A stretch of DNA of 64,000 bases, taken from a bacterium (GTDB lineage Bacteria > Zhuqueibacterota > Zhuqueibacteria > Residuimicrobiales > Krinioviventaceae). The stretch lies in contig CAXXMD010000002.1 in NCBI GenBank assembly GCA_963675755.2, positions 2,385,405-2,449,404 of the forward strand. The letters are read 5' to 3'. Below are positions 1 through 64,000 of the stretch, piece after piece. Within the stretch, counting starts at the first letter, position 1. Every line of letters starts with the position of its first letter. Below the pieces are notes generated by a model that was not told the origin of the DNA, made no database searches, and saw nothing but the letters and a program-made list of their open reading frames with translations. The translations under genes and the position numbers were made by a program.

Positions 1-1688
1 AGATTTTTCCACTCTTGATCACCTTGCGATACTTTATCCAGATCGGTTTCCATGTTGGCGGTAAAATCATAATCCATCAAGTCGATAAAATTCTCCATCA
101 ACCGGTCTGTAACAATATCACCAATCTTTAACGCATAAAATCGTCTTTTTTCAAGTTTCACATATCCACGGTCCTGTATAGTAGAAATAATTGACGCATA
201 GGTAGAAGGGCGGCCAATCCCTCGTTTTTCAAGTTCTTTTACCAGGCTGGCCTCAGTATATCTTGGGGGTGGCTTGGTAAAATGCTGACTGGGATCCAGC
301 TTTAATAATTTCAATATATCTCCGACTTTTACTTCCGGCAAGACGGCATCATCGGTATCTCTTGAGGGCATAATCTTGAGCCAACCATCAAACCGCATGG
401 TGCGACCAGTTGCACGCAGATCAAAATCACCCGCTTTAATATTAATGGTTGTACTGTCAAATTCTGCAGGCGGCATCTGGCAAGCTACAAACCGGCGCCA
501 GATCAAATCATACAATCTCAACTGATCACGTTCAAGACGTATCATGCGTTCAGGGGTTTTGTTTACATCTGTGGGGCGGATAGCTTCATGCGCCTCTTGC
601 GCTGAAGCTTTACTTGCATAAAAATTGGGTTTCTCTGGCAGATATTTTTCACCAAAATTGGTTTTAATAAACTCACGGCATCCCATAATAGAGCCCATAC
701 TGAGATTTGTCGAATCAGTACGCATATACGTAATATGTCCGGCCTCATACAACCGCTGAGCCATCATCATGGTCTTTTTAACACTGAATCCCAACTGGGT
801 GCTTGCAGCAGCTTGTAACGATGTGGTAATAAAAGGTGCATAGGGACGCTGCCGGGTAGGTTTAAGCTTGGCTTCATCAACACGGTATTCGGCCTCAGTC
901 AGCAATGCCAAAGCTTCAAACGTTTCCTCTTCATTCACAGGCTTAAAGGTCTTGTTTTTATATTTCAAAACCTTGGCTTTAAAAGGAGGCTCTCCATCAA
1001 GGTGAGCAAAGACTTCCCAAAACTCTTCGGGCACAAAAGCGCGTATCTCACGTTCACGTTCAACAATCAATCTGACTGCTACTGACTGCACCCGTCCTGC
1101 CGACAAACCACGCGCAACCTTTTTCCACAACAGGGGTGACACCATAAAGCCTACAACACGGTCCAGAAAACGTCTGGCCTGTTGAGCATTTACCCGGTTC
1201 ATATCCAGTTCACCGGGTTCACTGAATGCTTTTTGGATTGCGTTTTTGGTTATCTCGCTAAAGGTAACCCTCTTATAACGTTTATCATCACCGCCAATAG
1301 ATTCCCGCAAATGCCACGCAATAGCCTCCCCTTCACGGTCAAGGTCAGTTGCCAGATAAATTTCATTAGACTCGCCGGCAAGCTTTTTCAACTGTCGTAC
1401 AACTTTTTCTTTACCGGGTATAATCTCGTAACGTGCTTTCCATCCATTATAGGGATCAATGGCCATAGTACGCACCAGATTTTCTCTTGATCGATTTTTC
1501 TTAAATTCCGCTTTTTCCTGGTCAGAAAGGCCCTTGGGCATCCGATTAACGGTTGCTTTTCCACTGCTTCGTACCGGCAAATCGCGCACATGACCAATAC
1601 TGGAGACCACTATATATTCATCACCCAAATATTTATTAATCGTCTTGGCTTTGGCCGGAGATTCTACAATAACTAACGCTTTTTTCAT
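1..1688 (-). CDS. topA: DNA topoisomerase I (type IA), runs off the window start
   Basis: Manual translation from ATG at 1688: [79 protein letters not shown]. Missing from the ORF track because it has no stop in the window. Confidence 0.97.
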
Positions 1689-1799
1689 GAGTATCCGTAA
1701 TAATAAATAGTAAAATTGAATTTGATAAAAATAACATCCTGCGGCAACGAATGCAAGTTATATCTTGAATAAGGAGAGAAATTTCTGGTAGAAATGAGA

Positions 1800-2171
1800 T
1801 TAGGCCAATACTTGTTCCATTGCATTAAACAAACGTTCATCTACAATGGGTTTTACAAGAAAAATGGATTCGGAATCTTGTTCAAGCCTGTCTAATGTAC
1901 GCTTGTCTGAATTACCGGTAAGGTATATTATTGGAATTGAAAATTCCTTACGGATGTTTGTGGCCGTTTCAATTCCATCCATGTCCCCTCGTAAGCCAAT
2001 ATCCATAATAACAATATCTGGCCCATATTCTTTGACACTCTTTAAACAATCTTTACCTGAATTTACAACAGCAACAACATTGTATCCTTTTTCATTCAGC
2101 TTTAATTCAGTATCCAAAGCAATAATTGCATCGTCTTCGGCAATAATTACCCTAGCTTTATCGTTGTTCAT
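1800..2171 (-). CDS. Single-domain response regulator (REC)
   Basis: IIAEDD, PDIVIMDIGL, DGIE, IPIIYLT and FLVKP receiver motifs. Confidence 0.92.
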   Translation of the reverse strand: MNNDKARVIIAEDDAIIALDTELKLNEKGYNVVAVVNSGKDCLKSVKEYGPDIVIMDIGLRGDMDGIETATNIRKEFSIPIIYLTGNSDKRTLDRLEQDSESIFLVKPIVDERLFNAMEQVLA

Positions 2172-2332
2172 CGATCACTCCGTATTATTTCTATCTTAAA
2201 ACTTAAAAGTACAGATGTCTATTCCATAAAAAATCAACAAAAAACATCATATTCAAGCTTACATGACATCGAAATAGGAATTTCCTTACAACAAAATACG
2301 TAATTTTCCCTATTTCATTTTTGAAATCAGTG

Positions 2333-2341
2333 TGTTATATT
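2333..2341 (+). promoter_or_regulatory. Putative extended -10 promoter (TGnTATATT) for the ncRNA candidate
   Basis: TGTTATATT at 2333-2341 ends about 7 nt before the first stem of the structured element. Confidence 0.45.
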
Positions 2342-2347
2342 TAATCA

Positions 2348-2511
2348 GTTAGTTAACGCAAGCAGTAATGCTTATATGTCACCCCCGGTACTGGCGACCC
2401 CCCTAAGCTGGTACTGAGACATCTTTTATGCGTTAACGACTTAATGCCAAGCGTCATCCCCGGTACCGGTGACCCCCCTAAATCGGTACTTAGACGGCTT
2501 GGCATTTTTTT
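2348..2511 (+). ncRNA. Putative structured small RNA with two GACCCCCCUAA-loop hairpins (6C-like), ending in a U-tract
   Basis: Closing stem GTTAACGCA/TGCGTTAAC; AAGCA-GTAA-TGCTT GNRA hairpin; two ~43-nt repeat units (2378-2420, 2453-2495) with compensatory and G-U pairs; terminal stem ATGCCAAGC/GCTTGGCAT followed by a T-run. Confidence 0.75.
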
Positions 2512-2526
2512 ATTATATGCAATTTT

Positions 2527-4038
2527 TTAATAAATTGCCTCACCAATTTCAAGCACAATATCAATCCTACGATTTTTACGGCGACCATCTTCTGTTTCAT
2601 TACTGGCTATCGGTTTACTTTTTCCATAACCAATGCTCTGTATTTGTTCAGAAGGCAAGCCCATATTGGCTATTAAATAAGATTTGACAGCATTTGATCG
2701 CTGTTCGGAAAGTTTCTGGTTTGCGGCATCGTGCCCTCTCGAGTCGGTATGACCTTCAATAACAATAGGCGCATTGGGGAACTCTCGTATTGCTCGCTGT
2801 ACCTTGGTCAGCAATCCAAAATAACCGGGCTCAATAACACTCTTACCTGATGCAAAATTCAAACCCACCAAACGAATAACAAGGTTGGTGCCTTCGCGTA
2901 GAACAACCGCTTCCTGAGGCGCGTACATATCTTCAATTCGTTTAATCTTGGCTTCCTGACGTTTCTTGGCTTCAAGTGTCTCTTTCAGGCCCGCTTCCTG
3001 TTGTTTGCTTACATCCAGTTCAGCGGTAAGCTTGCGATTTTTTGACATGCTTTCATCGAGCTCTTTGTTAACCCGTTCCAATTCTTTGCGCAATTCAATT
3101 TTATCATCAAGGGACGCAGCAATTGCCAGATGGAGCGATTCCATCGCCGGTTGCATACCATTGTCGTACTGTACATCCAGCTTCATGGTATTAGAAACGG
3201 TTGAAAGATTGTCTTCAAGATCCAGAAATATCTTTTCCCAACTGTCTTCTTCTTTCCGGTTTTTTTGAATCAAATCCGAAAGAAAAATAGCATGATTGGC
3301 TTCGTATTCCGCTTCTTCGGCTTTTTCTCTGGCTGTAGACTGGGCGCTGCGGTCGGTATTGAGAATATTCTCAGCCTCTTGCAGTAATACTTTGGCCCGG
3401 TTGTAGGTTCGGGGGGCATAACGATCTGCTTTGGTTTCTTTGGCCTTGTCCAGGAGTAAATGCACCTTGCCAATAATGCTGGCCTTGATAGCATTTAATT
3501 CAGCTTGACGATAACGATCTTCACCATCTTTGGCTTTTTTAATTGCGTTATTGATATCATTATCTTCAATCTCTTCCATTGCATCTTTAAAACTGCGTTC
3601 TGCCTGTTCGTACAATTCTAAAGAAAATTCAGGGGCATTGGCAATCAATGCATCATCACGCGCCTGAATTAAAAAAGGAAGCTGTTTTTTAGCTTCTTTG
3701 GCATTACCAATTGCTTTTGCAAGATACTCTTCAGCACGATTTAAATTCTTTTGGATGCTTTTCACATCCCTGCCACGCTCAAGATCCAGTTTGGCTTCAT
3801 CAAAATGCCGTTGGGCCCGTTCAAAATCATTCGGTGACAATACATGAACCTGGAGTGATTGAGCATCTTCAAGGACGTGCTCAATGTCAACCAATTTTTG
3901 GTTCATTTGAGCCAATATACCCTGCTCACCAGCCTGCGCAAAAACAGAACCAGGAGCAGAAACCAGCACAATGAACATGATCAACATAAAATAATAAACA
4001 GGCAAGCTTTTGCTGCCATTTCTCAAGACTAAAGACAT
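2527..4038 (-). CDS. OmpA-family peptidoglycan-binding protein with long helical N-terminal region
   Basis: Signal peptide; C-terminal LNFASGKS, IEGHTDSRG, NQKLSEQRS, GYGKSKPIASN, RRKNRRIDI. Confidence 0.92.
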   Translation of the reverse strand: MSLVLRNGSKSLPVYYFMLIMFIVLVSAPGSVFAQAGEQGILAQMNQKLVDIEHVLEDAQSLQVHVLSPNDFERAQRHFDEAKLDLERGRDVKSIQKNLNRAEEYLAKAIGNAKEAKKQLPFLIQARDDALIANAPEFSLELYEQAERSFKDAMEEIEDNDINNAIKKAKDGEDRYRQAELNAIKASIIGKVHLLLDKAKETKADRYAPRTYNRAKVLLQEAENILNTDRSAQSTAREKAEEAEYEANHAIFLSDLIQKNRKEEDSWEKIFLDLEDNLSTVSNTMKLDVQYDNGMQPAMESLHLAIAASLDDKIELRKELERVNKELDESMSKNRKLTAELDVSKQQEAGLKETLEAKKRQEAKIKRIEDMYAPQEAVVLREGTNLVIRLVGLNFASGKSVIEPGYFGLLTKVQRAIREFPNAPIVIEGHTDSRGHDAANQKLSEQRSNAVKSYLIANMGLPSEQIQSIGYGKSKPIASNETEDGRRKNRRIDIVLEIGEAIY

Positions 4039-4062
4039 AATACCTCCCCTCTCCTTCTTTTT

Positions 4063-4458
4063 TTAATGAGGTAATGTAACTTTTGTCAAAGCTTCTCTCA
4101 AGTTTTCAGGTGTTACCGGCTTTGTTAAATACCATTCACACCCTTCATTAAATGAAGACATGATATCTTTGACATCATTTTTAATTGTAATCATTAAAAT
4201 CTTGGCTTCCTGAGAAAACTTTACCTTATTATCAGTTTCCCATTTGCGGATATGATGAACCACCTGCTGTCCTGACATATCTGGCATTTCGATATCCATA
4301 GTAATCAAATTATAGGGGTCAGAATCTTTATGTGCTTTTTCAAACATAGACAGAGCTTCTTCACCATTCGGAACCGCGTCACACGTGCCATACTCAGACA
4401 ATAACGCCTGCAATTTTGTACGGCTCACGTAATCATCATCCACAACCAATATCCTCAT
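4063..4458 (-). CDS. Single-domain response regulator (CheY-like)
   Basis: MRILVVDDD, LITMDIEMPDMSG, YLTKPV. Confidence 0.93.
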   Translation of the reverse strand: MRILVVDDDYVSRTKLQALLSEYGTCDAVPNGEEALSMFEKAHKDSDPYNLITMDIEMPDMSGQQVVHHIRKWETDNKVKFSQEAKILMITIKNDVKDIMSSFNEGCEWYLTKPVTPENLREALTKVTLPH

Positions 4459-4481
4459 TGCTTACTCCTTTCAGTTGGAAA

Positions 4482-6743
4482 TTATTTTTTATTATTGATA
4501 TATTCTGTTAAATTATTTGCTTCAGTCTGAAAGGACTGAAAATAATCTTGCATATTCATTGTGTTATTTACCAGCGCACTCTCTTCAATTTTTTCTGCCC
4601 AACTTGCAAGTGGCATTGCCGTAAGATTGGCTGCACCGCCTCTAATTTTATGAGCTTCTGCAGCAAGTTTTTTCAAATCATTCTCTGCCAACGCCTGTTC
4701 AAACCGGGCTAACTGGTTTTTCACATCAACTAAAAAATGTTCCAAAACATTATCAAGGACCGTTTGGTTTCCACCAAATTCTACAATGGCTCGCTCATAA
4801 TCAATAGGTTTATGATTATTGGCGACTGGTTGTTCTTGATCTATTGGAACACTATTGTTTTCTATAATTATTTCATCATTTCCGGGCATCCATTTTTTTA
4901 CCTGGTATACAAATGCTTTTCTTCGCAAAGGTTTTACCAGTACATCACTCATACCCAATTCTTTACACTTTTGTCTCGTTGCAGAATCTGCATGAGCCGT
5001 TATGGCCAGAATAGGCACATTTTTATAATAGCTAACTGAATTACGTATTTTTTGTGCTGCTTCATAACCACTCATTTCCGGCATTTGCAGATCCATTAAT
5101 ACCAGGTCATATTGGTTGTTTTTGCACAATTCTATTGCGTCTTTTCCATTGTCAGCAGTATCAATCTTGTAATCTGATTCATTCAAATGCTGCAATGCTA
5201 CCTGCATGTTGGGGTAATAATCATCTACAATTAAAATCCGTCCCTGTCCTGAACCGGCCGCAAGCGGCATTATCACTTTTTCTTCTATATTTTCAACCGT
5301 ATTAGTATATACTTCCATTGGAAGTACAAACCAAAAGTGACTCCCTTTTCCTGGTTCACTTTCCAGAAAAATTTGGCCGTTCATCAAATCCACAAGTTGA
5401 TAAGCAATTGTAGTACCCAGACCTGTACCACCATATTTTCGGGTAATACTTCCATCTGCCTGTGTAAAACTTTTGAAAATATCTTTTTGTTTATTTTTAG
5501 GAATACCTATACCTGTATCATGAACGTGAAATTCAATACTATGCAGTTGGTCATTAATGTTTTCAAAAGCTACAATAACCTTTACATAACCAGATTCAGT
5601 AAATTTCACAGCATTACTGCACAGATTCATTAAAATCTGAAGCAGGCGAAGTTCATCTCCCAGGTATACCAACTGATTTTTATTATTAATTTCAATTTCA
5701 AATTTCAAATTTTTAGCATCTGCAAGTATTTTAACACTCTTGCTCAGCTTTTCCATTATATGCCTTAAACTGAACGGTCTTTTTTCAATCAGCATCTTTC
5801 CGGCTTCAATTTTTGCCAGGTCCAAAAGATCACTGATTAATAAAAGCAGCATTTCAGATTGTTCCAATACTGTTCCAGCATGATCATAAATATGATCAAG
5901 CGAATTTGAATTCAATATAGATTCAGAGAATCCAATAATCGAGTTCAATGGAGTACGCATTTCATGAGACATATTGAAAACAAACTGCGACTTTAATCGG
6001 TTCGCATCTTCTGCTACCTTTTTTGCATGCCTTAGATTCTCTTCTGCCTGTTTTCGTTCAATATATGCACCCAGCATTTCACTGGCTGTCTGTAAAACTC
6101 TCAAATCCACTGAACGCCATTTTTTCTCACGATTATTGTCAACAAAACAAATCATACCATACCACTCTTTGTTAACAAAAATAGGAATTACCAACAAAGA
6201 TTCAATTGATAACTCTATTAAAAATTGCCTTTCAGTTTCATTAAACTCGCCTGTCACACCAAATATGGGATTCCGGGAACTCAATTCAGTTTGCCATCTC
6301 TGCAATCCTTTTGAATAACGCAAGGGAGACAATAATTTGTTTTTCACCTGACTGTGAAAGCCTCGGGAACAACGTTCGTTTGTTACCCTTGCACCCAAGC
6401 CCCATTTATAATTATGGTTTTTTAATACCCATACACGGCTAACACCAACTGACTGTTGCAAAAATTTGAGTCCCGTATCAACTGAATCTTTTTGAGTTAC
6501 CAGCAAAGCCTTTGAAAAATTCGCAAGTCCTTCTTCATAACGAAGACGGATCGCAAGCGCGTTTTGAGCACTTTGCTTTTCTTCAATTTCCTGATTCAAC
6601 TGCTCGTTAATATTGGCAAGCTTTGTATAGATCTCGTAATAATTTTTACGGGCAGTTTCGTATTCTTCCTGGGTCAACTGGAGATCATTATTCAGGTGCT
6701 TAATTTCTGTTTCCAGTAAATGTATCTTTTGTTTGTGTTCCAT
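4482..6743 (-). CDS. Hybrid sensor histidine kinase (GAF-HisKA-HATPase-REC-HPt)
   Basis: NMSHEMRTPLN H-box, NLCSNAVKFT N-box, DTGIGI, YGGTGLG, receiver VLMDLQMPEMSG, HPt AHKIRGGAANL. Confidence 0.95.
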   Translation of the reverse strand: MEHKQKIHLLETEIKHLNNDLQLTQEEYETARKNYYEIYTKLANINEQLNQEIEEKQSAQNALAIRLRYEEGLANFSKALLVTQKDSVDTGLKFLQQSVGVSRVWVLKNHNYKWGLGARVTNERCSRGFHSQVKNKLLSPLRYSKGLQRWQTELSSRNPIFGVTGEFNETERQFLIELSIESLLVIPIFVNKEWYGMICFVDNNREKKWRSVDLRVLQTASEMLGAYIERKQAEENLRHAKKVAEDANRLKSQFVFNMSHEMRTPLNSIIGFSESILNSNSLDHIYDHAGTVLEQSEMLLLLISDLLDLAKIEAGKMLIEKRPFSLRHIMEKLSKSVKILADAKNLKFEIEINNKNQLVYLGDELRLLQILMNLCSNAVKFTESGYVKVIVAFENINDQLHSIEFHVHDTGIGIPKNKQKDIFKSFTQADGSITRKYGGTGLGTTIAYQLVDLMNGQIFLESEPGKGSHFWFVLPMEVYTNTVENIEEKVIMPLAAGSGQGRILIVDDYYPNMQVALQHLNESDYKIDTADNGKDAIELCKNNQYDLVLMDLQMPEMSGYEAAQKIRNSVSYYKNVPILAITAHADSATRQKCKELGMSDVLVKPLRRKAFVYQVKKWMPGNDEIIIENNSVPIDQEQPVANNHKPIDYERAIVEFGGNQTVLDNVLEHFLVDVKNQLARFEQALAENDLKKLAAEAHKIRGGAANLTAMPLASWAEKIEESALVNNTMNMQDYFQSFQTEANNLTEYINNKK

Positions 6744-7625
6744 TTAAAAGATGCCCATCTCTTCCATTTTTTTCAATTCAGCTTGCATATTCTTGGCTAT
6801 CAGATCAAGCGCCTGCTCAGATAAACTCAAACGTTCCAGGGCGATTTCAAACTCTACATGATCTACATACGGAGCGTCTCCAAAACCCACCTGATTCACC
6901 TGACAATAATAATCTGCAATATAAATTGTATTACATAATCGTACATGGTCTTGATCATTTCTTGCAGGATTATGATGATTACCCACAGCGCGTGCATATT
7001 CATTTGGCAAGTTCCAGCTTTCTATAAGCGCTTGGCCAACACTTGAATGATTGAAACCCAGGATTTCGGTTTCAACAACGTCCAGATTTCTTTGTTGTTG
7101 TTCAGTTACAATAAGTGCCTGTTTAAATTCATCCTGCATAAACTGGTCCATTGCAATGATACCAATATCATGCAGCATGCCGGCAACATAGGCATTCTCA
7201 CCCCGTTCACCAAATTCACGTCTATAGATCATTTTGGCAAGTAAAGCTACAGCAAAACTATGACGCCACAAAGCAGGTCTTGAATAGGCACCAATACAAA
7301 CCTCTTTTTCAAAAATTTCACATACTTTTTGACTTAGCACAATTTCCTTAACCGTGTTGAATCCCAGCCAGATTACAGCCTGATCAATTTCTCTGATTTT
7401 ATTCTGTGGTGAATAGTAGGCAGAATTTGCTACTTTTAAAACCCGTGCGGTCAATGGAGGATCAACTTCTATGATCTCTTCGAGGTCCTTTGCAGTAGAA
7501 TCCGGATCATTTATAATCTGAATAATCCGGGTAACTACACTTTTAATTGTAGAAATGTTGGATTGGTTAATATTTTCTATTAACTCTATTAAACGTGTAT
7601 TTTTCACTTCCGTGTTTTCAGTCAT
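6744..7625 (-). CDS. HDOD domain protein
   Basis: DPPLTARVLKVANSAYY, LWRHSFAVA, AGMLHDIG, SWNLP. Start moved to ATG 7625 (MTENTEV); the upstream extension to 7787 looks non-coding. Confidence 0.9.
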   Translation of the reverse strand: MTENTEVKNTRLIELIENINQSNISTIKSVVTRIIQIINDPDSTAKDLEEIIEVDPPLTARVLKVANSAYYSPQNKIREIDQAVIWLGFNTVKEIVLSQKVCEIFEKEVCIGAYSRPALWRHSFAVALLAKMIYRREFGERGENAYVAGMLHDIGIIAMDQFMQDEFKQALIVTEQQQRNLDVVETEILGFNHSSVGQALIESWNLPNEYARAVGNHHNPARNDQDHVRLCNTIYIADYYCQVNQVGFGDAPYVDHVEFEIALERLSLSEQALDLIAKNMQAELKKMEEMGIF

Positions 7626-8483
7626 TCTTTTTCCTGCTTTTTTAATTTTTCTTTTTACCATCCTGCTAACATTCAATTGAATCAGAGAATGCCTCAAATA
7701 CATGTTTTGTTCAATATATTTATATCCCCAAAGCCTGCTTATAATATCAATCCATCTGAATTGGGATTGACAATATAAATCTATCATATAAAATTTATTA
7801 AAAAACTTGCAATAACTTGATCATTTCCTCCCTTTTGTTTGCCTGCATTTCATGGTTTACATACAGATTTTGTAATTGCGAGAATCAAGTACTATTAAAT
7901 ATCAAACATTATGAAAAATGTCAAGATAACCAATAACTATTTAACACAAAAAACAGACTCAACATTCAATGTTATATGATACAATAAGAATTTAATGTTA
8001 AGCTTTGCCAGCATAATAATCGCAAAAATTACATTATAATATTTAAAAACTTGAGTAAAATAAATTCTTTTTTCTAGAATATCCAGTAATTATTTAAAAA
8101 AAATGCAATTTTATTCAACATGTACATAAAATAAATAATATTAATACTCCAAACTTATAAATTAATGCAAAAAAAATGCCCAAGATTAGTTATTTGGAAA
8201 AAAATATGATTTTTATGTGTTATATGTAATTCAAAATATATCAAGTCCATTTTCTCAACAAATGGCATGTAATTTGAATAAATAGAAGTGAAATGGATGA
8301 AAAAACTAGTGACAGATGCAGTTAAAACCAATAAAATAAACGACTTGATCAAGATGACAAGTAAAAAAACAGAAAAAATGAATTACAAAATGAGACATAA
8401 AAGCAACAATTTTTGTAATTTAACTCAAAGAATGTCACAGTTTATTGTATACTTATATTTAAGAACCACCACGGAGTAATATT

Positions 8484-11400
8484 ATGGAAAAGAGACACAC
8501 AATCTTGTTGTTTGCTGTAGCAATATTGATTGCTTTTGGAGGAAAAGTATTTTCCGCCAAAACGGCACCTGTGTGGGTACCCTCTTCGATCGATACACAA
8601 TCCCTGCTATCACAGGTAAGCCCATATAATAGTATGACAGATACACAATTACGAAGCTTGTTAACTACTGAAGGTAAAACCAATTCAAAAAATATTGATA
8701 TGGTTGATATTGTTTATGCATATGCTTTGCTTTATCAGGCAACAGATGATATTGAATATGCAAGAAAAGCAACCGTATTATTAGATAGATATGCTGAAGT
8801 TTTCCCCAGTTGGCCCACTGATTACGGCGGTAGCCGGGGTTACTGGATGTGGTGGGATAACTGGTTCCACAGAGATCTGGGATGGGTAGCAAAACATTTA
8901 GCCCAGGCTTTTGATATGACCCGTTACAGTTCTGTCTATGATTCTTTCGCATCAGGTACAGAGACCGACATTTACAACCTTTTAAAAGAAATTGTCAAAG
9001 TTGATATGGGTTACACTTTGTACATGTTTAACTCTTCAGGTTCAAGACCCATGGGATATATCATTTTTGGTCGTGTTCTTGAAGATCCTGAACTGGTTCA
9101 CTTGGGATACTGGTACTATAACAAAATGTTACACCAGAGTTTTGGCCCTGACGGTTACTGGTATGAGGGATGTTATGGATATGGCAACATTGCTTATTGG
9201 GAACTGTCTAATGATGAATATAAATACTATCTTGACGGCTATTCTGATCCCGATGGTTATACCCATGTTCCATTTGAAGAAGGTTTAGACCCGATTCGAC
9301 TAGACAATGTAGATTATGATGCTGAATTTGGCACTTTATTTTCAAGAATAGATGATATACTCTGGTCTACCGCCCTTCCTGATGGCAACTGGCCAATCAT
9401 GAACGAAACTGAAGCATTCCCGGATGGTTACAACGGAACCAACCCCAGAGATATTAAGGTTATTTTGCCTGAATCCAGATTGTTCCATGGTGTGGGACAT
9501 TCAGCAATGGCTTATGGCAGCGGCAGTACTCAAACCCAGGCGCGCCTCGATTTCAGTCACGCTGCGGCACACGTGCATGATGATGCTCTGCATTTAATTT
9601 ATTACGCAAAAGGCGAAGAAGTTCTTGGTGGTACCGGTTATGTTTATCAGGACCGTACCTGGAACGCAGATGTTCGTAATCAGAACCTGGTAATTGTAAA
9701 TAATTCTGATCAAAAAACAGGTTACTGGACAGATTATACAAATTCTCCCTATATACCCGATGAAGGCAGACAGTCTGGCTTACCAACTACCAGACCGTTC
9801 CCCACATCAACAAATATGCACAATAACATTTTACTATTCGAGCCCGGCTACAAGGGTAATAAAGCAATTCAGATTACCGAAGTAGACGCTCTCGATGCAT
9901 ATGATCATATCGGTGTAGACAGATATCAGCGTATGCTGGCCATGGTTAATATTAGCGGAAACGATACCTACCTGGTTGACTTTTTCCGCCTCAAAGGTGG
10001 TACCCAGTATGATTGGGCATTACATGGCGGCCATGTTTCAACAATCGCTCCGGTCCATCCGGGCTACTCTGCATCTACCAGTCTCAGCATGAGCAGTACA
10101 TCTGGTTCATTTGGCAGTATCAGTTTTCAATCCAGTGCAACAACAGATAAAAACTGGTATGGAGAGTTTAATTACAATGGTGTAATCAATCGTTTTTCAA
10201 TGATTGGCAATTCAAGTACAACCGTATATAAAGGTAGAGCACCACAATCCGGTAAAACCTCTTCAGGTGATCAGGATTATATTGTAGCAAGAAGATCTGC
10301 AAGTTCTTCTTCCGATGAAAACTTTATGGTAATACATGAAACCTATACCGGTTCTCCACGAGTTCAGTCCATTGAAGAACTCACATTCGATGGTGATCCC
10401 GGAACTGCTATAGGTATGAAAATCACTATCGACAATAATACAGTAGATTATATTATTCATACGCTTGACGAAGGCCCCAGTTATCCTGAACATGTAGTAT
10501 CTCAGGAAAACAACCTTTCCATGACTGGTAAATTTGCTCACATCAGAGTTACCTCAGGTCAGGTCACCTGGATCCAGCTGGTACAGGGTGGTTCCGCATC
10601 ATTTGGCTCGCAATCAATAGCGTCAGAAGATGGTGACTATTCATGGCGTGGTACTGTAAATTCAGTGTCTCGAATTGAAAATGGAAGCAGTGAAAACAGT
10701 TTTGTTGTTAACCAATCATTACCCTCCAATGGTGAACTGGATGGAAAAACCGTCATTGTAACCTGGGGCAATGGATGGAAATGGGGTTACAAGATCAAAT
10801 CTGTTAGTGGTAATAGAATTATTACCGATGACGAACCGGGTTTTGATTACAGCGGCGGTTCAGTACAAATGAAATTTTTCCCGGCAGGCACTTATTCAGG
10901 ACCTGTAACGTTTATCATCCCGGGAACAGCGATTCTCGATGAAAACGGAACCATTACTTCTACAGAAGGTAATGCTCAATTGGCAGACACTACACCCCCT
11001 TCAATCGCAAGTACTACACCTGCGAGCGGTGCGGAAAATGTTCCAATGAATAGCCAGATTTCCATATCTTTTAACGAGTCCATGAATACTTCAAGTGTAG
11101 AATCTGCCGTTTCTATTTCTCCATCAATTACGTTAAATAAAAGCTGGAGTGGTAATACCTTGATATTAACACCCGCTATTGACTTTAACGAGACAACAAG
11201 CTATATTGTAACTGTTGGCAGTAGTGCGCAGGATGTCTCCGGAAATCCCCTGGATGGAAACGGAGACGGTACAGGTGGAGATGCTTTCCAGCTCAGCTTT
11301 ATTACAAGTTCACCACCTGAACCTGTTTATCTTTATATAGAAGCAGAAACAGCTACCGTAGTTGCACCTATGCAGGTCCTAAGCGATGCAAATGCATCAG

Positions 11401-12341
11401 GCGGACAATATGTCGGTGTACCCGAAGGTGGAGGCAACAACAGCGGTACAGCCAGCATTACTTTTCAGGTACCTTTTTCAGACACATATTATTTATGGGG
11501 CTTGGTAAACGCCCCAACAAGTAGTGAAGATTCATATATCATCAGTATTGATGGCGATAGAGACAGAATTTGGGATGTATTATACGAATCACATCCTGCT
11601 GAATGGACATGGGACCAGTTTGCAGAAAGAGGAACAGGTGCATTCGATGCTCCACAATATGATCCTGCAACGTTCCCGCTCTCAGCTGGTAGTTATACTT
11701 TGCAGATTACCAACCGTGAAGACGGCACATTGATCGATCAGATATTGATCACAAACGATCCGGATTTTGATCCGTCAAACACCAATCAGTCTGTAAGTTA
11801 TACTGTTCCGGCAGGTTATAGTACCATTGCGGTTCCACTCAAAAATACAGAAATTGTATATGCCAGCGATCTGGCTGTAGCAATAGAAAGTCAGTTGGGT
11901 GATAATACAGTAAACGGATTGTCATATTGGGATTCAGGTATGCAGCGATATGTCAGCTTTGCTCCACATCTCCCATCATTTTTACAGGGAACCAATTTTG
12001 AAATTCCATGTGGCATGCCTGTACTGGCAAACACAACTGTAAGCGGCACCTGGAACCTTGAAGGAGCATTAGAAGATATCTTTTATTCCCTTAGCGAAGG
12101 ATACAACCTGATTGCACTTGAACTGGATAAAGTGGATATAACAAATGCAAGTGAACTTGCAGCAGCAATTGAATCACAATTGGGTGAAAATACTGTTAAT
12201 GGTTTATCATATTGGAACGCAGAAACACAAAGGTGGGTAAGCTTTGCCCCACACTTGCCATCGTTCCTGCAAGGCACAAATTTCTCTACATCTCCCGGCC
12301 AATCATTCCTGGTGAATGTTTTGGTCAGTGGACAATTCTAA
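8484..12341 (+). CDS. Secreted heparinase II/III-like polysaccharide lyase with Ig-like (Big_5), carbohydrate-binding and duplicated C-terminal domains
   Basis: Signal peptide; DGYWYEG, HVHDDALHL, NQNLVIVN and YLVDFFR..YDWALHG motifs; DTTPPSIASTTPASGA Ig-like start; YIEAET..SGGQYV CBM-like segment. Confidence 0.8.
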   Translation: MEKRHTILLFAVAILIAFGGKVFSAKTAPVWVPSSIDTQSLLSQVSPYNSMTDTQLRSLLTTEGKTNSKNIDMVDIVYAYALLYQATDDIEYARKATVLLDRYAEVFPSWPTDYGGSRGYWMWWDNWFHRDLGWVAKHLAQAFDMTRYSSVYDSFASGTETDIYNLLKEIVKVDMGYTLYMFNSSGSRPMGYIIFGRVLEDPELVHLGYWYYNKMLHQSFGPDGYWYEGCYGYGNIAYWELSNDEYKYYLDGYSDPDGYTHVPFEEGLDPIRLDNVDYDAEFGTLFSRIDDILWSTALPDGNWPIMNETEAFPDGYNGTNPRDIKVILPESRLFHGVGHSAMAYGSGSTQTQARLDFSHAAAHVHDDALHLIYYAKGEEVLGGTGYVYQDRTWNADVRNQNLVIVNNSDQKTGYWTDYTNSPYIPDEGRQSGLPTTRPFPTSTNMHNNILLFEPGYKGNKAIQITEVDALDAYDHIGVDRYQRMLAMVNISGNDTYLVDFFRLKGGTQYDWALHGGHVSTIAPVHPGYSASTSLSMSSTSGSFGSISFQSSATTDKNWYGEFNYNGVINRFSMIGNSSTTVYKGRAPQSGKTSSGDQDYIVARRSASSSSDENFMVIHETYTGSPRVQSIEELTFDGDPGTAIGMKITIDNNTVDYIIHTLDEGPSYPEHVVSQENNLSMTGKFAHIRVTSGQVTWIQLVQGGSASFGSQSIASEDGDYSWRGTVNSVSRIENGSSENSFVVNQSLPSNGELDGKTVIVTWGNGWKWGYKIKSVSGNRIITDDEPGFDYSGGSVQMKFFPAGTYSGPVTFIIPGTAILDENGTITSTEGNAQLADTTPPSIASTTPASGAENVPMNSQISISFNESMNTSSVESAVSISPSITLNKSWSGNTLILTPAIDFNETTSYIVTVGSSAQDVSGNPLDGNGDGTGGDAFQLSFITSSPPEPVYLYIEAETATVVAPMQVLSDANASGGQYVGVPEGGGNNSGTASITFQVPFSDTYYLWGLVNAPTSSEDSYIISIDGDRDRIWDVLYESHPAEWTWDQFAERGTGAFDAPQYDPATFPLSAGSYTLQITNREDGTLIDQILITNDPDFDPSNTNQSVSYTVPAGYSTIAVPLKNTEIVYASDLAVAIESQLGDNTVNGLSYWDSGMQRYVSFAPHLPSFLQGTNFEIPCGMPVLANTTVSGTWNLEGALEDIFYSLSEGYNLIALELDKVDITNASELAAAIESQLGENTVNGLSYWNAETQRWVSFAPHLPSFLQGTNFSTSPGQSFLVNVLVSGQF
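11799..12338 (+). repeat. Two tandem ~90-aa C-terminal protein repeats
   Basis: AIESQLG(D/E)NTVNGLSYW...VSFAPHLPSFLQGTNF occurs twice. Confidence 0.9.
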
Positions 12342-12359
12342 ATATCACCTCCCCGGTAG

Positions 12360-12408
12360 GGCCAGTCGCAAAGTCGTTTTTTTCGATAGCGTGACTGGCC
12401 TTTTTTTA
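12360..12408 (+). terminator. Rho-independent terminator
   Basis: GGCCAGTCGC...GTGACTGGCC followed by T8. Confidence 0.8.
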
Positions 12409-12535
12409 TATCAAATTACAACATTGTAATTACAAAACCGAAAACAAGCTAAATTGTCCATCAAAATCGTTATAAAGCTGCACTTAAACCCAAAAACAAG
12501 CCCTAAAGTCAATAATTAAATAGATTTATACCAAA

Positions 12536-12648
12536 TGTCCATAATAATGGACAAATAATAATAAGAATTTAATAAATTACTTGAAATTTTAAATAAATTG
12601 ACCACAAAAATGGACTTTGCATTTCATTTTTGTCCCCCAGAATGGACA
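12536..12648. promoter_or_regulatory. Three palindromic TGTCCA-N6-TGGACA sites, putative sigma54 enhancer (UAS)
   Basis: TGTCCATAATAATGGACA (12536), TGACCACAAAAATGGACT (12599), TGTCCCCCAGAATGGACA (12631); extra half-site at 12455. Confidence 0.7.
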
Positions 12649-12780
12649 AAAAATACATCATTTTAACATCAAGTCGATTAAAAACAATCACTTAGGCAAT
12701 TCCCGGGTAGCACAAACACCGCCACCACCGTAAACCTTTTAAAAACAACATATTGCAGCAAAAATTTTTCCTCTTATTTT

Positions 12781-12796
12781 TGGCACACAAGTTGAA
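12781..12796 (+). promoter_or_regulatory. Sigma54-type -24/-12 promoter (variant -12 TTGA)
   Basis: TGGCACACAAGTTGAA about 50 nt upstream of ATG 12846. Confidence 0.65.
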
Positions 12797-12845
12797 TATA
12801 GAGATAGTGAAAGCAACAAGAACCATCAATAAAGAGGAAATTGAA

Positions 12846-13862
12846 ATGTTTGCATACAATATGAAATCGACTAAAACCTGGCTCTTAATCAGCCTGACAC
12901 TGCTTATCGTTATGAGTGGTTTTGCAAATGCACAAGTTGCAAAAAATGTTTGGATGTATATTTATAATTCAGATGGCTCCGCACCTTCCACTGGCGATAT
13001 TAAAATCACTGCATACCTGCAAAAAAATCCATCGGACAAACTGATCTCATCCAATAGCGAAAATGGCTGGATTTATGACATTAACACCAAATGGGGTTTT
13101 TACCCAAACCCGGAAGATGCCGGCTCAACCAATGCAACTGTTGGTGACATTCTGGTTATTGAATGTCTGAATACCAGTGGCAATCAGTTTGATGGTGAAT
13201 TCAAAGCAATATCGGGAACCTTGAACGAAAACATGACACAACAATTTGGTAGCAATAATTTTTCACTTCCCGTTGAATTGGCAAATTTTAAAGCAAATGT
13301 TGATCAGGGTATTGTTAACCTTGAATGGAGCACCGAGTCTGAAACTATCAACCTTGGCTTTAACATTTACCGCAGCGAAGCTGGAAAAAATGATTATCAA
13401 AAAATTAATACCACACTGATTCCAGGATCAGGCACCACCACAGAAAAACATTCTTATTCTTATAATGACGAAACTGCAGAATATGGAAAAACATATAGCT
13501 ACAAAATCCAGAATGTAGACTCTGACGGAAGCCAAAAATTCTACTCTTCACTTTCAGTAGAAATTGATTCTGAACAAGTACCAGCAAAATTTGATTTGTC
13601 ACAAAATTACCCAAATCCTTTTAATCCGGTAACTACTATTAATTACAGTCTTGCTGAAAACAGTGATGTTACTCTCACTATTTTCAACACCCTGGGTGAA
13701 GTAGTAAACGTACTGGTAAATGAATCTCAAACTGCAGGCAGCTATAACGTAACCTGGAACGGCCTTTCAAGTGCCGGCACCAAAGTAGCTTCAGGAATGT
13801 ACTTTTACCAGATTCAGGCTGGTAACTTTAATCAAGTTAAAAAGATGATGTTGTCCAAATAA
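12846..13862 (+). CDS. Secreted protein with FlgD/T9SS type A-like C-terminal sorting domain
   Basis: GAGG RBS before ATG 12846; signal peptide; FSLPVELANF linker; LSQNYPNPFNP...SGMYFYQI...KKMMLSK tail. Confidence 0.88.
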   Translation: MFAYNMKSTKTWLLISLTLLIVMSGFANAQVAKNVWMYIYNSDGSAPSTGDIKITAYLQKNPSDKLISSNSENGWIYDINTKWGFYPNPEDAGSTNATVGDILVIECLNTSGNQFDGEFKAISGTLNENMTQQFGSNNFSLPVELANFKANVDQGIVNLEWSTESETINLGFNIYRSEAGKNDYQKINTTLIPGSGTTTEKHSYSYNDETAEYGKTYSYKIQNVDSDGSQKFYSSLSVEIDSEQVPAKFDLSQNYPNPFNPVTTINYSLAENSDVTLTIFNTLGEVVNVLVNESQTAGSYNVTWNGLSSAGTKVASGMYFYQIQAGNFNQVKKMMLSK

Positions 13863-13895
13863 TTTTGCATAAAATATTAAATTTCATTCCTCTAC

Positions 13896-13928
13896 CCCTC
13901 ACAGTTGCAATTGTGAGGGGTTTTTTTA
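13896..13928 (+). terminator. Rho-independent terminator
   Basis: CCCCTCACAG-TTGCA-ATTGTGAGGGG followed by a T-run. Confidence 0.85.
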
Positions 13929-14012
13929 TTTATATCAAAAACTGCTTTTCTCTTTATATTAATTATTATACATTTCATTATATATCTCTTTTACCAAATT
14001 TTCAGGTTTGTT

Positions 14013-16517
14013 ATGATTAATATAAAATATATATATGTACTCGTATTATTCCTGTTTTTCATCTCATCTTTTTCCAACCTTTATTCACAATCTCACCCTA
14101 TATGGCAACCTCCGGATGAATTTCAGGCAGTTAGTCCGGATTTTGACGACTATGTGAACCTTTCAGAAACAGAACTACGAAACTATATAGACACACGGGG
14201 TATTCAAAATTCTACCAATGCAGATATGGCGTATGTGGTATACGATTTTGCAGCACTCTATTATATTACCGGTGATATGGATTACGCTTACAAATCAGCA
14301 ATATTGTTGGATGAATACGCAAATGTATTTTCACAATGGCCCCGAAACATTGGTGTTACCCGGGGATACTATATGTGGTGGGATGACTGGTATCATCGTG
14401 ATTTGGGATGGGTTGCAAGGTATCTCCCCCAGGGATATGACATTATCGCAAACAGTGGTGTTTATGAACAAAACGCATCATTGAGCAAAACTAAAATCCT
14501 TGAATTATTTAGAGATATAATAAATGTTGATTTGCAATATCCAATATTCATGTTTAATTCAGCCGGTACAAGACCATTGGGATTAATGATATTTGCACGC
14601 GTATTGAATGATCCGGAACTGGCGCATTTGGCATACTGGTATTACAACAAAATGCTACATGAAAGTTATACCTATGACGGATTTTGGTACGAAGGCGCCT
14701 ATGATTATATGGCTATTGTTACCAGAGCCCTTTTGAGCAGCAACTATAAAAAATATTTCAATGGGTACACTGACCCTGCGGATTTTACAAGCCATATTCC
14801 CTATGAAAAATGGGACACTCCACGGTTAGAAAATTTAGATATGGATGAACGGTTCAAACTCATTTACAATCGTATGAATGAAACGCTGTGGAACTCGGCC
14901 ATGCCCAATGCAACCTGGCCGGTAATTAACGAAACCTCTCCCTACCCTATCGGATACAATGGAGACAATCCCAATTATATCAAAAACATATTATCGGGGT
15001 CCAAGCTATATGGCGGTTTTGGACATGCTGCTTTGGCATCCGGCAGCGGACCTGACCAAACACAAGCCAGACTCGATTTTTCCCCGGCATTCAGTCATTA
15101 CCATCGGGATGCATTACATCTCATCTATTTCAGCAAACAATACGAAACCGTTGGAGGCACTGGTTATGTTTACAGCAACAGGGTCTGGAACCGGTCAACA
15201 TTAAATCAAAACCTTGTTGTTATTGACGGCACTGAACAGACAGCCGATTATTGGACAGATTTTGTAGACTCGCCATACACACCGGAAAATGGCAGAACCA
15301 CAACAGAACTGGAATCGGTTGATTTTCCAGAAACCAATATACATAACAATATTGTTCTTTTTGAGACCGAATTTCAAAACTTTAATAATGTTCAAATAGT
15401 TGAAGTAGATGCAGCCAATGCCTATCAAAACATTCCGGCTAAAACATATCAACGCATGCTTTCACTTGTAGATATTGATGAAACCCATTCGTATCTTGTG
15501 GATTTTTTCTATGCTCAAGGGGGTACACAGTATGACTGGATGCTGCATGGTGGGCATCATGATTACCAGATTGAACCAATAAACAGCATGCACTCTGCTT
15601 CAGGTAATTTTGGCAGAATATCCATAGAGCAGCAAACAAGTTCATTTTCTCAATGGCAGGCGGATCTGGTTTATGGTTCTGCAACGCATAGATTAACATT
15701 GTTGAATAATGGACAAACAGAAATTTTTACCGGGAGCGCACCTGGTTCACGCCAAAACGAAGGAAATCAGCAGTATTTAATTGCCAGAAAATCCGCTACC
15801 GCGAATGAATTGACCGGCTATTATGCAGTTCACCAGACCTTTGATCAGAGCAGTGCAATACAGAGCATTAATCCATTGGCACCTGTTATTAAAAATGAGG
15901 GTGTTTATGGTGTTCAAATAAATATGGCAGGTAAAACCGATTATATTATCCATTCCCTGAATCCCGAGGTAGATACATTTAACCAATTTATCATTAATAA
16001 TCAGAAATTAGAGTTTAATGGTAAATTCATGCACATGAGATTCAATGGTAATGATATTGAATGGATATACAGTCTTGATGGTACGGTTATGTTTCCGGGA
16101 CATGACATCCCCTTCCTTAAAGCTAACGCATTTCATGGAAATGTTTTGGATGTGCTTCGCCTGGAAGGTGGCGATTCCATGAATGCATTTGTTACAGATA
16201 TAGATCTGCCCAACAATGCATTGCTGGCAGGCAAAACTATAATTGTAAAATGGGGTAATGGATGGACATGGGGATACAAGATTCAATCAGTAAATGGTAA
16301 TGTCATTACAACAATTGAAGAACCGGGTTTTAACATTAAACAAGGCCAGGTAGAAATGCATTACTGTCCTGCGGGAACATATCCGGGACCGGTAACCTTT
16401 TATATTACCGGAACCGCTTTATACAACAACGGAAAAATCACAACAACCAATCCCATATCGAATGATACCACCCCGCCAAAAACTCCGAGCATAAAATCTA
16501 TAAACATTGTTGAATAA
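14013..16517 (+). CDS. Secreted heparinase II/III-like polysaccharide lyase, paralog of 8484..12341
   Basis: Signal peptide; blocks shared with the upstream gene (MWWD.W.HRDLGWVA, YWYYNKMLH, QTQARLDFS, WGNGW.WGYKI); lacks the accessory C-terminal domains. Confidence 0.82.
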   Translation: MINIKYIYVLVLFLFFISSFSNLYSQSHPIWQPPDEFQAVSPDFDDYVNLSETELRNYIDTRGIQNSTNADMAYVVYDFAALYYITGDMDYAYKSAILLDEYANVFSQWPRNIGVTRGYYMWWDDWYHRDLGWVARYLPQGYDIIANSGVYEQNASLSKTKILELFRDIINVDLQYPIFMFNSAGTRPLGLMIFARVLNDPELAHLAYWYYNKMLHESYTYDGFWYEGAYDYMAIVTRALLSSNYKKYFNGYTDPADFTSHIPYEKWDTPRLENLDMDERFKLIYNRMNETLWNSAMPNATWPVINETSPYPIGYNGDNPNYIKNILSGSKLYGGFGHAALASGSGPDQTQARLDFSPAFSHYHRDALHLIYFSKQYETVGGTGYVYSNRVWNRSTLNQNLVVIDGTEQTADYWTDFVDSPYTPENGRTTTELESVDFPETNIHNNIVLFETEFQNFNNVQIVEVDAANAYQNIPAKTYQRMLSLVDIDETHSYLVDFFYAQGGTQYDWMLHGGHHDYQIEPINSMHSASGNFGRISIEQQTSSFSQWQADLVYGSATHRLTLLNNGQTEIFTGSAPGSRQNEGNQQYLIARKSATANELTGYYAVHQTFDQSSAIQSINPLAPVIKNEGVYGVQINMAGKTDYIIHSLNPEVDTFNQFIINNQKLEFNGKFMHMRFNGNDIEWIYSLDGTVMFPGHDIPFLKANAFHGNVLDVLRLEGGDSMNAFVTDIDLPNNALLAGKTIIVKWGNGWTWGYKIQSVNGNVITTIEEPGFNIKQGQVEMHYCPAGTYPGPVTFYITGTALYNNGKITTTNPISNDTTPPKTPSIKSINIVE

Positions 16518-16552
16518 AAAAAAGCCCGGTTATTAAACCGGGCTTTTTTTTA
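16516..16552. terminator. Bidirectional Rho-independent terminator
   Basis: A-run, GCCCGGTT-ATTA-AACCGGGC, T-run, between convergent genes. Confidence 0.88.
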
Positions 16553-16804
16553 TTTTGTATAAATCATTTTTTCTAACTTGAGTTACCTGGTTTGTGTCTA
16601 GCTTGTAGAAATACAATCCGGCAGAAACAGGATTCCCCATACCGTCTTTACCATCCCACATGTAGGAATAATATCCGATAGACTGCTGCTCATTGGCAAG
16701 CTGTATAACCAAATCACCAATTGCATTATAGACACTCAACCGTACATAAGAATCAGCACCCAATCTGTATCTGATCTGGGTTGAAGGATTGAAAGGATTG
16801 GGGG
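16550..16804 (-). pseudogene. Frameshift-separated FlgD/T9SS tail of the 17571 gene
   Basis: PNPFNPSTQIRY...WDGKD...SAGLYFYKL. Removing one base from G5 (16800-16804) and one from T6 (16567-16572) gives LLQNFPNPFNP...VRKMIYTK* with the stop at 16550. Confidence 0.85.
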
Positions 16805-17571
16805 AAATTTTGCAAAAGTTCATGTTTATCAGGAGTTGTATTATCATCTACAGTTATAGAAATAGATTGATGTTTGTATTTCTGTCCATTAATATCAACA
16901 GATTCCAAACTGTATGTATAACTCTCGCCGGCTTTTACGTTTGCATCAATATATTCATAAGAATGACTGCTGGTACTGGTACCTGCTCCATTAATGATAA
17001 TAGCGTTTAATTGAAATTCACTTTGGCCAGAAATGCTTTTGTAAATATTGAATCCCAGATTATTCAATTCTGCTTGGGTTGTCCAGGAAAGTACAACCTG
17101 ATTGGATTGTATTTTTGCCTGGAAAGACGACAGTTCAACAGGCAAAGAAAAATCATTAGCCCCAAATTGCTGAGGAGTTTCTGTACCTGTTCCTATTGCA
17201 TCAATGATTTGACCTGTTTCACCAAAATACGGGCTGCCTGAATTTGTGTTGGCGAAATTCAAAACAAGCAGATCGCCAGGATTTGCTGTGGTTGGGCCAC
17301 CAGTACCATTGGGATCATAACCCCACAATGCATCATCTTCTAAATTAAAAGTAAAACCATTGTTTATATTGCTAAAAATATAAGTTCCTGATGGATTTTT
17401 TTGAAGATAAGCAGTTATTGTGATATCTCCGGTCGTTGGAGCTGAGCCATCCGAGTTGTGAACATATCCCCACACAGTATAAGGAACAGCATGTACTGAT
17501 GAAAACAAACCAAATAGTAAAATTGCAATAAAAAATATTTGAAATAATCTTTCTTTATAACAAGATTTCAT
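16753..17571 (-). CDS. Secreted protein, paralog of 12846..13862; sorting tail lost by frameshift as given
   Basis: Signal peptide; VWGYVHNSDGSAPTTGDITITAYLQKNPS matches VWMYIYNSDGSAPSTGDIKITAYLQKNPS; FSLPVELSSF linker. Confidence 0.85.
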   Translation of the reverse strand: MKSCYKERLFQIFFIAILLFGLFSSVHAVPYTVWGYVHNSDGSAPTTGDITITAYLQKNPSGTYIFSNINNGFTFNLEDDALWGYDPNGTGGPTTANPGDLLVLNFANTNSGSPYFGETGQIIDAIGTGTETPQQFGANDFSLPVELSSFQAKIQSNQVVLSWTTQAELNNLGFNIYKSISGQSEFQLNAIIINGAGTSTSSHSYEYIDANVKAGESYTYSLESVDINGQKYKHQSISITVDDNTTPDKHELLQNFPQSFQSFNPDQIQIGC

Positions 17572-17630
17572 AATTTTACCTCAATTCATTATTATATATG
17601 AAAAAAACATATAATTTTATCCTAACTAAA

Positions 17631-17645
17631 TCAAATATTATGCCG
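17631..17645 (-). promoter_or_regulatory. Possible sigma54 promoter (variant -12 TTGA)
   Basis: CGGCATAATATTTGA on the minus strand, about 60 nt upstream of ATG 17571. Confidence 0.5.
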
Positions 17646-17897
17646 TTTTCAAATAATACACAAAAAAACAAGTATTTAATGATCAATTATGCGTATCATT
17701 TTCCTGGCAAAACCATTCCAGGAATCTAATAAAACATTGAATTAGGGTAATTATTTCCTTTTTTAACAACTCAAATGTAAACATGCTGATTAAAAATCAA
17801 AATCCTGGAGAAAAACAAAAATAAAGGCAATTGAGACAGAAATACCGGGTAAAAAGGTTGCAGTTTAGGAAGAATTTATTCTATAGGGTTAGAACAG

Positions 17898-18204
17898 CTA
17901 ATTCTTGTTATAATGATTGATAATTACGGGTCTTTTACCTGAAGCAAGCTTGGGGATTGTGTTTACATGTTTTATTTGGATATTTGCACCTTCTCCTATC
18001 AGTTTTGTTAGATTTTTTAGAATACCTGTCTTGTTATTAAAATCAGGTTTCACTATTAACAAAAGCTCAAAGTTTGTTTTATCATGTTGTATAAATTGAT
18101 ATTGTATGATCATTTCGCTATATTCACGAAATGCAAGTGCCTCAAAAATTGCAGCGGGATTCACCATACTTCCATCGATCGCTATAATATAATCATCTTT
18201 TCTT
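17898..18204 (-). pseudogene. C-terminal fragment of the CapK-like ligase, separated by a frameshift
   Basis: IIQYQFIQ...KLASGKRPVIIN matches the C-terminus of paralog 20292..21599; adding one G near 18205 restores IVGRKDDYI. Confidence 0.85.
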
Positions 18205-19219
18205 CAACAATCTTTTTAATGGCCGGCATTGGGGGATGACAAAGATCTTTTTCACCTACCCATTCAGCGAGATCTCCAATATCATAACGAATCAGAGGAA
18301 CAGCAAAAGAATAAAGATCGGTAATCACTATTCTACCAAGTTCACCGGGCTCGGCCGGCTCATCACTATCCAACTTTAATAATTCCAAATGATAGCTGGG
18401 GAAATTCACATGATAGTGTCCACATCGAATACATTCGTGAGCAAGCACACCCGTTTCCAATGTTGCATATCGATCATGGATATTGCAACCAATAACAGAT
18501 TTAAAAAGAGTCCGCATTGACTCTGTAATAACTTCCGCGCTGGTAACAATATTTGCCAGCGCAAATTTATCAGGGGTATCTCCCTTTTCCTGGCAATATG
18601 TAACCAGAGGCAAAAAACTGGACGGATAACAAACCATAAACTTGTGTTTTTTTGATAATAATATATTGCGTCCGTTTTCCAACCATTCTTCATTTATATT
18701 GGAAGGTATCAGCATAACACTGTTTTGCATAAATAGAGCAAGTTTACTTTTAGGATGAATTCGAATCTGCAGAAAAGGATCACCCAAAGTATATCCTGCC
18801 CTTTCATTGAAAAACAAGACTTCGGCATTTTGCCTTTTTAGTTTATTCTTTGTGAAATGAATTTTAAAAGGCTCTCCATATGATCCACTTGTGGAACGTG
18901 TAGGCAATTCATTCAGGTTGTATTGGGATGATAAAAATTGTTGATAATTTTCTCTTATTTGGTTCTTGGGGATTACCGGGAAATCATCAAGACTTTTATA
19001 ACCGGAAAATGATTTGTAAAATTGAGTGGTATTAACCGCGTGATCAAGGAGTTTTCTAGTCAACAGTGATGATTCTTTAACATGCTCATCAGGATTATTA
19101 AACTTTTTTTCAATATCTTTATAATTTTGCAGTAAAAATGAACCTTTGATAAAATCATGTAACAAAAACATATTTCGTCTTGGAGAAAAGAACGCCCTAT
19201 ATCCTTGTTGATTTTGCAT
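18182..19219 (-). CDS. Phenylacetate-CoA ligase-like / CapK family protein (frameshifted)
   Basis: STSGSYGEP, DRYATLETG, ITDLYSFAVPLIRYDIGD; AGGAG RBS before ATG 19219. Confidence 0.85.
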   Translation of the reverse strand: MQNQQGYRAFFSPRRNMFLLHDFIKGSFLLQNYKDIEKKFNNPDEHVKESSLLTRKLLDHAVNTTQFYKSFSGYKSLDDFPVIPKNQIRENYQQFLSSQYNLNELPTRSTSGSYGEPFKIHFTKNKLKRQNAEVLFFNERAGYTLGDPFLQIRIHPKSKLALFMQNSVMLIPSNINEEWLENGRNILLSKKHKFMVCYPSSFLPLVTYCQEKGDTPDKFALANIVTSAEVITESMRTLFKSVIGCNIHDRYATLETGVLAHECIRCGHYHVNFPSYHLELLKLDSDEPAEPGELGRIVITDLYSFAVPLIRYDIGDLAEWVGEKDLCHPPMPAIKKIVEEKMIIL

Positions 19220-19384
19220 ATTAACTCCTATTAAGAAGAGCAGGCCCAACACTACTCATTTAATATAAGAAATTCTTGTTATTACACAAGTTATATTCAC
19301 AGTTTTTCAAAATTGAATTGTGTAATCCATCGAGTTCAATAATTACAGTAACCTACAATATAGTGAAAGAACAGTTAGAAACTA

Positions 19385-20257
19385 TTACATCTTGGCACCA
19401 AAAGCTTTTTTCAGTATCACTTTTAACACCGGCTTCAGAACAGGGGTAATTTTGAAAAAAGCAGGGATTTGCACTTCATCAAAGGTTAAACTCTTTTTGT
19501 ATACACGCAAGCTATCTTTCATATGAGAGACCTGCCCATGGACCAGTGTATGAATGCCTGGTGATTTTTGACAAATTTTAATCATATGATAATGAAGCCC
19601 AATACTCAAATAACTGGGTAATGCAAATGTATGAAAATTTGCAGATTCCAAATAAGCTATCCCATCTACTGCAACAATTTCTATATACCCGCCCAGTCTG
19701 CCGTCAACAAATCCTGCAAGTACCAGATGATTATTCTTTCCATCATTAATGTAATTGCCACATTTGGGTAAATATGTATCTTTAGATTGGGTATTCATAC
19801 GCCCAATTCGATCACTACTGGTTTTATAAAGATCATAGCCCTCATTGTACAAAACATTCTTGTCCAAAAGTTCTACAAAGTCACACTTTTTAAAACTTCG
19901 TCTTATTTGGCTTCTACGGTTTGAAGACAAGTCGTCAATGCTGAAATTTTCAAGCTTTTCACCCGTCATCATATGCAAATGATAATTTATGTTTGCTTTA
20001 TCCTGATCTTTTAAAGACAATGCCGAACGTATACCCCAGGTAGTCAAATTGGGAAATTGGATTTGATTCAAATCATTTCTGGCAAACAAATGTGTTGTTT
20101 GATAAAATCCTTTTTTCACCTTTAACCAATACTGTCCATTTTTTTCAACAATTGGTTTATTCATAGAACGCAACCAATTGGCATATTCTTTTTCAGTAAA
20201 AGATACCAGCTCTACAGATTCTATATCTTTGTAAAGCAAATTATTTGGCAAACTCAT
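19385..20257 (-). CDS. Hypothetical protein, probable GNAT/FemAB-like fold
   Basis: LSSNRRSQIRRS and SLRVYKKSL resemble FemAB-type signatures; located in the polysaccharide locus. Confidence 0.55.
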   Translation of the reverse strand: MSLPNNLLYKDIESVELVSFTEKEYANWLRSMNKPIVEKNGQYWLKVKKGFYQTTHLFARNDLNQIQFPNLTTWGIRSALSLKDQDKANINYHLHMMTGEKLENFSIDDLSSNRRSQIRRSFKKCDFVELLDKNVLYNEGYDLYKTSSDRIGRMNTQSKDTYLPKCGNYINDGKNNHLVLAGFVDGRLGGYIEIVAVDGIAYLESANFHTFALPSYLSIGLHYHMIKICQKSPGIHTLVHGQVSHMKDSLRVYKKSLTFDEVQIPAFFKITPVLKPVLKVILKKAFGAKM

Positions 20258-20291
20258 ATCATACTACCATTTCTTATAAAAATCATGTTAA

Positions 20292-21599
20292 CTATAACCG
20301 GGTTTTGTTCACTATTGCAGGACATTTCCCGGAAGGCAATTCTTTAATTTTATTGACATATTCTATTTTAAAATTAATATCTTGCCCCAACGTTTTATAA
20401 ATATTTTCTTTCATATAAGCTTCCTGATTAAAAGAATCACCCTTGACAATATAGAGTATATAATCAGAAAGGGTTTCCTGCACAAATTGATATTGAATAA
20501 TATTACGAAGCGAGCCTGATGCATCTTCAATAATTTCCTGAATTGTTGCCCAATTAATGACATCTCCATTGGGACTATAAACCATGTCATTTTTTCTACC
20601 AACAATTTCTTTAATCTTTGATACAAAAGGATAATCAAAATAATCATCTTCCATTACGGCGATATCACCAATATCATATCGTATCAGCGGCATAACATGC
20701 GAATTCAAATCAGTAATCACAACACGTCCGGGTTCTCCCGGTGCAACAGGTTCATCACTATCTAATGATAAAAGCTCAAGCGCATGAGAAGCCACATTTA
20801 CATGCAGCGCGTCACAATTTTTACAATCATGTGCCACTATGCCCAACTCTTCAGTAGCATAACGGTTATAAACTCGTACCTGAAAAAAATCTTCAAATGA
20901 TTTCTTTAAATTTCGAGAGACCGGTTCCGCAGTACAAATAACACCCTTTAATGAACAATGAGCGTGATTCAGGCCTTTCTTTTTGCAATACGCGATTATT
21001 GGTGCAATAACGCTAGGCCATCCAATAAGGAACTGAATATTACCAGACCTCATCAAATCGAATTGCTTTTCCAGCCATTCATCATTCATAATTTTAGGAT
21101 CTATGACTTTGGTATTTACTTTCCAAAGATCAAATTTATCAAATTCTTCTGTTCTTACCTGAGCAAATGGCATTCCCAGTCTGTAACCGGCCAGTTGATT
21201 ATAAAACAAAACTTCGGCATGCCTTCTTTCCTGTTTATAATTTGAAACAGGATATTCAAAAGGAGTTCCCGTTGACCCACTGGTGTAGGCGAGCGGCAAT
21301 TCTAAATGTTTATAGGGTTCTGAACGAAAAGAGTTATATTCTTTTTTAAGTAAATTCTTGTTAATTACCGGAAAATCTGTAAAATCTTTAAAGCCGGCCA
21401 TAGACCGGTAAAAAGGAGTTGTTTCAACCGCATGGTTTAATAAATTATCTATTTTTTTTCGAAAGCCACCAATATTATCTTCAGGGTGATAATAGTAAAG
21501 GTGCAATTCATCCATGTGTTTTTTAAACTTGCCACCTTTGACAAAATCCAGGCCCCAAAAAGCAGTCCTTCTTATTTGACTTTTTAATAAACCAATCAT
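20292..21599 (-). CDS. Phenylacetate-CoA ligase-like / CapK family protein
   Basis: YTSGSTGTP, NRYATEELG, ITDLNSHVMPLIRYDIGD, VGRKND. Confidence 0.88.
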   Translation of the reverse strand: MIGLLKSQIRRTAFWGLDFVKGGKFKKHMDELHLYYYHPEDNIGGFRKKIDNLLNHAVETTPFYRSMAGFKDFTDFPVINKNLLKKEYNSFRSEPYKHLELPLAYTSGSTGTPFEYPVSNYKQERRHAEVLFYNQLAGYRLGMPFAQVRTEEFDKFDLWKVNTKVIDPKIMNDEWLEKQFDLMRSGNIQFLIGWPSVIAPIIAYCKKKGLNHAHCSLKGVICTAEPVSRNLKKSFEDFFQVRVYNRYATEELGIVAHDCKNCDALHVNVASHALELLSLDSDEPVAPGEPGRVVITDLNSHVMPLIRYDIGDIAVMEDDYFDYPFVSKIKEIVGRKNDMVYSPNGDVINWATIQEIIEDASGSLRNIIQYQFVQETLSDYILYIVKGDSFNQEAYMKENIYKTLGQDINFKIEYVNKIKELPSGKCPAIVNKTRL

Positions 21600-21604
21600 G
21601 TATT

Positions 21605-22831
21605 CTAACTTGTTCTTTGGTTCGCTTCTAACACTTTAACAAATTCATCGCCCAGTTTATCTCGTGAAAACTGTTCTTCAGCAAGTTCTCTCGAACGTCT
21701 GCCCATTTCTTCTCGTTCTGTTTTTGAAACGCAAAAAGCTTCAACCGTATTTGCAAAGTCAACCGCATCATCCGGGCTACAGACCTTGCCGCATTTTTGT
21801 TCCGTAATCATATCCGCCAACCATCCTGGATAATTGTTCAACACGGGTAATCCGCCGGATATATAATCGAAAAACTTGTTGGGTGAAGTACCGTAATAAA
21901 ACTCGGGTATATTGGACAAAATCATCAAACCTACATCAAAACGTGGTAACAGCTCTGCCAACTCTGTTTTGCGGATACGTCCTACCCAGGTAACATAATC
22001 TGACAAGCCTTCCTTTTCAGAACGTTCTACAAGCTGATCTTTGAGAGCACCAGTTCCAATAAATACAAAATGGACTCCGGTCTTTCCGCGTCGTTTCAAT
22101 TCAGCAATGCCATCAAGTACAGCATCCAATCCGTTTGCCCTGCCATGTGCTCCGGTAAATACAAACCGCACATCTCCAGGTTTGCCATATTCCGGTTCCG
22201 ATGCATTTTCAGGTTTGGGTTTAAACAATTCCAAATCACAACAATTGGGTATCATACTTGTTTGTTCTATGGGATACCCGGTACGGGTAATTCCTTTTTG
22301 AATTCCCGGTGCTAATGCGACAATATTCCTGGAAGCACGGTAGATGGAGTGCTCCATATTTATCAGTATTCTACGTGCTATAGGATTTTTCATTGCACCC
22401 ATGGCAAATATCAATTCCGGCCAAAGATCACGCACTTCAAACACAAAAGGGACCTTTAATTTCCTGGCAGCCCTTTTGGCTGGTAACCCCACGGTTAAGG
22501 GAGTCGATGTTGCAAAAATAAGATCGGGTTTTGATTCCAGAGTTTTAAGATATGTAAAAACCGCAAATTTAAAAAATTCAAATGCTCGTTGAAACAGGTT
22601 CATACTGTTTGAATATTCGGAATGGATTAGTTTGACGGATATACCATCAATATCTACAACAGAGTTGTTTTTATTATACCGTAATCGTTCATCCAGGTTG
22701 GTAGAATATGTTGAAGTGATCATGGTAACCTTGTGTCCATGAGCAATTAGTTTTTTTGCCCATTCATAAGAACGAATACCATGGCCACCTACGGGAGTTG
22801 CAAAATACTGATGTATATAAACGACATGCAT
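21605..22831 (-). CDS. Glycosyltransferase family 4 (WbuB-like)
   Basis: HQYF, VPFVFEVRDLWPE, SPNKFFDYISGGLPV. Confidence 0.92.
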   Translation of the reverse strand: MHVVYIHQYFATPVGGHGIRSYEWAKKLIAHGHKVTMITSTYSTNLDERLRYNKNNSVVDIDGISVKLIHSEYSNSMNLFQRAFEFFKFAVFTYLKTLESKPDLIFATSTPLTVGLPAKRAARKLKVPFVFEVRDLWPELIFAMGAMKNPIARRILINMEHSIYRASRNIVALAPGIQKGITRTGYPIEQTSMIPNCCDLELFKPKPENASEPEYGKPGDVRFVFTGAHGRANGLDAVLDGIAELKRRGKTGVHFVFIGTGALKDQLVERSEKEGLSDYVTWVGRIRKTELAELLPRFDVGLMILSNIPEFYYGTSPNKFFDYISGGLPVLNNYPGWLADMITEQKCGKVCSPDDAVDFANTVEAFCVSKTEREEMGRRSRELAEEQFSRDKLGDEFVKVLEANQRTS

Positions 22832-22845
22832 ATGTTTACTCTTTA

Positions 22846-24888
22846 TTATAATTGAATCGATTTAATTATTGATTGCGACTCCACGTTATGTATTGTCAAG
22901 TCCTGTTCAGTTTCCGAAATGTTTATTTTTTCAGATGGGGCGATAACAGATACAAACTTGACAGGTAGTTCAGAACCGGTAGTAATCTGCATTGCTGCGG
23001 ATTCGTGATTCTCGCCATAATATAAAGATTCAAATCCTGCCGGTTCTTTTAAAGATCCGGTCAATGTAGCGTATTTCGCCGGCACCGATGTTTTGGTATA
23101 TAGCAACAAGTTACGCTCACCCACCTTTAAATTAGCAAAATTTGAGTTAAATTCAAAATTATTAACGCCAAACTGCCAATTTAATTGTAAATCATGGTAA
23201 CCTGTTCCGGTTATATGATCGGTAACAATCCATAAATCCACATCTTTATAAAATTCCACACTTCTCCTGTGAACAATATTGCCACCCAAGCGTCTGTAGC
23301 CATAATGTTCGCCCGCAAAGAATACACGGTTGCCCCGTTCAATATATTCCACTTTACCGGTTTGAATCCAGTCAAACCATATGAAACGGGGTCCGGCAGT
23401 CATCTGATCCAGATTGTCCACCGATATGGTATTATGCGCATTCGTTCCGGAGAAAAAATGCTCAAGTGGGCCGGAATTGTTGTACAGATACGAACCCGAG
23501 TCTCGAAACACATTGACTCCATCGTACCAAATATCAAGATGCAATGCATCCGCATGACTGGGACGTGTTTTATAATTATGACAGCGTAACAGCCCATGGC
23601 TTGAAGCGCCACGGAATGAGAAATAGCCACCAGTGGGAAATGCAACATTGCCCTGCGGCTTTTGCGCAGCATCCGCAGAAACAGCTTGCTCACCAAAATA
23701 CCAGATCAAATCTTCATCCCAGGGACCCTCTGCGTACAACTTTTTACCTGCAATCAAATAATGTGCAGCTTGTATTACAGGACGATAATCCAGATAATCA
23801 CAAGAGTTTAGAGGCATGATAACAGCGCCATCATTGGGACCATAATTGGGAACCCGCCCTGTTTCTAAATCCTGGAACTGGTACAGAAAATCTGTAGCTT
23901 TTTCTACTTGCCGCTGCAATGCGTCACTAAACCGGTCATGGTTCAATTGGGCAATACGGATAGACCAGATCATGGTCTGAAGCATTAAACGATGATAGTT
24001 CATGGAATGTTGAATGTATGCACCGTCTGTAAAAATTTGCTTTAACGCAATGCGCTCAAAAATACGTTTACCTTTACGTTTCCAGATCTTTGCGCGTTTA
24101 AACTGTGGAAAGAGTAAACCCACAGTATAAATCCCCATTGATTCAGTCAGAGCGTGGTTGGTACGTGTAGATATAGCATATTGAATATTTTTTTCGACCC
24201 GTTCAGCATGGGTACCAATGGCTTTGAGCAGTTTTTCTAAATTCTCATCCGTACTGGTTGGGTGCTCAAAAAACGCAAAAAAAGCAAAACACAAGGCCAT
24301 CATACGGATCGATGTTTCCTGTCCGCAATAATAATGAATGCCCTGATTCGGCGGATTCGCCTCATACCAGTCGGTAAAAAACTCCCAAAATTTTTCGACA
24401 TATTTACCATCACCCGTTGCTGCAAAGACCCGAACCAGTTCATAGGTCCATGCAAAACGAGAGGCTTCCCACACATATTTTATATCGCCAAATTCAGGAT
24501 CAAGATCCTGTATAGCGGTCCAATGCACATTGGGATTTGCCCGTTTTCCGGTCAACGGATTTAGAAACCAATCCGGTTTTTCTCCCATATCAATTTCATG
24601 TTTAAAGAAATAGAGAAAACGGTTTTGCAAGACTTTATCCGCACGTTCTGTCATTTTATAGTCTTGAACATTGGGCACCTGGCCTTTTGCGAAAAAGAAT
24701 TTACCAATACTCGCATAAAAAGATTGCACATCCTTTGATACAAGATCGATTAATCCAAAGCTGTTCCAGGGGCGGATCTTGAATTTCTTTTTCTGTAATC
24801 CGGTTTTCCGTTCCAATGCGTAATAAACCCGAAATATAAGAAAAGGAATCCCGTAATATTTTATTATCTGTGTTAGATTTTTCAGCAT
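22846..24888 (-). CDS. Heparinase II/III family protein, polysaccharide-locus type
   Basis: DIKYVWEASRF, NHALTE, QHSMNYHR, NYGPNDGA, HADALH, DSGSYLYN, AHNTISVD. Confidence 0.92.
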   Translation of the reverse strand: MLKNLTQIIKYYGIPFLIFRVYYALERKTGLQKKKFKIRPWNSFGLIDLVSKDVQSFYASIGKFFFAKGQVPNVQDYKMTERADKVLQNRFLYFFKHEIDMGEKPDWFLNPLTGKRANPNVHWTAIQDLDPEFGDIKYVWEASRFAWTYELVRVFAATGDGKYVEKFWEFFTDWYEANPPNQGIHYYCGQETSIRMMALCFAFFAFFEHPTSTDENLEKLLKAIGTHAERVEKNIQYAISTRTNHALTESMGIYTVGLLFPQFKRAKIWKRKGKRIFERIALKQIFTDGAYIQHSMNYHRLMLQTMIWSIRIAQLNHDRFSDALQRQVEKATDFLYQFQDLETGRVPNYGPNDGAVIMPLNSCDYLDYRPVIQAAHYLIAGKKLYAEGPWDEDLIWYFGEQAVSADAAQKPQGNVAFPTGGYFSFRGASSHGLLRCHNYKTRPSHADALHLDIWYDGVNVFRDSGSYLYNNSGPLEHFFSGTNAHNTISVDNLDQMTAGPRFIWFDWIQTGKVEYIERGNRVFFAGEHYGYRRLGGNIVHRRSVEFYKDVDLWIVTDHITGTGYHDLQLNWQFGVNNFEFNSNFANLKVGERNLLLYTKTSVPAKYATLTGSLKEPAGFESLYYGENHESAAMQITTGSELPVKFVSVIAPSEKINISETEQDLTIHNVESQSIIKSIQL

Positions 24889-24889
24889 A

Positions 24890-26047
24890 TTATTTTAATA
24901 ATTTAGTATAAAATTCTCTCAAGTTCTTTTCACAAATGCCCCAATTGTATTTCTCAATAAATGCACGCTGTCCGTATTCAGCCATTGAGCGGGTCAATTC
25001 TTCATCATCTACAATTTCTAATATGGCGTCAACATATGCTTTTATATCATCCGCCGGAACAACCAGGCCCACTTTTTCATCTTTAACAAACTGATAGCTT
25101 GACGGCATATCAGATGCAACGATGGGAATACCTTGCGACATGTATTCAAAAAACTTTGTAGGCACATGAGACGGCAGCACATATTCTCCATGGTGCTGTA
25201 ATAAGCTAAGCCCAACACCGCCTTTGCGTACAAATCCCGGTAATTCCTGACCGGTCATATGCGGCACAAATTCAATCACATCTTTATATTCAGGCTTGAC
25301 CAGTTTTTCGTTCATGGCATCTTCATGGTACTGAGACCAGAATCTTTTGGTGACCAAAACCTTCATTTCCGGACGTCTTTGCTTCAATTCACGCGCCACA
25401 TCCAGCAAGACCAGGGAACCACGCACAGGGCTCAGGGTTCCCGTATGGATTACTGTATTTTTACGTTCTTTTAGCAATTCCTCAGTTACCGGTTCGGGAT
25501 TAAAATCTTCAAGAGACGCAAAATTGGGAGTCCACACAGCCGGGCATCCTAAACGTGAAAATCGTTTAACGTGTTCCATATACACCGCGGAAACAGACCC
25601 GCAAACAACACCGGTAAATGTTTCTGCCAACCAAACCATACCCGCTACCAACCAGCGAAGCGGTTTAAAATCCGGAAATTTTAATGGAATTTGGCGTGTA
25701 TAAAATTCGTGAATATCATAAACAACAGGTCTCCCGCTTATAATTCGAAGCCAGGGAGCAAATATCAGCAAATCGGGATCATGGAAATGATACACATCTG
25801 CTTTTTGCTGATAAGCAAGCCGGGTGATCCGGTAAAGGGTTTTGATGCGTTGCTTTAATCCTTTCCAGCGCTCATAGCCAATGACTTTAACACCATCCTG
25901 CTCATAGCTGCCGGTTTCCGATACAGCTATTAAAGTAACATCCATTCCGAGATTTACCAATGAACGACAGTGCCGGTTAAACACACGTACGTCTCGTGAT
26001 CGATGGATGGTAAAAACACAAATCTTTTTGTTTAATTTTTCACCCAT
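24890..26047 (-). CDS. Glycosyltransferase family 4
   Basis: DVRVF, YHFHDPDL, VYDIHE, PTKFFEYMSQGIPIVASD. Confidence 0.92.
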   Translation of the reverse strand: MGEKLNKKICVFTIHRSRDVRVFNRHCRSLVNLGMDVTLIAVSETGSYEQDGVKVIGYERWKGLKQRIKTLYRITRLAYQQKADVYHFHDPDLLIFAPWLRIISGRPVVYDIHEFYTRQIPLKFPDFKPLRWLVAGMVWLAETFTGVVCGSVSAVYMEHVKRFSRLGCPAVWTPNFASLEDFNPEPVTEELLKERKNTVIHTGTLSPVRGSLVLLDVARELKQRRPEMKVLVTKRFWSQYHEDAMNEKLVKPEYKDVIEFVPHMTGQELPGFVRKGGVGLSLLQHHGEYVLPSHVPTKFFEYMSQGIPIVASDMPSSYQFVKDEKVGLVVPADDIKAYVDAILEIVDDEELTRSMAEYGQRAFIEKYNWGICEKNLREFYTKLLK

Positions 26048-26069
26048 AACTATCCAATTATTCTTGTAA

Positions 26070-27266
26070 TTAATTTATCAATTTAATAAAATGGTCTATT
26101 ATCTTTTTGGCTGTGGTTGCTACACCAAAACGTTCTTCCGCCCTCACCCTGGCCGCATCTGACATTTCCTGACGTTTCAAATCATCACTTAACACATTGT
26201 TCAGCGCTTGTGATAATGCATTAACATCTCTTGGTGGAATCAGTATTGAACCTTTACTGTCTCCAATAGCTTCAGGTAATCCGCCTACCTCTGTTGCAAC
26301 AACAGGTAAACCGCATGCCATAGCTTCCATAACCGCGTTCGGCATTCCTTCATGATAACTTGGTAAAACAAAAACATCACACGCTTTCATCCATTTGTGG
26401 ACCTGATCATGTAGAACCGGTCCCATCATTCGGATTTTTTCACACAATTGATGTTCATCAATGTATTGAACCATACCTTGTTTTGCAGCACCGCTGCCAC
26501 AAACACGTAATTCCAGATCATCAAGATCATCACTTACTTTATGAAATGCCTTCAAGAGTTCAAAAACGCCCTTGTCACTTTTTAAGTTACTAAGATACAA
26601 AACAATCTTTTTATCTAAAGGTAAACCCAATTCTTTACGGATTTCATCCTTTTCTTTTACCGGTTTAAATAAATCCAGGTCTACTACACCGTAAACGGTC
26701 AAAACCGGTTTTTTACTGATCTTTGCAAGCTTATCTGCAATACCCTGCCCGTTTGCCATAACACCATCCAGGCGCTCTACAACGGATGTAAAATGATTAT
26801 ATATGGTTTTAGAGTAATTGGGAATTATATTAACATCCCGTCCAATTGCTTCGCATACAACCGGCAATTTTAAATCTTGAGCCAACCGGACTGCGGCATC
26901 ACCATCCGGGAAAAAACTGCGAGAATAGATAATATCAAATTTTTTCTCACGATGTAATTTTAAAGCAACTTTTTTCAGTGCCCAATAAACAGCCAGGCCA
27001 TTCCACCGGTAATACCAGTTTCCGGTGACTCTTAGATACGGCACAGCAAAAGCATCAACACCTTTATATTTACAAACAGGCACATTATTTTCCATGCCCT
27101 GCCATCTCTTGATTTTATTCAAAAACGGAGGCACCCATACCGTGGGTACAATCACTGTAATTTCTTCACCCTGACGGGCCATCTCCCTTACCTGACGGGC
27201 CATCCATATCCCATAATTGGGATTATTTTCATTAGGATACAAGTGAGAAATGGTCAATATCTTCAT
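26070..27266 (-). CDS. Glycosyltransferase family 4
   Basis: DVFVLPSYHEGMPNAVMEAMACGLPVVAT. Confidence 0.94.
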   Translation of the reverse strand: MKILTISHLYPNENNPNYGIWMARQVREMARQGEEITVIVPTVWVPPFLNKIKRWQGMENNVPVCKYKGVDAFAVPYLRVTGNWYYRWNGLAVYWALKKVALKLHREKKFDIIYSRSFFPDGDAAVRLAQDLKLPVVCEAIGRDVNIIPNYSKTIYNHFTSVVERLDGVMANGQGIADKLAKISKKPVLTVYGVVDLDLFKPVKEKDEIRKELGLPLDKKIVLYLSNLKSDKGVFELLKAFHKVSDDLDDLELRVCGSGAAKQGMVQYIDEHQLCEKIRMMGPVLHDQVHKWMKACDVFVLPSYHEGMPNAVMEAMACGLPVVATEVGGLPEAIGDSKGSILIPPRDVNALSQALNNVLSDDLKRQEMSDAARVRAEERFGVATTAKKIIDHFIKLIN

Positions 27267-27533
27267 TCATTGCTTCCGGCTTTATCCAAATTCTCTTTTT
27301 CTTGTTCTTCTTCAGTTTCCAGCAAATCTACATTACCCGCTACCAATGCCAAACCCAGGGCATACCAGTACCCCTTGGTTACAATAGCGGTCATTGTCAG
27401 TCCGATGAATAGTGAATACATCATCATTGTCATTGAAAGCCACTTTAACTGTGGATGTTCAATAGTTAATATTTTCATAAATAGAAAAAAGTAAATTGAA
27501 AGCCATAATATTGCGCCAACAACCCCCAACTCT
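27263..27533 (-). pseudogene. C-terminal fragment of the O-antigen ligase/Wzy, separated by a frameshift
   Basis: Adding one G at 27534-27535 restores the family motif AHNDLVSIAGELGVVG and joins the remaining TM helices. Confidence 0.85.
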
Positions 27534-28623
27534 CCGCAATTGAAACAAGATCATTATGAGCGGCACGAACGCCTTTATGTTCAGGAAACATTTCCTGAAA
27601 GTTCTTATATCCCCACCCAAATATGGGGCGTTTGGAAAGCAATTCAAGACCTGCCTTCCATTGTTCAGAACGTCCGCCCAAATCTCCATCGCTTTGAGTA
27701 CCGCGCAACCTGGCTTTTGCCTGATCTGATAATACATCCGTTGTTAAAGCAATTGTCAAAACAGATAAACCAAGCAAGGTGACCAGAACAATACTTACAA
27801 CACTTTTAACAAGATATTTCCCTTTGGCAGCGAATAAAAATCCCATGACCGGTGCAAGCACAAATGAAGCCAGCGCCGTTCTATTCTGCGTTTTTAGTAT
27901 GCCGTATAAAAGTATTGGACCAAAAACAAGGAATCCCAAAACGGCAAACCGTTCTTTTTCGTTAAACAGGTAAAAAGCAGACAGAAATCCAAGTAATAAA
28001 GAGTTGCCCAATACTACAGGATTCGTTCCTTCAGAAAGCACAACACGTCCCATTGCCTCTCCACCGGCTGAATAACCAACCTGACCAAAAATAATCATAA
28101 AAGCACTGGTGATAGAGCCAAGAAAAACAGCCCATAAAATAAACCGAAGGTTTTTTTCATCTCTAATGGTATTAATGAGAATAATAATTAATATCACATT
28201 CAATATTAATGCTACAATACCATTATATGTCGCCTGCTGTACATGTGCCCATAAAAAACTCATCAACGCAAACCAGGTAAAAATCAGTATGGGAATCATC
28301 TCGCGGGGAATGACAACTTTTAGTCGAAACTTGTTAATGACATAACTTGCCACTACAAGCAATCCAATAGCACGACTTCCTGCACCAATTTTTGAAAGTT
28401 CAAACGCACCCTCAATAGGGAAAAAGAACAACAATGCCATAATAGCAACAGGAGTATGATACATGCTTGTAGCACCAACCACAATACCAACCACAATAGC
28501 AGCATGCACTTTACTTCCTGAAATAAAATAAATTGCCGCACCAACAATTGCGGCAATAACTATCAGGACCATTGATCTTTTGGTTTTTTGTAGTTCTTTT
28601 AAATTTTGATCTAGTTTATTCAT
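27475..28623 (-). CDS. O-antigen ligase family / Wzy polymerase (frameshifted)
   Basis: Multi-pass membrane protein with TQNRTA, GGRSEQWKAG, PIFGWG and AHND motifs. Confidence 0.85.
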   Translation of the reverse strand: MNKLDQNLKELQKTKRSMVLIVIAAIVGAAIYFISGSKVHAAIVVGIVVGATSMYHTPVAIMALLFFFPIEGAFELSKIGAGSRAIGLLVVASYVINKFRLKVVIPREMIPILIFTWFALMSFLWAHVQQATYNGIVALILNVILIIILINTIRDEKNLRFILWAVFLGSITSAFMIIFGQVGYSAGGEAMGRVVLSEGTNPVVLGNSLLLGFLSAFYLFNEKERFAVLGFLVFGPILLYGILKTQNRTALASFVLAPVMGFLFAAKGKYLVKSVVSIVLVTLLGLSVLTIALTTDVLSDQAKARLRGTQSDGDLGGRSEQWKAGLELLSKRPIFGWGYKNFQEMFPEHKGVRAAHNDLVSIAESWGLLAQYYGFQFTFFYL

Positions 28624-28625
28624 AC

Positions 28626-30104
28626 TCAAGATTTTAACAATGGCTCCAGTTTGATCCAGCGCATTACCAGCTCTTTATCGCTTTCATCAAGCAATTTAAA
28701 CCGGAATGATAGAAACATAAACAATGCACCACCAATTACCATTACAATACTAAAATGGATTAACGGCTGATGTATAAACAATGCAAAAAGTTTTCCTATG
28801 CCAAATGCAACAATAGAAACCAGCAATAACTTCCACACAACATCAAGAACAAAAGCCTGACGCAGTGTAAACGGCAAGTCCCGGTTTATATATTTCAACG
28901 AAACCGCAATTTGAGTAATCCTTCCTGCCAGCACACCTATTGCTGGTCCCATTAACCCCAAAGGATAAATTAATACCCATCCAACACCCAAGCCAACAAT
29001 CAGTGCAGCCAGGGACGAATAAATAACATATTGGGTTTTACCTGTAATTTTAAACAATGATTGTGTATCACATATTCTAAGCGGTAATAACAAAAGCATA
29101 ACAATAAAAATATACCAGGCACTGCCATAAGTATCACCATACAGAATGGTCAAAAATTCTTTTGAAACAAATGTCAACATAACAAACAAAGGTATTGAAA
29201 CAATGGCTACTTTGTGGGCAGTTTTTACCCATAAATTAATTATACCTTGTATATTGCCCCCCTGCATATATTGAATACAAACCGGGATCAAAACAAGTGC
29301 AATTTGCGAAGACAGCTTGGCCAATACAGGCAGCTCTGTGCTGGCGACTGAAAACAAGGCAAAGTCTTCCGGGGTAAAAAAGGTAGAGACCAAAAGTCTG
29401 TGGATCTGGGTATAAAACACATAGGTTGCAAAACTGATCCAGTACGGTATAGAAAATCCAAATTGACCCTTGAGTAACTCCCAATTAAATGAGGGATGGA
29501 TACCAATGACCTTGATAAATACATACATGTTGTAAAAAAACAAAATCACATTGGCAAGGGTCAATATCTGAATTGCAAACAAAAATGTGGACCCCATCAA
29601 CAAGGGTACTGCAATAGCAAGCACTACAAAAATGGATTGAAAGAAAGAAATAATGCTGTTCAGCTTTGCTTTACCAACAGTAATCAAAGATGTATGGAAC
29701 AAGGCGCCAAACATTTGAAATGCCGGGAAAACCGCAGTATAGACCAGATATTTTTCCAGTTCCGGATTACTAAAAGCATTCGCCACATATTTTCTGGTAA
29801 AAAATAAGGTTAAAAAAGCCAATAAACCCAAAAACGCATACAATACATTGGTTTGAAAAACAAACTGTTTCTTTTCTTTGTCATTCAAACTGGCAAGATA
29901 ATATGATGCACTCTCTGCAATACTGAGATAAAAGATAATATAAAAAATATACGACAGCATGATAATCTGACGAAAACTTCCAAAATCGTGCTGTGTTAAA
30001 ATTCTCGCCAGAATCATTCCTTGAATGATTGACGTACCCTGAGTCAGGGCATTACCAATCACAAGGAATATGGATTGGTCCTTCAAACTGGTTTTTTCTG
30101 CCAT
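28626..30104 (-). CDS. wzx: Oligosaccharide flippase (Wzx/MOP family)
   Basis: ILARILTQHDFG N-terminal motif, many hydrophobic helices, LYGDTY, LGLMGPAIG. Confidence 0.88.
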   Translation of the reverse strand: MAEKTSLKDQSIFLVIGNALTQGTSIIQGMILARILTQHDFGSFRQIIMLSYIFYIIFYLSIAESASYYLASLNDKEKKQFVFQTNVLYAFLGLLAFLTLFFTRKYVANAFSNPELEKYLVYTAVFPAFQMFGALFHTSLITVGKAKLNSIISFFQSIFVVLAIAVPLLMGSTFLFAIQILTLANVILFFYNMYVFIKVIGIHPSFNWELLKGQFGFSIPYWISFATYVFYTQIHRLLVSTFFTPEDFALFSVASTELPVLAKLSSQIALVLIPVCIQYMQGGNIQGIINLWVKTAHKVAIVSIPLFVMLTFVSKEFLTILYGDTYGSAWYIFIVMLLLLPLRICDTQSLFKITGKTQYVIYSSLAALIVGLGVGWVLIYPLGLMGPAIGVLAGRITQIAVSLKYINRDLPFTLRQAFVLDVVWKLLLVSIVAFGIGKLFALFIHQPLIHFSIVMVIGGALFMFLSFRFKLLDESDKELVMRWIKLEPLLKS

Positions 30105-30187
30105 CTAGTAGTACTACCTGTCCCTAAACATTAATATAATATGAAAACATTGAGTATAATCCTGGCTGCAATAAATCAGCCACGGAT

Positions 30188-31273
30188 TCAAGTTTCTGAA
30201 TTTGAATTCAAAGGTGTTCGGTAAGCCGGGAAAAAAGATTCATTATATAAATCACTCTTGATATCTATATCACGATTATTGCATAATTCAATGTATTTTT
30301 CTTTATCAATCACCCACTTCCACACATTGAAATCATGTCTTATTTTTGAAAAACCGGATTTAAATTCAAACAATGAATCTTTTTGGGCTCCAACACCACC
30401 CCCCAGATGAAATGTTTTAAATTTATTTTCTGCTGCCCATAATCTTACAGTATCTTTTTCCAATTTCCTTGGAGCAATATCACGGTATTTTGAAAACATT
30501 CCACCAAGATAAGATTGTACAATACCGTTACATTCAATATATATACCACCACAAATTACTTCACCCTCTAGCAAACAGATGAATAAATATACATTTGCTT
30601 CCAGTTTGTTTACCAGGTTTTCAAAATGCTCTCTGGTAAAATAATAATAATCTGTAGCATTAACACGGTTCATGGTTTCATAGTAAAGTGCTAAAAACTC
30701 GTCAAGATATTTATACTCTGTATCTATAATACATTCCGCACCCAAACGACGGAGTTTATTTACACCGCTCTTGTGCCCTTTAGAATATTGACTTCTCTGC
30801 TCCTCGACCGGTAACGACAAGTCTACGGAAATAGTAATACCAATATTAGATACACTTCCGGTATTTTCAATAATAAAATTCTGAGGTATAAATGGGTGCA
30901 GTCTTGAGAAAACAGTAATAACATTCATGTTTTTCAGCTCGCTTTGTAAGCTAGACTGAAAATCTTTAACAATCTCATCCGGTATAGAAGAATGAGATGA
31001 TACAGGTCCCGCATACCCATACACAGAAGAAGCATCATAAAAGCCATTAGCACCACTCAACTCATCAACACTTTTTAATGATCGAATCATCAAGGGCAAA
31101 GCAATATGATAGCCGTCTTTTTCATAACTGAATAATACAGCTTTACCTTCACCACCTTCTTCAGCTATTTTATGATAGCTGGGAAGGTGATAAAAGTCAT
31201 AAAGCTGCATTTTAGACAGATGCTTGTTCCATTCCTCGGCATTATCGGTATAAATCTTTTGAATTTGGGACAT
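30188..31273 (-). CDS. GNAT/FemAB-like acyltransferase
   Basis: DFYHLPSY, SVYGYAGP, FSRLHP, YYETMNRVNA, FHLGGGVG...LFEFKSGF. Confidence 0.85.
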   Translation of the reverse strand: MSQIQKIYTDNAEEWNKHLSKMQLYDFYHLPSYHKIAEEGGEGKAVLFSYEKDGYHIALPLMIRSLKSVDELSGANGFYDASSVYGYAGPVSSHSSIPDEIVKDFQSSLQSELKNMNVITVFSRLHPFIPQNFIIENTGSVSNIGITISVDLSLPVEEQRSQYSKGHKSGVNKLRRLGAECIIDTEYKYLDEFLALYYETMNRVNATDYYYFTREHFENLVNKLEANVYLFICLLEGEVICGGIYIECNGIVQSYLGGMFSKYRDIAPRKLEKDTVRLWAAENKFKTFHLGGGVGAQKDSLFEFKSGFSKIRHDFNVWKWVIDKEKYIELCNNRDIDIKSDLYNESFFPAYRTPLNSNSET

Positions 31274-31288
31274 ATAGTTATTAATTAC

Positions 31289-33097
31289 CTATTTTATATA
31301 CAATAATGATCTGGTTTGAACTGATTCATCAAATTCTAGTACAGCAAAAAACGTACCGCTTGATACAGTTTTGCCAAACACATTTGTACCATCCCATTGA
31401 CTGCTATAAAATCCAGCATTTTGTGTTTCTTTGACCAATGGCTTGACCAATTTGCCATTTATATTGAAAATAGACAAACTGACTCTACCGTTATGAGGCA
31501 AATAATAAGATAGAACAGTATTCGAGTTGAAAGGATTGGGGTAATTGGGGTGTAATATAAATTTGTCTGCTAATTTCACATCTGCAGTAAGCACATTTGA
31601 AAAACGGGTATTGCCATTTTTCTCAAAAAGTTTTATACGGTACTCCAGAGTACCATCTGAATTGACTTTTTCATCAGTATATTCATAGGTTTGCTTTCCT
31701 GAAACAACCTGAATATATTGTATTTCAGTAAAATCGCTGTTAATATCTTTACGCTGTATTTCAAAACCTAAATAATCATTTTCCTGATCAACGGTCCATC
31801 GCAATCCGGGTTTATTATCAAATATTTGAATTTCAAATTCAATAGAATCGACATCTGACGTAGGGTCATTGATAATCATTAAACTTTCATCCAATGTTCC
31901 AATACCCTGCTGCTGACAATGTTCAAGATATTGACGTACCGCACTTTCAGGATCATCAACATTCATTGCTTCTTTATGAAGGTCGTTATTTCTTACCGCG
32001 GCAGGATACAGGATATATTTTGTTGCGTAATAATCCAGCGCTACAGGATCAGAACTTGCAAACAAGTAACCAGCCTGCTCTGCTTTATCAATATCTTCCC
32101 TGCTGCCCCAGCCAATCCATTCGGCTGTTGTAAAATGCATATCCGCTTTGCGTATAGTCCGCATAAATGTACCTATAGCATCACCCAATACACCGGGTAT
32201 GGGCCCAACAAGGTTTTCATTAAAGGCAAAAGCATGAAAATTATAATAATTATCTACCAGCTTACCATTCTCAGGGTTACTTCCCCAGGACAAGTCAACA
32301 ACACCCATGTAATTCTTGACCGCACTGGTAGTACCCACATAATAACTGTGACGACACAAACCGGAAAAGATGATAAATTTCAGAGGTTTATCAGAAAGAT
32401 ACTGGCCATTTTTCCAAACACCATTTTTCAAATCAATAGTAAGACCGCTATAGGTTGACTTGAATATAGGATAGGTCATAATCGTTTCACGATAATCATC
32501 TGCATTTTCTGCATTATTAGAAACGACATTATCTTCTTCAAAAACATATCCCTCGCCATCTTCCGGGCCATAAATACGCTGCCCACCATCTTCATAAGAG
32601 TCGTTCCATATAAAGCGGGTTACATTATCATGACCTCCCGCCTGAATCAATGCTAACAGGTCATTAAGATTTTTAACAGCGGGGATGTTGGAATTGATTA
32701 AAAACGGCTCTGCCCATGCACCTTTATCCTGAGCGGGCCACCTGTGATTATTGTCGCCCAGTATAATTTCGCCATTAAAACCAGGTATATCCAGTATTTT
32801 ATCAATAAAAGTTTTTATTGAAGCCAGGTTACCGGATCCCTGGTTTATGCGTTGAGCATTGGTTTTAATAACAACAACATCATTCGGTCCAATAATATTT
32901 TCAATACCTCCCATCAATTCAAGGAGATTACTCATATTATCAGTTGGACCTTTTCCATTTGTCATATATATACGTGAATACTCGTCCTCGACAGGTTTTG
33001 CCCAAGTGCGAGTGCCAGCCATTGATGCCGCAAGTAAAGCTCCGGCACCTTGTCCTGTATTTTTTATAAATTTACGTCTTGAAATATTCTTTTTCAT
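31289..33097 (-). CDS. DUF362-like protein with Tat signal peptide and FlgD/T9SS-type C-terminal domain
   Basis: MKKNISRRKFIK twin-arginine motif; MGGIENIIGPNDVVVIK, TSAVKNYMG, ASSDPVALD; tail NYPNPFNS...WDGTN...SSGTFF. Confidence 0.8.
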   Translation of the reverse strand: MKKNISRRKFIKNTGQGAGALLAASMAGTRTWAKPVEDEYSRIYMTNGKGPTDNMSNLLELMGGIENIIGPNDVVVIKTNAQRINQGSGNLASIKTFIDKILDIPGFNGEIILGDNNHRWPAQDKGAWAEPFLINSNIPAVKNLNDLLALIQAGGHDNVTRFIWNDSYEDGGQRIYGPEDGEGYVFEEDNVVSNNAENADDYRETIMTYPIFKSTYSGLTIDLKNGVWKNGQYLSDKPLKFIIFSGLCRHSYYVGTTSAVKNYMGVVDLSWGSNPENGKLVDNYYNFHAFAFNENLVGPIPGVLGDAIGTFMRTIRKADMHFTTAEWIGWGSREDIDKAEQAGYLFASSDPVALDYYATKYILYPAAVRNNDLHKEAMNVDDPESAVRQYLEHCQQQGIGTLDESLMIINDPTSDVDSIEFEIQIFDNKPGLRWTVDQENDYLGFEIQRKDINSDFTEIQYIQVVSGKQTYEYTDEKVNSDGTLEYRIKLFEKNGNTRFSNVLTADVKLADKFILHPNYPNPFNSNTVLSYYLPHNGRVSLSIFNINGKLVKPLVKETQNAGFYSSQWDGTNVFGKTVSSGTFFAVLEFDESVQTRSLLYIK

Positions 33098-33122
33098 CGC
33101 TCCCATAACCTTTCGCCCTGGT

Positions 33123-33707
33123 TTAATAAGAAATCCAGTACCAGACATATTTTATCACTTCCATAACCACAATTTTCAGACTAGAAGGCTTGTACCACCA
33201 CCCTTTTGACTGCAATATACCTTGATCAGGATGCGCCACCAACAGTTGCGTATCCAAACCTTTCAAGGCACGTTTAAAAATCATATTTGCTCTGCTGGTA
33301 TGAAAATCTGTAGTAACTAGAATCACACGCTTGAAATTATTTTGTTCTATGATCTTGCGAATGGTTTTTGCCTGTTCACCGGTCCCCAAACCATGACGCG
33401 CAAGAACATCAAGAACAATTTTATCTTCAGGAACCCCCAGCTCCATTGCTTTCTCTTTCATATAATTTGCTTGTACTATACTTTTATCCTGACCAGGGCA
33501 TCCTGATACAATCAAAGTATCCGCAAATCCCTGTTGAAATAGATGAGACGCGTGCTCAACACGCTCACCTCGTCCGCCACTGATCACAATAATTGCATCC
33601 GCATCTTTCAAATCAGATTGTGTTACCAGAACATTGTCTGCAACAACCACAAACAACACTACCAGAACAAAAATCAATCCCAATACTATATATATTTTTT
33701 TCTTCAT
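33123..33707 (-). CDS. YdcF / DUF218 (ElyC/SanA-like) family protein
   Basis: ADAIIVISGG, LIVSG, LGVPEDKI, ILVTTDFHTSRA, C-terminal E.IK. Confidence 0.9.
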   Translation of the reverse strand: MKKKIYIVLGLIFVLVVLFVVVADNVLVTQSDLKDADAIIVISGGRGERVEHASHLFQQGFADTLIVSGCPGQDKSIVQANYMKEKAMELGVPEDKIVLDVLARHGLGTGEQAKTIRKIIEQNNFKRVILVTTDFHTSRANMIFKRALKGLDTQLLVAHPDQGILQSKGWWYKPSSLKIVVMEVIKYVWYWISY

Positions 33708-33722
33708 AACCTTTCCAGTCCA

Positions 33723-34370
33723 CTATTTTGTGAAAAAATTGCCTATTTGCCGCGCAGGATTTCCAAACATAAACACACCTTCAGCAACATCTTTGGCAAT
33801 TACTGCGCCCGCGCCTACTGTGCTATGATTACCCACCTTGGACAATGGTGTTATGGTTGCTCCAACTCCAACCAGACATCCGTTACCCAGCTGAACTCCT
33901 CCACTGAGAACAGCCCCACCGCCGACATGACAATAATCACCCATTTTTACACCATGGCCAATAATGCTGGCATTGTTTACAATGCAATGACGCCCTACAT
34001 GTGCTTCTGATTCTATAATAGCATAAGGCATGATTGCCGTACCTTCTTCAATACTGGAATATTTCCCCAATATTGCCGTAGGATGTATAAATGTTGGAAA
34101 ATGAAAATCTTTATATTTATCTGCTATTCTTTTTCTGACGTTGCAGTCTCCAATAGCTATAAACATATTGTTCACTTTAAGGCTTTTATTCTGTTCCTCA
34201 AAACCATCTTCTGTATAAACATTAGCATGTTTATAAAAAAAGCTACCTGCTTTACGTGGGTCATCATCAATAAAACCAATTATCTCATACTCTCTTAAAG
34301 AAATGATCAAATCAGCAATTACTGTCGAGTGCCCACCAGTACCATACACCCAAATTTTTTCCATTTGCAT
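33723..34370 (-). CDS. NeuD/PglD-family sugar acetyltransferase
   Basis: YGTGGHS, IAIGD, IHPTA, hexapeptide repeats, GNPAR. Confidence 0.93.
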   Translation of the reverse strand: MQMEKIWVYGTGGHSTVIADLIISLREYEIIGFIDDDPRKAGSFFYKHANVYTEDGFEEQNKSLKVNNMFIAIGDCNVRKRIADKYKDFHFPTFIHPTAILGKYSSIEEGTAIMPYAIIESEAHVGRHCIVNNASIIGHGVKMGDYCHVGGGAVLSGGVQLGNGCLVGVGATITPLSKVGNHSTVGAGAVIAKDVAEGVFMFGNPARQIGNFFTK

Positions 34371-34412
34371 TCCAAAACTGTTTTAAATTGAAAATTTCAA
34401 ATCTTTTACAGT

Positions 34413-35594
34413 TTATTTCAATGACCGTAATAGTATTGAACAAACAAATTCTATATCAGATTCCTGAATATTTGTATAAAAAGGTAAAGCTATTGTACGG
34501 TCTGAAACAAATTCTGTAACAGGAAAGTCTCCTGTTTTGCAACCAAACATATCCATGTAAAAAGGTTGAAGATGAATTGGAGGAAAGTAATTGTTACACC
34601 CTATGCCATTGTCTAATAGACTTTTCATTACGTTACTTCGATCGTCCTGACTAAAAGAACTGTCCAACTGTACTACATAGACAAACCAGCTCATATCTAC
34701 ATTATCAGCAATAAAAGGAACACGCACACCTTTAACATCTGCAAGATATTTATTATATAACTGAGCAGCTTTGTTTCGTTTTTCAAGTATCTCATCCAGT
34801 CTTTCAACCTGAGCAATACCCAGCGCACAGTTGATATCACTCAAACGGTAATTGTAGCCCAACCTAACATGAGCAAGCCATTTTCCATCTCCGCCGCGTC
34901 CCTGGTTTCGCATACTTTTACACAATTCCGCAACATTTTCATCATCCGTAACAATCACACCGCCTTCACCGGTTGTAATTTGTTTATTGGGATAAAAGGC
35001 AAATACACCCGCATCTCCCATGGTACCTGCGTTTGCCCATTGCCCTTTTGTGTATTTATCAGATACTGTTTCTTTGAATTGATATCTGGCACCAATGGCT
35101 TCACAGGAATCTTCAATCACTTTTAAATTATATTCATCGGCAAGTTTCAGAATTGCATCCATATCACAGGGCTGTCCAAAGACATGTACAGGTAAAATGC
35201 CCTTAATTTTATCACCACGTCCCTGCGAGTGGGCCAGTTCTAAAGTTTCACGGACTTTTTCAATATCCAGGTTATATGTTTGGGGATCAATATCTACAAA
35301 AACAGGCCTTACATCTTCATACAACAAACAATTGGATGAAGCAACAAAACTAAATGGAGATGTTATGACTTCATCTCCAGGATTAAATCCCAGCGCTTTA
35401 ACCAGCAAATGCAAACCGCTTGTTCCACTGTTGACCGCAACTGCATATTTACTGCCAACATAATCGGCAACTTTTTCTTCAAATTCAGGGAGTTTGGGTC
35501 CCAGGCTCAAATAAGGTGTTTTTAAAACATCTATTACATACTGAATTTCTTTTTCGGTAATATCGGGACCAGAAAGATTCACCTTTATACTCAT
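34413..35594 (-). CDS. DegT/DnrJ/EryC1/StrS sugar aminotransferase (PglE-like)
   Basis: VNSGTSGLHL, IEDSCEA, FYPNKQITTGEGG, GYNYRL. Confidence 0.95.
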   Translation of the reverse strand: MSIKVNLSGPDITEKEIQYVIDVLKTPYLSLGPKLPEFEEKVADYVGSKYAVAVNSGTSGLHLLVKALGFNPGDEVITSPFSFVASSNCLLYEDVRPVFVDIDPQTYNLDIEKVRETLELAHSQGRGDKIKGILPVHVFGQPCDMDAILKLADEYNLKVIEDSCEAIGARYQFKETVSDKYTKGQWANAGTMGDAGVFAFYPNKQITTGEGGVIVTDDENVAELCKSMRNQGRGGDGKWLAHVRLGYNYRLSDINCALGIAQVERLDEILEKRNKAAQLYNKYLADVKGVRVPFIADNVDMSWFVYVVQLDSSFSQDDRSNVMKSLLDNGIGCNNYFPPIHLQPFYMDMFGCKTGDFPVTEFVSDRTIALPFYTNIQESDIEFVCSILLRSLK

Positions 35595-36232
35595 TGTTCA
35601 TCCTTTGCATTAGATTGTTTTTGGATCTCAAAATCATCATTCACGCCATCTTCTCCGTACAGACCTTCACGTAACAAGGCAACCTTGAACGTTTTTAAAA
35701 ATATCTTTAGATCCAAAAGTAAAGAATAATTTTCAACATACCAGATATCCAGATCAATACGTTTTGCCCACGGCAGTGCGTTACGACCGTTCACCTGCGC
35801 CCAACCGGTAACACCGGGGCGCATATTCAGACGTTTACGATGATAGTCAGTATATCTCTCAACCTGACGTTTAATTGTGGGCCGCGGACCGATAACGCTC
35901 ATATCTCCAATCAAAATATTAATCAACTGCGGCAATTCATCAATACTCCAATTACGAATAAAATGCCCAAATGCCGTAATGCGACTATCATTTTGCGTTA
36001 ATTGCTGACCTTTTGCCATTTTTTCTGCATTGTTTACCATGCTGCGAAATTTGTAAATAACAAATAGCTTTCCATCTTTGCCTATACGTTCCTGCTTAAA
36101 GAATACGGGGCCGGGGCTCTCTAATCTTATAATAATAGCAACAATCAACATCAGCGGACTCAGAATTAACAAAAGTATAGCAGAAAACAGAAAATCAAAC
36201 AGATGTTTTATAAAAATATTCACACTACGCAT
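35591..36232 (-). CDS. Initiating phosphoglycosyltransferase (PglC / Bac_transf family)
   Basis: KFRSM, DELPQLINIL.GDMS.IGPRP, RPGVTGWAQVNGRN. Confidence 0.95.
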   Translation of the reverse strand: MRSVNIFIKHLFDFLFSAILLLILSPLMLIVAIIIRLESPGPVFFKQERIGKDGKLFVIYKFRSMVNNAEKMAKGQQLTQNDSRITAFGHFIRNWSIDELPQLINILIGDMSVIGPRPTIKRQVERYTDYHRKRLNMRPGVTGWAQVNGRNALPWAKRIDLDIWYVENYSLLLDLKIFLKTFKVALLREGLYGEDGVNDDFEIQKQSNAKDEQ

Positions 36233-36247
36233 TACTTGTTCATACTC

Positions 36248-37789
36248 CTATGATAATTTTGTTTTTAAAATCTTGCCTGATTCATTCTTGGGTAATTCTT
36301 TAACAAATTCTATAACTTTGGGCAACTTGTATGCCGGGAGTTTTTGGCGCAAGTAGTCAATGATTGCCTTTTCATCAGTATCTGATGAGGACAGGGGTAC
36401 AATGAATGCTTTTATCGCTTCGCCCATTATCTCGTCTTTAACGCCAATAACAGCAGTTTCGTGAACCGCATCAATCTCAAGCAATTTCTCTTCAACTTCT
36501 TTGGCGCTAACCCGCTCTCCCCCAACTTTGATCATATCTTTTTTACGACCCACTACAAAGAGGTAGCCATCCTCATCCATAACACCAATATCACCGGTAT
36601 AATAGACGCCATTTCTAAGTACTTTTTCAGTCTCAATGGGATCATTCCAATAGCCCACCATTAAATTTGAACCTTTGGCAACAATCTCACCCTCTTTACC
36701 TTGCGGTAATTCAACACCATTGTCATCAGCAATAAACAGATCTACGTTGGGTATAGCTTTGCCGATTGATCCAAATTTTTTGGGAAGCATTTCCGGTTCC
36801 AGATAAGACAAGCGCGCAGAAGCTTCTGTTGCGCCATACATGATAAACACACGGGCATTCGAAAAAACCTGGCTTACATCTTTTTGCACAGATGGTGCCA
36901 TTGCGCCACCCGCCTGAGTAATATATCGAAGCGTTGGGAATTCATAATCCCTGATACTTGAACGGTTTAAAAGGATGATAAAAGTAGAAGGTACTCCGGA
37001 AAATCCTGTTACACCTGTTTTTTCCATATTTTTCAATACAACATTGGGATATGCAAAAGCATTATCAATAACAACAGATCCACCCGCATAAAAATGTGTG
37101 TTCAACAGGGATTTACCATAAATATAATAAAAGGGTAAAACAACCATTACCCGGTCTTTTTCGGTTATTTCAAGATACGAAACAATTGAACGCGTATTGC
37201 TGACAATATTTAAATGGGTAAGGGTTACACCTTTGGGTTTCCCCGTACTCCCGGAGGTGTATACGATTGAAGCGAGATCAAGATCAATTCCACGAACATC
37301 AGGAGTTTGTTCATTGCCACTATCAAGCACCTCGGAATATGAAATCTGGCTGCAATGCCCAATTGCCTGATATTCTGACAAATCATCCTGTTGTATTACA
37401 ACATGCCTGAGATTGGGTACTTTTTTCAAAGCGGGAACAAGATCTTTAGAGAAAGAAGCATTGGTAATAATTGCAACCGCACCGGAATCATTCAACAGGT
37501 ACTCTAGAGCATCAGCAGTGGTTGCTGTATTCAAAGCCACGGTAACAGCACCTACCTTTAAAACAGCATAATAAGCAATAATGTAATGAAATGAATTCTC
37601 GTAAAGAATAGCAACACGGTCACCTCGGTGCACATGCTGCTCTTTGAGATAATTTGCAAGCTTGTTAGACAATAGGTCCAACTCTCCAAAAGTCATCCAT
37701 TCATCTTTATACCAGACAGCTTGCTTGTCTGGTGTTTTTTGCGCTGAATTTTCTAAAAAATTTTGTACCTGCACAACCATTCCCTCCAT
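36248..37789 (-). CDS. AMP-forming acyl-CoA/ACP ligase (class I adenylate-forming)
   Basis: YTSGSTGKPKG, MYGATEA, YTGD, GRKKDMIK, PKNESGKI. Confidence 0.93.
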   Translation of the reverse strand: MEGMVVQVQNFLENSAQKTPDKQAVWYKDEWMTFGELDLLSNKLANYLKEQHVHRGDRVAILYENSFHYIIAYYAVLKVGAVTVALNTATTADALEYLLNDSGAVAIITNASFSKDLVPALKKVPNLRHVVIQQDDLSEYQAIGHCSQISYSEVLDSGNEQTPDVRGIDLDLASIVYTSGSTGKPKGVTLTHLNIVSNTRSIVSYLEITEKDRVMVVLPFYYIYGKSLLNTHFYAGGSVVIDNAFAYPNVVLKNMEKTGVTGFSGVPSTFIILLNRSSIRDYEFPTLRYITQAGGAMAPSVQKDVSQVFSNARVFIMYGATEASARLSYLEPEMLPKKFGSIGKAIPNVDLFIADDNGVELPQGKEGEIVAKGSNLMVGYWNDPIETEKVLRNGVYYTGDIGVMDEDGYLFVVGRKKDMIKVGGERVSAKEVEEKLLEIDAVHETAVIGVKDEIMGEAIKAFIVPLSSSDTDEKAIIDYLRQKLPAYKLPKVIEFVKELPKNESGKILKTKLS

Positions 37790-37795
37790 TTTTTA

Positions 37796-38740
37796 TTAAA
37801 CTACTATCAATGGTTCCATTCGCAGATATTCAGTCCTTTTAATTTTCTGATCAATATCCTCTACAACACGCTCTGCCTGTTCAACAGTAATGGACATTTT
37901 ATCGGCAATTTGCTGGGTGGTGGCTCCATTTTCATGCATTTCCCAAATTGCATCCATAACATCAAATGAGAGTTTAAAGAAAAATTCTTTTTGTGTAACT
38001 TCACCGGGATACGTATCGGTTGTAGGTGTACGGTCAATGATGTCTTTGGGTACGCCTATCGCTTTTGCAACCTCGTATACCTGAGTTTTAAACAAATGAA
38101 TAATGGGTTTAAGGTCTGTTCCGCCATCTCCATATTTAACAAAGAAACCCAACTCGTGTTCATTTTTATTACCCGTACCGGCAACTGCATAATTACGCAA
38201 TTCCGCATGATAGTAAAGGGTTGTCATTCTAAGACGCTGTTTCATGTTAGAAGCAGCAACAATTTGCATATATTCTTTTAACGGTAAACGTTTTTCGATT
38301 TCATTACCGGCACTATCAGTAATAGCACCATAAAACAGGTTGAGCATATTATCTTTTAACGGATCCCCTTTGAGAATAATTTTAAAATTCATACCCGGTG
38401 TATAATCAGGGAAAACCCGTTTTACGGCTTCATCGCGACGTTCATAGCAGCCCATGCCGTTCAATCCGCCACTTATATCTTCCACAAGAAATTCAATTCC
38501 AAGCTGTTTTGCCAGATTTTCTGCCAGTTCCCGGCTTTCAGGACTGGAATCTTTTTCAGGCAACGCCAATCCGGTAACCCTTTCTTTACCCAGCGCTTTA
38601 ACACATAACGCAGCAACCACGGATGAATCAATACCTCCACTGATACCAACTACAGCACCTCGTTTTTTCAAATCCTGAGAAATTACATTGCGAATTCCAG
38701 TTGTTATTACTTCTATGGCTTTATTTTCATCGAACTTCAT
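37796..38740 (-). CDS. nadE: NH3-dependent NAD synthetase-like protein, polysaccharide-cassette paralog
   Basis: GISGGIDSSV PP-loop, NMKQRLRM, GTGNKNE...FFVKYGDG, LFKTQV. The physiological substrate may not be NaAD. Confidence 0.8.
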   Translation of the reverse strand: MKFDENKAIEVITTGIRNVISQDLKKRGAVVGISGGIDSSVVAALCVKALGKERVTGLALPEKDSSPESRELAENLAKQLGIEFLVEDISGGLNGMGCYERRDEAVKRVFPDYTPGMNFKIILKGDPLKDNMLNLFYGAITDSAGNEIEKRLPLKEYMQIVAASNMKQRLRMTTLYYHAELRNYAVAGTGNKNEHELGFFVKYGDGGTDLKPIIHLFKTQVYEVAKAIGVPKDIIDRTPTTDTYPGEVTQKEFFFKLSFDVMDAIWEMHENGATTQQIADKMSITVEQAERVVEDIDQKIKRTEYLRMEPLIVV

Positions 38741-38753
38741 AATTATCCTCTCT

Positions 38754-40721
38754 TTATTTCCTGGATCGGTAATCGTAAACCCGACACTCCTGGTCTTGTA
38801 CAGTGGGTTTGTTATTTATAAAACTTTCTTTCAGCATTTCAGTTGTTATAATTGCCATTAATGCCATTTCTTCACGCGCGGAAACATTTGCATTGGGAAG
38901 AAATAATCTCTTTTTCAAAATCGAAATTTTGTCTGCATCAAAAATCATAGAATTTCGGATACGGGATTCATCAAGCCAGGTATCCACAAATTGGGGATCA
39001 GCAAGTAAGGTATTTCTTACAGGTGCCCTATAGGGTTGCTTTGGCCTGTTTATTACCTGATCCGGCAAAAGGTGTTTAAAGGTATGTTTTAAAATCCATT
39101 TTTCATTCAACACCTTTAATTTCAATTCAGGGGCAAGTCGATTTGCAAAATCAATTACCCGCTTGTCAAGAAACGGATACCTTCCTTCAACACTGTTTCC
39201 CATGGTCATTCTATCACCCTGGGAACTCAATAAATATCCGCTTAGAAATATCTTTGCTTCAAGAAAATGTGCACGCTCAAGAGGGTTCAAACCATCAAGC
39301 AATCCGTTTATTCCGGCTTCCAACTCTGAAACAGGATTATATCCTACAGTTTCACCCATAACATCCTGAGTTAAAAATCCTGCAAGATAATCACGGTTAT
39401 TCCACCGTAAACGATGAGAATAGAAAAGATCAGACGTATTTGCTACATCTTTTTGAAAAAATTGGATCCAATAATTCAATGTCCGCGGATTTGTAGCTAT
39501 ATATGGATACAATTTTTCATATAAACGCGGGCGCCAGGTTGAGCCCGGCATTTTTGCATTAAACCACCTGACTTTGGTCTCGCGATAGATATTGTAACCA
39601 CTAAAAAACTCGTCAGCACCTTCTCCCGTCAAAACAACTTTAAAATCAGATTCCCTAACAAACTTTGATAACAAAAACAAAGGTACCGGTGCGGTACGTA
39701 AAACAGGCTTTTCAGTATGCCAAATAACTTTTTGCAGGTTTTCGCAGACCATTTCATTGTTGCTTACAAAAGCAGAATGATCGGTTTCGAGATGATTCGA
39801 GACAAGTTTTTGGTATTCAGATTCATCAAAAGCTTTATCTTCAAAACCGATTGAAAATGTTCGCAGTTTATTGTTATGTCCTGTTTTCACCAAAGCGGTT
39901 GTGATTGAAGAATCAAGCCCACCGCTTAAATAGGCACCAACCGGCACATCTGCCCGCAGACGAATTCGTACAGAATCTTCAAGTAAATCCGTCAATTCTT
40001 CTGAAGCGCTGTTTACATCCCTTATATAATCGGAATCACTTTCAGGGTAGCTTAGCTGCCAATATGGTTTTTGTTCAAAATGGTCCTGATTGAATTTGAT
40101 ATAATGGCCAGGTTTAACTTCTTTGATATTTTTAAAAATCGAATTACCAGGCAGTGGAGACCAAAATGTCAAAGTTTGCAGCATTGCCTCCGGATCGATG
40201 CTAAAATTCAATTCCGGAAACGGCAAAAACAGTTTAATTTCTGATGCAAAATACAATTGATTATTGGCTATTTGATAATGTAAAGGGCAAATGCCCACAT
40301 GATCGCGAGCCAGCATGATTGATTTTTGATTCTTGTCCCAGATTGCAAAAGCAAATTGACCATTCAAATGATCAAACAGTTTTTCACCATATTCTTCATA
40401 CAGATGTAAAACGACTTCTACATCCGTATGCGTACTAAATTTATGGCCCTTTGCAAGCAACTCTTGACGTAATTCAATATAGTTGAAAATCTCGCCATTA
40501 CACACCAACCAGAGCGAACCATCTTCATTTCCAATAGGTTGATGCCCGCCTTCAAGATCAATAATACTTAGACGGGTTTGGCCAAGCAAAGTATAGTCAT
40601 CTACATAGACACCACGCCCATCAGGGCCCCGGTGTCCCAACATCCCCAGACTCTTGCGAAATACCGGAAAAGCATTGGGATTCAGTTCGTTTTTATTAAA
40701 AACTCCGGCAATACCACACAT
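38754..40721 (-). CDS. asnB: Asparagine synthase (glutamine-hydrolysing) family amidotransferase
   Basis: MCGIAG N-terminal nucleophile, HRGPD, RLSIIDL, NGEIFNY, LSGGLDSS, LTGEGADE. Confidence 0.95.
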   Translation of the reverse strand: MCGIAGVFNKNELNPNAFPVFRKSLGMLGHRGPDGRGVYVDDYTLLGQTRLSIIDLEGGHQPIGNEDGSLWLVCNGEIFNYIELRQELLAKGHKFSTHTDVEVVLHLYEEYGEKLFDHLNGQFAFAIWDKNQKSIMLARDHVGICPLHYQIANNQLYFASEIKLFLPFPELNFSIDPEAMLQTLTFWSPLPGNSIFKNIKEVKPGHYIKFNQDHFEQKPYWQLSYPESDSDYIRDVNSASEELTDLLEDSVRIRLRADVPVGAYLSGGLDSSITTALVKTGHNNKLRTFSIGFEDKAFDESEYQKLVSNHLETDHSAFVSNNEMVCENLQKVIWHTEKPVLRTAPVPLFLLSKFVRESDFKVVLTGEGADEFFSGYNIYRETKVRWFNAKMPGSTWRPRLYEKLYPYIATNPRTLNYWIQFFQKDVANTSDLFYSHRLRWNNRDYLAGFLTQDVMGETVGYNPVSELEAGINGLLDGLNPLERAHFLEAKIFLSGYLLSSQGDRMTMGNSVEGRYPFLDKRVIDFANRLAPELKLKVLNEKWILKHTFKHLLPDQVINRPKQPYRAPVRNTLLADPQFVDTWLDESRIRNSMIFDADKISILKKRLFLPNANVSAREEMALMAIITTEMLKESFINNKPTVQDQECRVYDYRSRK

Positions 40722-40802
40722 ATTAAAAACCAGTTAATGTCAGGTAATAAAAATTATGGCAAGAAGCATTACAAGATAATCAAATCAACAAGAAACAGAA
40801 AA

Positions 40803-41051
40803 TCAGTTTGCTTTTTTACTTTGTATAAATGAAACAAGTTGATCAACAGTATCCAGATTTTCTGGTATTAATTCATGGTCATCAATATTGATCTTGAATG
40901 TTTCTTCAACAAAAGTAACAAGTTCCAAAACACCCGTAGAATCAATGATCCCGCCTTCCAGAAAAGATTGTTTATCATCTAATTCTTTTGAAAAATCATT
41001 AAAGAAAAAATTTTCATAAATAAAACTTCTGATTTGTTCTTTCTCAGACAT
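40803..41051 (-). CDS. Acyl carrier protein
   Basis: Small acidic protein with GIIDSTGVLELV phosphopantetheine site. Confidence 0.93.
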   Translation of the reverse strand: MSEKEQIRSFIYENFFFNDFSKELDDKQSFLEGGIIDSTGVLELVTFVEETFKINIDDHELIPENLDTVDQLVSFIQSKKAN

Positions 41052-41099
41052 TCCGCAATTCCTCTATCTTTATCTACTATCCAAAGAATAACCGTAAAA

Positions 41100-42953
41100 T
41101 TATCTCATTATCGAGCGGCCTTCTTCAATAATTTCTTCAAGTTTGCTTTTGAATCCGTTTAGATTTTTTTCCTGAGTAGATGCAATACGAATAATATTGT
41201 TAATTTTTCCCTTGAATTCACGAAGATTAAAACGGTTAGTAGAACGTCGTTTTAATATGTACAAATTGTCATTTTCACTTTCTAACAGTTCTTCTTCGTT
41301 CTCCCACAACTCTTCAATAATCTTTTCCCCAAATCGAAGTCCGGTATAACTGATATTGATTTTGTCAGCGGAACCATTGCCGGCAAGCAATATTAATTCC
41401 TTGGCAATTTCATTGATTTTTATCAATTCACCCATCTTTAGTAAAAAGATCTGACCACCCTCACCCAATACTGCCGCTTGTAATACAAGCTGAACAGCTT
41501 CAGGAATGGACATAAAATATCGTTTAACATCAGGATGCGTAACTGTTACAGGCCCGCCCTTACTGATTTGTTCCTGGAACAGTCTAATTACACTACCACT
41601 ACTACCAATTACATTACCAAATCGCACCGCCATACAGCGTGTACTGTTGGTATTATCGCTTGCCTGAACTACCTGCTCGGCAATGCGTTTTGTCATTCCC
41701 ATAAAACTGGTAGGATTAACAGCTTTATCAGTTGAAATAAATACAAATTTTTTGACATGGTGTTGAATACACACATCTAGCACATTCTTGGTACCCATTA
41801 CATTATTTTTTACAGCCTGACTGGGATGAAGCTCCATCATGGGTACATGTTTGTAAGCAGCAGCGTGAAAAACGAGCTGCGGTTTATGTTTATTAAACGC
41901 ATTATCTGTTTCAATAAAATCTGTAATATCTGCAAGCGCGAGAGAATAATCCAGTTCCGGATATTTTTCACTCAATTCACGATCAAGATAAAACAAACCG
42001 TTTTCTGAACGATCAAAAGCGACCAGTTTTTCAGGATTAAATTTAGCAATTTGCCTGCAAATCTCTGAACCAATGGAACCGGCAGCACCGGTAACCAGCA
42101 CACGTTTTCCCTCAATATATTTCTGAACCTGATCAAAATTGATTTGTATCTGTTCACGACCAATCAAATCTTCAATTTTAATCTTGCGAATTCGATCAAA
42201 AATTGTTTTCTGATCCATTGGGCCTTCAGGTTTGCTTATGATACGAAAAGGTTTGCCAGACATGCGACAAATCTTGACCAGCTCTCTCATATCTTCGCCA
42301 CGAGCATATGAAAACGCAATAATAATCTCATCCACATTCATGGTTTCTGCAAGGTGTAAAATACTTTTTCGATTTCCCATAACCTTTACACCCATAACCG
42401 AATGACCCAGTTTTTGGGGATCATCATCAACCAGCGCTATAGGATTGTAGCCCATTTCCCAATTGGATTTCAACTCTTTAATCAAACGACGCGCCATAAT
42501 TCCACCGCCAACAACCAAAACGCGTTTTACAGACAGTGATTTTTTATAAATGATCTCGTTATACAACCTGACAGAAAAACGGCTAAAACCGGTAAACAAG
42601 GTTATAATCATAAAATCTATAATAAAAACACTAAAGGGGATTGCATTTTTTAATGTAAAATATAAAATTATAGTTATTGTGATAGACGAAACAATATTAG
42701 CTTTACCTAATGCGACAATATCAGGAACGCTAGCATCTTTCCACTGCCCTGAAAAAGCTTTGAACAAACTAAAAACAAGGACTTTCACCAGTAATAATGC
42801 AGGAAGCGTGATTAAAAAAAGGTGTAATGCTTCACTATCCCAGGAATTAAAAAAAATAAGGCCAAAAGCAAAGAAATAAGAAATAACAAAAATCACCAGA
42901 TGTATTATAATATCCAGAGCCACTCTTTTATTGTAATAATTTGCGCTTAACAT
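41100..42953 (-). CDS. Membrane-bound UDP-GlcNAc 4,6-dehydratase (CapD/PglF/WbpM family)
   Basis: N-terminal TM helices, VTGAAGSIGSE, FHAAAYKHVP, ISTDKAVNP, RFGNV.GSSGSV. Confidence 0.95.
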   Translation of the reverse strand: MLSANYYNKRVALDIIIHLVIFVISYFFAFGLIFFNSWDSEALHLFLITLPALLLVKVLVFSLFKAFSGQWKDASVPDIVALGKANIVSSITITIILYFTLKNAIPFSVFIIDFMIITLFTGFSRFSVRLYNEIIYKKSLSVKRVLVVGGGIMARRLIKELKSNWEMGYNPIALVDDDPQKLGHSVMGVKVMGNRKSILHLAETMNVDEIIIAFSYARGEDMRELVKICRMSGKPFRIISKPEGPMDQKTIFDRIRKIKIEDLIGREQIQINFDQVQKYIEGKRVLVTGAAGSIGSEICRQIAKFNPEKLVAFDRSENGLFYLDRELSEKYPELDYSLALADITDFIETDNAFNKHKPQLVFHAAAYKHVPMMELHPSQAVKNNVMGTKNVLDVCIQHHVKKFVFISTDKAVNPTSFMGMTKRIAEQVVQASDNTNSTRCMAVRFGNVIGSSGSVIRLFQEQISKGGPVTVTHPDVKRYFMSIPEAVQLVLQAAVLGEGGQIFLLKMGELIKINEIAKELILLAGNGSADKINISYTGLRFGEKIIEELWENEEELLESENDNLYILKRRSTNRFNLREFKGKINNIIRIASTQEKNLNGFKSKLEEIIEEGRSIMR

Positions 42954-42990
42954 CTATTGTTCCTGTATTTTAGTTTTTAATAAATGTGAA

Positions 42991-45366
42991 CTATTTTAGT
43001 GCTTTACTTTCATTAAAGTATGAATAATAGTAAGAGGTATAACTTTCCTTAGGATTAAGATAATTGACAATCAAACCAGAGATCTTTGTGTTTGATTTTT
43101 TCAACAAACTCTTTGCCTTTTGCAATTCTTTTTGCGAGGTACTTCCTGCCTTGATAACCAAGACTGCACCATCTACTATAGATCCCAGTATACCTGCATC
43201 TGTAACAACATTGATTGGAGGTGTATCCAGGAAAATAACATCATAAACATTGTTCAATTCGAAAAGTAAATTCTTCATTGCGCGTGATCCCAATACTTCT
43301 GATGGATATTTGGGAATCTCACCGCAAGGAAGCAAATCTAAATTATCTATGCCCGTTTCCACAATTGAAGAATCAAAAGAAAACTGATTTTTGGCTTCTG
43401 TATTTGCACTGCCATTATCCCGATTTTTGGGAATTGACATTTCTATATCATCTATAGGCCTTTCATGGAGTTCATCATCAAAATCAAATATTTCCGGCAT
43501 ACCTATCAATTTCTTTGACGGCTCTTCATCTACAATTCGCCGAGGTACACGTACACTTTTCTCAACTTTGACATTCTTACTATTAATGATCAACTCTGCC
43601 AAACCGGGTTTTAACTCTCTTTCAAATACATGATGTAGCACAGGTTTGCGGAGATCAGCATCAATTAGTAATGTTTTGAGCCCCATTTGCGCTGTTGTAA
43701 CAGCCATATTTGATGAAATAAAAGATTTACCCTCATTAGGATTACTACTGGTCACCAGAATAATTCGCATTGCAGAGTCAAAATCTGAAATATTTAAATT
43801 CGTTCTTATAGACCGAAACGCCTCAGATTCAGGAGATTGCGGGTCAAGCAATGTAATCAAATCTTCTTTGGATTGTTCTGGTAATTTCCGAATCCTTTTA
43901 TTCAACCATTTTCCAGGACGTTTGAACAAGGGTGTTTTAATTTCAGGAATGGACCCTATTAAATTCAACTCTGATACTCGTTCAGCATCTTCGGCTTTTT
44001 TAATCTTGTCGTCAAAAAACTCTAACGCAAGCGCAAGTCCAACACCACAAGACATACCCAGCACAAATCCAACAATCAGGTTTAACATCTTTCTGGGACG
44101 AATGGGATTATCTGGCAAGATTGCTTTATCAATAATACGAATATTACCGGAAATTTCAGCTTCAGCAATTTTTGCTTCTTCCCTCTTGGAAAGCAGCATA
44201 GTATAAATCTCTTCACTAACAGCTTTGTCACGCATCAATTGAGCGAGACGCAATTCTTTTGCAGGCATGGTATTTAAATTTTGCTCGTAATTGGAAATAA
44301 CATCATCCAATGCTTTTTGCTGAGCTTCATATGCTTTTATATCTATATCAAGCGTAATTGACTCTTCCAATAAACGCTGTATTTCAGAAAGAGGATCAAT
44401 CGTATTTTCACCTGAAGCAATTCGCAATGTTTCGTCTCGAAGATTGTCACTAATCTCATTAATCTGCGTTCTCAACTCGACCATTTTCGGATGGTCCGCA
44501 GGATAATCTTGCACACTTAATCTTGTATATTGGTCTTCTAGATTAATCAACTCTTCACGCATTCTTTGTGCACGCGTTGAAGTCGTTTTGGTAACTGCCG
44601 GAACCAAATCCTTACGTTCTTCTGCCAATCTTTGCGTTATAAAACTCTGTCTTTCTTGTGCGGCATTCAAATTGGTAATGGTTTGATTCAACAAATTTTC
44701 AGCTTCGGTAATACGTCTCAAGATCTCGCTACCCTGCTGGCTGATTTCGGTCAATTTATTTTCTTCTTTAAATTCCCGCAACCGCAATTCGGCTTCATCA
44801 AGATCTCGCTTGTATCGCTCTAAATTGTCATTTATAATAGTCCGAACATTACTGGCCTCCTGACCAATAACTTCAAGGTTTCGCGCCACCAATACATCTG
44901 CAATACGGTTTGCAATAAACATCGATGACAAGGGAGACTCGGTATTAACCTCAATATTGATAACATCAGACCCCTGGACCGAACTGGCAACAATTCCCTC
45001 TTTAATCAAACCAACAAGATATTCCTGCTCATTAAAATTAGGACCTGCATCAATAGGATATGTAAACTCTGCTTTAATACTGTCCGGTAAAGTCAGTACA
45101 ACATCCCTAGCCATTGAACGACTTTGAATTTCTTCAATTTGATTGATAATAATATTTTCAGAGGTTACAGCATAAGATTCTGTAATCTGTCGGCCACCTT
45201 TTGATTGATCAAATACAATCTTGGTTTTAGCCGAAAAGACCGGCGTTGAATACTTGTTCAACATATACACCGGTACAAGGAATAATAATAGGGAAGCCAG
45301 TACAACCAGCTTTTTCCTTAATATTATATGAAAAATTCTTCGAAGATCTATTTCATTAGAGTTCAT
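42991..45366 (-). CDS. wzc: Polysaccharide co-polymerase / tyrosine autokinase (Wzc/GumC)
   Basis: EIDL start, periplasmic coiled coil, TSSNPNEGKS Walker A, LLIDADLR, FLDTPP, C-terminal YTSYYYSY. Start set at ATG 45366. Confidence 0.93.
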   Translation of the reverse strand: MNSNEIDLRRIFHIILRKKLVVLASLLLFLVPVYMLNKYSTPVFSAKTKIVFDQSKGGRQITESYAVTSENIIINQIEEIQSRSMARDVVLTLPDSIKAEFTYPIDAGPNFNEQEYLVGLIKEGIVASSVQGSDVINIEVNTESPLSSMFIANRIADVLVARNLEVIGQEASNVRTIINDNLERYKRDLDEAELRLREFKEENKLTEISQQGSEILRRITEAENLLNQTITNLNAAQERQSFITQRLAEERKDLVPAVTKTTSTRAQRMREELINLEDQYTRLSVQDYPADHPKMVELRTQINEISDNLRDETLRIASGENTIDPLSEIQRLLEESITLDIDIKAYEAQQKALDDVISNYEQNLNTMPAKELRLAQLMRDKAVSEEIYTMLLSKREEAKIAEAEISGNIRIIDKAILPDNPIRPRKMLNLIVGFVLGMSCGVGLALALEFFDDKIKKAEDAERVSELNLIGSIPEIKTPLFKRPGKWLNKRIRKLPEQSKEDLITLLDPQSPESEAFRSIRTNLNISDFDSAMRIILVTSSNPNEGKSFISSNMAVTTAQMGLKTLLIDADLRKPVLHHVFERELKPGLAELIINSKNVKVEKSVRVPRRIVDEEPSKKLIGMPEIFDFDDELHERPIDDIEMSIPKNRDNGSANTEAKNQFSFDSSIVETGIDNLDLLPCGEIPKYPSEVLGSRAMKNLLFELNNVYDVIFLDTPPINVVTDAGILGSIVDGAVLVIKAGSTSQKELQKAKSLLKKSNTKISGLIVNYLNPKESYTSYYYSYFNESKALK

Positions 45367-45385
45367 AATATACCCTGAATTAAAA

Positions 45386-45907
45386 TTAATTCCGGTTCCA
45401 GTACCAATAAACCTGTGCAACAATTGCCAACTGCGAAACTACACGAATTACCGTTTGCCATCTAAACCAATTATTCTTCCCTACCTGAACAACATCGCCA
45501 GGCTGCAAAGTTGGCAGTAATTGCTCAAATTCCTGGCTCTCCAGAATTTTGTGCAAATTAATTTTGACAATCCTCTTCTGGCTCGCCTGATTCATCATAA
45601 TATTACGATACGCTTCCCGTTCTATAGGACCAGCAGAACTTGTAATACTCAGCAAGCCTCTTGTTATTTTAACATTTTTCAAGTTTGAATATTCCGTTGG
45701 ACCACCTGCTTTTGAAATCAATTCAAGCAAATCAGTTTTATCAGAAACTATGTATTCTCCGGGAATTCTCACCTCACCCCAAATATGAACAGTGAACTGA
45801 AGCTTCCCATCTTCGCCAATGATATATTCATTCTTTTTAACGACACTTTGTCCAAATAACCAAAAAGGAACAAGTACAAACACTAAAATAAGGATTACAT
45901 TCTTCAT
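45386..45907 (-). CDS. SLBB-domain polysaccharide export protein (short Wza-like)
   Basis: VHIWGEVRIPGEY...LISKAGG...LQPGDVV; signal peptide; amphipathic C-terminus. Confidence 0.85.
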   Translation of the reverse strand: MKNVILILVFVLVPFWLFGQSVVKKNEYIIGEDGKLQFTVHIWGEVRIPGEYIVSDKTDLLELISKAGGPTEYSNLKNVKITRGLLSITSSAGPIEREAYRNIMMNQASQKRIVKINLHKILESQEFEQLLPTLQPGDVVQVGKNNWFRWQTVIRVVSQLAIVAQVYWYWNRN

Positions 45908-45996
45908 AATGATTCTTTTTTTTAAAATTAAATGAATATGTCAATATTAATATATGAACTCTACCCCAAAGACCATAATCTGCACGATTACAATTT

Positions 45997-46012
45997 TGCA
46001 ATTAGCGTGCCA
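45997..46012 (-). promoter_or_regulatory. Canonical sigma54 -24/-12 promoter of the polysaccharide operon
   Basis: TGGCACGCTAATTGCA on the minus strand matches TGGCAC-N5-TTGCW; about 90 nt upstream of the first operon gene. Confidence 0.85.
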
Positions 46013-46184
46013 AATTCCCGGAAGCATTATAATTTGTCAAAAGAATACAACATCTTTTTTTTATTTTGTATTCCCTTACAAGGCATACTAGACCACTTGA
46101 ATTGTAAAAAATTTGCTTAATAATGTCAAGATTTTTCCTGAAAAAATTTAGAATTGCATGCCCCCATGATTTTTACAACAATAC

Positions 46185-47684
46185 TTAATACCTGTTCATT
46201 TTGAACTGATCCAGTAAACTGATTTGGTTTTCAAAATCATAATATGTATTCGTCATCAAAGACAACAATGACCTTCTATACCCCAAGTAAGCATCCAGAA
46301 AATTCAACTCTGTATCGGTTTGCCTTGATATGTTTTGCAATAAATCTTGCAATGAAATTTTGCCTTTTTGATACAAAACAATGCTCTGATCAGTAATTTC
46401 TATCGCCATATCCAAATTTTCTTGCATATTCAAAGCTCTGGTTTGATATTCTTCCAAATTCGATATAGCATTTTTAATTTCAGACTCTATTCTTGTTTTA
46501 GTTTCTTCTTTGTATAGGTCAACACGTTTAATATCGAGCTTGTAAGCTTCAATCCTTGCTTTTCTTTGCCCCCAATCCCATAGTGGTATATAGGCAGTCA
46601 AGGTTACAGAATTGCTGTTTTCATTATCTTCCCACAGATATTGATATGTTTCATCCTGTTTTTCAATTCCATAAGTCATTTCAAGGTTCATACTAAAGGA
46701 ATTCCAACCCTTAACATTTTCAAGATCTATTTCATCTCGTCTTCTACTATTATCAAGAGTACGCATACTCGGACGTAAAGTCAAACCATATTGAGTAGCT
46801 TGATCCAGATCCACCTCAATTGGGGAAATTTTTACCACCGGGTTGATAAAAATATCATCTTCAGTATCAATACGCAATGTTTGTTTCAAGCGAGCCGTTG
46901 CAAGGCGCAGCTCACTTTTATTTTGCAGCATCCTTTCCTCGGCATTTGCAAGCTCTACCTGTACCTGAATTGCTTCAATAGATCGGGTGGTATCTTCTCG
47001 AGAAACACGATCAACAAACCCCGTTACTCGTTTTAAATTTTGAATTTTATGATCAAAGATAATACTTAGATAAGTCAATCGAAAAAGATTATAATATGAA
47101 TCTGCAATGGTATTTAAATACCCTACCTGATCAGTTAGAAAAGTCAACTCTTGCCGTTGCAAGTTCAACTCTGCTTGCTCAATATTATTTTTCAATGTGT
47201 TTGGCTTGAAAAATGGTTGCTCAAACTTAACAAAATACCGGTTATAGTAACTCACATCCTGCTCACCCTCGTCCATCTGAATATAACGGTACATGGTATT
47301 ATTCAAAGACAAGTATCCATTTGTAGGATACCCTAATAAAATCACAGGTTGCCGAATGGATAAATCCATTTGAACTTTTTGGGTGTTCTGACGAATCATC
47401 TCATCGCGCTGAAGCGTAGAATTCCATTTATATTCAGATAAATTACTAATTTCTGGGGCTGTAACATTCATATAAACAGAGGATTTTAATCCCGCACGCT
47501 CTGCCTTTAACCAATATCGAGTTCGTTCAATTCCCAGCTTGAGTTGCCGAATTCGATAACTGTTATCCATAGCAATTCTTACAGCAGAATGTAATGTTAA
47601 CTCTATTGTTCTTTCTTTTGGTAGCGCAGGTGCGGAAATTGCAAGTATAATTAAAAAAATTGAAATCTTGAATACTCTGTTCAA
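46185..47684 (-). CDS. TolC-family outer membrane efflux protein
   Basis: Signal peptide, LTLHSAVRIAMDNS, IPLWDWG, YQKGKISLQDLL. Confidence 0.85.
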   Translation of the reverse strand: MNRVFKISIFLIILAISAPALPKERTIELTLHSAVRIAMDNSYRIRQLKLGIERTRYWLKAERAGLKSSVYMNVTAPEISNLSEYKWNSTLQRDEMIRQNTQKVQMDLSIRQPVILLGYPTNGYLSLNNTMYRYIQMDEGEQDVSYYNRYFVKFEQPFFKPNTLKNNIEQAELNLQRQELTFLTDQVGYLNTIADSYYNLFRLTYLSIIFDHKIQNLKRVTGFVDRVSREDTTRSIEAIQVQVELANAEERMLQNKSELRLATARLKQTLRIDTEDDIFINPVVKISPIEVDLDQATQYGLTLRPSMRTLDNSRRRDEIDLENVKGWNSFSMNLEMTYGIEKQDETYQYLWEDNENSNSVTLTAYIPLWDWGQRKARIEAYKLDIKRVDLYKEETKTRIESEIKNAISNLEEYQTRALNMQENLDMAIEITDQSIVLYQKGKISLQDLLQNISRQTDTELNFLDAYLGYRRSLLSLMTNTYYDFENQISLLDQFKMNRY

Positions 47685-47730
47685 TGGTTCTCCAGTAGCG
47701 TTACATAAATTAATACAGCATTCTATAATA

Positions 47731-48732
47731 TCATCGGACTGTTTTCATATATTTTAAATATTCTTTTCGAGTTACCAGTCCAACATACTCTTTATATATT
47801 CCCCCATTATGTCCGGCATCGTAGACGCGAACAGCTATTACATTTTCTCCTTCTTTTCGAATAAAATCAGGAGGAACAAAATAAGCCCTCAACTCTTTTT
47901 TCATATTCTCAATAGTGGCCGGCTTTCCATCTTGCGGAAATCTTCCTGTCAACCCAATAAGATGTCCATTAAAATAAACCTGATCAATATCATTAACCTT
48001 GCCAAGCAACAAAATCAATTTTTCATCAGCATACTTTTGATCAATCTTGAAACGTTTTCTATACCAGGCAATGCCATCCAGGTTCGGATAGCCCTGATCT
48101 TCCCAATATGCCGGCACCTTGATCACATCCCATGCAGACTCGTCAAAATTCGGATCTTTCCATGTAAGACTATCACCATGCTTGAACCACCAAAGCCCAG
48201 TTAAATCCAAAACCAACTTTACTACATCAATTCTTGAATACAACCCGACGTCACCGGTATATATTCCACCAACACCTTGTTTGTCATATACACGTACTGA
48301 TATGATATTTTCACCGCCATACTTTAATGCTACCCGTGGTATTTTATAAACACGGTTATTATCAAAAGCAGACTTGTAATCAGGCGGTAATTGGCCCATG
48401 CCTCCAATATAATGACCGTTCAAATAAACCATATCCACATCATCAATTCGGCCCAACTTGACGTATAACACTTTATTTTTCAGTTCACGACTTATAGAAA
48501 ACCGAATTCTGTACCATGCAAATCCATCATAACCGGGGAAACCTTCGTTTTCCCAACTATCAGGTACTACTATTTTTTCCCATTGCTCATCATTATAATT
48601 TGGACTGGCATATTCTTCACGATCACCAATTTCAAAACGCCACTCACCTTCTAAAGATAATTCCTTTTCGAGTTCCATGGCGTGATTTTTAGCACAAAAT
48701 AATAAAATTATAATTAAAACAAACTTCCGCAT
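47731..48732 (-). CDS. Secreted protein of two tandem galactose-binding-like jelly-roll domains
   Basis: Duplicated L.G.W.F..GD...W..I.VP..WE..G.P..DG.AWYR...LG...D.D.VY.NG...N.I.VRVYD...GGIY. Confidence 0.8.
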   Translation of the reverse strand: MRKFVLIIILLFCAKNHAMELEKELSLEGEWRFEIGDREEYASPNYNDEQWEKIVVPDSWENEGFPGYDGFAWYRIRFSISRELKNKVLYVKLGRIDDVDMVYLNGHYIGGMGQLPPDYKSAFDNNRVYKIPRVALKYGGENIISVRVYDKQGVGGIYTGDVGLYSRIDVVKLVLDLTGLWWFKHGDSLTWKDPNFDESAWDVIKVPAYWEDQGYPNLDGIAWYRKRFKIDQKYADEKLILLLGKVNDIDQVYFNGHLIGLTGRFPQDGKPATIENMKKELRAYFVPPDFIRKEGENVIAVRVYDAGHNGGIYKEYVGLVTRKEYLKYMKTVR

Positions 48733-48784
48733 CTAAATCCCAAAACTTGATGTATTGCAAATTAACACAATATAATGGTAAAAA

Positions 48785-48823
48785 GTGTTAATTGGGTGTC
48801 AAAAAGTGTAAAAAAATGTAAAA
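48785..48823. promoter_or_regulatory. Four direct TGTHA repeats at 10-11 bp spacing, putative OmpR-family binding site
   Basis: GTGTTA (48785), GTGTCA (48796), GTGTAA (48806), ATGTAA (48816), between the regulator and the jelly-roll gene. Confidence 0.55.
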
Positions 48824-48840
48824 CCAGTATTAACCCGCAC

Positions 48841-49536
48841 CTATTCTATAAACTTGTAACCAATTCCATACACGGTCAAGATGTGTTTAGGATTTACCGG
48901 ATCAATTTCTATCTTTTTACGCAGCTTGACAATATGGTTGTCAACAGTTCTTGAGGTTGGAAAATAATCATATCCCCATACATCATCCAACAGCTTATCT
49001 CTGCTGATCGTTTGCCCTTCATGTTCCAGAAAGTATTTTAGTATCTCAAATTCTTTAAAAGTCAATTCAACTTTACCATTATCATCATATGCTGAATAAT
49101 GATCAAAATCGACTTTGATCTTTCCAAAAGTATGATACTTGACCTCACCATCAGCTTCTTCAGGTGTGCGGCGCAATACCGCCTTTACTCTGGCAAGCAA
49201 CTCTCTGACACTAAATGGCTTTGTAATATAATCATCCGCACCCAGTTCAAGTCCCAACACTTTATCAATTTCCTGTCCCCGTGCCGTGAGCATGATAATA
49301 GGGATCTTGATTCCTTTACCTCGCAGCTCTTTACAAACATCAAAACCCGATTTTTTGGGCAACATAACATCAAGAATAATCAACTGCGGCTTTCCTTCAA
49401 CTGCGAGCTGTAACCCTTTTTCACCATCTTCTGCAATAATTACATCATGACCATCGAACTCAAAATTATCTTTTAACCCCTGGGCCATTTCAAGCTCATC
49501 TTCAACTATGAGAATTCGCGCCATTTTTTTCTCCAT
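48841..49536 (-). CDS. OmpR/PhoB-family response regulator
   Basis: LIILDVMLP, LGADDYITKPF, SRTVDNHIVKLRKKIE, TVYGIGYKF. Confidence 0.95.
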   Translation of the reverse strand: MEKKMARILIVEDELEMAQGLKDNFEFDGHDVIIAEDGEKGLQLAVEGKPQLIILDVMLPKKSGFDVCKELRGKGIKIPIIMLTARGQEIDKVLGLELGADDYITKPFSVRELLARVKAVLRRTPEEADGEVKYHTFGKIKVDFDHYSAYDDNGKVELTFKEFEILKYFLEHEGQTISRDKLLDDVWGYDYFPTSRTVDNHIVKLRKKIEIDPVNPKHILTVYGIGYKFIE

Positions 49537-51126
49537 TTAATTAAGAGGAAACGCACAAGTGAACGTACTACCCTTTTTAGGTTTACTTGAAACCCAAATT
49601 TTACCACCGTGCACATCAATAATATGTTTAACAAGTGACAGCCCTAATCCGCTGCCCTTAGTATTATGAACCAGACTATTTCCAGCTCTGTAAAATTTCT
49701 CAAAAATCTTGGATTGCTCAGACTCTTGAATACCAATCCCTTTATCTTGAACAGACATTTCCACAGAACCGTTTTGTCGCACAACAGAAACTTTGATAAA
49801 TTTTTCATCAAAACTATATTTAACAGCATTGTCAAGCAAATTCACAAACGCTTGTGTAATAGCCTCTTTATCAATATAAACAAGAGGAATATTAGGTTCA
49901 AAATATTTTTCAACTTTGAATCCATTTTGAGTAAAACGGAAATGATACAATTCCAATGTCTGCTCTATTAAATCAATCAGATTCGATTGTTCAAATTTAT
50001 ATTCTTTTTTTCTGGATTCAATTTTAGAAAAATCCAGAATATTATTAATCAATTGTGAGAGACGAGCACTTTCGCTCATTATTGTTTTATAATAATGCTG
50101 TTTCTTTTCTTCAGAATTAACACGTCCCATTTCAAGGGTTTCAGCAAACATACGAATCAAAGCAAGAGGAGTTCTCAACTCGTGAGAAACATTAGCAACA
50201 AAACTTGTTTTCATCTTTGCTAGAGAGATCTCTGTTGTAACATTGTAGAACAAATAGCCGAGTCCACCAAGAAAAACTACATTAACAATGACAAGTAAAA
50301 CAAGGTTTGTCCTGGATCTGGATTTTGACAATTCAGCAAGTGTAGTACCAGCTAATTTTATCTGAATATCCAAATCAGGTAAAATCCATAATTCTTCGTA
50401 TTTTTCGTAATCACTTTCATATGCATCATCAGTGGCAAAAATAATTTTACTATCATCCTTGACAGCAAAAATCAAATTACCATCATTCATTGATCCAAAT
50501 TTGCGTGCTACAATATCATGAATATAAGCAAGATCATCCACAATAATTCCAGCCAAAACGACATTTTCATTAGAATACGAATTATTAACAATAGGAAAGA
50601 TTAACAGTGTCTCCCTGGCCTGAGGATTATTCTGCCAAGTCACTGCTAGAGGTTTTATATAACCCTGTTGAGCTCGTTTCACCTGTTTATCAATTTCTTT
50701 ATCAAGATCAAGGATTATAGAGTTTAGCTTGTTACGAAACTCGGCTCTTTCTGCCTCCAAAGTCAATTTTGTAGATTCCTGGTCTAAAGCATAGACCACA
50801 AACTGATTAGAGAACCAAACAAAAGACCCGCTTATACTGGATTTGGAATTATTGAAAGCATACAATCCAGATTTCAATCGTCCATAAGAGTGACGTGTAA
50901 AAGATTCTGCCAAAGTATTAATCTCAGCATACCAGGACATAAACATATCCCAACAATGCTGATTTACAGAGAACAAAATACTTCCAAGTTGCCTGTCATA
51001 AATAGATTTAATCAACTCTTCATTTTTGTCACTTTGTACAAATTGAAAAATAGTATAAGTAAAGATAGGGACAAGTAGAGCAATGACAGTGGTAAAAACT
51101 ATTTTTGTAATAGGAGATTTATTCAT
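49537..51126 (-). CDS. Membrane sensor histidine kinase
   Basis: Two TM helices; VSHELRTPL, NLLDNAVKYS, DKGIGI, KGSGLGL. Start set at ATG 51126 (MNKSP). Confidence 0.93.
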   Translation of the reverse strand: MNKSPITKIVFTTVIALLVPIFTYTIFQFVQSDKNEELIKSIYDRQLGSILFSVNQHCWDMFMSWYAEINTLAESFTRHSYGRLKSGLYAFNNSKSSISGSFVWFSNQFVVYALDQESTKLTLEAERAEFRNKLNSIILDLDKEIDKQVKRAQQGYIKPLAVTWQNNPQARETLLIFPIVNNSYSNENVVLAGIIVDDLAYIHDIVARKFGSMNDGNLIFAVKDDSKIIFATDDAYESDYEKYEELWILPDLDIQIKLAGTTLAELSKSRSRTNLVLLVIVNVVFLGGLGYLFYNVTTEISLAKMKTSFVANVSHELRTPLALIRMFAETLEMGRVNSEEKKQHYYKTIMSESARLSQLINNILDFSKIESRKKEYKFEQSNLIDLIEQTLELYHFRFTQNGFKVEKYFEPNIPLVYIDKEAITQAFVNLLDNAVKYSFDEKFIKVSVVRQNGSVEMSVQDKGIGIQESEQSKIFEKFYRAGNSLVHNTKGSGLGLSLVKHIIDVHGGKIWVSSKPKKGSTFTCAFPLN

Positions 51127-51190
51127 ATAAAACCAATTGATAGTCCATTCAAGTAATGGAATATAAAAAAAAGTAGAATAGAATAAAACA

Positions 51191-51222
51191 AAAAAAAAGC
51201 CCTGCACAATGTACAGGGCTTT
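51191..51222 (-). terminator. rRNA operon terminator
   Basis: AAAGCCCTG...CAGGGCTTT hairpin with a T-run on the minus strand, just after the 5S gene. Confidence 0.85.
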
Positions 51223-51229
51223 AATTTAA

Positions 51230-64000: not shown

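Follow-up and report, generated by a model that had tools for sequence, protein, structure and literature searches.

A new family of small RNAs with C-rich loops, apparently under two-component control, in the candidate phylum KSB1 (Zhuqueibacterota)

Several well-known bacterial small RNAs (sRNAs), among them LhrC1-5 in Listeria and RsaE/RoxS in Firmicutes, carry C-rich or UCCC motifs and stand under two-component control. They come as sibling or tandem copies, and their several single-stranded C-rich motifs are regarded as mimics of the anti-Shine-Dalgarno sequence. The 6C sRNA (B11) of Actinobacteria folds into two hairpins with loops of at least six cytosines. A mycobacterial study found that 6C pairs with G-rich ribosome-binding regions in the absence of Hfq or ProQ: the ribosome-binding site of panD, AGGGGGG, is bound by the C-rich loops with no chaperone involved, as are further G-rich 5' regions (PMC6486639).

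Here, we analyzed a window of 64,000 nucleotides, the whole stretch of DNA under study, from a 6.48-Mb genome with a G+C content of 39 to 40%. A predicted sRNA in this window likewise has two hairpins with C-rich loops, and its setting is also like that of 6C in that neither Hfq nor ProQ was found in the genome, which is 98% complete, a result that does not prove their absence. The resemblance to 6C is one of form only: there is no sequence or covariance-model similarity, and the unit described here is modular, with an additional conserved C-rich internal loop, a terminator role, a variable copy number, tandem genes, and a dedicated promoter of the activator type whose genomic link is to a two-component system. 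The label "6C-like," which a sequence-only reading of this DNA had given to the element, thus stands as an analogy between C-rich loops but not as a family assignment, since Rfam yields no 6C match, the architecture differs, and the phylum is not Actinobacteria. With LhrC and RsaE, the new RNA shares sibling or tandem copies, several C-rich motifs, and a two-component regulator, whereas its sequence and fold are unrelated to theirs and its regulator is of the NarL/LuxR type with a HisKA_3 kinase, the gene being adjacent at 16 of 30 loci. The likeness to 6C, RsaE, and LhrC is therefore analogy, not homology.

The Gac/Rsm system (BarA-UvrY/CsrB) of Gammaproteobacteria provides a further comparison. 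It, too, has a regulator composed of a receiver and a GerE domain; the half-sites GTAAG..CTTAC found here recall its TGTAAG-N6-CTTACA motif, as given in PMC4353343; and the regulon seems restricted in both cases to multi-hairpin sRNAs with repeated identical loops. The loops here, however, are C-runs without GGA, CsrA is FliW-partnered, the kinase is of the PAS/HisKA_3 type and not tripartite, and the regulator scores 152 to 160 bits, below the 280-bit cut-off of the UvrY/GacA model. Furthermore, the spacers between the half-sites differ in length by one base, and the second box here overlaps the -35 region.

The sRNA in the window (Table 1) consists of two hairpin units fused in one predicted transcript. 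Folding of the plus strand gave a minimum free energy (MFE) of -59.9 kcal/mol, where shuffled sequences averaged -38.5 (z -5.77, equaled by 0 of 200 shuffles), and recovered a closing stem, a GUAA hairpin, and two homologous hairpins, while the minus strand folded more weakly (z -2.61). These elements, together with the extended -10 and the U-tract, are all where the sequence-only reading had placed them, and the two 11-nt apical loops that it had called identical are so (GACCCCCCTAA). Its statement that the stems differ by compensatory changes holds in a modest form: by eye, the inner stems of units 1 and 2 differ by one full compensatory change (C-G to U-A) and by three others that are one-sided and of the wobble type. 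The trinucleotide GGA is absent throughout 2348-2511, and the extended -10 ends 7 nt ahead of the proposed start. The closing stem and the GUAA hairpin were seen only within the same genus, where another genome has a GCAA in place of the GUAA loop.

Table 1. Coordinates of the predicted sRNA, its structural elements, and its promoter (positions in the window)
Feature	Position	Strand	Remarks
Distal dyad box AATAGG-AATTT-CCTTAC	2273..2289	+	Center ~-67; conserved block in 27 aligned promoters
Proximal dyad-like box ATACGT-AATTTT-CCCTAT	2296..2313	+	Center ~-44, abuts -35; consensus AATACag.aTTTTCCcTATTG in 27 promoters
Weak -35-like hexamer TTTCAT	2313..2318	+	17 nt before -10; read from sequence
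Extended -10 TGtTATATT	2333..2341	+	TG 2333-2334, TATATT 2336-2341; TATATT at fixed spacing in 27 promoters
Predicted sRNA	2348..2511	+	~164 nt; start placed by the -10 and end by the U-tract
5' domain	2352..2437	+	Closing stem enclosing GUAA hairpin and hairpin unit 1; in MFE and centroid structures
Closing stem GTTAACGCA / TGCGTTAAC	2352-2360 / 2429-2437	+	Read from sequence, MFE fold
GUAA hairpin	2360-2373	+	Read from sequence, MFE fold
Hairpin unit 1	2376..2422	+	R1 match 47.3 bits, E 1.4e-7
Unit 1 internal loop ACCCCC; inner stem; loop GACCCCCCTAA	2381-2386; 2387-2395 / 2407-2415; 2396-2406	+	
Hairpin unit 2 (terminator unit)	2443..2506	+	R1 match 81.1 bits, E 2.6e-16
Unit 2 outer stem; internal loop ATCCCC	2443-2455 / 2494-2506; 2456-2461	+	
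Unit 2 inner stem; loop GACCCCCCTAA	2462-2470 / 2482-2490; 2471-2481	+	
U-tract T7, intrinsic-terminator tail	2505..2511	+	U-tract after outer stem in nearly all 53 aligned units

A simple consensus scanner reported neither a promoter nor a terminator at the sRNA locus, the terminator being missed because the scanner accepts no loop of more than 8 nt and the loop here is longer; both were identified by reading the sequence and by their conservation in relatives. To look for expression, public sequencing runs were searched; three of DNA type, from a single study, were listed and none of RNA. Several signaling genes lie nearby on the minus strand: a single-domain receiver (1800-2171), an OmpA-domain protein (2527-4038), a second receiver (4063-4458), and a hybrid kinase of the GAF-HisKA-HATPase-receiver-Hpt layout (4482-6743), which matches BarA best (379 of 890 bits). 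Beyond position, we found nothing that ties these genes of the window to the sRNA. The TopA/OmpA context was found again in one other genus (locus L086).

The 11-mer repeat alone fails a shuffle test (14 of 100 shuffles gave at least two matches at no more than one mismatch); the decisive support for the sRNA is comparative. The conserved element is a unit of about 70 nt, composed of a terminator-like outer stem, typically (A/U)GCCGAGCGUC ... GACGGCUCGGCA, a 5' internal loop A(C/U)CCCC, an inner stem of 8 to 9 pairs whose sequence varies freely, a near-invariant apical loop YGACCCCCCUAAR, and a U-tract. Each unit thus presents two single-stranded C-rich motifs, the internal loop and the GACCCCCCUAA of the apical loop. 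Units are arranged singly, in rows of up to three tandem genes spaced by about 160 to 260 nt, or fused by twos in one transcript. That the sRNA of the window is a dimer of a modular unit found singly and in tandem elsewhere goes beyond the sequence-only reading.

The structure was assessed on two alignments. For the first (A1), 27 units picked by eye as structured were aligned with MAFFT, and RNAalifold predicted 16 pairs, with compensatory changes in 14. A covariance model (R1) was then built, and the second alignment (A2) comprises 53 units aligned to it. In A2, 93.1% of cells pair, compared with 74.0 ± 0.8% after shuffling and 28 to 47% with the partners slid, and 16 of 17 pairs show changes on both sides; A2 is fitted to R1, which favors structure, and the MAFFT alignment A1 agrees with it. 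G-U pairs are frequent in A2 (20 and 13 sequences at two of the pairs, for example), and because these would be A-C on the opposite strand, they fix the strand as plus, in agreement with the fold scores and with the original strand call. The R1 matches in the window span 2367-2439 and 2442-2520, as converted from genome coordinates. We consider the gene, its strand, its structure, and its family to be secure, with very high confidence.

Within its own genome, the element is rare. The loop 11-mer occurs four times, twice in the window and once at each of two other loci, where it belongs to single hairpins of like design, each followed by a U-tract. R1 likewise finds four units at three loci (83.6, 81.1, 50.8, and 47.3 bits); its remaining matches there have E values of at least 0.014 and are short terminator-like pieces of 37 to 46 nt. 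BLAST detected relatives in 19 of 41 related genomes, and the loop is conserved in relatives. At an E value of at most 0.001, R1 matched 48 of the 151 sampled genomes of the phylum: 34 of the 36 from the same order and 13 of the 114 elsewhere. One of the matches outside the order, in family f7 (locus L107), was checked by eye and comprises two adjacent units with the loop UAACCCCCCUAAU; the others have E values of 1e-7 to 1e-3 and are reported as scored, L107 being the one examined by eye.

An exact-pattern scan with one genome per species returned 35 loci. R1 confirmed 17 of these; the remaining 18 lie in G+C-rich DNA and are unstructured. By record title, the confirmed loci are assigned to candidate division KSB1 (seven), "uncultured Cytophagia" (three), "bacterium" (three), and Calditrichota, Desulfobacterales, and Actinomycetota (one each), in addition to a same-genus chromosome. 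The Actinomycetota-titled match is a 3.7-kb MAG scaffold whose score is identical to that of the Calditrichota-titled one, and most confirmed loci carry the same sequences as loci of the sampled same-order genomes. No family in Rfam 15 matched the window locus or 12 related loci at gathering score, consistent with the earlier suggestion of an undescribed family; in the 64-kb window, matches at that score were confined to an rRNA operon and tRNAs, and over positions 2200-2560 four matches had an E value of at most 10, the best being 1.2, none of them at gathering score. A literature search returned nothing relevant on small RNAs of KSB1 and, among the papers listed, nothing related to the loop sequence. 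Judged by titles and the openings of abstracts, the listed papers on KSB1/Zhuqueibacterota all concern metabolism or ecology. By its sequence, the element is a new sRNA family, conserved across one order of the KSB1-type phylum.

To characterize the upstream regions of the R1 matches, we compared 52 distinct stretches. Most of them share a common layout, in which a palindrome GT(A/C)AGG-N5-CCT(T/G)AC is followed by AATAC(A/G)G..TTTCC(C/T)(T/G)ATTG and, after exactly 20 nt, by TATATT; a leader of 5 to 45 nt then leads into the hairpin. For quantitative analysis, we kept 27 distinct promoters, from many genera, that match a loose pattern, have the exact 20-nt spacing, and include 45 nt of upstream sequence; five pattern matches (L104, L070, L034, L080, and one of L105) were dropped by eye as spurious, a choice that was not blind. 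The resulting consensus reads t.aG.aa.tTCCttACa..AaAATACag.aTTTTCCcTATTG-N20-TATATT, and in relatives the TTG that closes the proximal box stands where the -35 begins, 17 nt before the -10. In the distal box, 90 of 162 cells obey the dyad, compared with 32 to 60 at shifted centers and 67 ± 4 (maximum, 81) in column shuffles. As this score exceeds the column shuffles, the two half-sites change together. The proximal box scores 88 of 162 against 25 to 53 at shifted centers, with no covariation beyond column conservation. The box centers given in Table 1 assume a start 7 nt past the -10.

An nhmmer profile of the 27 promoters had a single match in the genome, C2:2387668-2387752 (2264-2348 in the window), with an E value of 4.1e-14, the next best being 0.059. 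Because the profile matches one locus, the activator implied by the boxes would have the sRNA as its only promoter of this kind here. A conserved promoter of its own, between the upstream gene and the hairpin, is present in most copies, although some copies in regulator-containing genomes have no box, and the copy adjoining the regulator in our genome has a degenerate box only. The two-box architecture itself is established by this conservation. In the mechanism that we consider most likely, a dimeric activator would bind the two dyad boxes and drive transcription of the sRNA.

The best candidate for this activator would be the NarL/LuxR-type regulator of a conserved PAS/HisKA_3 kinase-regulator operon. 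A Pfam search of the nearest reading frames at 36 loci found, at 13 of them, a regulator of 214 to 226 aa with receiver and GerE domains (NarL/LuxR type) directly upstream of the unit, on the same strand and 66 to 186 nt away. The second locus of our own genome is among the 13 (regulator C2:963003-963656), where 66 nt separate the regulator gene from the unit and 19 nt separate the unit from a TPR gene. Regulator orthologs with a score of 206 bits or more (50% identity or higher) were present in 31 of 37 same-order genomes when 151 genomes were searched, and one further same-order genome has a contig-cut fragment with 59% identity; the best match outside the order scored 196 bits. The unpublished genomes G115 and G149 enter this ortholog tally only. 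At the 30 best regulator loci, one or more units follow directly downstream on the same strand in 16 cases, and no unit lies within 1.5 kb in the other 14. A kinase with PAS, HisKA_3, and HATPase_c domains precedes the regulator at all 27 loci with upstream room (one contig-cut), its gene overlapping the regulator start in our genome.

The distribution of the boxes agrees with this linkage. All 27 box promoters come from regulator-bearing genomes, bar one record outside the sampled set. Conversely, at L105 and L106 (genus g8) and L107, whose genomes have no regulator match at an E value of 1e-20, the boxes are absent and the -35 hexamers, TTGATT and TTGACA, are better. The regulator falls below every NCBIfam equivalog cut-off, scoring 208 of 300 bits for MctR and 173 of 250 for NarL, with the UvrY/SirA/GacA model lower still; from its sequence we assign it to the NarL family and no finer. 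The gene linkage is thus established as adjacency and co-occurrence, among genomes that are related and not independent, and we infer from it that the sRNA is likely controlled by the linked NarL-type regulator. The conserved activator-type promoter and the link of the family to a two-component operon were not part of the sequence-only reading. With respect to possible feedback of the sRNA on the kinase-regulator operon, no strong pairing site was detected there.

How might such an RNA act? The 3' end of the 16S rRNA carries the canonical CCTCC, and therefore Shine-Dalgarno pairing is in use. The exposed motifs CACCCCC and GACCCCCCUAA resemble the anti-Shine-Dalgarno CACCUCC of that 3' end. 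By analogy with the described RNAs, the C-rich loops would mimic the anti-Shine-Dalgarno sequence and pair with a group of mRNAs at their G-rich ribosome-binding regions, which would block their translation without Hfq or ProQ. The last unit of the sRNA is at the same time its predicted intrinsic terminator. Anti-Shine-Dalgarno pairing is our best guess for the mode of action, held at about even confidence.

Putative targets were sought in our own genome among 4991 5' regions taken from crude gene calls (long frames). A G-run of at least five within 18 nt before the start was present in 47 genes, and TTA, the complement of the UAA in the loop, precedes five of the 47 runs (10.6%; two of the five are paralogs), against backgrounds of 0.8% in coding sense sequence and 1.7% elsewhere (Fisher p 1e-4 and 0.002). 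A duplex scan of the same 4991 regions at or below -14 kcal/mol gave 101 genes for the loop but 117 for the reversed loop, and 101 sense compared with 52 antisense, with 30 to 89 in shuffles; this genome-wide scan is uninformative, and simply counting G-runs ahead of any start codon did not discriminate. The top candidates sited at a Shine-Dalgarno sequence include DUF975, Wzy_C, YkuD, GT4, FtsX, two T9SS PKD proteins, and a FadL-like protein, which at first sight look envelope-biased.

Conservation was not found to single out any candidate target. The neighboring OmpA gene, which had been put forward as one, has a site of -14.1 kcal/mol that ranks 87th of 4991 and is absent from 26 of 26 orthologs outside the genus, and we discarded it as a conserved target. 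The sites in the DUF975 gene (present in 3 of 41 genomes) and in the gene for a 157-aa protein (6 of 41) are not kept either. In the 41 genomes, the pattern TTAGGGGG-N3-11-RTG turns up less often than the same pattern written backwards; a Markov expectation agrees with the count (15 observed and 12.8 expected), which explains the shortfall by the rarity of TAG, and TTAGGGGG is not avoided in mRNAs. Twenty pattern places selected by eye from about 150 matches listed for the 41 genomes, of which 10 opened frames of at least 50 aa and 8 of these were scanned, disclosed no recurrent target family. Because these other target tests were negative or uninformative, we infer the base-pairing mode from anatomy and precedent. 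The joint best explanation, to which we give about half of our confidence, is that the element is a trans-acting sRNA, driven by an activator, that would act through anti-Shine-Dalgarno pairing.

Other readings explain parts of the same evidence. Every unit closes with a stem and a U-tract, and one lies behind the regulator gene on the same strand at 16 of 30 loci, including the short intergenic space between regulator and TPR gene at our own second locus. The units might thus be cis elements only, that is, elaborate terminators or attenuators of their neighbors (the regulator operon, for example) or a repeat of the REP/MITE kind, and do nothing in trans. A terminator, however, needs neither the loop nor the internal-loop sequences, and both are invariant; most copies have a conserved promoter of their own ahead of the hairpin; and the flanking genes vary (TyrRS, GroEL, PBP, transaldolase, MetH-like, OmpA) and are often convergent, as in the window. 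With just four units at three loci in 6.48 Mb, moreover, the element is not a dispersed repeat, in line with the sequence-only reading. Own promoter, invariant loops, varying and often convergent neighbors, and the copy number of four together make a mere terminator or repeat very unlikely. Even less can be said for membership of a divergent branch of actinobacterial 6C or another described C-rich sRNA family. The two hairpins with at least six cytosines per loop are what the name 6C implies (PMC6486639), but none of the four low-scoring Rfam matches is 6C or another C-rich sRNA family, none of the 13 loci reaches the gathering score of any family, and every unit carries a further conserved internal loop and also acts as a terminator. 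The confirmed pattern matches are mostly KSB1-titled, with the one Actinomycetota-titled scaffold scoring as its Calditrichota-titled counterpart does, and the remaining actinobacterial pattern matches are unstructured chance matches. Because of the model searches and the taxonomy, we exclude membership of 6C and would assign this whole reading a probability close to nil.

The serious alternative to base pairing is a protein sponge, in which the identical C-rich loops would be decoys for an RNA-binding protein, such as a KH-type KhpA or an RRM protein. This would follow the logic of Gac/Rsm, with a NarL-family regulator, a palindromic upstream box, and multi-hairpin sRNAs, written in a C-rich code instead of GGA. 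Near-invariance across families extends to all 11 bases of the loop and not just to its cytosines, which would fit recognition by a protein, whereas the stems are free to vary; and the units are multiplied both within RNAs and as tandem genes, up to three in a row. The linked regulator has the receiver and GerE architecture of GacA/UvrY, and UvrY/SirA/GacA is among its best models, yet below the cut-off; the distal box GTAAGG-N5-CCTTAC resembles the Pseudomonas upstream activating sequence TGTAAGCATTCTCTTACA given in PMC4353343. The promoter is unique in the genome, as it would be for a dedicated sRNA regulon, a conserved mRNA target was not found in our searches, and the genome has genes for a single RRM_1 protein and a single protein of the KhpA type. 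Against these points, no candidate protein is linked to the sRNA by position or co-occurrence, each RNA has two to six C-motifs, a number within the range of base-pairing sRNAs such as RsaE, LhrC, and 6C, and the kinase is of the plain PAS/HisKA_3 type and not tripartite like GacS/BarA. CsrA, the classical partner, is present, but its gene lies in a flagellin-FliW-CsrA operon and the sRNA has no GGA, which together rule out a CsrA sponge. On balance, we regard titration of a protein as unlikely. Its strongest form, which we find distinctly unlikely, is that kinase, regulator, and C-loop sRNA make up an independently evolved Gac/Rsm-like sequestration circuit in the Fibrobacterota-Chlorobiota-Bacteroidota superphylum, with the sole role of titrating a global protein that reads the C-loop (GACCCCCCUAA). 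The candidates for the titrated protein would then be of the KhpA or RRM type, replacing Hfq and ProQ. If true, protein and RNA would constitute a new recognition pair, and the circuit would be the first global switch at the post-transcriptional level from an uncultured phylum.

In conclusion, the anti-Shine-Dalgarno sRNA that we favor, with its C-rich loops and apparent two-component control, would be a new family of a known kind, and no regulatory RNA from the candidate phylum KSB1 was described in the literature that we searched. Sensor kinase, regulator, promoter boxes, and sRNA form a compact, testable, and unusually well-defined signaling module. The sequence alone was enough to define all of its parts, and their small size would allow reconstruction in a laboratory host. 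The covariance model R1 can be used for annotating KSB1-type genomes. As an independent case of a C-rich-loop RNA, far from Actinobacteria and Firmicutes, the family bears on whether anti-Shine-Dalgarno mimicry recurs where Hfq and ProQ are missing.

The third unit-bearing locus of the source genome, L072, holds a divergent unit in which the internal loop reads ACCCCUCC and the apical loop is identical to that of the other units; the dyad-box promoter, which accompanies most copies, is absent from this unit. Units of the same length, 85 nt, occur in several relatives, with covariance-model E values of 1e-5 to 1e-8, and in G003 it is such a unit that adjoins the gene for the NarL/LuxR-type response regulator.

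Two loci in different genera, L201 (G003, contig C23) and L202 (G007, contig C371), share approximately 400 nt at 91% identity, a nucleotide identity far exceeding that expected from the divergence of the proteins of both genera. Within this stretch, TTAGGGGG(G)AAAACCGGATG precedes a frame of 63 to 77 aa, for which no Pfam match was found, and the whole may represent a mobile or recently transferred element. The 16-mer TTAGGGGGGCCATATG is present three times inside 8 kb of the related genome G010 (C2:227505, 230769, and 235476), which points to a local repeat or an array of paralogous genes.

The titles of the sequence records do not always agree with one another. Units of identical score (74.9 bits) lie on scaffolds from two MAGs with different titles, Actinomycetota (L067, scaffold of 3.7 kb) and Calditrichota (L039). 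Several genomes of the same GTDB order as the source bacterium bear the titles Cytophagia or Desulfobacterales. These inconsistencies probably stem from binning or labeling errors.

In the window, the OmpA-domain gene is flanked by a cluster of signaling genes on the minus strand (1800-6743), including a hybrid kinase whose top NCBIfam match, BarA, falls below the cut-off. Elsewhere in the source genome, the CsrA encoded at locus L109 is the FliW-partnered form, here in a KSB1-type genome.

Positions of the features discussed (G000 is the source genome)
Feature	Location	Strand	Remark
Single-domain receiver	window 1800-2171	-	signaling cluster
Second receiver	window 4063-4458	-	signaling cluster
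GAF-HisKA-HATPase-receiver-Hpt hybrid kinase	window 4482-6743	-	signaling cluster
Complete rRNA operon (16S, two tRNAs, 23S, 5S)	window 51230-56336	-	
Further tRNA	window 59080-59163	+	
Divergent unit, L072	G000 C3:1615449-1615533	-	85 nt
Flagellin-FliW-CsrA operon, then TPR protein	G000 C2:1006252-1009410		L109
Fused units, L093	G038 C223		
Fused units, L019	G002 C287		
Fused units, L015	G022 C178		
Fused units, L107	G046 C1		

The dimeric RNA of the window has counterparts in other lineages, where two or three units are joined head to tail, without terminators between them, at four loci (L093, L019, L015, and L107). The dimer therefore either evolved on more than one occasion or is an old form that has frequently been lost.
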